A stretch of DNA of 64,000 nucleotides from Orbicella franksi (GCA_964199315.1 OZ116703.1:1178001-1242000), one strand, 5' to 3'; numbered from the stretch's first letter, positions 1-64,000 are shown. Translations and numbers: made by a program. The notes: a model not told the origin generated them from the letters alone.

Positions 1-1620
1 ACAACAGATTCTGTCGTACTGTCTGTACTTTTTGATGGTAAGATGACTAGAGAAAGTGTTGTTGATTGTTTCGATATAGAAGTGGAAACACTCACTGATA
101 CCCCGGATGATGAAGATGAAACCAAATACGGGACACTTGACGAATCTGATGTTACGACAACAGGTTCTGTCGTACTGTCTGTACTTTTTGATGGTAAGAT
201 GACTAGAGAACGTGTTGCTGATTGTTTCGATATAGAAGTGGAAACACTCACTGATACCCCGGATGATGAAGATGAAACCAAATACGGGACACTTGACGAA
301 TCTGATGTTACGACAACAGGTTCTGTCGTACTGTCTGTACTTTTTGATGGTAAGATGACTAGAGAACGTGTTGTTGATTGTTTCGATATAGAAGTGGAAA
401 CACTCACTGATACCCCGGATGATGAAGATGAAACCAAATACGGGACACTTGACGAATCTGATGTTACGACAACAGATTCTGTCGTACTGTCTGTACTTTT
501 TGATGGTAAGATGACTAGAGAACGGGTTGCTGATTGTTTCGATATAGAAGTGGAAACACTCACTGATACCCCGGATGATGAAGATGAAACCAAATACGGG
601 ACACTTGACGAATCTGATGTTACGACAACAGGTTCTGTCGTACTGTCTGTACTTTTTGATGGTAAGATGACTAGAGAAAGTGTTGCTGATTGTTTCGATA
701 TAGAAGTGGAAACACTCACTGATACCCCGGATGATGAAGAGGAAACCAAATACGGGACACTTGACGAATCTGATGTTACGACAACAGGTTCTGTCGTACT
801 GTCTGTACTTTTTGATGGTAAGATGACTAGAGAACGTGTTGCTGATTGTTTCGATATAGAAGTGGAAACACTCACTGATACCCCGGATGATGAAGAGGAA
901 ACCAAATACGGGACACTTGACGAATCTGATGTTACGACAACAGGTTCTGTCGTACTGTCTGTACTTTTTGATGGTAGGATGACTAGAGAACGGGTTGTTG
1001 ATTGTTTCGATATAGAAGTGGAAACACTCACTGATACCTCGGATGATGATGATGATGATGATGAAGCCAAAGACAGGACACTTGACGAATCTGATGTTTC
1101 GACAACCGATGCTGTCGCAATGGCTGTACTTTGTGATGGTAAGATGACTAGAGGACGCGTTGCTGATTGTTTCGGTATGGAAGTGCAAACACTCACTGAT
1201 ACTTCGGATGATGATAATGATGATGATGAAGATGACGAAGCCGAAGACGTGACTCTTGACGAAACCGATGTTACTACAACGGATGCTGTCGTACTGTCTG
1301 TACTTTGTGATGGTAAGATGGCTAAAGAAAGTGTTGCTGACTGCTTCGGTAAGGAAGTGGAAACACTCACTGATACCTCGGATGATGAAGATGAAGCCAA
1401 ATACAGGACACTTGACGAATCTGATGTTACGACAATAGATGCTGTCGCAATGGCTGTATTTTGTGATGGTAAGATGACTAGAGGACGCGTTGCTGATTGT
1501 TTCGGTATGGAAGTGGAAACACTCACTGATACCTCGGATAATGATGATGAAGCGAAAGACGGGACACTCGACGAATCTGATGTTACTACAACGGATGCCG
1601 TGACAATGACCATACTTTGA
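1..1620. repeat. 156-bp coding tandem repeat, about 10 units
   Basis: Units recur at 43, 199, 355, 511, 667, 823 and 979 (156-bp period); diverged copies follow to about 1620 and more weakly to about 1850. Confidence 0.95.
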
Positions 1621-2059
1621 AATTGTGACTCACACACACAACTTGTTGCGGATTGTTTCAATATCGAAGATGAAACATTTACTGATACCTCAGAAGATGA
1701 TGAAACAGAAGGCAGGACACTTGATGGATCTGGTGTTGCGCTAATGCGCACAGTCGTTAGTGTTCTAGTTTGCGATTGTGAGGTACACACACAACTTGTT
1801 CGTGATTTTTTCGATATCGTCGATGAAAAGTTCGCTGGTTCCTCTGATAATGATGATGGAACCGAAGACACACTAGTGTTTGAATCAAATTTTGAGGTTG
1901 TAAATATTGTTGCAACGGCCGTAGGTGGGAGTAGTGTGGGCGACAAAGAGTTTGTTGCTGCTCCACTGCCTGATTGTTTGAATGTTGACGGTGTTACTGA
2001 TGTCTTGGTTGTTAATGAAACAGAAGGCGATACACTGGTTGAATTTGATGTTACTGACC
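1..2059 (-). CDS. Large Ser/Thr-rich mucin-like exon (52-aa repeats), continues beyond window start
   Basis: Minus frame is stop-free from 2057 to the window edge (GSVTSNSTSVSPSVSLTTK...; repeat VVTSDSSSVPYLVSSSSSGVSVSVSTSISKQSTTLSLVILPSKSTDSTTESV). Acceptor tatcttaccttatag|GG at 2060/2059, phase 1. Absent from the ORF track, probably because it has no stop inside the window. Confidence 0.75.
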
Positions 2060-2953
2060 CTATAAGGTAAGATATAAGGAGAGTACTTTAAGAATTGCTT
2101 AAGTTTTAATTAGCTTGATTATTTGTTTGAGTAAATGTTGTGCGGTTTTTAATTGAGTGTCAAACGTAATTCGTAATTGCTTTATTTTTGCATTACCACG
2201 CTTTGTCATTTGTTGAAAAGACCTGGCGCCGCCTAGGTACCCATTCACAGACAGATGCGAAAGCAAAAAGCAATCGCCACTTTGTCGCGGGCGTTTTCCC
2301 ACGTTTGTGGTTGGTTACGCGTAGTTACCTGGGGTTGTCTTTAGTTTATAGTACTGTTTAAATTTGTTAATTGTGACTGGCGGTTGTATTTTCTGCGATT
2401 GGTTTCGCGACACTCAAATGAAAAGATTATGAGCTTCACAGGCTGAGTTTACTTTTAACTTTTAACTTTTAAATCGGCACATATATAGTATTTCGGCACG
2501 GTATCGCAGTGACACTGTTATTTAAATTTAAATCGGATTCTGTATACATTCTTTGACCCAATGATTGAATTTTTTTTTTTACCGAGGGGAAAGATGGTTC
2601 CGACATTTGGAGGCGTGCAAGTCGTCTCCTATATCATAGACTTGCTAGGAGGGCTTCTTTAAGATTAGTAGCTCAGAGTTATACTATTAGCTCGTAATTA
2701 TATTGTCAGCCCAAAATCGTATGTCTTTTTTGGCAAATCGTCTGATTAATTATTAATTCGGATACGATTAAACAGTAATTTGTACAGTTCCCTCCGCAGT
2801 CTACTTCATAGGCAATTGAACTACATTCTAGTTCAACTGGGAATGATTGAATTTTAAAAAAAATTATGTACTGCCAAATTGTTGACTGTTTACAGCCTCG
2901 TCTAATGTTGGCAGGTTGAGGAATGTTTTTAGGAATCTCCGAACTGGTATTAC

Positions 2954-2989
2954 CTTTTCCAAGTTCTAAGAAGTGATTTTGTTGCACAG
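2954..2989 (-). CDS. Candidate 36-bp phase 1-1 exon of the mucin-like gene
   Basis: cctttgcag|CTGTGCAA...GGAAAAG|gtaata encodes VQQNHFLELGK; the phase fits the 2059 acceptor. Could be chance. Confidence 0.25.
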
Positions 2990-3381
2990 CTGCAAAGGCG
3001 TAGGCCTCGTTCACACTACACCGGAGAAATTTGAAAACGCAGTTTTATCTCTGCCTGTTAGGACTACCGTCCAAACTATGGCTGGAGAAATTGTCCACCG
3101 AAAACCTAGCTTTTTGAAAACGCTCTCCAAACATGAGAAATTTGAACGGAAAACACTTTGTAACCGCAGCTTTTCGAAAACGATGACGCCTCGATAACAT
3201 GCATGTGAATAACCCTATTTGCCCAGCAAAGCGGCTTAAATACGCAGTACATGTATATGAAAAACTGTGAACATGGAGGAGAAACTAGTTGGTGCGAAAT
3301 TTTGATTCATTTCCAAAAGGTCAAGAACAGTTGGGTAATTCCTCAGAGGTTGGATATTCCACGGTTTAAATCACCATCCAG

Positions 3382-3609
3382 GGCCGGGTTGTTCGGAAGG
3401 CGGTTAATAAACGCTATTAACCGAAGTGGAATTTTTTCTTGTATACAAATGTTTTTCACTGCTTATGTTTTGTGTATTTTAAGATTATTCAAATTCAAAA
3501 CAGAAGGCCAAACAATAGAAACAGAAAATCTCACCGCGAAGTTACAAAAGTCAAATCAAAATTCTCGCTTAACCTGGGTTAGCTTAATCGGGCTTTGAAC
3601 AACCCGGCC
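3382..3609. mobile_element. MITE, Harbinger-like
   Basis: TIR GGCCGGGTTGTTC / GAACAACCCGGCC; 3-bp duplication CAG at 3379-3381 and 3610-3612. Confidence 0.7.
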
Positions 3610-3726
3610 CAGTGGATTAGTGATGGCAAAACAAACTGGATAGTGCTTTATCCGGTGAGTGGCATTATCCAGCCATTATATTGAACAATTAAGACCTGCT
3701 GCTGAGGAACTCAAGCTGCTCATCTT

Positions 3727-4016
3727 AGATCCCCTCCACACTACGCCCGAGAAATTTAAAAACGCAGATTTATTTCTACGGTTAGGCCTGCCGTCCACAC
3801 TAATCTGTCACGAAAACGGAGCTTATCGAAAACGCTCTTGAAACCGGAGGAATCTGGAAACGTCGGTTTTTCGTTTTCGTGTGGACGGGAAACATTTTGA
3901 AAACGAAGCTTTTCGAAATGTCATTTCCTTGACCGAGTTTTCCTTTAAGCACATATCCAAAATGATCAATGATTGTTGTGTTTTCAAATCCCTCCGGCGT
4001 AGTGTCGGCGAGGCTT
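3727..4016. mobile_element. MITE of the 'CCACACTACGCCGGAG' family (related copies at about 3004-3200 and 63425-63634)
   Basis: Inverted ends ccacactacgcccgag / ctccggcgtagtgtcgg; internal gaaaacg repeats are shared among the three copies. Confidence 0.65.
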
Positions 4017-4761
4017 TATCAATCTTTAGCCTCTCACAACACGGAAAAATATAATCGGCCTATATATCAGAACAGGCTAAATTTGTAAAACCGCTTATCT
4101 GGTTTAATAAATTCTATTTGCCATCCTAAGTTATTTACTCTATCGTTTCCAGGTCTTGAACTTTTGCGTCTGTTATTGCAGTTTGTGACTTACACGAGTG
4201 AGTTTTGTTCGTACCTCATTTTAATGATATAAGCCGCTGATTTTCGAAGGATGATTATTTAGACTTCAATTTTGGCTGTTTATTTTTTGACAGAGTTTTG
4301 GTGTCTGTCCAAGGTCGTTTCACACCCGTGGTTTTCTTCGGACATGCATGAAACAGACATTACTATGGAATTACCGAAATCGTTAGCAGAAATCGCTGAT
4401 GCACTTCATTCTCATCAACTAACCCGGAGCTTTAGACATTCATTGCAGTGATTGATAACCGCATGAAGCACATGGTGTATCGTAGTATATATGGCGTGTC
4501 TCGATCGTGACATGAGACGTGCTTTAGCAAAGATTATCAGATGACCTTCGCCACCACTGTAACTGAAGGACGGTTGTGAATGAATGAAACATGCGTCATA
4601 ACACCATAAAAGGACATTGAAGTTCCGCCATCAGTCTTTCTCAGAATCGATAGTTTGTAAACAACGAGTTTCTCGGAAAAAAAAAAAATTGGGCGTCCTA
4701 ATAGCCCGCGCATTGCACGTGGGTACACGCGAGACCGAGAAGAGGTTCGCGAAGACAGCCC

Positions 4762-5165
4762 CCCGGCGGGGAGTACTCCCAGAAATTGCAAGTTGGGTGG
4801 GGGTGTGCGGCCCACTTCCCAAAACCCTTACCCTATTTATGACCAAAATCTGCGATTTTTGCTACCCTATTTATGACCTGGCCAAAAATTCCATACCCTA
4901 TTTATGGCCGCTGCCGCCGGCACAGTTGCCCTAAAATTAAGTTATGAAGGGCTTTTGTTGACGGTCTTATTGATAATAATGAAAAAGTAGCTTCTTCCAA
5001 GAAACATATCCAAGGCAAGACTTAAGTGCTAAAACCATACCCTATTTAAGACCAAAATGGCCAAAATCGATACCCTATTTATGACCAAAACGGCTAAAAA
5101 ACCCTACCCTTTGGGTCGCACATACCTATATAGCCCATATAAGGGAGTGCACCCCCTTCCCTGGG
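4762..5165. mobile_element. MITE with CCCGG...GGG ends
   Basis: ccccggcggggagtactccc ... gggagtgcacccccttccctggg inverted ends; internal repeated accctatttatgacc. Confidence 0.6.
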
Positions 5166-5237
5166 AGACAGCCGTCATGATCGCAATACTGAACCATAAA
5201 GGTTAAAACGGGGTTAACGGTTAAATAAGCCGAGATA

Positions 5238-5296
<59 letters not shown>

Positions 5297-5297
5297 T
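5238..5297. repeat. (GATA)n microsatellite
   Basis: About 14 uninterrupted GATA units. Confidence 0.95.
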
Positions 5298-5959
5298 GCG
5301 ATTTCTCGCCTTTCAAATTTAGAACTGAGATAGTTTGGAGCCGACCCGTGCAGAGACCTGTAAACTATCGTAGCTCTTTGAATTTGCTACTGCCAAGCTA
5401 GATTTTTCCACCCTAGAAGTTTGAACAGGTGACCAGCGTCTACGTCATAGTTTGAGTAGGTCAAAACATGGGCTGCTCTACTTTGTAGCTATTGTAGATA
5501 ATAAATATGATATGTTAGGCCACGGTTCCAGACAGAAACTATGATACGGATCTCCGTTGCCATTCCGTCCTCCACGCGATCAGCACGCCATTTTACAGTG
5601 AAATAATCAACAAACTTTACCCTCGCAAATCCATTATTTATGAAACAAAAAATCTATGAAAGGTTGTCGAACCAAGTACGCATACTTTCTACTCTGCAAC
5701 AGAGTCAAGGGAATAATATTCTTTGTAAGCGCCACTTATTAACTAAAACCGGCGAACACCCTGGAACTTTCCAGCGGATTCAAAAGGATTTCAAGTGCCT
5801 TTGTTGTGTTTGGAGAAAGCCGTTGTCTTAAAATATCACTTATATAACGATTATAAATAAAATTAAAGTTATGGGAACAGAATAACTTGAATTCTGTCGC
5901 GCCGATTCGGGGGATCCGAAAGTATATTGTAATGGTATCCGTACGATGGCCCAGAAGGT

Positions 5960-6240
5960 TCACAGTTCAGTTGTGAATTTTCACAGTTCAGTTGTGATTT
6001 TTCACAGTTCAGTTGTGAATTTTCACAGTTCAGTTGTGATTTTTGAAACAGTTCAGTTGTGATTTTTCACAGTTCAGTTGTGATTTTTGAAACAGTTCAG
6101 TTGTGATTTTTCACAGTTCAGTTGTGATTTTTCACAGTTCAGTTGTGATTTTTGAAACAGTTCAGTTGTGATTTTTCACAGTTCAGTTGTGATTTTTTGA
6201 AACAGTTCAGTTGTGATTTTTGAAAAACGTTCAGTTGTGA
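5960..6240 (+). repeat. Left subterminal array, 13 units of 21/23 bp (core GTTCAGTTGTGA)
   Basis: Units tttttCACAGTTCAGTTGTGA and tttttGAAACAGTTCAGTTGTGA counted directly. Confidence 0.95.
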
Positions 6241-6410
6241 TTCTCCGTACAGTTCAATTCTGACCTTTTGGAACAAAAGCTCCGCCCTTGGCACTTCATT
6301 CATCATATCCGGGCTTCTACGTCTAGAAAAGGCGGGAGTTTTCGAACTTAGCATAACAGCCATCTTTGAGACGTGGTTATATTTAACGGTGCTCTAGAAG
6401 AAGTTACAAA

Positions 6411-7622
6411 ATGCCGCTACCAGTTTATTCACCATGTATGAATGTGAATGGTGTTTTAGAGGATGACCAGTTGGAATTGATATCGAGCTATTTTAAACAG
6501 GGATACAGCAACTTGGAAATGCTGGAATTTTTAAAACTTCACGGAATAACGATAAGTATATCAACGCTGAAAAGACGACTTCGAACCTTAGGCTTGTCAA
6601 GACGTCCCGCGAATATGCCTCTTGATGAGCTAAAGGGGATCATAGAGAGAGAGCTCGGTGGCAGTGGCTGCTTCGTAGGCTACCGCAGGATATGGGCCAG
6701 ACTGAGAAGGAAAGGATATATGGTAAAGAGAATAACAGTCATGAAACTTTTAAGAGAGCTGGATCCAGAGGGAGTCGAGAGCAGAAAAAGGAAGAGACTT
6801 CGCCGAAGAATATACCATGCAAAAGGGCCCAACTTTGTCTGGCACATCGATGGCTATGACAAACTGAAACCTTATGGATTCTGTGTGCATGGAGCCATCG
6901 ATGGATTTTCAAGGAGGCTAATTTGGCTCGAGGTTGGTCCCACAAATAACAACCCTGAAGTTATCACTAAATTTTACCTTGATGCTGTAAAACAAATCGG
7001 TGGTTTACCGAGAAAAGTGAGATCAGACGACGGAACTGAGAACAGCATGGTTGCTGCAGTACATACATTTCTGAGGTCGAGCCACAGTGACGAGGATGCA
7101 GGTCTTGGGTGTTTTCTCACTGGCAGGTCCACAGCAAATCAGAGGATTGAAGCCTATTGGTCACATCTAGCTAAGGATGGTCCTGGTTGGTGGATTAATT
7201 TTTTTAAAGATCTGCGTGACTTGGGTCTATTTATTGACTCAGATCCAGTTCATGTTGACTGCATTCGATTTTGCTTCATGTCTATTCTAAGAAATGAGCT
7301 ACATCAAGTTGCGGAATTGTGGAATCAACACAGAATATCGTCAAGCAAATTTGGAAACAGCAGTGGTCCTCGGGGACGACCTGATTGCATGTTTTTTCTA
7401 CCTCACCTTTACAATACAGATGACTATACAACGGATGTAGACGAAGATGACCTTCAGGAGTTCTATGATCACTCCACAATGTGCCCGCCTGACTACAGTG
7501 AGGATTTCAAGGAATTTGCTCTGACTATTATGAATGAACATGACTTTCCAGAGCCACACGATGTTAGCTCTGCTCTTGATCTCTATATGAGACTCCTCAA
7601 AGAGGTGGAAAAGTTAACATAA
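6411..7622 (+). CDS. DDE transposase, integrase-core / IS3-like, 403 aa
   Basis: N-terminal HTH-like region (ISISTLKRRLRTLGL; GYRRIWARLRR). Catalytic motifs WHID147G, RSD206DGTEN and NQRIE247; GAIDGFSR strand. Intronless, no stops. Confidence 0.92.
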   Translation: MPLPVYSPCMNVNGVLEDDQLELISSYFKQGYSNLEMLEFLKLHGITISISTLKRRLRTLGLSRRPANMPLDELKGIIERELGGSGCFVGYRRIWARLRRKGYMVKRITVMKLLRELDPEGVESRKRKRLRRRIYHAKGPNFVWHIDGYDKLKPYGFCVHGAIDGFSRRLIWLEVGPTNNNPEVITKFYLDAVKQIGGLPRKVRSDDGTENSMVAAVHTFLRSSHSDEDAGLGCFLTGRSTANQRIEAYWSHLAKDGPGWWINFFKDLRDLGLFIDSDPVHVDCIRFCFMSILRNELHQVAELWNQHRISSSKFGNSSGPRGRPDCMFFLPHLYNTDDYTTDVDEDDLQEFYDHSTMCPPDYSEDFKEFALTIMNEHDFPEPHDVSSALDLYMRLLKEVEKLT

Positions 7623-8603
7623 TTTTTCTCAAAGCATATCCTTCGAACGTGTTCTTCCACAGTTTTGTAACCAAAAGCACGAGCTATTGCCATATTTCAA
7701 ATTGCACCTGTATGTATGAACATTGATTTTCATTACCCCACCCTCTCACTGACAATGTAGAGTCTTTAATGGGATATCTCAGAAGGGAAGACAAGGCAAC
7801 ATCAAAAATTGTCTTCCATCTTACGCTGCAGGGATGGTATTTGATACACTTTTTTAAACTGAGACCTAGATGTGTTTAGTGTCGTGGTTTTCACAAAAAC
7901 AAGAAGAAAACCAATACTAGTAAAATAATCTTCTAGCAGTTTGCCTGGTCTTTAAGCAGCCAACCTGTAATAAGCACTGGGGGGAAATGAGGACACAAAT
8001 TCTATATAATAATAACCATTTATTTAGCAAATGACAAGTGTGTTTTTGTCTACATGTAAGCCACTCTAAATGTTAAGAACCAGAAACGCTAAATACGTAC
8101 ATAACTGGGTTGGTGTGTGAACTGGAATTGACAAACACTAGAACTCAAACACTTATTATGTCAACAACTTAAAGTAAACTTTGACAATTAATTAAACAAA
8201 TTGTCTGGGATCTTAACAAAATGTTGAGTGCATGCTACTTTCCCTAGCCTGAAATCTCAGCATTTTAAAATTTTTCTTGCACAGTCACCTCCTCCCAAGA
8301 CCTCTTATGGTCTACCCTGAAATCAGAACTTCATACCTAAAATACAACAGACTAACACAACATTCTGCCCAGCTTGAAAACACGGCTGACACAGACCTCT
8401 GGTTCTGAGGCTGCCTTAGTTAAAACTACAACAGTACATAGTTGAGAACACACAAAAATAATGGAGATTTTAGGTCATTTCAGACACCAATTTTGTGCAT
8501 TCCAATTAAATAGCCTGTTATTTACAGGGCATGATTCAACCCTTCGACAGTTAGTTTGTGACAGAAAAACATCGATCAAAAACCTAGGCCAGTAGAGTTT
8601 CTT

Positions 8604-10562
8604 TCATATAATATCCATTTCCCAGTTGTCCCGATTAAGAATGTTCATGAAGTCTTCCCTTAATTCCACAAAGTTAGCATATGTGGATGGAATTTCCGAA
8701 AGGGGTCCACAGGTGTGGGCAATGGGTCTTACACTCAAGCCCTCGCACTTAATGAAAGTAACTTCTATCTTCTTGTCAATCATAATATCCATAGCTGTTG
8801 TAAATCGCAAAAATTGTAGGAGTTTTGGCATCTCCAGACCTCTTACAAATCGCTGCAAAAATTTAAATGCATCTCTCTCTCCTTCACTTTGTGGATTTGA
8901 GGTGAGACAAGATAGCACCTTTTTCGTTGTAGCTTTAAGACTATCATAGAAGCCCTCAACGGCTGAAATAGTTTGGAACTGGGGATACTGCTTCAACTGC
9001 TGTACAAAAGGTTGCAAAGATGAAATCATGAGATGTGGTTTCTGAACTAGTTCCTGCTTGGAAATTTCAAGAATGACTTGGCTAAGGTTTTCAATGGTAA
9101 CCACCCTTCTACACTTGAACCTTTCAAGAAAATCAGTAAATTCATCTTCATCATCTGGAAGCTGATTCTTCCTCATAATATCTACAATGAACTCTTCCTC
9201 TACTGGGGATAGGTATTTTGTAAATGAATCAACAAACATGGAATCTGGAACTTGGTTGCCAAAGAGGCAGTAGCATAAAAAAGCTTTTGACAAAAAGGTG
9301 GGAAAATAGGAGACAGACACAAACCCTTTAACTAAAATTCTCCCCACAGCCTCCCACTCCTCAACAAAGTGGTCATGTCTAACAAAGGGAACCCTTTCTC
9401 TCTCTCCTATGGTCATGGAGATGGAAAATTCACTCCAGAATAAAGTGTACACTTCACAAATTACCCCAACACCCACACCTTGTTCAAACTCTCCCTTTTC
9501 ATTAATCACTTTAAAATCAATATTACAGTTCATTACATTTGGGTCTTTAAAATGTTCAATCAATTCAGTTCTTATGCATGATCTGTGAACTGTGAGAACT
9601 CTCTCTGGAAGATCTCTTGATGAAGAGGGACATGGAGAATCCTGCTCTACAGAGCCTTCATCACGACTACAATTCTCTTCATTTGTAAGCCTTGGGTAAC
9701 TGGTTTCATCAGCCACATTGCTATGCGATCCTTCTGCCTCGATTTCAGCCACACCATTTGAAAGAAGTGCTACCCGCCTAGATCTTATTTCATCCATAGT
9801 TAGTAAAACTGGGTTTTCTGGTGTTTCTGGGGTTTCTGTAGTACATGAATTCCCCCCATCAGCGATCCTAGAAAACTCATATTCTCTGTTCTGCTCACAT
9901 CGAATGCATTCTTCACCTTCCAAATACGTACAGCTACATACTGAACAAACAACGTGCTTACCAGCACCTGATGCTACCTGCGAAGTATTCAGGTTGATTG
10001 ACCGTTCAAAATTTTCCTCCTCTGCTTCAAGTTGTGGAAAGAATGTGTCTTGGTGCTGTGATCTTAGATAGAGGTAAGTTGTCGACGGATAGAGACCATT
10101 TTCCTTTAAATAACTTTCAATAGTTCCTTCACCAGGAAATCGAATAATGGCCGTTTGGGTTGTGTCGCAGATATCTAGGAGCATGTCGTCAACAGAGCCA
10201 GCGAAAGCACTTTTCCCGTCAGGGAAAAACAAAGTAGTGGCTTTTTGCTTAAGTTCTACAACTGTGGGAGGTTCCGACGCAGTATAAGCAACGAACCGGT
10301 TTCCGCCACCGTTCTTCTGACGAACTGGAACAAAAACTTCTGACTTCTTGTCGTAATGAATCCAGCGAACTTGGATTCGATGTTCTTTATCGGTCTTTCT
10401 TTTCTTCCCTCTTGACTGACCTCTGATGCGGTCGAGCAATCCAGACAGTCGGCTTACTGTTCGTTGGTTTGGTTCACTGGTCGCTGCTTTAGAACTCGTA
10501 GAGGCAGATTCACCCTGACGTCTTATTTCCTCTCGGACAGTCTGCCTTATTATAGCATCCAT
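8604..10562 (-). CDS. HECT-domain E3 ubiquitin ligase-like protein, 652 aa (transposon ORF2)
   Basis: HECT N-lobe start LTVHRSCIRTELIEHF...GEFEQGVGVGVICEVYTLFW; C-lobe LLQFLRFTTA...RPIAHTC618GPLSEIPSTY with Cys 35 residues from the C-terminus. Upstream CxxC-x9-CxxC cluster. Lies inside the TIRs. Confidence 0.85.
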   Translation of the reverse strand: MDAIIRQTVREEIRRQGESASTSSKAATSEPNQRTVSRLSGLLDRIRGQSRGKKRKTDKEHRIQVRWIHYDKKSEVFVPVRQKNGGGNRFVAYTASEPPTVVELKQKATTLFFPDGKSAFAGSVDDMLLDICDTTQTAIIRFPGEGTIESYLKENGLYPSTTYLYLRSQHQDTFFPQLEAEEENFERSINLNTSQVASGAGKHVVCSVCSCTYLEGEECIRCEQNREYEFSRIADGGNSCTTETPETPENPVLLTMDEIRSRRVALLSNGVAEIEAEGSHSNVADETSYPRLTNEENCSRDEGSVEQDSPCPSSSRDLPERVLTVHRSCIRTELIEHFKDPNVMNCNIDFKVINEKGEFEQGVGVGVICEVYTLFWSEFSISMTIGERERVPFVRHDHFVEEWEAVGRILVKGFVSVSYFPTFLSKAFLCYCLFGNQVPDSMFVDSFTKYLSPVEEEFIVDIMRKNQLPDDEDEFTDFLERFKCRRVVTIENLSQVILEISKQELVQKPHLMISSLQPFVQQLKQYPQFQTISAVEGFYDSLKATTKKVLSCLTSNPQSEGERDAFKFLQRFVRGLEMPKLLQFLRFTTAMDIMIDKKIEVTFIKCEGLSVRPIAHTCGPLSEIPSTYANFVELREDFMNILNRDNWEMDII

Positions 10563-10692
10563 CGTTTAAAAACGCCAAGCACTGCAAAACACAAACTAGA
10601 GGACAACTTTGCCGCCTTCCAAAATGGCGGGAGAAAAACACTCGCCTGTCTCAGTTCCCGTATGTTAAGTTCCAGTCTTTTTCGTCCAACCG

Positions 10693-11020
10693 AAAAATCA
10701 CAACTGAACTGTGAAAAATCACAACTGAACTGTTTCAAAATCACAACTGAACTGTGAAAAATCACAACTGAACTGTTTCAAAAATCACAACTGAACTGTT
10801 TCAAAATCACAACTGAACTGTGAAAAATCACAACTGAACTGTTTCAAAAATCACAACTGAACTGTGAAAAATCACAACTGAACTGTTTCAAAAATCACAA
10901 CTGAACTGTGAAAAATCACAACTGAACTGTTTCAAAAATCACAACTGAACTGTGAAAAATCACAACTGAACTGTTTCAAAAATCACAACTGAACTGTGAA
11001 AATTCACAACTGAACTGTGA
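10693..11020 (-). repeat. Right subterminal array, 15 units of 21/23 bp, inverted relative to the left array
   Basis: TCACAACTGAAC units counted directly. Confidence 0.95.
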
Positions 11021-13435
11021 GCCTTCTGGGCCATCGTATATCCGACATTACTAACATATTTTCAAGCATAAGGCGCAGTTTTCATCGTTCAGTTTTCTTC
11101 GATTCACGTACGTAGAGAATCTTGTTTAGGGTAGTCGAATCATCCATAACTCTCGACATCAGGTTTAGTGGATTTCTTTTTATTCGGGTCTGTTATGCCA
11201 CGATGAATGCGAAAATTAATAAGCAAATAAAATATTGGTACGATCAGAAGTTGTATAAATGTTTCAGATCTTTACAAAAAATCGAAAATTAACTTACTAA
11301 CTTTGTTTGTAAAGCAATTCACATCGATGGTCAGTTGATCTTTTGATTCCCTAGTTCGATTTTAAGCGAGCTATGAAAATCGTATAAAAACGGTGTTTTT
11401 TCAAACGCATGACAGACACCGCTTGGTATCCCGATTTACTATTTGGGAATTTTTACTGCTGTGACTGGTGAAACAAGATATGAACCCTAAAATTCAATAA
11501 ACAAATGAAAAACCTTGCAGTTATGAGTGACCGGATCAAAGTCTAAGTTGCCTTCATCACAAACACGTGAAAAGGATATTTCCGTCATAATTTGTAGAGG
11601 TCGTTCGGGCCTTCATATTCTAGAATATCCTTCTAACTCAGTGTATCAATCAACATTGCCGGCATATATATGGGTAATAAAGAAAAATAACAATCATTTT
11701 GTCTACATCAATGAAAAACAATTGCGTTCTTACCTTCACTCACAGTAAGGACATGGACAAGGGAGAGGAGAAAAAATGCGATCACTGAATCCATCTCCGC
11801 TGCGAATTTTGCCGCTAATGTGCCTGCTGTAACCGGCTACAAAATGTTATTTTTCAGGGCAAAGCACAGAAGAAGCCTCTTAGCATTCGCTTACGACCAC
11901 AGACGCAGGATTGCAGACTCTTTCTTTCGACAACTCGCGCGAGCACGTGAAGTTCTCGCGGTCCTTGCAAAGCCCCGACACTCAGAAAAGTGAAAAAAAT
12001 GCCAAGCTTTTAGAATCCTTTTTCGCGTCTAGTCCAAAATGAACTAGGCGAGAAATCATCTAAGGAAATCCACAGAAAACTTAGGTAGCTCCTCCAGTTG
12101 CTGTTGCCAACCACAACCCGGCGGAGACCGGAATTCCGTTTTATGATAAAAATATGCACGTGTTTTTCCAAGAATTGATTGCAGAACGAAAAATAATGGT
12201 TTCGAGTTTCCAGCCACGTGCTGCTCGTGGGTGTCTAGCGAGATCACACCGCAGGCGATGACTACATAGGGGTTCGGAAATAATCCGCTTGGCTAGGATA
12301 ATTTGATAATACTCTTAATAGTGTTAAAACTGAGAAGTAGAATCCATAACAACCCCTCAATACTACCGCTAAAAATAAATGACCTTGCCTCCATGGGGTA
12401 CTGAACTAGATCACGGAAGAAATTCCCCCGACTGAATACCGTACATGATTTGCTATTTATTTTTTTCTATTTAATTCAATTTTTAGTGCCATCGAAAATG
12501 TATTGTAAGTATTGTAGAGGGTTGCAGGTTTATTAGCTTTGGCTATTTAATGCAAACCCTCTTTAAATAAAGTCTTTACCTTTTCTGTGGTAACTGCGGT
12601 AACTGTGAGAAATTGGAGACATATTAAGGCAGTACTTTTCCTCATTCAGTCCTAATTTTCTCCATTCTTCTACACGGAGATTATCAAAACCCTTGATTTT
12701 ATTCTACCTCAGCTTAAATAGACTTCTTCTGAAGCTAATTATATCATAATTTGATGTTAAGTACATCAACACAGGTTTCTCAAGTTGAAGATTTTGCTTT
12801 GGCATTACCATTTACTATTCATGGAAAAGAAAATTAAGATGTTGCTAATTTACTACTGGAATGTCAGCTTTCAACGAGCTCAGGGTGTTGTCGAACATTC
12901 GATCTTAAGTGTTTTGGCTTGTCTATTAAGATTCGAGAAAATAACAATTGTGTTTGCCTGTTTGTTTAACAAAATTCCTAAACACTCTTTGAGAAACATC
13001 TACCTTCAGTTACTTCCAGTTGCCCCAAAATTGTCAATGATCATTGAAAGTCTCCAATCCGAATTGACCGCGATTTTTTCATATGCTGTAAAATTGTACA
13101 TGTCTTCAAATTCGGAGTAATGGATACGCACTTATCAGGAACACAATATTTATGTGTGATTTACAGGCGAGACTTTGGCCAAGTTCTCACATTCCGATCA
13201 TATCACCAGACTTCTAACACAATAACCATGAATTAACATAACATAATAAACAAGAACGAAAAATGCTAACTATTGTATACGCGTAAACTTTTAAAAATCG
13301 ATTTGTCTAGCTCCATTTGAGAAAAATGTGACCCTAAAATGATACGCCGTCGGATCTCATAGCAAAAAACAAAAACTCTCTAAAAAATAACCAATAAAAA
13401 TTAATTATTTTCCGAACAGAAAAAATTGAGGTATG

Positions 13436-14832
13436 TACGGGTCCGCAAATGATCCCAGGACCGCAAATGATGCCGGACCGCAAATGATCCCCAAATTGGA
13501 CCGCAAATGATCCCGGACCGGAAATGATCCCCATATTGTACCGCAAATGATCCCGATCAAAAAATAAGGAATGGCATGGATGGTGGGATGGTGTGGATAG
13601 GGAATTGGCGTACGTGAATACCGATGTTTTTATTAAAGCCATCTTATAATTATACTGGCTTACAACTTGCTCTTTTTTTCATACTTTCGACTAAATTTTG
13701 TTGCTAACTACGATGTTATGAATATCACCACTCAATCATCAAAACACACCTTGGCTTGCATTTCTTTGCAATGCTCAGTAAAATTATGATCAGTGCAACA
13801 TATCCTCCTTTGTTAAACATTGATATTTCGATGTTATTGTTGAATCACATTTTATCAACCATTAACGCCACTCGCCTAAAGTTTTAAACTAAAATCTAAC
13901 CACGAAGCAACTATAACAGAAGACGCTGTCACATGAGTAGACTCACAAGCCTACAACGCTTCATCACTCTGTAAAACACCTAGTGTGTAGCACTGGAAAT
14001 TTGAACAAATTTATTTTGTAATTTTTCCTTGGTCGTATTTTGGCTTTAATTCCTCGGAAATGACTACTTGATTATTCTAAGAAGCCAAAATTCCCAGCTA
14101 TAGTTATGAAGTTTAGCTTCATAACCAAGCAAGGCCAAGGCTTGCGCTTCGTTTTGACAATTAGCTGTTTGATAGATGTTTGATACTATCGCCACCGGGA
14201 TTTCGAGAATGTTTACAAGTATGTGTTTTTCTAAGACTTGTAATCCAATAGATCGTCTTCACGTGACGTGTTTTTATCCTCATCAGGTACAAGAGGCGGT
14301 ATATTTATATCTGTTTACAATTAGCGTGCTTCGTTCGGACTCCAGGGGCCCGTTTCTCGAAAGCCCCAACATGGCGTTTTGTTACTGGGCTCTGTAAATT
14401 TCTGGGAAACATTTACGACGAATATCTGAAGTTTGGGGAAACGCACAGGCCTAAAACTTGGAGAATTGTCTTATTTAGTTATCTTCTATGGCGCACATCA
14501 CAATTTGTTAGCTTTTTCCATTGTTTGGTTTTCGAATTATTATTTTCTTTTATTGCGTGACAGTGAAAACGATCTGTACCCTTCGAAGAACAACACAGCA
14601 GCTGTGGAATATTTTTTTTGTAAAATGATAAAACATGTTTTTTAGTTCATAATTTTTGTACATGTTGTCACCTTCCTCTGATATAAATCCATGCCATTCC
14701 TTATTTTTTGATCGGGATCATTTGCGGTCCAATATGGGGATCATTTCCGGTCCGGGATCATTTGCGGTCCAATTCGGGGATCATTTGCGGTCCGGGATCA
14801 TTTGCGGTCCTGGGATCATTTGCGGACCCATA
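13436..14832. mobile_element. Non-autonomous TIR element (1,397 bp) with TAC/ATA termini and 146-bp array-containing TIRs
   Basis: 13436-13581 and 14687-14832 are inverted repeats, 142/146 identical, each with 6 GACCGCAAATGATCCC-like units. No coding capacity; TSD ambiguous. Confidence 0.85.
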
Positions 14833-16084
14833 CGGGTATCTCTCGATGAGGAAACTTGCTGTTTATACAGACAGCAAAAGCAGGCGGGACTTAAGATTTT
14901 ATAAACAATGCTACATTAAAGTTAGATATCGCTAAAAGACTTCGCGGAGAGACATTCAATAGGATTGTCAATGTTGCAGCGAGACAGTTGTGTCGTAACT
15001 AATAAACACAGACGCCTTAGCTTATCAACTTTCCATTTTTTTTTTCAAAATTAAAGGTTAAAAGATGATAGCCGGAAATGATAGAAGACGCGTTGGTAAG
15101 GCGAAGGTTTTCCACCTTTGATCAAAGTGAGAGGCTAAAGAATTTCACCGAGGTACAATCGAGAATGGCCTTTATGTTTTGAAACGCCTACTGCTAAGTC
15201 TAATCAAAACACAGGAATGGGAAGTTTCCGGACAAATATTGACTTAAAAAAGGCGCAATTTGCATGCCACTTCACTACAAAGCTGTGAACTGCTGGACGG
15301 GAGGGAAAAATAAAATCATTCAAGCAAGCAAGTCTAGCTGAAAGAGAAAAAACGTTCTGAAACTTCTTACAGTCTAATCTGATATCCATCCAATGATTAC
15401 TCTCTTTTTTGTATAACTAACAGCTTACTGAAGCATGCGATTTTCAGTACTATGTCCTGCATGTGCTTTTAGCTGATTATGATAGCTCTTTTACAACATA
15501 GGGTATTGTAAGATACAAATGTTTGTAACATGCATTTCCAGGCCGATGTTATAAACATGGCAAAATGCGATTTCAGTGTTAAATCAGTGGCGTCTAAATT
15601 ACCGTCCACTTTCCACGTAGAATAATCGTATCTCAACTCACCTCCAAGAAATGCAAGGATAATCCAGATAGCTTTCACAGAGGAAGCGTAATTTGTATTT
15701 ATCCCTTCTGTCCCCATTTTGCCGCAGAACTGTGAGTTTTCTTTGCTTGAGGGTCGAGAACTGACCATCGAAGGACGTTTTTTGGACTGATTCCTCGAGA
15801 ATTCTGACGCCGCCCGATTGAGTATGTGCTCAACAAATTATTATGTAGATTCAGTGTCCAGAATATTAAAATTTTGCTGCGAAAAATGTCAAGCGACTTT
15901 ATTTGTGTACTCTTCTTGATTGACAGCAGTTTTTTAATCTTCAATTCTTGAAATAACTGTTTGTGTTAGTCATACTCTGCTTGCCAGTATAAAACGTAAC
16001 AGCGTCACGTATCGTCAAGGTGATTTCGCAAGAGAACGAAAGTTTCACTATTTCAATATTGATACTTGTTTGTTTAAACATTCC

Positions 16085-16262
16085 ATGGCGATAACTTCAC
16101 GCATTAAGACCGACGTAAGGAGCAAATTTTCTTCAGGCACGGAATCACTGAGATTAGATCTAATGAATGTATTTTGGTATACCGTTACGTCTATGACCGC
16201 GGTGAATTTTACATCTTTGTTTGGGGGAGGGATGTCTTGTTTCCTCAAACACAGCCTGCAAC
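16085..16262 (-). CDS. Unassigned exon-like segment
   Basis: Strong pyrimidine tract tttctttctttcattgccccactcttag followed by an open frame CRLCLRKQDIPPPNKDVKFTAVIDVTVYQN...; no family recognised; boundaries approximate. Confidence 0.25.
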
Positions 16263-19200
16263 TAAGAGTGGGGCAATGAAAGAAAGAAACTCGAAAAGGA
16301 AAAAAGTATTCCAACTCGTATACATCACCGTCAATTTTCACAATTTTTAAGTGTTTTGCATCACGTATCCATAGTTATTTATGACGTATCTAAAAGCATT
16401 GTAGAAAACACATGCTGACATTATATCATAGCATTTCATTTTCCGTTCAAGTGTCTTTGACAAAGAACTTAAAGTAAAGACGCTCACTCGGTTAAGAAAC
16501 TGCCGTATCTTGCCGGCTTTATTTTAAGTAAAAAGAAAAACAGCTTTGACTTTTCCGCACTAAATTTGATTTCAATCTTTGATAATCTTTCAAATGCGCA
16601 ATCGTCTTCAGTTGACAGTTTTCGTAACTTGTTCCAACCAGCTGATTGATTGACAAGATATTTATAGCATACTGTACAGCGAAATTACTAAATCTCGAGA
16701 AATAGTGAAATATACTTTCTCACGAATCTTAAACAATAGTCAAGTGGTCAACTAGCTACAATTGTTTGAAATTAATTAAGACAAGGCCTAATAACCTCAG
16801 GTTCTTTCATGCCGTCTTGGTGGTAATTAGAGGGTATGTTGACATGTTTTCTTTTTTTGACTTGTTCAAGTGTTCTTGGGACCTGTAAACGCTTAAGACA
16901 CATGATATAGGTCACGTGCAGTGAGTCCTTTACCAGCTAATGTATAAGTATGTCACTCCGCAAAAACACCATAAAAGATTAAGTACTGAGTCTAATAAAC
17001 GTGTTCTATTATAGCTGGGGCAGTTGCCATAAACTCGTCGGCTAGTAAATCTAATTCGCTTGCATGAAAGCAAAATATAAGAGTCGTCTGCTCACAGCCT
17101 AGTAATTTCGAATTGCTCTTAGACTACGAGCAGACTCTCTTATTTCACACTTTTCCAGCGTGACGTATTAAAATAGGTAATTGTGGGAGCAGATTCAGAG
17201 CCACCTTAAATTTTCGGGAAATTAAAGTGACTCTGAAGCCCTTGCCAACTTGGATAAACATCCTACCAACACTGAGATCGGTAACACAAAATGGGATCAC
17301 GTGCCGAACTCGTTTTTGAGTGATAAAGTGTTTTTAACTGGTTATGGGGTTGCTATGGTGGCCTTTTGCGTCACGGAAATGTCCATGACTTGTCCACTAA
17401 TCTCAAATAAACTTCTGCCTTTAAACTAGGTGTCACGTACTTGGTAATGTAATATGGATTTTCCAGGTGTCCATCTAATTGAGGTGTTTCGTCAAGGGAG
17501 GGGTGTCTGTACGTTGCAGCAAGATTCTTAAAGTCTTTAAATCTTGGAATGCCAAGTTTTGAACTATCTTTGCAAATCCTCATTGAAGCATTTTCTAGCC
17601 TTACTCATTCTACTGATAAACTACTGTTCATTGTCAAACGAGCTCCACTGAAATTAAATGAGCCAGTTTATTGCAGGTGACACCATAACACTCAGTCCAT
17701 TTGGTTTTGGTCAGTCGTCAATGAATGAAACATGTCTGCTATCGTCGATCCAATACATGTGAGTAATAGGCCCATCAGGATCTTGAACTGACTGAAAATA
17801 GAAGTGAAATAGTTGTTACCAAGGAAACAATTTTGATCTTTGAGTGTTGGCCACTGTATTTTCTACGGCATGGTATAAAGAACGCTCGTGCGAATACAGT
17901 GAAAACACAAGCGACTCGTGCCATATTTCATGGTATACTGACTCGAAAGTGTTGCATAACTAGTATTTATTTGACCACTACTTATTCCATAATAGATCCG
18001 TTAAACAGTTGTTTACCTGATGATTTGGCTGATAGCGGTGTGCGTTCGCAGTGTATTCAACATTGAACGCGAATTTGACAGTCTTTTCATCAACTTGTTT
18101 TGCAAAATTACCTTCTCCTTTTTACGGTCAGGAAACAACACATTATAATCATAATATTTGTTTTTCTTGATCGAGGAGATAAAAGCGCCTTTTATCAGTA
18201 TGATGAATAGGTCTGGCAGTTCAAGATTGGGCTTTTCCTCAGTTGTTATTTTTCGCACGACGATTCTGCCGTCATCTAATTAAATAAACTCATATCCCTT
18301 CTGGAACCGGGGTAGGAAAATTAAGAAGGGTTTCGGGTTACAAGATATTACCAAAACTCATCCGCTACCTCCCCTTAAATCAGCTTGGCAGCCGGCCAGC
18401 AGGACCATGACATTGAGGTCGACGGCTATGTTCTTTATCTTTTCTTTGTGTCTTTCAGGCTTTTCTGTCAAGCTGATTAGTTATTATTCCGAAGATACCT
18501 TACTGTAGATGTCACACATGAGAAAAAGCACGACAGAGTTAAGTCAGATCTTTCTCAGAGATAGATCCTTTGTATTAATGGTGCCGATATTTGAATAACA
18601 ATACTTATACATCCATAGCCTCGCATTCATGTGGAAGATTCTTTGCCTGAAAACATCAGCACGAGGCTAAGGATGTACAAAGTAATGTTATCTAAATTAT
18701 GTAAAGGGTCTATGACGTAACGTATTACAAACGAGTCATGTGAAGTTATAAACGACAGTCAGTTTGTGGAAAGCATCTCATATGAAATGACTCACTGATT
18801 TAATTTGAAAATACGTATGAACACAAAAATGGAGTGTACGTGTGCTTCTGTTATTGGCTCCTTACATTGGAGCAGCCTTTAAATAATCAAAGTAAATGTG
18901 CTCAGTTGCATGTTGGGGTGGGGAGGGGTGGTATAAGGAATAAACCGCGCCGGTCGGAGAGTATCGCTTAGTATAGGTAGGTAAAAATCAACAGTACTAC
19001 TAACAGTAATTAAAAGCACTTTGCTTCAAGAGGCATTGAACCCGATCACAGATGCAATTCTGCTGGCCGTACATGATATCAAGACAGCACGTATCCGGCA
19101 GTTTACGATTTTCTTCATTTTCACTCCATTCTCTAAGACCGAGATCATCAAACCCTTGGCTTCCATCTGAACGTATTTTCAACGTGGTCAACTAGCTAAG

Positions 19201-22102
19201 AATGTCACTTTGTAAAAACAGGATCACAGACGAACTGCCGCGTCTAATAAACCTGTTCTGGTATAATGGCAGGAAGACAGGTCATACGTATAACAGCTAC
19301 AACACTAGTCAAAACTGACTACGCAACGTCGTGTACTGCTGCAACGTTCGCCTTTGAAGACATAAACTAGTTTGTTGCACACAGACTGTCAGAAAAATGT
19401 GAATCCCATGGAGGAGGTTTGGCGAGAGAGGGGAGGGTGAGAGGAGGCTAAAACGTTTTCCGGCTGTGGAACCTGGTGATCTAGTGCTTTACTCTCTTTC
19501 TTTGATTCTCGTCTCTCGGAGCGCTCAAAGACCATTCAGCTTCACAGGTTACCAGTCTGTTCACACTTTTACTTTTACTTATTTTGAAGTTTTAAACCAA
19601 CACACAATCTATCACCATGGCATCTCATGGATACTGTTAACATTAAATTGTGTCCTGAGTACAATATTACAACCAATGGTTGTAGTCTTTTTTTTTTACG
19701 ATCATCGGAGAGAAACATGGTTCTTACATTTAGAGGCAGGCATCTCCTATCTTCTGTTACCTTGTTAGGAAGGCTTTTAGTTTTTTTCTTTGACCTTAGT
19801 TAAAAAGTTTCTTTGTTGAGCAGCGGCAAAGGCTTAAAAATACCCAGTGTTTGCGCAATTGTGCGCGATTTTAGAACCATTTTCGAAGGGCGGAGTGAAA
19901 CTCTCTCTAGAAGCTAAAACTCTCATGTAACTGAAGATGTTTCGTCTTTCCTCAGTCATGGCCAGGACAAATGGCGAGGAAACTGAACTTTTGCGTCTGT
20001 TGTTGGAGTTTGTGACTCACACGAGTCGATTGTTTTGTTCATATTTAGTCTTAATGATATAAAGCCTGAAAATGTGGCAGCGTTCTTTTTCTCCAGAACC
20101 ATTAATTCGAACATAGTTGAAATTAGTTCAGAAGTTGTCAGGCGGCTTTGTCACAGATCAAATCATTTTTCTTAAGGAGTGATAGTATTGTCGGTCGCTG
20201 AAATGGAACGAGAGACACCATCTTCATCGTTAATGACTTCAGCGGAAACACACGAAGCAGAGTAAGAAGCGGAAGTACAGGGAGTCTTATTGGAACTCTC
20301 AGAGGAACTCTCACAGGCAGGACAGGACTTCCCTTGTTTCTGCATGTTTGCCTCACACCTGCAAAGATAGATCACGACTTAATTAAAAGAACAAACATAT
20401 AGCACTTGTCTACAAAACAAACTTTTTCGCTGCCAACGAAACCTGATATGACACCCTCGAAAGTGTGACAGAATGACTGGCTGATGTCTCATCTCGTTCA
20501 GAATTATATCATACAAATTGCATATTCTACAGTATGTATGTAAATTCGTTTGTTTTAAAAGAATCCTTACTCGAGCAAAATTCTTTTTCTCGGATTCCAG
20601 GGCGGCTTGATGTTTCGTTGTTCAAGTTGGTCCCAGTTTAAGGACTGGAAGAACTCGTGTTTTCTAATCCACGGGTTTGATCCACCCTTGTAACCAGCCC
20701 TTCTCAAGAGGTTCGTTTCCAAGAGCTAAAGAAAGCAAACCAAGGGTAAGATATTGTAATTCTAAGAGACATCTGTATTGGCTAACGAGGTGTTTTGATG
20801 AGTGCGAATGTCTACAATATCTAGAATTATGGCAGCTGAAAAAAAGGCATCAGTATTTGAAGTTATCTTTTGTACAACCCAGTGAAACCCTCGGTTGTTT
20901 AAACATAAACTTAAAAATGTAGTTTAAAAGTAACTTTCCACTGATGTAATAAAAAGAAGTTGTCTTTGTATGAAGAGGCTAGGGAAAAATGCATGTCAGA
21001 ACAGCTGTCGTAAACTTACCACATAAACTGTAGTTAGCTCTCGCTGAATATATATAATCGTTAGTTTTGGAATAGAAAATGAAATTTACTCTGCACTATG
21101 TCTACCTACCTGTGTTAGTAAATTCCAAGCAATCTGAGACAATTCACGCTTATATTCCACCTCGTCCGTACAAATGGAGTTATAGAGGTCTTCAATGTCT
21201 TTTTTTATGAAACGGCATCTGTTCACGAAAAAAATGAAAACACATCAAACCGGGCATGTTAAAGGCCTTGATTCATGGTTGCTGACGTCAGATTAGAGTC
21301 CTATTTCCCAGTCCTCCTTTGCAAAATGGCGGCGTTTATTCATTACTCCAAGGGATATCGGGGGTAGACTATTATATATTTTTGTTTGTTACGCGTGAAA
21401 AAAAAGAAAAACAAGCAAAACAAGGAAAACTGTTTTGGTTTACGTTTTTCGATTTTGTATCTAAACAATTAAGTGGTCGATGCAAGGGTTTTTTCGACTT
21501 CGTCAACACTAAACACCGAAATTTACCATTTATCCTAAAAGCATCGAAGTTCTATCATCGAGTTTCTGAAAACTGTTAATTACAAGAGAATCGACAGCTG
21601 AAACTAAAGTCACATCTAACTTGGAAAAGCACAACTTCTGTCACAAACCATGGATGTGAGCATATAGTAAAGCATCACTCCAAGCGACCACCAGTCACAA
21701 CAGGAATCATATGGCTGGTGTTCAATTACCTCAAAAAAAGTCATAATGAGAATCAAGACGTCATCACGGTTGTATCATTGATTTTAATGTAGCGAAGTGT
21801 AAAGAGCATGTCGAGCGACACTTAACAGGATGAGTCAAGATCTCAGATAATAACACAGAAAGATTAAAACGAAAAGCAAGGCAAACATAAAGCTGTTTGT
21901 TCATCTCGTCACCAATTGGACTAAAACGACGTCAACGAGTCATTTTTCTCAGAGGACGAGCACTCAAACTCGCGCGAAAATCACCTCGCGAGAGACGCGT
22001 CTCCTCATGCAATCTGATTTTTAGAGCGACATAAGTGTGCTTGCCTTCTTGCGTGCTCGTGTGCTCGTGGATGTGTGCTCGCGTGCTGGCTGACTAACAC
22101 TA

Positions 22103-22470
22103 GGGAGTTTACGAAACCACGACGGCGAAGCCGAGGACAACGTCGATTTAAACATGATTTTATATTTTATCCACGAATCTCCCGATACTGCTCTACAGTC
22201 ATTTACCTTATTTATCACTGTCAAAACTATCGCAAAACTAAATCCGGAACACAGTGACAAATTTGAAATAAAAATTAAAAAAATTAGCCGTCGTGGTTCA
22301 CGTTCTCCAGACAACGCAAAATTTGGTCAGTTCACGTTGTTGTCTTGCAGGGGACGGCTAAGAAATGTACCAAGAATTATAACGCACGTGCACAGCCATT
22401 GTACTGCTCATTAATTCTTTTGTTCCATGGCGTTCCCGTTGCCGTTGCCGTCGTGGTTTCGTAAACTCCC
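22103..22470. mobile_element. MITE in a kinase intron
   Basis: Perfect 24-bp TIR GGGAGTTTACGAAACCACGACGGC / GCCGTCGTGGTTTCGTAAACTCCC; related copy at 63206-63672. Confidence 0.8.
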
Positions 22471-23388
22471 CAGTACTGAAAAGAATGCGGGACAGTTCAT
22501 ATTTTAGATCCTTCTATTCGATAGCATAGGTCAGACGTTATTATTTCTAATTATTTGTTATTTTTTGATACTTGAGGTTAGACATACTTCAGGCGCGATA
22601 AATGAAGGTGTCCCGGTTTCCCAATCTTCTTCGATTTTCTCGCCCAGCCACATGTCATCCACTGCTAGACCAAAGTCGGCGAGTTTGAGGTGTCCCTCCT
22701 CATCCATAAGGACGTTCTGAAGCTTCAAGTCTCTGTCGTAATAATATGAAAAATAGAAACAGTTACAAGACTTTGAAGTGGCTTCCATACAAAGTAGTTC
22801 TAGTTCCCCAATATTAGTGCAAGCTCAAAACATGAGAGGACTGGGTACAAGTTATTTAAATCTATAGCAAGTCACCGAATCATCTTTGACAATTTAAGCT
22901 CAAAAGTAGCAAAATGACCGACTTGTAAAAATTAGCTAAGCTCATAGAAATGACCTGTCTACTCAATCCATACAAGCTTCTATGACTTGCATATATTAGG
23001 CTTATATATTATTAGCTTTGTAAAATCGACGAACTTTTAGAGCTTTTGTATGAATTGAGAAATATTAGTACAGTCTTGTTAAGAAATGTTAGCGCGGTTT
23101 CAATTGCGTGTCGTTAAGCCAAAACAAAGGCAATCGCTTTAGCCAATCACAAAGAACACAGACAATCCACTGAACCAATAAAAACTCGAAGTAAGTACGC
23201 GAAGCGCGGGAAAACGTGTACGAACAAGTAACGATTGGTTTTGGTTTTGGTTTTACTTCTGGTTGGAAAAAACAGAATGGGCGCGATATTTTTTTGGGCC
23301 AATCGGGTAGCGTGATATGTGCAAAGTCAATTACTTTTCAAAACTCAAAGGAAAACCGCTCTAGTAACCGCACTGTACTCTAACCTTG

Positions 23389-23658
23389 TTATGTGGCTCC
23401 TGCTTATAGCCGATATAACGCGCGCTGTGATTGGCCATTTGTAGGGCATTATTCTCCCGTAATGCCCACGGGCCGATTACGGGTCCGCAAAACCAAAGCA
23501 AAAAGCCATATAATAAACAACTTATTAACCTCTAACGTTCGGTCTTTATGGGAAAATCTCAAACCTTGCCCTGCCGTATTGACCGCGCTATCGCTCAGTC
23601 AATACGGCAAGGCCAAGGTTTGAGATTTTCGCATAAAGACCTCAATCTCGGTTAATAA
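23389..23658. mobile_element. Hairpin-ended non-autonomous element (Crypton-like, inferred)
   Basis: Imperfect palindrome TTATTAAC...GTTAATAA at 23522-23658; same design as 46121-46584 in the opposite orientation. Confidence 0.55.
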
Positions 23659-24397
23659 GTAGTTAGCATTGTACGTATTCATGTGTGTGGTAATTAATGA
23701 GAAACGTGCTGTAAAATGAAGCAACTTCGATTTTACCTATGGACCACTCCTTGCAAATGGAGATACTCCAAACCAGAGATAATTTCAGCGATGTAGAATC
23801 TAAAACCATAAAGATTGAAAACATCACACTAATGAAACTATTTAGTATTATTAGATCAGAGACCATTATAAAATGGGGTTACGCTTTAAAAATATCGACC
23901 ATCAAATGTCTGTTACCATCCAAAGAACCATTAAGACACTTCATCTTGACTTTGTTTATCGTGAAACGGATTGTTTCTAATACAGTTATTTCTCCTCGTA
24001 TTCTATGCCAGAAAGGCTTAAAGTTTTAAATGCCGCAATCTAGCTTTCTTCACACATTAAGAGCCTATGAAGCTCTATGACTGAAAGATAGTCTTCTTCT
24101 CTATAGATATTAATTGCGCGTCTGTGAACTTTTGAGTAGCAATTATATATTAACGACTCGATGACGGCACGGCGCCACAAACTTGTTACATATTCAATTT
24201 CATCCTACCTCTCTTGCAATTCGCTGAACAGTTTTTTGTGTAACTCGAAAACGTTCTGCAGTTATAGTTACAATATTACGAAATACAAAGCCGCCTTTAG
24301 CACGCCAGGGGCATTGCTAGAGAATAATAATCTCGGATACTCTCCACTTCCGGGTGCGTCACGTGGCGTGTTTGGACCAATCGCATACGGGAAAGAA

Positions 24398-24398
24398 A

Positions 24399-24430
<32 letters not shown>

Positions 24431-24440
24431 CATCTATCTA
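24398..24440. repeat. (TATC)n microsatellite abutting a candidate kinase exon start
   Basis: About 10 TATC units directly after GTCCTA on the minus strand. Confidence 0.9.
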
Positions 24441-27400
24441 GGACAATAAACAGAGACTTCTGGACAACAACAGAAATGAGGTCGCTGCAAGATCGTCGGA
24501 CAATCATCAGACTTTCAAACAAAGCTAAGTTCTTTTTCCCGTGAGTTACACGATAACTCTAACTGTAGTTACCCAAAGCAAAATCAAGCCCCCCGTTACT
24601 CCCTCCCCCGGAAGAAGGGGACCTATCTCCAGAGGGGGCTGGGGGGTGGAGGAGGAGGGAAGGGAGGGGGAGGTAGAGCATGCAAAGTTAGACGACTGTT
24701 CATATAACTTATTTACACTTGGCAAGTTTTAAACGATCAATTGTTATATACCCTGTGTTTAGTCGTTACACTTTTTTCTCTTCTTGAATGCTGGGAAACT
24801 AAGGAAAATGTATCTAATTGATAAAGTGGTATTCGATTTTCACATACCTTATAAAAGAACTCTCCACGAAGTGCTGACAGAAAAAGATTCCAAGTGGAAT
24901 TACCGAGCTCCAAGATTTTTCTCTCGATCGCGTAACTGTCTAGATCAAATTTTTTCATTTCTTTGACGGCATAATCCATTTTGGTGTCATTTTGCCGATA
25001 CAAGCTAACCTAAATAACAAGAGTAAAATGAATGCGTTACTGTATTGCCATGATCTGCCTTTGGGGTGTTTTATATAACACCAACCCACACATACAATAC
25101 TAGTTCTCTGAAATGTCTAATTTTCACATAAAGCTCGCTAGAAATTAGATTAGAACTGTCAGAAACAAGGCTTCTCCAAGGACTCTACGAGCAAACACAA
25201 CAAATTTTAAATTTTGTGGACTAAAGAATGGCTAAAGATTGGAATTCCTGAACGATAGTTATCCTTAATTTTAAATTTTCCTACTTTTCCGAAAGCTCCT
25301 TCTCCAAGGACTTTAACCTCGGTGCAGTTGGATAAATTGTTGAGCCACTGAGCATGCACTTCCTTTCGACGAACTTTATTTTCCTCACAGTATTCGTGCT
25401 GTTCTGTGTTCTTTCGTTTTGTTGTCCTTGTCTGAGCAAAACAAGCACAAGAATGTATCTGAACCTTTAACCTTTAACTTGAAGACTTTAAAATCTCAGT
25501 GCATAATTTACACTGGTAATTCGTGTTAGCGGTATCTAATGCATTCGCGCGAGATTTCATCTCGCGGCTGACCAAGCCCTGCGTTGATAGGAAAAATTTG
25601 TTCTGAAAATGCCACCTAACTGATGGAATTTATATCGACTGGTTTGGCGTCCACATTCAATTATTTCCAGTTGCCAGGGTCCCTAATGTAAATACTCTAT
25701 GCTTTCCTCGGTGAGACGTTCCATTGGCCGGGCGAGGGACGAGTTTTAAGAACTTTTTTATTTAACTGATAGACATAATTTTCATTCTTATCAATTTTGT
25801 TCTCGTTCTTTTGTACAACTCTCGTAAGACAATTGTACAAAAGGGTCAAGAAAAGAAGAGCGAACAGTACAACAAACTTACGTGGCGCTATCTCCTCCCT
25901 TATGAGATGATTCAATCGATTTGTGTTTATGTAAAAACAATTAGAGGGATAAGGATTTTTCGGTAGTTGTAACCTCGCACCCTGAGAACATACATAAACT
26001 AAAACTTCCTAACACCTCTCATTGTTTTATTTTGACGAATTTTCTTGTTGTGTTACAAAGTTACTTTCTCACATGACAATTCTCAATTCCTAAGGTAATC
26101 AAAATATACCTCTGTCAGGCACTTCAAACTTACAGGACTATGGTTGAGGGAAAAGCAGGTCAGTGCACCCGTCGACTGGGAGATGTGAAAGACTAGCATT
26201 GACCTACGTGGATTAGCAACGTACACCGCTGGTCATGTTGATAAGCTGTGGCTCACCTGTGGAACCCTGTGGTCTACTGACACCTTTCTCTTACTCAATC
26301 TCTTACCTTCTTTTTAACTGATATCTCCTCTCCCTTCACTGTATTGTCGCTGAAAACCAAAGAAATAAGAATTGCTTTATTATGATTGGGTTTATCTTGG
26401 AAGAAAAACAGTTTCTCTTCGTAAGAGGACTAGCATAATTCGCCGAATAAGCTGCTACTACACTCGGGGGCTAATGTACTACAGCCATTTCGCCAGCATC
26501 TCAGATTCTCGCGAACTAATCGAGCGATCGAAATCGCTGCAATCGAAATCAAATTTCGAAAAATCATTCCTAATAATAATTTGTAAATCGAAATCGCATT
26601 TCTGATATCACATATTCCATCGCGATAATCGCCAATTTTTTTTTTTGCTGGCTCCAGCGAGTAACACCTCGAGTCGCTAGCTTATAGGACAGGTGTGTTC
26701 GTGTTCTTTTTGAGCTAAGTCTTTTGATGTCGGCATGTACTGCAGCTTAATTTTTCGTCTGCCTTTTCCTAAAAATGTAGATAAACCCTTTGCGGGAAAA
26801 ATACCTTACGTTCTTAAGCATACTTCCTATCTGGTAAACAAAAAACGCAAGCACTACCAGCGATCTCTGCTCTGGTTTCTTTTCCATTGCTCCGTTTTAC
26901 ACTCGCACCCAGTCGCACGCAGCTCCAGGATGACGTTCGCCAACTTACACACGTGACTAAATACTATGATCACGTAAATACTATGAACTTTCCTGCGTTA
27001 CGAATTTATTTCGTAAACGACGTCAAAATTTGATAGGATGTGTCGGAGTCAGCGCTACGTGCTATCTAACTTGTCCGGTAACTAAGCCGAGTTCGTTGAT
27101 ATTCATTTAATTATGCTTCAAAGTAAATACGAATAAATGGTCCGCGCCATCTCGCCACGCGCGACCCTGTTGTTTACACTGTTGCCGTGAACACGGTCCA
27201 CCGATAAGACAAACGAATAAAATGCGTTTTCTTTCTACTCATAACGGCTGGTTTCATTATACTGTGCCAACGCCGTTTTAAATTTTGCTAAAACGATATT
27301 GAAAATTGCTTTTTCTGTATCGCGATCATATCAACGAAAAACGAAAGTCGTAGAACGTTTTACAATAAGCCGCCACCATTGGAGAAAGCAGTTCACGGAG

Positions 27401-29284
27401 TTCAAATAATTTTCTCTCATTCGACATTAGCGAAGTATTATGTTTGTTGTTTAGCCTTACCTTTCATCGCAACGATTCTTAGTAAAACGTCCAATCACGT
27501 TGCTAACAGCAATGAACGCTAACCAGCAGGTTACAAAAACCATTTTCTACGTTGATAGCCGAAACTCCAGCCACAACCGAAAACCTGGATTTGTTCTGAA
27601 GACTGAAATGTGTGTGTCATAATAAACGTTGCGCTCGTGCGCGCGCGATAGAATGTGGTGCTACTAGTTTGATTCTGGAGACCGTTTTATAGAAGAGGAC
27701 AGAAGAGAGGGAAAACGATAGCGGCAGAAGCTGAGGACTCAAAGATCTCGCTGACAATTTGGCATGAAAATCTTGCGCGCAACCCCTGTCATCCTTCATG
27801 AACCCGTGTAATGTTCAGTCTTGAGAATTGACGAATTGTTTTTGCAGTGATTTTTGTAAACTCCTTTGTTCTCCAGATCTCATCGCGTTTACAATGTAAG
27901 CGGGTTTACTTCCCGGCTAAAAAAATTGCCAAGGGTGTTCGCTGTCAATCGTTACCGCGTGGTGCAGATATGGATCCATTAAAATGATACTTGAGTGATG
28001 AAGCTGGTAAAATTTCGGTAAATAAAGTGGCAAAGTTAATTGAAGGCAATTTATTGAAGGTGACTGAGTGATACGGCTTCAGTAGCGCGGGTATCTAAAT
28101 CAATGTTTGCCCACAATGCCGCGATGTCGTATTGAAGTTTTTAGAACATTGTTAAACCGTAGAAACCATAACTCACAAAAATTCTTCAAAAAGAACGACA
28201 AAGAAAAGAGAGGGTTCACAGCAGGACTGACCACGTGGTTTGTGATGTAGCTTTATTTTTATTGGCATGTTGTTGACAATTCTGACAGTTGACTTGGAAT
28301 GGCTTTCTTCTTCAGTACTACACTGATACAGCTTTCACAGAGTTAGAGACAACCCTTGGAAATCGATCTCTTTACATTTTGTAAATAACGGATCATCGTA
28401 CTGAAGAATTTTGACAACAAGGAATCTTACCAATTGCGAGGTAACGGAGAACACAATGAAAGACGTAATTTATTTGTAGAGTTTGTATTACACTTGTTAA
28501 ATACTAACCGAAATTTGCTGGACGGTCAGCGGTACATCTTAGTATGAAAACATGGCGCTATTGGCGGAGCTGCGCGCCGTACCAGATGTGGAATGAATCT
28601 CTTCAATCAGGTTAGTAGAAGCCGGTTATTATCTCTACAACCCTGAAACGCCAGGTTGTATTGAACAGTGAATTAAACGAATTATCCAGTGCTAAATTCG
28701 ACATCCCTGGCCCACTGCAAAACTAAGAGAAAATGGGTGAAGATATGGAATGTAAATATCGAAATATAAGTTCAAATTTTTTAGAGGAGACCCTTAGAGT
28801 TGAGATAAAGTGGAAGTATTCTAAGTGGAATAATGCACTAGTCAATTCTGCAGACTTCACACTGTAGACCAAGTGTAAAATTGAGACTGCGGACTGCAGA
28901 CTGCAGACCAGGGGTAAAATGGAGACTACGGACTCTCTGCAAACTGCAAACCAGGGGTAAAATGCAGAATGCAGGCTGCAGACTGCAGACCGGGTGAAAA
29001 TGCGGACTGAGGCTAAAATGTACACTTGCAGACCAGGGATAAAATGCAGACTGCTGACTACAGGACTTTAAAGTATATATCGTGTTGTTTCCATTATCGA
29101 GAGCTAACTGTAAGCATGGTGAATCAGGGTAATCGAAGTGATTACCTCTGAACTCTTGTTAGCCTGAGCATCACTCTGATTGGACTGAATATCACTCTGG
29201 TTAGCCTGAATATCACTCAGGGTAGCCTGCTTATGGTTAGCTGTCAATGATAAAAATGGTAACATGATTCAGTCAAAAAGTCTA

Positions 29285-29677
29285 CAGTCTGCAGTCTGCA
29301 TTTTACCCCTGGCCTGCAGTCTGCATTTTACCCCTGGCCTGCAGTCTGCATTTTACCCATGGCCTGCAGTCTGCATTTTACCCCTAGTCTGCAGTCTGCA
29401 TTTTACCCCTGGCCTGCAGTCTGCATTTTACCCCTGGTCTGCAGTGTGCATTTTACCCCTAGTCTGCAGTCTGCATTCTACCCCTGGCCCGCAGTCTGCA
29501 TTTTACCCCTGGCCTGCAGTCTGCATTTAACCCCTGGCCTGCAGTCTGCATTTAACCCCTCGCCTGCAGTCTGCATTTTACTCTTGGTCTTCAGTCTGCA
29601 TTCAACCCCTGGCCTGCAGTCTGCATTTTACCCTTGACCTGCAGTCTGCATTTTATCCCTGGTCTGCAGTCTGCATT
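29285..29677 (+). repeat. 25-bp tandem array, about 16 copies (CCTGCAGTCTGCATTTTACCCCTGG)
   Basis: Units start at 29291, 29316, 29341 ... 29666. Confidence 0.95.
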
Positions 29678-29998
29678 CCCAGGAGATGGACTCCCATATA
29701 AAAAGGCTGGGGTGTTCGTCGTACCCTTTAGGGACTAAAAAAGCAGTTTTGGTACCTTCTAAGGTGTTAAGGCTCAAAAGGTTCACAGTGGGCCAGCCTT
29801 TAAGGTTCCTTTTAGAGTATTGAGCTGCAAAAAATAAGACAGAAGATAACTGTGTCGTTTGAGAACTGGTACTTCTTAGGGGTGAAAAACATTTCAAGTC
29901 ACACCCACCAAACAGGATCTTGGCACCTCTTAGGGGGTCTTTTCAAAATTTCCGACGAGCACCCCTGCCCTTTTTATATTGGAGTACCCCCCTCCCTG
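29678..29998. mobile_element. MITE nested in the 25-bp array
   Basis: About 40-bp imperfect TIR ggactcccatataaaaagg...gttcgtcg / cgacgagcac...ctttttatattggagtacc; the array resumes after it. Confidence 0.75.
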
Positions 29999-32270
29999 AT
30001 CTTCATTTTGCCCTCAGTCTGCATTTTACCCTCAGTCTGTATTCCACCTTCAGATTGCATTTTAGCCCTGTAGTCAGTCAGCAGTCTGCAGTCGGCAGTC
30101 CGCGTTTAATACTGACTGTAAATCTTCATTCATGCTCATTTAAATTTGTGTTATTTTTAACTTAATTTGTTATGGACTCAAGATATCAAAGGAGTTTGTA
30201 GTTCGTCAAGAATCCTGTTTGAGTAAGTTATTTATGGAGTTCTTGACGTTGTACTGTAAAGAAAATTTGTATTAACTGATACGAAAGTCATGGTAACATG
30301 TGCAATAAGCTGAAATTATTCTGCTTTACTATGAAAGGTATTCAATGAAGTGAACTCTTCAATCTTCAATGGCAGTGATAGAAAGCAGAGGCTGCCAGCA
30401 TTATTGACCCAGTGGTATTTGTTGGGAAGTTAGTCGATCTGGCAGCCTAGCTAGTTGACACACTTGGTGAGTAAGGCTATTTTAATCAATTTAGTTAGCC
30501 TGTAATACAATCATTTTAAATTGTTAAGTATTTGATGATTTAGCATTGGCATCATTTGTTTCCATTGGACTTGAAAAGCGCCATTGGGGGAGTGGTCAAT
30601 TAAGATATTTAAATATAAATTTTTAAAATTGTTAGACAGAGAATGTTGTCATATTTTGAATTTGGAAATGAATAATCCTAGGTAGTGTTCATCAATTTAC
30701 CAGTCGCTGGAAGGGTCCAATTATAACAAACTTACTCCTTGTTATCCAATCACAGTGCAAGAATTCTCTGAGCTATGCAGACAAACACAGCAACATTTTA
30801 TCCCAATTTATTGAACAAGGCTCCAAACGATACCAAGAGTTAATCTAGAAATATTTACAATATATTGTAGGAGTTAGGACAGTAAAAAGGCCAATGTCTT
30901 TGCAAAAATATTAAATTAAAATGAAATTAAACAAGTTCTTTTCTCAATTAATATCGTGGTTAGTAGTGGGTGCTATTGAAGTTAATGGACTCAATGAACT
31001 ATTTATATACAAATTTTTGGCAGTGGCTCACATTATGTGCCCCCTTGTCATCAACTGACAATCTTTCTATCATCTTCGGAGTAGTCATCTGTCATTTGTA
31101 AATTACTGAATGGTAGCAGTAATCAATCAAAACATCATCTTCAAGTTTAATTTACTAGCTGTACTTTTGAGTACAAATTGCCTCTGTGTCCTTAAATATA
31201 TAACTGAAGCACGCATAATACTGTGGCAGTTGCGCCTATTTCAGCTGGTTCAGATTCGGTACATTTAAATAGTATTGGTCGTTACATTTAGTCATGTCCA
31301 ACCCCACTATGTAAATGCCTATTATATGTCTCAATTCATTAAAAACTGGATCACTGGATAATGCAATTCAAGACTTTTCATTGGCTTAGCCATCATGGTA
31401 TATGAGCCATTATACCATACTCTACAAACATGGTAAAGGTACGCATAGTTTTTTGGGGGCGTTTTTAATCTATTCTACTTTCCTATATTTTGGGGCATTT
31501 TCAATATCACAATTACTGTACTCACGCTTGTTGGATATGAAATTATAATGTCCAACGTGCGCTCCTGGGTTAATATTTAAATATACAGGTGAGATATTGT
31601 CTGGTAACTTGCCTGGCACATAACTACGTAAAGTTTGTAACTGATGAAGGTTTAAGAACCGTCCAAATGTCTCTAGATTAATAACAAAAAAAGCCAGAAT
31701 CATTGTCATACGTGTAGCATACTCACGTAATATTTCAACAACTATATATGGATCGGTAAATCTATTTATAACCAGGGTTTTTCAGTCAGTGTAACACATA
31801 TCTGAGTAATATCACTAGAGGTCCTAACAGTTGACTAGATAAACAATAATGATAAAATATAAAAGCTAAGTTAAAATAATAAGTAATATTGCTAGATAAA
31901 AATAACTCTAAAAATTATTCTAAAAACTACTTTAAAAAATTACCCGATTTAAATAGCAATGAACTAACGAAAAATATCTATTAATTAAGGTTTAAAACTA
32001 AGCTGCCATGATTAAACAAAATGAATTTTTCGTGCATTCCAAGTGATCTTCCACTGGGTAGTTTGCTTTTAATAACCTGCAAAATGACATCAGAAGATAT
32101 TAAGATCCAGTGTATGATAAAGTTGGTTCCTTAGTTATGGTGCGAATTTAGTCACATGATATTCTTCCAAGAAACTCAGCATTATAAACAGATAATTTAA
32201 AGTACCTTGTTGTAAAAATAATAAATAATTAATGTTTAATCATGTTTTAAGAGTGCATTTGAGTTGAGTA

Positions 32271-32616
32271 CCCGGGGGAGGGGCCGCCAGAAAGGGGTAC
32301 CTTTTTCAGGCTTCAGGTATATAAAAGGGTCGGGATTTTACTCGTCGGAGTATATGAAAGGGTGGGGAAATCTGTCGTTTAGGTAATCAAAAGGGCCGTT
32401 AATTAAAATATTTCGAACAAACAAACCTTTTGGCTGCATCATTTCATTTATTAAGCAGTACATGAAAATGACAAAAAGATTTCCTTTCTTGGCGATTTAT
32501 TCATAATACGGGCCGGTTATGAAAGCCTGTTAAAATGGTATACAAAATTGATAAGGGGTTGGACCTCGAGGCAGAGCCTCCACATATAACATTTTGTAGA
32601 GTTCCCTCCCCCCGGG
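32271..32616. mobile_element. CCCGGG-ended MITE just downstream of mucin A
   Basis: cccgggggag ... ctccccccggg inverted ends. Confidence 0.6.
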
Positions 32617-32819
32617 GGTTGAGTATCAAAAGCAGTCTATCTGTTTTTCGTTTTTTATTTGGTTTTGTTTTATGCTCTGAGCTATGCCTGCTTGTTGATC
32701 ATCCTGTGCAGTTAAAACGAAAAAAGGCTTAAGGAAAACAAAAGTGAAAGGAATGCAAGTAGTCATAAAAAGCCAAGTGTTTCAACTTTATTTCCCCTTA
32801 CCCCTTAGGACAGATTTTC

Positions 32820-35800
32820 TTAGTCATCGTTGCCATGGGAACGTGAGGGCGTCCCCTCTCCTGGGTTGTCGTAATATGTTTCTACAACCACAACCTCCTG
32901 ATAGTCTTCTTCCTTTTGGGTTGTGTGCAGTTCTTGGCCGACCGCATCGCCACTTTCTACATCTTTTTCTTTTGGTGCAGCAATTAGTTCTTCATAAGCA
33001 TTCGTTTCTGTCGCTGATTCTCCATCTCCTTCTTTGCGCCTTTCTTTTTGTGGCAGTGTATCGATGTAAATGGAGTTGTGTAGAACCCTTGTCGTTTCCC
33101 TACCTCGCTTCCTTCTCCTCTGTAAAATGTCATTAAACGTAGAAACGTGATTAATTTATTATTTGCAATTTCTCTTTATCGCACAGCCACGAGCGTAACC
33201 CGACCTTAAAGCCTGATTTTGTCAAGGGCGGATTTATATTTAAATCAGTTCAAGTTACTTAAAAAAAGAAGCTGCCATGGTGAATAGGTTTCTACAGTAA
33301 GGCGAACTTAGACTCCTGACATTTGGAACGTTGATCTGCTCTCCCTATACTATTAAACATTTGAAGTGTCTTAAAAACGATGTTTCAGATAGAGATGTAT
33401 ATTTGAGAGTGGATTCTTGTGCTGGGCGTGTTTCTAATTCTATACTTAAACACAAGCTACAGATAGGATTCTTATACTCACCATCAGTATGAAAGTCAAG
33501 ACAATAATCAGAACTATTAAAGCCAGGCAGGCGAGAACTATCAGTGCAACGGCCCATCCAGGCAGTGAATCACTGCTATCTTCTTCCTCTTCCTGTTTCA
33601 CACTCGATTGCGAAAATATAACGTTTTTAACAATAAGTCCATCAAACATTTCTGTCCCATTGACGGACTCCAAACGGGATTTTAGTTCTGCTTCATTAGG
33701 GGAAGCAGCATCGCTAAAGGCAACTGAATAATTGGCAATGACACTACCGGTACTAAAACTGATTACAACAACGTAAAGGAAATTAGGATAGCCCTGAAAT
33801 AGAGCTGTCAGTGCCCCTTCTACTCTTTTCTTCAGCTCCCGAAATTCACGGCTACTGGTGTCTTCATAAGCCTCAATGAATATGAGGTTTATAAATGTGA
33901 CACTCGCATCGACAATCACGGTCGATGGATCCGTTGTAGTCTCACTTGGTGGCAGAGTTGATACCTCAGTAGGCGGATCCGTCGTTGGCTGAGTTGGCGG
34001 ATGAGATGCAACATCTGTGGTTGGATCAGTGGTAGGGTCAGTGATTGGATCAGTGGTTGGATTAGTTGTCGAATCTGGGCTTGGATCAGTGGTTGGATCA
34101 GTGGTTGGAACAGTTGTTGGATCAGTGGTTGGATCAGCTGTTGTATCAGTTGTTGGATCAGTTGTTGGATCAGTGGTTGTATCAGTGGTTGGATCAGTGG
34201 TTGGATCAGTGGTTGGATCAGTTGTTGGATCAGTTGTTGGATCAGTGGTTGGAACAGTAGTTGGATCAGTTGTTGGATCAGTTGTTGGATCAGTTGTTGG
34301 ATCAGTTGTTGGATCAGTGGTTGGAACAGTAGTTGGATCAGTTGTTGGATCAGTTGTTGGATCAGTTGTTGGATCAGTTGTTGGATCAGTTGTTGGATCA
34401 GTTGTTGGATCAGTTGTTGTATCAGTTGTTGGATCAGTTGTTGGATCAGTTGTTGGATCAGTTGTTGGATCAGTTGTTGGATCAGTGGTTGGATCAGTGG
34501 TTGGATCAGTTGTTGGATCAGTTGTTGGATCAGTTGTTGGATCAGTGGTTGGATCAGTGGTTGGATCAGTTGTTGGATCAGTTGTTGGATCAGTGGTTGC
34601 ATCAGTGGTTGGAACAGTTCTTGGATCAGTTGTTGGATCAGTTGTTAGATCAGTGGTTGGATCAGTTGTTGGATCAGTGGTTGGAACAGTTGTTGGATCA
34701 GTTGTTGGATCAATTGTTGTATCAGTGGTTGGATCAGTGGTTGGATCAGTTGTTGGATCAGTTGTTGGATCAGTTGTTGGATCAGTGGTTGGATCAGTTG
34801 TTGGATCAGTGGTTGGATCAGTTGTTGGGTCAGTGGTTGGATCAGTTGTAGGATCAGTTGTAGGATCAGTTGTTGGATCAGTTGTTGGATCAGTTGTTGG
34901 ATCAGTTGTTGGATCAGTTGTTGTATCAGTTGTTGGATCAGTTGTTGGATCAGTTGTTGTATCAGTGGTTGGATCAGTTGTTGGATCAGTTGTTGGATCA
35001 GTGGTTGGATCAGTTGTTGTATCAGTTGTTGGATCAGTTGTTGGATCAGTGGTTGGATCAGTTGTTGGATCAGTTGTTGGATCAGTGGTTGGAACAGTAG
35101 TTGGATCAGTTGTTGGATCAGTTGTTGGATCAGTTGTTGGATCAGTTGTTGGATCAGTGGTTGGAACAGTAGTTGGATCAGTTGTTGGATCAGTTGTTGG
35201 ATCAGTTGTTGGATCAGTTGTTGGATCAGTTGTTGGATCAGTTGTTGGATCAGTTGTTGTATCAGTTGTTGGATCAGTTGTTGGATCAGTTGTTGGATCA
35301 GTTGTTGGATCAGTTGTTGGATCAGTGGTTGGATCAGTTGTAGGATCAGTTGTTGGATCAGTTGTTGGATCAGTTGTTGGATCAGTGGTTGGATCAGTGG
35401 TTGGATCAGTTGTTGGATCAGTTGTTGGATCAGTTGTTGGATCAGTGGTTGCATCAGTGGTTGGAACAGTTCTTGGATCAGTTGTTGGATCAGTTGTTGG
35501 ATCAGTTGTTAGATCAGTGGTTGGATCAGTTGTTGGATCAGTGGTTGGAACAGTTGTTGGAACAGTTGTTGGATCAATTGTTGTATCAGTGGTTGGATCA
35601 GTGGTTGGATCAGTTGTTGGATCAGTTGTTGGATCAGTTGTTGGATCAGTGGTTGGATCAGTTGTTGGATCAGTGGTTGGATCAGTTGTTGGATCAGTGG
35701 TTGGATCAGTTGTAGGATCAGTTGTAGGATCAGTTGTTGGATCAGTTGTTGGATCAGTTGTTGGATCAGTTGTTGGATCAGTTGTTGTATCAGTTGTTGG

Positions 35801-38800
35801 ATCAGTTGTTGGATCAGTTGTTGTATCAGTGGTTGGATCAGTTGTTGGATCAGTTGTTGGATCAGTTGTTGGATCAGTTGTTGTATCAGTTGTTGGATCA
35901 GTTGTTGGATCAGTTGTTGTATCAGTGGTTGGATCAGTTGTTGGATCAGTTGTTGGATCAGTGGTTGGATCAGTTGTTGTATCAGTTGTTGGATCAGTTG
36001 TTGGATCAGTGGTTGGATCAGTTGTTGTATCAGTTGTTGTATCAGTTGTTGGATCAGTTGTTGGATCAGTTGTTGGATCAGTTGTTGGATCAGTTGTTGG
36101 ATCAGTTGTTGGATCAGTGGTTGGAACAGTAGTTGGATCAGTTGTTGGATCAGTTGTTGGATCAGTTGTTGGATCAGTTGTTGGATCAGTTGTTGGATCA
36201 GTTGTTGGATCAGTTGTTGTATCAGTTGTTGGATCAGTTGTTGGATCAGTTGTTGGATCAGTTGTTGGATCAGTTGTTGGATCAGTGGTTGGATCAGTTG
36301 TAGGATCAGTTGTTGGATCAGTTGTTGGATCAGTTGTTGGATCAGTGGTTGGATCAGTGGTTGGATCAGTTGTTGGATCAGTTGTTGGATCAGTTGTTGG
36401 ATCAGTGGTTGCATCAGTGGTTGGAACAGTTCTTGGATCAGTTGTTGGATCAGTTGTTGGATCAGTTGTTAGATCAGTGGTTGGATCAGTTGTTGGATCA
36501 GTGGTTGGAACAGTTGTTGGAACAGTTGTTGGATCAATTGTTGTATCAGTGGTTGGATCAGTGGTTGGATCAGTTGTTGGATCAGTTGTTGGATCAGTTG
36601 TTGGATCAGTGGTTGGATCAGTTGTTGGATCAGTGGTTGGATCAGTTGTTGGATCAGTGGTTGGATCAGTTGTAGGATCAGTTGTAGGATCAGTTGTTGG
36701 ATCAGTTGTTGGATCAGTTGTTGGATCAGTTGTTGGATCAGTTGTTGTATCAGTTGTTGGATCAGTTGTTGGATCAGTTGTTGTATCAGTGGTTGTATCA
36801 GTTGTTGGATCAGTTGTTGGATCAGTGGTTGGATCAGTTGTTGTATCAGTTGTTGGATCAGTTGTTGGATCAGTGGTTGGATCAGTTGTTGGATCAGTTG
36901 TTGTATCAGTGGTTGGATCAGTTGTTGTATCAGTTGTTGTATCAGTTGTTGGATCAGTTGTTGGATCAGTTGTTGGATGAGTTGTTGGATGAGTTGTTGG
37001 ATGAGTTGTTGGATCAGTTGTTGAATCAGTTGTTGGATCAGTGGTTGGATCAGTGGTTGGAACAGTGGTTGGATCAGTGGTTGGATCAGTTGTTGGATCA
37101 GTTGTTGGATCAGTGGTTGGATCAGTGGTTGGAACAGTTGTTGGATCAGTGGTTGGATCAGTTCTTGTATCAGTTGTTGGATCAGTTGTTGGATCAGTTG
37201 TTGTATCAGTGGTTGGATCAGTGGTTGGATCAGTGGTTGGATCAGTTGTTGGATCAGTTGTTGGATCAGTTGTTGGATCAGTAGTTGGATCAGTTGTTGG
37301 ATCAGTTGTTGGAACAGTTGTTGGATCAGTGGTTGGATCAGTTGTTGGATCAGTTGTTGTATCAGTGGTTGGATCAGTTGTTGTATCAGTTGTTGTATCA
37401 GTTGTTGGATCAGTTGTTGGATCAGTTGTTGGATCAGTTGTTGGATCAGTGGTTGGATCAGTTGTTGGATCAGTTGTTGGATCAGTTGTTGGATCAGTTG
37501 TTGCATCAGTGGTTGGATCAGTGGTTGGAACAGTTCTTGGATCAGTTGTTGGATCAGTTGTTGGATCAGTGGTTGGATCAGTGGTTGGATCAGTGGTTGG
37601 ATCAGTTGTTGGATCAGTTGTTGGATCAGTTGTTGGATTAGTGGTTAGATCAGTTGTTGGATCAGTTGTTGGATCAGTTGTTGGATCAGTTGTTGGAACA
37701 GTTGTTGGATCAGTTGTTGTATCAGTGGTTGGATCAGTTGTTGGATCAGTTGTTGGATCAGTGGTTGGATCAGTTGTTGGATCAGTTGTTGGATCAGTTG
37801 TTGGATCAGTTGTTGGATCAGTTGTTGTATCAGTGGTTGGATCAGTGGTTGGATCAGTTGTTGGATCAGTTGTTGGATCAGTTGTTGGATCAGTTGTTGG
37901 ATCAGTTGTTGGAACAGTTGTTGGATCAGTTGTTGTATCAGTGGTTGGATCAGTGGTTGGATCAGTTGTTGGATCAGTTGTTAGATCAGTGGTTGGATCA
38001 GTGGTTGGATCAGTTGTTGGATCAGTTGTTGGATGAGTTGTTGGATGAGTTGTTGGATCAGTGGTTGGATCAGTTGTTGGATCAGTTGTTGGATCAGTTG
38101 TTGTATCAGTGGTTGGATCAGTTGTTGTATCAGTTGTTGGATCAGTTGTTGGATCAGTTGTTGGATCAGTGGTTGGATCAGTTGTTGGATCAGTTGTTGT
38201 ATCAGTTGTTGGATCAGTGGTTGTATCAGTTGTTGGATCAGTTGTTGGATCAGTTGTTGGATCAATTGTTGGATCAGTTGTTGGATCAGTTGTTGGATCA
38301 GTTGTTAGATCAGTTGTTGGATCAGTGGTTGGATCAGTTGTTGGATCAGTTGTTGGATCAGTTGTTGGATCAGTTGTATGATCAGTTGTTGGATCAGTTG
38401 TGGGATCAGTGGTTGGATCGGTTTTTGGATCAGTTGTTCTATCAGTTGTTGGATGAGTGGTTGTATCAGTTGTTGGATCAGTTGTTGGATCAGTGGTTGT
38501 ATCAGTTGTTGGATCAGTTGTATGATCAGTTGTTGGATCAGTTGTTGGATCAGTTGTTGGATGAGTTGTTGTATCAGTTGTTGGATCAGTTGTTGGATCA
38601 GTTGTTAGATGAGTTGTTGGATCAGTTGGTGGATCAGTGGTTGGATCAGTGGTTGGAACAGTTGTTGGATCAGTTGTTGGATCAGTTGTTGGATCAGTTG
38701 TTGGATCAGTTGTATGATCAGTTGTTGGATCAGTTGTTGGATCAGTTGGTGGATCAGTTGTTGGATGCGTTGTTGGATCAGTTGTTGGATCAGTTGTTGG

Positions 38801-41692
38801 ATCAGTTGTTGTATCAGTTGTTGGATCAGTTGTTGGATCAGTGGTTGGATCAGTTGTTGGATCAGTTGTAGGATCAGTTGTTGGATCAGTTGTTGGATCA
38901 GTTGTTGGATCAGTTGTTGGATCAGTTGTTGGATGAGTTGTTGGATGAGTTGTTGGATCAGTTGTTGGATCAGTTGTTGAATCAGTTGTTGGATCAGTGG
39001 TTGGATCAGTGGTTGGAACAGTGGTTGGATCAGTTGTTGGATCAGTTGTTGTATCAGTGGTTGGATCAGATGTTGGATCAGTGGTTGGAACAGTTGTTGG
39101 ATCTTTGGTTGGATCAGTGGCTAGCTCAGTTGTTGGTTCAGTGGTTGGATGAGTTGTTGGATCTGTGGTTGGGTCAGTGGTTAGGTCAGTGGTTGAATCA
39201 CTTGTTGGTTTAGTTGTGGGGTCAGTTGTTGGATGTGTGGTTAAATCAGTTGTTGGATCAATGGTTGGTTCAGTTGTTGTTTCAGGTGTTGGATATGTAG
39301 TTGGTTCAGTGGTTCGAGCAGTTATTAGATCAGTTGTGGGATCAGTTGTTTGATCAGTTGCTGGTTCAGCTGTTGGATATCCCTTGGGTGAACCTAAATA
39401 TGAATGTAGGGTGAAATTAAATTGTGTCACATCAGTAAAGTACTGTGTCTCCCTGACTGTAGAAGGCAGCTCTTTGATGCTTGAGGTGATATATCAAACT
39501 CGAGAGACTGTGTTTGACGATATTGACGAGTACGAAAATACGACGCGTAGCGGGGTATTTTTGACGACTTTCGAGGTGCTTCTTATTGTGGTCAAACACT
39601 GTCTTGAGTGTTTTATATATCCTCTCACTCGAAAATATAACTAAGGAGATAACGGAGAAATAAAATCGTCAAAAGCGATGCTAAATAAGATCAGATATCC
39701 AAACACCGTCACGGTCATGATTTCCTTTGTTTAAACTTGATGAATTTTTAACGAGCTCGAGTAGGGGTGTTCCAGATAACGTCTCGTTAGTTAACAGATT
39801 TAGAAGGATATTTGTTAGTGTTGGTTGCTGTGGCAACATTAAAAGTTTTCAATAGTATTGTATGGACGACGTTCTGCTGAAAAACTAGTTTAAGGAGGCT
39901 ATACCTTGAAGGATGAATACCACCACTGTTTAACAAGTGATGCTACAATTATGGTGTTCTACAAATTGCCAATGGCTAGTAAACTAGTTGCGGTCATCCT
40001 TTTAATTTGACAGGTGACCATAGCAACAATATTACCTGCTAAAAACACCCTCAATTTTAGCTTTAAGCGCTTATTGCTCAAAAACGAGCTCGGTGACCCC
40101 CATTTTTTATTATCGAATTGTAATAATCACGATAAGTTTAACTTAACTTTAAAAAATTCTGCGGAGTAGGTTCAGAGCCGCCTTAAATTTTCAAAAATGT
40201 AAGTTGGCTCTGAACTCACTCCACAGAGGTGCAAAAATTTGCATCTTATCATGCTTATTACAATTTGATATTAAAGAATGTGGGTCACCGAGATGGTTTT
40301 TGAGTTATAAGCGCTTAAAGCTAAGATTAAGGGTGTTTTTAGCAAGTCATATTGTTTCTATCGCAGCCTATTGTCCCACAAAATTGACAGCCACATTTTC
40401 AAGAATGATTGGGCAGTTTTTGATACCATGAATTTGGCATCAACCGATATAGAGTGGCTATAATGACCCATCAAAATCTAAGTCTTGGAAAATACTGGAA
40501 ACTCTTTCGAGCCACCTTAAATTAAGTGTTCTCTACGAGATAACAATACTTTTTGGGAGTTTCGAAGAAGCTCACTTTTGCCTTACACAGACAGGCACCA
40601 TCAATTTATGAGATGATTAGCTGATTATAGAATGCTCACATATAGTTTTGTAAGTTTTCGTATAGGCTTGACAAAAACCATATGGAAATTAGCAGCCCTC
40701 ACTGAGTACTTTTATTTATTTGCACTAAGGTCAAAATACGGTAGTTCCTTTGGTTTTCTTATGTAAACCTATTATGGCGTCACAGAGATTGAACTTTGTT
40801 TGTGGCTCCCACCAGTTGTAATCTTTGATCGTCATTATTAATTTCTCTTCTACAGAAAATAAGTTCTGATAAAAAAAAGTCTTAAATCATCATATTAACT
40901 CTTCCGGATCGTGCCGAAATTACAGGCCTTGTTTTACATCATGTACTCGCCCTATGGCCCAATCCTGTGTGGCTCCATTTTTCTTTTCTTTGCAGTTACC
41001 TAATGGTAGTCTAAACGGGCATTTTACTTAGGTGTAGCCAGGAAATGTTCTTTACTCCCATGAACCGGCATGGTATGTCTCATTCCGTTTATTTTCTTGA
41101 CTCTTTTTATCAATTTGAATTATCATTATTGTTTTTTAATTGTAAGGAGACTCCCGCAGAGAATTATGTCTGTTCTGAAAGTGACTGTTACAATGTTTCC
41201 TTAACAAAATTTTAAAACTTAAAAACTTTTAGTGCTCGTAGAAGTAAAAGGAAATCAAATGGAACGTAGCTTTTAACATGATGTTAGTATGGATCATGAT
41301 ACACAGTCCAGAAAAACAGCAAGTTCCATTCTAACAACCCTAAGTTAGGCTGTTTTTAAGTAAGTTCAAATCAAGTGTTAAGGTTAGATGACAAGAGAAG
41401 TGCTTGCTTCAATTGCCTAGTAACAAACTTAGGCAAAAATTTAGGTAGTCGAGTCGCCTTAAATCACGCTAAATCCTGCAAAATGACCCCGAAAATGTAA
41501 ATTTTAAAGCAACGATTCCATGATCTTTTTTGCCAGAAGATTAGTTATTACTTAATATTTTAATTCTGAGAGAAACTAACAGAATATTTGTGCTAAAAAC
41601 TTGAGCAGAAACAATAGAAACTTACCTTGTGTCGCGTTTAAGCTGCTCCAAAATATCCCTAGCCAGAAAAGAATGACTAAACCTTCAGCCAT
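32820..41692 (-). CDS. Mucin A: type I membrane SEA-domain mucin with TDPT repeats, about 2,092 aa (exons 41626-41692, 33482-39393, 32820-33119)
   Basis: Signal exon MAEGLVILFWLGIFWSSLNATQ-G|gtaagt (phase 1). A 5,912-bp exon holds (TDPT)n, SEA (FSTGSVIA) and TM (WAVALIVLACLALIVLIIVLTFILM|gtgagt). Tail exon RRRKR...GNDD*. Phases are consistent; total 6,279 nt. Confidence 0.88.
34010..39370 (-). repeat. 12-bp coding minisatellite (ACTGATCCAACA), about 445 units
   Basis: Directly visible; variants DTT, VPT, HPT and DLT are all in frame. Confidence 0.97.
39894..40516. mobile_element. Two adjacent, oppositely oriented TTAA-flanked MITEs (Kolobok-like, inferred): 39894-40182 and about 40203-40516
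   Basis: TTAA|GGAGGCT...AGCCGCC|TTAA; second copy ends AGCCACC|TTAA; shared internal segment aaaaacaccc..ttagctttaagcgctta in inverted orientation. Confidence 0.55.
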
Positions 41693-43629
41693 ACTTAACT
41701 CAGTCTTGAATTATGAAATCCACTTTAGTGTATGATGTTGCACTTCCCCGAGATATTGATCTTTCCTTAGGCAAACGATGAAGCGATGTAACTTTAAAAT
41801 GCGATGTCCGTCCTCGAAGAAGCGACTAGTCTTCACAAATAGTGATGATGAATCTCATGTTTTGATAACCAATTGCAACAAAGAGAAATTTAACTGTTGT
41901 TATGATGGTCAATAGCTATTCGTTAGCTCTTTATTGTTTTCAAGCAAAAACAAGTCTTTTTTATGGACAAATAACGTCACATCATTTGCATGACTCACGT
42001 CAAAATATTTTGGACGAGACCGTTGCTACAATAACGCGATGGTGTTCGAAAAACAAAAAGACGGGAAGAGATCTTTCGGAAATAATAACACATGCAAAAG
42101 ATGACTGATTTAAAGCGCTTTGAATGTTGAGCCAACGGAAATTAAATAAGCCGCAAGCGTCACTTGCAAAAAAGAAAAGACCGTTTCCTAATAACTGCAA
42201 GAAAGTAAATCTCCATATTGCGATCACTTTCATAGCACGGTTGAAATGAGTATAATTAAATAGCTCACTAATTTGAGAATGGTTTCTTGTTGTCTTCATA
42301 ACTAAGTCAAACCAAAAACAAACGTTTATGACTTTGTAAAGTATTGGAGAAATGTCATGGTGCACATCTGTTGTCTTCCCAATTTAACTTGCTATGCCTG
42401 TCATTGTGCAGGGCTCGCCATGTGGGCAGTCGCCCGAAGTTTCTTTTCAACGTCTTATTTTATACAAAAATATTTTCAACCTCAAATCGTAGTTTCTAGG
42501 CTACAGCACAGGTCTGGCGTTTTCAATTTTTTCTTGTTTTCTTGTTTTTGGACTTTTCCCTTCTGCTGCATTTTGTTAATGGTTAGAAAAAAAAGACAAA
42601 GTAAAAAACAAATTCAGTGGAATGACGGTAGAAAATCTTGCTTTATTCCTTGTACCTCTTTGCGGCTGTGTTACACTGTAGCTTAATGTTGGACATTAAG
42701 ATGGCAAATATTGTAAATTCTGCATTGCTATGCATGTGTTTTTTTTCCCGTGCCACGTTCTCTATTAAAAGCTCCTAAGATCTAAAATTTAAATTTGGTT
42801 GAGCCGTTCCTTTCTACACAGTCAATAATAGCTTCGTTAAAAATGTATATTAAATATTCATCAATGAAAAGGAGACTCAGGCTGTAAAGAACTTAAGGCT
42901 GTTGCCAGACGTTTTCTGGTGGTCTGGAACTTATGCTTTCACTGTTTCGTTCTCGTGTTTTTATCCGGTACTAACTTAATTTAACAACATAACAGCGAAT
43001 TCACCTGAAAGGATGCTTTTGAATGTAACGCATGCATGCGCGCTTACGTAAGTTTTGTTTTTGGTTTGCGAAGGAGGTTTGTTATTTCGGTTCTTATGAT
43101 ACCTGTAGCTTTCTTTTGTTCTAGAATGAATGCTCTGCAGTCATAGCTGACGAACTTTACATTGGATCCAGGTGGAACAATTCTTATCATGGGCGGGCCA
43201 ATGTCGTGTCGTCTAAATCGCAAGGACAGAAGGTCGTGACATTTGACCGTGTGCAGTACGTGAAAGTTGGTCTTGAACGTATACTTTCCGAGGTAATTTC
43301 AATAAAGTGAGAAAAATTTATGGTTGATCTGATGATCTATTTATTTCTACGCCCCTGTTGCTCTTACATAACATTGTACTTAGCTGATTCTGTAGTTTTG
43401 TCGTAAGAAGTACGTTGTCGCGTTAAAGTCAAATCCGAGGGAGGACTGTTTTCCGGAGATGAGAAAATATGGTTTACCATCTCTTACATGTTTAAATAAT
43501 TGCTTAAAAGACCCATGTTTGATAATAAATCATTCTCCTTTGTCCGTTTGGCTCGGAAGTCCACACATGGTCTTATCACTGACCTATCGTATTGTAATAG
43601 CAGGATCATGATCGAAAGTCTAGCGGTTT

Positions 43630-43665
<36 letters not shown>

Positions 43666-45385
43666 TAGACTTAATTTAAAGAGGGTAGCTCTAAAATAGT
43701 ATAAAAATACTAACAAACCAGTGGCCCTCTAAAAATTATGTACCATACGGATGCTAAAACTATGGCATAATTATGAGATAATATAACGAATAAAAATACA
43801 ATAGATAAGAGATAAAATCAATTTAAAATACAAAAAGTATAACTAAATCACAGAATAAAATGATTTAAAAGCTGCTGTTCTTCAAAAATTTTTTTCCAAA
43901 GAGAGTTCCAAAAGAATTAAGCGACGCTATTTTCCGCATTGATAGCGGTAAGCTGTTCCAGGCTTGACAGGCAGTCAGAGTAAATGTTCTTCCTCCTTCA
44001 GTTTTACGTTTGATAACAGGGCGAACAATATTGAAGTTGGCATACCTAGTCTGCCGTGAATGAGTGTCGCTAGTAAGCTTAAGTAAACTTTTAAGATAGG
44101 TTGGTACATGTCCCTGTAAACGCTTGTATATAATACAGCATTTAGTTAGTTTAACCTGTTCGAAAAATGGTATCCAGTTTAGTTTATTGAACAGTTTGAC
44201 GGAGGAGGCTTGACAATCGGCGTCTGGAATAACTCTAGCAGCCCTCTTCTGCAACTTTAGAACACGGTTAAGACAATGTTTATCACAGCTCGTCCAAACC
44301 ACATTTACATAATCAATTACCGGTCTTATCATAGTGTTATAGAAAATAAGTCGATGTTTTAGAGGTAGACAATATTTAATTCTCTTTAAAATGCCTATCC
44401 GCTGCGAGAGCTTTTTACTCAATTTCTTCATATGAGGGATAAATGTTAGTTCTTGGTCGATTTCTAGTCCCAAAAGCTTTGCAGAACGAACATTCTCCAG
44501 TTGTTTTTCATTAACAACTACAGCAAGGTCATGGTTAATTCTGGTAGAAAGTCGCTTGCCAGTAATGGTAAGCACTTTTGTCTTGCTCTCATTGAGAGGA
44601 AGTTTATTAGCTGTTGCCCATTGGTCGACCTCGGAAATTGCTGTAGTCAGTGAACTTTGTAAAACACCAACGGAATCAAAGTTAGCAGCGGAGGTTAACG
44701 TCGTGTCTTCTGCGTATAGGTCAATTTGAGCCGAGCTCACATGTAGCGGAAGATCGTTAATAAAGGCGATGAAAAGCAAGGGAACCAGAATTGAGCCTTG
44801 AGGTACACCATGACGAACACAAGCAGTAGGGAATTCTATTTTACCCATAGATACCAACTGGCGCCTTTCATTCAGATATGATCGAAACCAGATTAACGAT
44901 TTGTTGTCAAGCCCATATGCTTGAAGTTTTTGCAATAGAATCGAGTGATCAACCACGTCGAAAACCTTGCAATAATCAATTAAAATCATACCACTCACGC
45001 GATCACTGTCAAGGTTGAACAGCAGTTCGTCGATAATTCCAATAAGAGCAGTTTCTGTACTGTGACGCTTGCGAAAACCAGACTGCTTAGAATAAATTAA
45101 CTTATTGACACACAAATAACTATAAAGTGAGTCGTGTACATGCCTCTCTATTACCTTGGAAAGTACTGGCAACACTGATATCGGACGATAGTTGTTTACG
45201 TTTTCTGGATCCCCACCTTTAAATAACGGAGTGACTTTTGCAGTCTTCCAGCGCTGAGGAAAAACTGATGTGACGAAGGAATAATTAATTAATTTAGCAA
45301 CGGACGGAGCAATAATAGGAGCTGCTAATTTCAGCATTCGCGCACTGATATTATCAATACCACTGGCTTTGTTTGATTATTATCT
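43630..45385 (-). mobile_element. 5'-truncated non-LTR retrotransposon, CR1/L2 group, degenerate RT
   Basis: ORF 43865-45337 with NYRPISVL, QSGFR, GVPQGSIL and YAED (normally YADD); 3' (TTAC)n tail at 43630-43664. Confidence 0.9.
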
Positions 45386-46120
45386 TCTTCAAATGGCTCC
45401 TCTCCGCATTCTTAACTGGCTTCACCATTCTTATTGATATCAGACAGCTCGCACATTGTATTACTCCAAATTGCACGCAAATCCGTTTGACACCTGCATG
45501 GGATCTGCAGCAGCCTTCTCTAGGCGGGTAGTCTGCTCCTGAACATGGATTCAGTCACGGACGATACGAATGCTGTTGTGCGGTATTCACAACAGTGTAC
45601 CCTGTGTCACAGAGGGTGGCTGTAACACCAGCTACAGCAGTGTGTTGGGAGCCCTATAGGACATTCTCGAGTTACCTTGTACGTACTTCTGTTGCAAAAC
45701 GATTCCTCGTGCAAAACCGTTCATATGAAAATGAGTTTGATTAACATGAAAATGAACCTATTGGCGAACACATTTTCATATGAATCGTTCCGAACGAGGA
45801 TTCGTTTTGACACAGAGGCAAAAGCCAGCTTGGGAATGGCCTATTGCATAAGTTTGGACAAATGCATCAGTCAGAACAGGGTCTTAGAGCTCCAAGGTGA
45901 TAATTCAAGTTTTCAGGGGCGGCTGTACCTGTCCTTCACTGAGTAGAAAAACAGAGCTGCTGGAATTTGTATTTGTTGTGAGTATGAATGGTGTATTTTC
46001 ATTTCGTGTTGCGCTAATACAGTTCCGAGTTAGCTAGTCTTTTTTGCTTTTTTTATTACATCTACAAAACAACAAGGGATTACTTACAATGTTTACAAGG
46101 GAATACCACTTACTTAGCTC

Positions 46121-46584
46121 TTATTAACCGAGCAGGAGGTCTTTATGGGAGAATCTTGACCGAGGTCGTCTGTACAAAACGACTGAGGTCAAGATTCTCC
46201 CATACAGACAGACTTAGCTTGGTTAATAAGATGTTTATTATATGGCAAAGAAGAAAACTTTAATTCGTTTAATGTAACTGGTTTGCTGACATTTTGCTTT
46301 CGAACGGCGATGAGCTTAACTTAAACCTGCCGAAATGTGCTCGTCCTCTTTACTTTTTTTTCGGGAGCAGGCTTTTTGGCACTTCCATAAATGATTGAGA
46401 AGACAATAAAAGAAAATATTGACCATTTTTGTATTTTAGTTTGCTACTTTTTCGACGCAAAATGAAACCGGTCTAGATGTCGGTCTTGATGGGAAAATCT
46501 GGACCGCGGTCAATGTCGATTGCAGCCAATCAAATTCGTGAATTCGGTAGTTCCCAGTCCTTGTGAGACACAGCCATATAATAA
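46121..46584. mobile_element. Hairpin-ended non-autonomous element (Crypton-like, inferred)
   Basis: Palindrome TTATTAACC...GGTTAATAA at 46121-46229; far end gccatataataa shared with the 23.4-kb copy. Confidence 0.55.
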
Positions 46585-47163
46585 GCTACAACACTAACGC
46601 TTATTTGCTTATTTTATTTAGTTGAGCCCGTACGACCTATTGCAGATCCGAAACTTTGGTGTCTCAGCTTAATATATACAAAACAATAAGAATTATACTC
46701 TTTACGCTAACAAAAACAATTTCTCTGAAAGATGCTTACTTGAAAATGAAAGCCAAACCTTGTTAGCGTTCTGTTCACCTTCAATGTAAGGTGTGTACAT
46801 ACAATATAATATAAGATTATTAGTACTAGAACAACTAGCGCTGTGGTAAATGTTTAACTGAGTTAATAAACGTGCAAATCACAGATTTGACCTAAACTTC
46901 GCCAATCATCCTACAATGATATACTAAGCTAGGAACATCTGATTTTTGATTTTCTGCGTCTTCCAACATGAACGGTTACTTCCTGAATTCTGAAAAATAG
47001 AAGATATATATGAGTTTCATTCAGACAGCTTGACTGACGCGCTCGCTTTTTGAGCTTGATTAGCACAGCAAAATATCCTGATCCTCCTAGTTGCTCACAA
47101 ATCAACTTTCCGCTGACTTTGTGGGCGGTAAATTAATTTAGCTAGACGCAAACATACTATCTC

Positions 47164-48026
47164 CACCTTGGGCACGCCACCTTGTTGTGGTGATAGGGTT
47201 TGAGTGTCTCGGTGGTCCCAAGACCTATGCCGGCTAGAACATCAGTCCCTGGCAGATTCAACCATGCCAGATTGGTCTCGGAGGAGAGACCCTACAAAGG
47301 ACCGTCCCTGATCGTCCAGGGTTGGGCGGGGAGCCAATCACCCCACCCTGTAAAAAAAACTAATTTCTTACAGAAATTTCTTCGAGATCGCAACAACAAC
47401 CCATGCCTGAGCAACAGGGAGATGCCTAGGCATACATGACGCCTGTATGTGAAAGCCTTCCAGAAGCTTCCAGGCCAAAACCTGCACTAAGCCCAAACAA
47501 GCACTTAAGATGGGTTGTAGGAATGGTCGAGCCAAACAAATCAGCGCTGATGGCACGTGAGATGGTACAACACAAGGTGGAATGGAAGTGGCAGGATCAC
47601 CCTCAGTAGCGGACAAACCATCTTTTATGCAGGTCGCGAAGACCAACACCAGGAAGTAGTGGCTCTATATATGCTGGATAAAGTGACTTGCAGCAGGGCA
47701 CAATGCCCGTAAGCGCATAAGGGAGAAAAGCAACCAAGAAGACATCACGATAGACCTAGCTAGAAGAAGGTGGAATTGGATAGGCCATGTCTTGAGTAAG
47801 CCTGCAAACAACATCATCAAAGAAGCCTTGCACTGGACACCAACAGGAACACGCAAACGCGGGCGGCCCAGGCTGAAGTGGCGATGGCGTCAGCTGAAAA
47901 AGAATTTTGGGAAAGAGAGAGCCTAACCTAGGGTGAGGCTGCAAAGACCACCCAGGACAGGGAACATTAGAGTGATCTCGTGGGGGCCTTATGCGCCACA
48001 TGGCGCGAAGAGGCCAAAGTAAGTAA
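47164..48026 (+). mobile_element. Internally deleted RTE-clade retrotransposon
   Basis: RTE-like 5' leader (cacgccaccttgttgtggtga); C-terminal motifs RRRWNWIGHV, ALHWTP and KRGRPR; (AAGT)n tail; ends about 40 bp past the mucin B stop, antisense to it. Confidence 0.8.
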
Positions 48027-48068
48027 CTAACACATGCGATAGCTTCGTTTTCTATGCCTAATAACTGT

Positions 48069-60145: not shown

Positions 60146-62157
60146 TTACACCTTAATAGACCATATTTGTATTCTCGGTATTGAAATGACATTAACCTCG
60201 TTTTGATGATATTCCCCCGCATGAGCCTCTATTTCAAGCTAGTTCCAGTCCAATACCGAGGATACGAATAAGGCCTATTCTTTAAAGGTATAGGGTCATC
60301 ACTATAAACGGCAACGCGAGATCCTCAAACAAAACTCGAGACTCCCCGCGAGACCATATCTCGTGATGCATAGAGCGTCTGCGCGCACCGGCAATGGGTG
60401 ACACTGCCCTTAAGTACTGTCCTTAATATTTTGCTTTCACATTTATGTCATTTCAATGACATTTATATGCAACTACGTTGCTGTTGCAATTTGTTGTTTA
60501 CTTTTCCTTTTTTTAAAAAGAGCCAATGTATTAACCATTGTCATAAAAGCAGCCACCCCTCTGAGACTCTCTTGACGAAGCCATAACACTTGCATGAAGA
60601 ACCAGACAAAATCGTGTTATTTTCTCTTGGAAAACCTGATTGCTCCCGTTGAAGGTAAGCGATAGAATAAGAACTGGGTTCAAATGAACGAGAAGAAGAG
60701 GAGTGAAATGAAACTTTGAAAGATGCAATCGTCTCGACAGTCTAGTTATAGAGCAAACGTTTAAAAAGTCTCCTGTAGGCAGCTGAGTGCCGGACGGTGA
60801 CAGATTCGACTTTTGTTGGGAGAACTCGGAATCTTTTTTCCAAGTCGCTTTTGTTATTGACTTCAGCTGACATCATATTCATAGCAATCCTAGAGTTTTG
60901 CCCATTTCAAACTCTTCGTTGATGCAGTGAAGACGTGTCTTCTGTCTGAGGACCAGTTTTACTCCTGAAGGAAGATGCTTGATGCCGGAAGAACTTAACC
61001 GAAGGTAAGCACTGCTTTTGGCAAACATCCCTGTAATTTTGTTTAGAAAGTCACACGAGCGCCAAACTGTTACCCAAGCGAGTAAACACGTGGCCTCGCT
61101 GTTCGCTTTGAGCGTCGCTTTATCAGGATCTTGAAACAGGACAGCAAAGCGGCATCTTCAATTCCGTCTTCCGTTTGCAATATTTCAAGGGCAGCCAATT
61201 TGAAAGGTACTCTATCAAAAACGTATGCTCTATAATAGTAAGTTGAGATTTCCGACAGTTCAGTCGCTAAACCTGCCTGAACCAAACGATGAAATAAAGC
61301 CTCGAGGATTAGAAATACGCAAGAATAATTCAACATTCAGGGAAAGTTTCAAAGAGAAAATTTCGTTCGACAGTTTTTTTTTCTGATGAATCTTAACATA
61401 TTTTTTTACCAATGATTAGGACTAAGGCCTCTTAGTCTAATTTAATTCGTCGAACCTATTAATTTTCAAATAGGCGCATGAATGGTGCGACGTTTGTTGC
61501 AATTAAATTCGACTCAAATTAATTGGTTCGACTCTAACATAGATTCGACTTGCCAAGTCGGATAATGCGACAGTGGTTCGGCGTTTCAGCAAACGCCGCT
61601 CTAAACCCGCGCTGAACTCAATGTATAAATAATCCAAATTACAAAATAACTGATTCAAATGTGATGGACTGAGCAAACGTCACAAAAACACATACTCCTC
61701 CATCTGCCAAACGCTATTCCCCCCTCCCCCCCCCCCTGACAAACATGCGCTGTACGAAGACAATTTCGCGATCGGGAATGCATTCTCGTCCCCAAAGGCC
61801 GCGCTCCTTTTGGTCAGCACCAAAAGGAGCGCGGCCTCTGGGGACGGGAATGCCGTTAGAGAATGCCGAAAGTCATTGCTGACATCGCACAGCGTGATGG
61901 AAATGTGTTGTTCCTGTTTCATTGAAACTAAATATAAATGCTTCAGATGCGAATTGCCTACTTGCATTAAATGCTAACTATTTGAAGAAAACGAGGACGT
62001 TGAGGGATAGACAGCCAGTAAAAGCGTTGCATACTGCGAGGCTTGTGACAGGGACCTAAAGAGAGCCGCGCCGTGTCTACCGTTGTCTGAAGAGAAGAGT
62101 ACCGGCATTTCGCTGGTAAGTCCTAGCAGTAACTAGTCGCGCATCGAGTGAATAGCA

Positions 62158-62788
62158 CAGATTAACCGCGTCAAGCATGCATTCGACAGAAGGACCCTTC
62201 TCATAGTTACGAATACCTTAGTTTTGAGCAAATTGTTTTTGATCAAAGGTGTGGGCCAACTGCTCGAAATTAAATATCGACAAACTACAATCGATACAAA
62301 ACTTTGAGTGTAGAATAGTTAGTGGAATTCGGAAATATGATCATGTTACGCCTGAACTAAAACGCCTTAAGTGGCTTCCGGTATCCAGTCAGCTTTACTA
62401 TCGAAATGCTATCTTGGCTTTTAAATGTATGTATGGTCGCGCCCCTGAATACCTAAGCACTATCTTCATCAAACGTTCTGATGTAAATAGATACACAACC
62501 AGGAGTTCCTAATTGTCAAATGTCCCTCTTTTTAGAACTGCCTCTGGGCAGAGAACTTTTTATCACCGAACTGTCAGCATCTGGAATTCCTTGGAATCGA
62601 ATTTAAAACTTTGTAGTAACGAAACAATCTTCTGAGGGATTTTTTAGGATATAATTGATATAGTGATGAGTAATTTTTTATTTTTTAATCTTGTAAGTAA
62701 TTTAAATGACTATGTGAATTATTACTTTATAATTATTATTGTTCCTGAAAAGCCCCATTGGGGAGGTTCAATAAAGTATTCATTCATT
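62158..62788 (+). mobile_element. 3' fragment of a CR1/L2-group LINE
   Basis: KLQSIQNF..RIVSGIRKYDHVTPELKRLKWLPV; AATAAA at 62770 followed by (ATTC)n. Confidence 0.85.
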
Positions 62789-63205
62789 AGTAACTTTGAG
62801 TCCTGCCGTTGTTTTAGTTTTGTTTTTTGTTTAGTTTTTGTTTTCTCCTGGAGCACACAGCAAACTGACCAAGATTGTATGTCTATATTCTTTCACACGA
62901 ACGCAATATGACGCATTTCCTTTGGAAAAGATTGTAACGGGAAACCCCTTCTTAAGAAACGAACTTTTTAAGCTGAAAAAGGTCGTAATCTTTAACATGG
63001 CGTACCACCTTGTAAGGTTAAGAGCCTTCTTTGATTATACTCGACGTCCTTTCTGTTTGTTTCCTTCAAAATGGAAACAAATCTCTCTTTTGACGAACTG
63101 CGTTTGATAAAGGTGTTACGTTCACTATTTATATAGTACGTTCCAGATACCAACAAATGCTATATAAACGTTCCGTGTCTAGTGAACCACCATCACCATG
63201 ATTTT

Positions 63206-63672
63206 AGGGAGTTTAAGCAATGACGACGACGCGCCTAGGATGACGCCCCATTAAAAATGGATTTACATTTTACCTTCGAATTTTGCTATTATCTAGATCT
63301 GTTGAGTACGCCACGCCGATAGGTCTGTTTTGCAGAGGACGGCTATAAAATGCACAACTTGATTTATGACGTACATGCATAGCCATGGTTCTGTTAATTA
63401 GACCCTTTGTTTGGTGACGTTCTAGGCCCCGTCCAAACGTTTCTCGAAAATGATGGCGCCAGGATAACCATGTGATCTTCCTGACCGAGTTTTCCTCAAA
63501 CACAAATCGAAAATGACCGGTGATTGTGGGGCGTTTTCAAGTTCCTCCGGCGTAGTGTGGACGGAAAACATTTGATGCTTTTTCAGAATGAATCCTCCAA
63601 TTTCAAATTATTCCAGCTAAGTGTGAACGGGGCCCTAGTTGGCGTCGCCTTCGTACTTTGCTTAAGCTCCCC
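63206..63672. mobile_element. MITE containing a nested 210-bp MITE (63425-63634)
   Basis: Outer ends agggagtttaagca / tgcttaagctccc; inner ends GGCCCCGT / ACGGGGCC with a CTA duplication on both sides. Confidence 0.75.
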
Positions 63673-64000
63673 TTAAAACCAGGCGTAGTCACTCGATATA
63701 CCGATTATCGATTGCAATCGATTGTCGTAAGAATCGATGAGAATCGATTGCCGATGGTAAATTGGTAACGATTGATTACATTGATAACGGAGCTCCGGCG
63801 GCCCGAATTCGAATGGCCACCAAGCGGGGCACCATAAATTGATTTTTTCATGGTTATTATGGCTAGCGGCATTGCTCGTGGGCGCGTGCGCACGACGACG
63901 ACGGCAGCGCCGGCGACGGAGGCGGCCAAACTCCAGCTAACAGGTTGACAGAGACATGCAGCCCTTACACCGTACATCTTTGATAGTGGACATCCCTGGT

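Follow-up and report, generated by a model that had tools for sequence, protein, structure and literature searches.

A young, mobile IS3EU/GingerRoot transposon of a scleractinian coral carries a HECT-fold gene convergent with its transposase gene

The window, i.e. the whole 64,000-nucleotide stretch of DNA that was analysed, contained a DNA transposon of 5,097 bp at 5942–11038, with the ends TACGATGGCCCAGAAGG...CCTTCTGGGCCATCGTA. A sequence-only reading had described an insertion bounded by a perfect TATCCG duplication and near-perfect terminal inverted repeats, carrying two intact, tail-to-tail open reading frames (ORFs) for a transposase and a 652-aa protein; repeat comparison and an ORF search bore out this structure. 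The inverted repeats were 98% complementary over 61 nt. The terminal 17-mer occurred exactly twice in the window, inverted and only at the termini, against 0.01 occurrences expected by chance. Only two long intact ORFs were present in the element. The remaining ORFs of at least 80 aa were short frames, two of which overlapped ORF2 and a third the ORF2 start and the right-end repeats. The features were the following:

5936–5941, no strand: left 6-bp target-site duplication TATCCG (from the sequence; one copy is left at the empty site)
5942–6002, plus strand: left terminal inverted repeat, starting with TACGATGG, 61 nt, complementary to 10978–11038
5959–6242, plus strand: subterminal array at the left end, about 13 units of 21 bp, TTCACAGTTCAGTTGTGATTT (repeat search)
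6243–6410, plus strand: transposase 5' region, presumed promoter, with GGCGGGAG at about 6331–6338
6411–7622, plus strand: ORF1, 403-aa DDE transposase (Pfam matches and conserved catalytic residues)
within 6411–7622, plus strand: HTH_21-like region of ORF1, residues 82–122 (Pfam)
within 6411–7622, plus strand: rva_4 integrase core of ORF1, residues 134–312 (Pfam PF24764)
6849–6851, 7026–7028 and 7149–7151, plus strand: ORF1 catalytic residues D147, D206 and E247, respectively
7623–8603, no strand: intergenic region with two convergent 3' UTRs; AATAAA of ORF2 at 8019–8024 on the minus strand
8604–10562, minus strand: ORF2, 652-aa accessory protein, intronless (ORF search, profile and predicted fold)
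8607–9605, minus strand: HECT domain of ORF2, residues 320–652 (predicted fold, homologues and profile)
8709–8711, minus strand: codon of the predicted catalytic Cys618, motif AHTC (profile alignment and conservation)
9897–9947, minus strand: Cys-rich, zinc-ribbon-like motif C-x2-C-x-C...C-x2-C, residues 206–222 (conserved Cys columns)
10047–10391, minus strand: ubiquitin-like (beta-grasp) domain, residues 58–172 (predicted fold, pLDDT about 90)
10563–10691, minus strand: ORF2 5' region, presumed promoter, with GGCGGGAG at about 10626–10633
10692–11018, minus strand: subterminal array at the right end, about 15 units of 21 bp, in the opposite orientation to those on the left
10978–11038, minus strand: right terminal inverted repeat, ending with CCATCGTA, 61 nt, pairing with the left arm
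11039–11044, no strand: right 6-bp target-site duplication TATCCG, a perfect match to the left copy

The 21-bp subterminal units are probably binding sites of the transposase. Their number varied between copies, resulting in element lengths of 4986–5137 bp. A search of the genome for further copies showed that both ORFs recurred. Seven copies were near-identical, with at least 99.78% identity across a core of 4,449 bp. The 6-bp duplications all differed among eight genome copies (TATCCG at the window copy; TCCATC, AAAACG, GTTCCG, CTACAG, ACAAAC, TCTTGT and TATTTG at the other seven). The depth ratio of element to flank was approximately 5–9. Contigs of four other public runs joined position 5935 exactly to 11039, with six shared letters and a single TATCCG kept, indicating that the insertion is absent in those four runs. 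Two of these contigs were 3.5–3.6 kb long and had no mismatch in the flanks that were aligned. The size difference between individuals with the empty and the filled site was 5,103 bp. Given the eight different duplications and the exact empty sites in four runs, the structure is not due to chance. The scleractinian coral genome analysed here carries a young, still-mobile or recently active, autonomous cut-and-paste transposon that belongs to IS3EU/GingerRoot.

The IS3EU-like assignment had been proposed before and held on closer analysis. The TA..TA termini, written TACGA..TCGTA, conform to the TAY..RTA pattern by which the superfamily is recognized (PMC10045372, PMC12730594). Further likenesses to IS3EU/GingerRoot were the 6-bp duplication, the long inverted ends and a DDE transposase of approximately 400 aa that resembles bacterial IS481/IS3 transposases and lacks an HHCC zinc finger; a Pfam search gave no zinc-finger family match at the ORF1 N-terminus. 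The expected integrase core was found in ORF1, which matched rva_4 (PF24764, E 1.8e-34), rve (E 9.9e-06) and HTH_21 (E 4e-04). Weaker NCBIfam matches to IS481 (E 6.8e-11) and IS3 (E 9.8e-10) were both far under the equivalog cut-offs, as expected of a distant relative. D147, D206 and E247 were invariant across 23 homologues, and the ORF1 protein was 100% identical in six copies. The homologues came from corals, a sea anemone, Hydractinia, an oyster and fish, taxa named for GingerRoot/IS3EU; coral, sea anemone and fish members of the superfamily had been described before (PMC6839031; Kojima and Bao 2023, PMC10045372). By duplication, termini and transposase, the element is an ordinary member of IS3EU/GingerRoot; the HECT partner is its new part. 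No accessible paper describes a HECT gene in this superfamily, and Repbase entries may still note one. Within the searchable literature, which does not extend to Repbase and Dfam entries, no paper contained both 'IS3EU' and 'HECT'.

ORF2 encodes, in this order, a basic KKRK motif, the ubiquitin-like domain, the zinc ribbon, a disordered linker and the HECT domain. The sequence-only reading had named it a HECT ligase with C618 as the catalytic cysteine and had pointed to PF00632 as the profile to search with. ORF2 itself had no match to it at E ≤ 0.1, whereas 14 of 21 homologues matched PF00632 at E ≤ 0.01 (best 4.8e-10), and these align to ORF2 at E 1e-49 to 1e-86. ORF2 also had no sequence match to solved HECT chains. 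Its assignment is based on the homologues, the profile matches and the predicted fold. The ORF2 family profile matched HECT C-lobes and aligned AHTC to the catalytic loop of AREL1, HUWE1 and NEDD4L; AREL1 also has AHTC at the position aligned with C618. When the AlphaFold model was compared with the PDB using Foldseek, the best 50 matches were HECT domains without exception; the lowest E was 4.6e-8, at probability 1.00, and TM by target reached 0.50. All 30 matches listed from Swiss-Prot were likewise HECT ligases. G2E3 from human, macaque, chicken and mouse took ranks 1–4 in Swiss-Prot (E 5.8e-10 to 4e-8), followed by the next protein at E 1.2e-7; the TM of G2E3 was just 0.27–0.30 and its identity 12–15%. 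G2E3 likewise has a C-terminal HECT domain in a protein of approximately 700 aa. In contrast to ORF2 with its ubiquitin-like domain and zinc ribbon, it is a host gene with N-terminal PHD/RING-like fingers. The HECT domain of G2E3 reportedly lacks classical HECT ligase activity in vitro.

C618 lies approximately 35 residues from the C-terminus in AHTCGP, and the block AHTCGP..LP.TY was the most conserved stretch of ORF2. At least 63 of 65 homologues and all 10 paired loci retained the catalytic Cys, which together with its H-T-C context persisted even in ORF2 families that were 23–26% identical. In the model, pLDDT was mostly 81–97 for residues 320–605 and below 50 for the catalytic loop (residues 609–626). 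Many HECT ligases have a Phe four residues from the C-terminus, which is needed for ubiquitin transfer in several of them. This Phe was not found in ORF2, which ends in ...NWEMDII; its fourth-last residue is Met and its sixth-last Trp, the latter at a position where an aromatic residue or Leu is conserved across the family. Fold matches and conservation upheld the earlier identification, and ORF2 is predicted to be a HECT-fold protein with its catalytic Cys at 618.

With few exceptions, the best structural matches of residues 58–172 were to ubiquitin, to ubiquitin-like domains or to other beta-grasp domains related to these (Z 6.2–8.1), and further analyses agreed on a beta-grasp fold. A profile of this domain found 1,685 cluster representatives; among the matches listed and scanned, most had HECT or no Pfam domain. 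The nearest ESM Atlas clusters carried Zn_Ribbon_1, which we regard as no more than a lead for the Cys-rich motif. The KKRK motif (residues 53–56) suggests a nuclear localisation of ORF2.

Expression was assessed in X24, the only polyA run of raw reads that gave coverage; its library appears unstranded. Reads covered 8160–8600 and dropped to zero at 7640–7987, with the ORF2 transcript coverage stopping near its AATAAA. The summed depth was approximately 2–12x for ORF2 and its 3' UTR, as opposed to 0–2x for the transposase. Since the reads differed from the window copy by 1–3%, they come from sister copies.

The sequence-only reading would have lost its ground if ORF2 had been confined to the window copy or were decaying elsewhere. 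Instead, it was open in all seven young copies, and the convergent transposase–HECT pair was present at a minimum of 15 loci of this genome as well as in another coral-like assembly, in Hydractinia (a hydrozoan) and in plaice (a fish). One divergent family (L049) has a transposase that is 30% identical, ends TATGGGGCGCC..GGCGCCCCATA (TATGG..CCATA) and the duplication GAAATG. The arrangement was convergent throughout families whose transposases are just 30–50% identical, and in three animal classes. In the octocoral Dendronephthya, adjacent gene numbers point to the same pairing. Compared with a 76%-identical relative (L045), ORF2 had a dN/dS of 0.235 and the transposase one of 0.11; within ORF2 it was 0.155 for the HECT domain, 0.23 for the ubiquitin-like domain and 0.42 for aligned codons 175–315. 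Against dead copies of 97% identity, it was 0.45–0.96. As judged from these substitution rates, ORF2 is under purifying selection. The identities of transposase and HECT protein were discordant between families, so that the HECT gene may have been swapped or gained repeatedly; such a pattern would be easier to reconcile with an accessory function than with a strictly essential one at the core of the element. ORF2 belongs to the element as an integral component kept under selection, and is not chance cargo; the pair recurs across divergent families and in other animals.

We consider it fairly probable that the element is an active IS3EU/GingerRoot transposon in which ORF2 is a working HECT ligase needed for propagation, with its target at the transposition step. 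ORF1 would bind the terminal inverted repeats and the 13–15 subterminal 21-bp repeats, cut at the TA ends and integrate with a 6-bp stagger. ORF2, probably a nuclear protein in which the ubiquitin-like domain and zinc ribbon precede a divergent HECT domain of G2E3-like type, would accept ubiquitin from a host E2 on Cys618 and pass it to a target picked by its N-terminal module. This ligase activity would be required for the propagation of the element. The favoured target would be the transposase or transpososome, or else chromatin or repair factors at the element ends; the main alternative would be host silencing factors, which would be destroyed.

That alternative, in which ORF2 ubiquitinates small-RNA, DNA-methylation or heterochromatin proteins for degradation and so keeps the element transcribed, is possible, albeit on the improbable side. 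Fungal IS3EU elements of the same superfamily carry TET/JBP dioxygenase genes with a proposed counter-silencing role (PMC12730594). ORF2 has its own presumed promoter region, its reads exceeded those of the transposase gene in the one polyA run, and KKRK suggests the nucleus. Compared with the HECT domain, the linker and the N-terminal parts change more quickly, up to the value for aligned codons 175–315, and element lineages seem able to exchange the HECT gene, as would be expected of an accessory weapon. Positive selection was nevertheless not seen overall, the ubiquitin-like domain included, and anthozoans, a hydrozoan and a fish share one architecture, whereas genes for counter-defence tend to be confined to particular lineages. 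A conserved cofactor would account for the strong purifying selection, and for the survival of ORF2 in deeply diverged element lineages, at least as well as arms-race anti-silencing. We think it unlikely that ORF2 is a pseudo-enzyme or scaffold, whose HECT-like domain transfers no ubiquitin and binds ubiquitin, an E2, DNA-bound transposase or chromatin while the ubiquitin-like domain docks onto the proteasome or ubiquitin receptors. The domain has diverged too far to give a Pfam HECT match, its modelled catalytic loop is of low confidence, the usual Phe is missing, and its nearest structural relative, G2E3, is said not to be a classical HECT ligase. Yet retention of the Cys and its H-T-C context in nearly all homologues, down to the most distant families, and the exceptional conservation of the surrounding block would be hard to account for without catalysis.

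DNA transposons do capture host fragments, and Pack-MULEs and the acquisition of gene fragments are taken up in the GingerRoot paper (PMC6839031). ORF2 might in this way be a host HECT gene or retro-copy caught by chance and of no benefit to the element; it has no introns here, and public annotation labels its homologues as 'uncharacterized' or 'HECT domain-containing' host proteins. The recurrence of the convergent pair beside such divergent transposases in three animal classes, the lower dN/dS between active lineages than against dead copies, the open ORF2 in every young copy and an N-domain family of this size, mostly with HECT or no Pfam domain among the scanned listed matches, speak against such a capture. 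It is very improbable and close to refuted.

If ORF2 is the ligase that we favour, it would join other enzymes by which mobile parasites act on host pathways. ULP1/OTU protease domains occur in Ginger1, MULE and Helitron elements, and VANC of VANDAL21 is a DNA-binding anti-silencer that keeps its element transcribed. Like these accessory proteins of DNA transposons, ORF2 would act on host protein-modification or silencing pathways; they are deconjugating proteases or an anti-silencer, in contrast to the conjugating HECT E3 predicted here. Herpesvirus ICP0 is a viral RING-type E3 that remodels host nuclear factors. As a mobile genetic parasite with its own E3 it resembles the coral element, whose predicted E3 differs in being HECT-type and residing in a cellular DNA transposon. 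No description of a HECT E3 as a regular transposase partner was found in the searchable literature. A parallel from the same superfamily is fungal: IS3EU elements with alpha-kinase and TET/JBP dioxygenase genes, which share TAYGG..CCRTA ends, 6-bp duplications and an accessory enzyme gene opposite to the transposase (Kojima 2025, PMC12730594). The fungal accessory protein modifies other proteins post-translationally, as ORF2 would; it differs in being an alpha-kinase, with a TET/JBP gene lying in between, where the coral element has a HECT gene with a ubiquitin-like domain. The N-terminal module of ORF2 showed a weak structural match to a fungal alpha-kinase protein (E 1.7e-3, TM 0.35), a hint that they may have a module in common. 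The pairing of a transposase with a conserved HECT gene, for which we found no description in the searchable literature, recurs in corals, a hydrozoan and a fish.

The transposon in the window was delimited by a 6-bp target-site duplication (TSD) and carried two open reading frames (ORFs), arranged as follows:

5936-5941 and 11039-11044: TSD TATCCG, two identical copies flanking the element
5942-11038: element body between the TSD copies, 5,097 bp
both ends of the body: terminal inverted repeats, 61 nt each, 98% complementary
5959-6242 (approximately 13 units) and 10692-11018 (approximately 15 units): 21-bp subterminal arrays, mutually inverted
6411-7622, plus strand: ORF1, transposase, 403 aa
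8604-10562, minus strand: ORF2, accessory HECT protein, 652 aa, tail-to-tail with ORF1

The element starts with TACGATGGCCCAGAAGG and finishes with the reverse complement of TACGATGGCCCAGAAGG. This 17-mer occurred twice in the 64-kb window, both times at the termini, with 0.01 occurrences expected by chance. A chance origin of the TSD and the inverted repeats was rejected on the basis of the 17-mer statistics and eight independent duplications. The sequence-only reading had described a flawless TATCCG duplication with near-perfect inverted repeats and two intact tail-to-tail ORFs, all of which were recovered; the remaining ORFs of at least 80 aa in the element were short frames, two overlapping ORF2 and a third overlapping the start of ORF2 and running into the right-end repeats. 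A scan for bacterial-type promoters and terminators gave only background levels, and is irrelevant to a eukaryote. The octamer GGCGGGAG, which resembles an E2F site, was present 5' of both genes (at approximately 6331-6338 and 10626-10633), on the plus strand each time; this shared motif may hint at cell-cycle-linked transcription.

Elsewhere in the window, a 490-aa ORF on the minus strand (43868-45337) matched RVT_1 (E = 9.7e-28) and represents a retroelement unrelated to the transposon. A 1,994-aa open frame on the minus strand (33449-39430), with a SEA domain at its end (E = 4.6e-10), shared its span with long ORFs in several further frames of either strand, and resembles a mucin-like exon of repetitive sequence. 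The Pfam matches of a 525-aa ORF on the plus strand (43-1620) were scattered and marginal, with no single stretch reaching significance.

The ORF1 protein matched the integrase core families PF24764 (rva_4; E = 1.8e-34) and rve (9.9e-06) and the IS3-type HTH_21 domain (4e-04), as well as the NCBIfam IS481 (6.8e-11) and IS3 (9.8e-10) transposases, both far under the equivalog cut-offs. The residues D147, D206 and E247 were invariant in an alignment of 23 ORF1 homologues. The best named relatives of both the ORF1 and ORF2 proteins were those of Stylophora pistillata (80-93% identity), and the public runs containing the element carried coral labels; the host is presumably a scleractinian. Published hallmarks of IS3EU/GingerRoot elements are termini of the TA..TA type, TSDs of 6 bp, long inverted ends and a DDE transposase that resembles IS3/IS481 and lacks an HHCC finger; their hosts include corals, anemones and fish (PMC10045372, PMC6839031, PMC12730594). 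The present element agreed with these published descriptions in its ends, duplication, inverted repeats, transposase and host. It is an additional member of this known superfamily, as had been read from the sequence, and the nature of the element and its proteins given in that reading is supported.

ORF2 alone had no Pfam HECT match, and its sequence retrieved only a chance match (E = 1.9) among solved structures, so that a family profile was used in its place. With the C-terminal 353 residues as the query, 82 relatives were retrieved in corals, Exaiptasia, an octocoral, Hydractinia, sea cucumber and fishes, many of them with a precomputed PF00632 match; PF00632 was found at E ≤ 0.01 in 14 of 21 aligned ORF2 members. 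At weak E-values (from 0.017 upwards), the alignment profile matched 13 PDB chains of HECT ligases, and in this weak profile match the block RPIAHTCGP.LELPSTY aligned with the catalytic loop of AREL1. The AlphaFold model of ORF2 had pLDDT values of approximately 90 at residues 58-172, mostly 81-97 at 320-605, and low values at 609-626. All 50 top places of a Foldseek search against the PDB were HECT structures (best E = 4.6e-8), with UBR5, HUWE1, NEDD4, E6AP and TRIP12 among them, and among reviewed UniProt models the G2E3 proteins of human, macaque, chicken and mouse took ranks 1-4 (E = 5.8e-10 to 4e-8). The HECT assignment of the sequence-only reading failed as a Pfam match of ORF2 itself and held for most of the aligned relatives and for the fold. 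The catalytic Cys (C618), 34 residues before the C-terminus, was retained in at least 63 of the 65 homologues having the C-terminal region and in 10 of 10 paired loci, including families only 23-26% identical.

The transposase and HECT matches adjoined convergently at at least 15 loci of the genome, with identities to the window copy of 30-85% for the transposase and 23-86% for the HECT protein. A very divergent family (locus L049), the transposase of which was only 30% identical to that of the window, measured approximately 5.1 kb, with the ends TATGGGGCGCC..GGCGCCCCATA, the TSD GAAATG and subterminal repeats of approximately 21 bp. An ENA contig carried the same tail-to-tail pair, with identities of 76% for ORF2 and 85% for the transposase, and the pair recurred in Hydractinia symbiolongicarpus and the plaice Pleuronectes platessa; on one contig of the octocoral Dendronephthya gigantea, the homologues of the two proteins were numbered consecutively. 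No transposase was found within 6 kb of the Holothuria ORF2 homologue. The joint presence of transposase and HECT gene characterizes the element family and is not peculiar to the window copy. When the two proteins were compared across 10 loci, their identities to the window copy were discordant between families (L046-L049, L026 and L028): in one group, transposases of 30% went with HECT proteins of 43-45%, and in another, transposases of 44-47% went with HECT proteins of 23-26%. This sequence pattern suggests that the HECT gene was exchanged between IS3EU lineages, that it was acquired more than once, or that the rates were very unequal.

Compared with the 76%-identical relative, dN/dS was 0.235 for ORF2 and 0.11 for the transposase; within ORF2 it was 0.155 for the HECT domain, 0.23 for the ubiquitin-like domain and 0.42 for the linker. 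Comparison with two dead copies of 97% identity gave 0.45-0.96. The dN/dS check proposed earlier, as estimated from the 76% relative, demonstrated purifying selection on ORF2. Expression was read from the uneven raw-read profile of a single polyA RNA run (X24), in which ORF2 and its 3' UTR had a summed depth of approximately 2-12x and the transposase 0-2x. Coverage was zero at 7640-7987, which fits the minus-strand AATAAA at 8019-8024. Since the reads were 1-3% off the window copy and the library was seemingly unstranded, they represent expression of the family and not of the window copy. In two other RNA runs (X1 and X3), the entire 4.5-kb core lay within a single contig, but such libraries can contain DNA and these contigs were not counted as proof of transcription. 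In runs X24 and X1, a right-end piece (10928-11038) was joined on both sides to unrelated sequence, the right-hand flank being shared by the two runs; this suggests that a solo terminal fragment is transcribed as part of a different gene, at another site in those samples.

Copies were sought throughout the 497-Mb assembly, in which the window is part of contig C6. Copies with both ORFs, common ends and differing TSDs, as anticipated by the sequence-only reading, were found: seven near-identical copies had an open ORF2 (99-100% identity), and the transposase was 100% identical in six of the seven. Their 4,449-bp unique core was 99.78-100% identical, with a sole gap in the copy on contig C3; two additional copies were 97% identical and contained stop codons. 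Full copies shared the ends and had individual 6-bp TSDs (TCCATC, AAAACG, GTTCCG, CTACAG, ACAAAC, TCTTGT and TATTTG). The sister copy with TCTTGT at its outer ends (L036, G000:C6:28024700-28034699, at approximately 28.03 Mb of the same contig) was 5,402 bp long because a second left end sits 372 bp inside the outer one. In an old, 97% identical copy (L037, G000:C10:26532400-26542399), the ends were intact and a matching 6-bp duplication was absent, which may be due to rearrangement or to recombination between two copies.

Contigs from four other public runs were aligned to 5450-11400. In all four runs, 5935 was joined directly to 11039, leaving out 5,103 bases, i.e. the element and one TATCCG, with six letters at the joint fitting on either side; in two of the four, the joint contigs were 3.5-3.6 kb long, with zero mismatches on the flanks aligned. 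The joint is the exact unoccupied target, and the window insertion is therefore absent from those four samples. An excision footprint as the origin of this 5.1-kb difference between individuals was rejected, since the empty site has one clean TATCCG, as if never occupied. In the same runs, element ends were joined to the flanks of other reference copies (on contigs C1, C15 and C12) and to flanks matching no fetched copy, and the ratio of element to flank depth was approximately 5-9. The empty site, the copies and the varied flanks point to transposition in the recent history of the species. The window copy differed from contigs of six runs (X1, X3, X15, X16, X19 and X20) at 8137, 8698, 9955, 9998 and 10258, four of the five sites being in ORF2 and none in the transposase, too few for significance. 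One copy differed from the window ORF2 at only four letters, all four non-synonymous, again too small a number for significance.

Residues 58-172 of ORF2, modelled separately, had a pLDDT of approximately 90. In an exhaustive structural search, nearly all of the best rows were ubiquitin or ubiquitin-like and related beta-grasp folds (Z 6.2-8.1), with matches including kindlin F0, USP11, Ddi2, Mpe1, the polycomb ULD, Rad23 and ISG15; Foldseek and Atlas searches agreed. The modelled domain probably has a ubiquitin-like fold, graded as probable and not certain because Z values of such size are common. A KKRK motif was found at residues 53-56 and a Cys-rich zinc-ribbon motif at 206-222. The profile of the ubiquitin-like domain matched 1,685 cluster representatives (E ≤ 0.001) in a library of 1.8 billion proteins; the ORF2 N-domain family is therefore very large, and its members are publicly named 'uncharacterized' or 'HECT domain-containing'. 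A word-based search for other fusion partners, with ORF2 residues 57-174, retrieved close relatives only. Among the best 150 profile matches listed were 61 long proteins, with Pfam HECT in 15, Pkinase in three and LRR in one, and the ESM Atlas, searched by features and by shape, contributed nothing beyond Zn_Ribbon_1 and ubiquitin-like folds of a generic kind. The Pkinase cases may be gene-model fusions, as the element in plaice (L042, GCA_947347685.1) is enclosed by the gene model of a protein kinase. In structure, the N-terminal module weakly matched SAM-domain proteins, a fungal alpha-kinase protein, a Puccinia protein and ubiquitin hydrolases. In fungal IS3EU elements, an alpha-kinase gene is convergent with the transposase (PMC12730594). 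Given this arrangement and the weak model-based matches, the module is possibly a common adaptor of IS3EU accessory enzymes, the alpha-kinase link being a lead.

The layout of the element, its movement as one unit, the conserved pairing, the purifying selection on ORF2 and a HECT fold that retains the catalytic Cys are established; beyond these, we propose the following mechanism. The transposase would bind the repeats and the ends and then integrate with a 6-bp stagger. ORF2 would be a nuclear HECT ligase, loaded on C618 by a host E2, and would modify a target chosen via the ubiquitin-like and zinc-ribbon module. We favor a conserved target at the transposition step, where ORF2 would promote turnover of the transposase, remove the transpososome, or act at the ends on chromatin or repair, because the gene was kept over very deep divergence under purifying selection. 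When the transposase was modelled in complex with ORF2 residues 55-240, the score (0.25, mark 0.34) spoke neither for nor against binding. The main alternative, suggested by the sequence-only reading, is that ORF2 counteracts host silencing, which we consider rather unlikely. ORF2 might also be a non-catalytic scaffold: its HECT domain is highly divergent, the Phe usual four residues from the C-terminus of HECT ligases is missing, and it resembles G2E3, the HECT domain of which reportedly does not act like a classical ligase. This role appears improbable to us.

A broader reading joins several claims: that animal IS3EU is an ancient two-gene system in which the transposase requires a HECT ligase; that an adaptor of ubiquitin-like domain and zinc ribbon was fused to HECT in animals and to alpha-kinase in fungi; that the HECT domain of the vertebrate cell-cycle ligase G2E3 is related to the transposon ligases, either as a domesticated form or as their donor; and that the 'G2E3 expansions' reported in some animals are transposon copies. 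It is doubtful that all of these hold together. G2E3-like sequences have been treated as host genes or unclassified repeats (PMC9700323, PMC5638112), and 20 G2E3 copies in a hadal sea-cucumber genome were called an adaptive expansion (PMC9700323); these sequences may be the same thing as the transposon HECT genes.

In the searchable literature, no paper joined IS3EU with HECT, or combined a HECT domain, 'transposon-encoded' and 'ubiquitin ligase', and papers on GingerRoot, IS481EU, Hydractinia and fungal TET made no mention of a HECT partner; prior informal knowledge, for example in Repbase or Dfam entries, is possible. As far as our searches reached, this literature has no account of a transposase that is regularly accompanied by a ubiquitin-conjugating HECT ligase. 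Among the cargo already known from transposons are ubiquitin/SUMO-system proteases, enzymes that demethylate DNA, and anti-silencers that bind it.

The adaptive expansions described for G2E3-like genes may reflect amplified transposons. Hundreds of coral, hydrozoan, echinoderm and fish genes named 'uncharacterized' or 'HECT domain-containing' probably belong to transposons. Since the element is compact, intronless and recent, with intact genes and C618 available for mutation, the need of a DNA transposon for an E3 is directly testable. In a reef-building coral, an active element of the cut-and-paste type could supply insertional variation or serve as a genetic tool.
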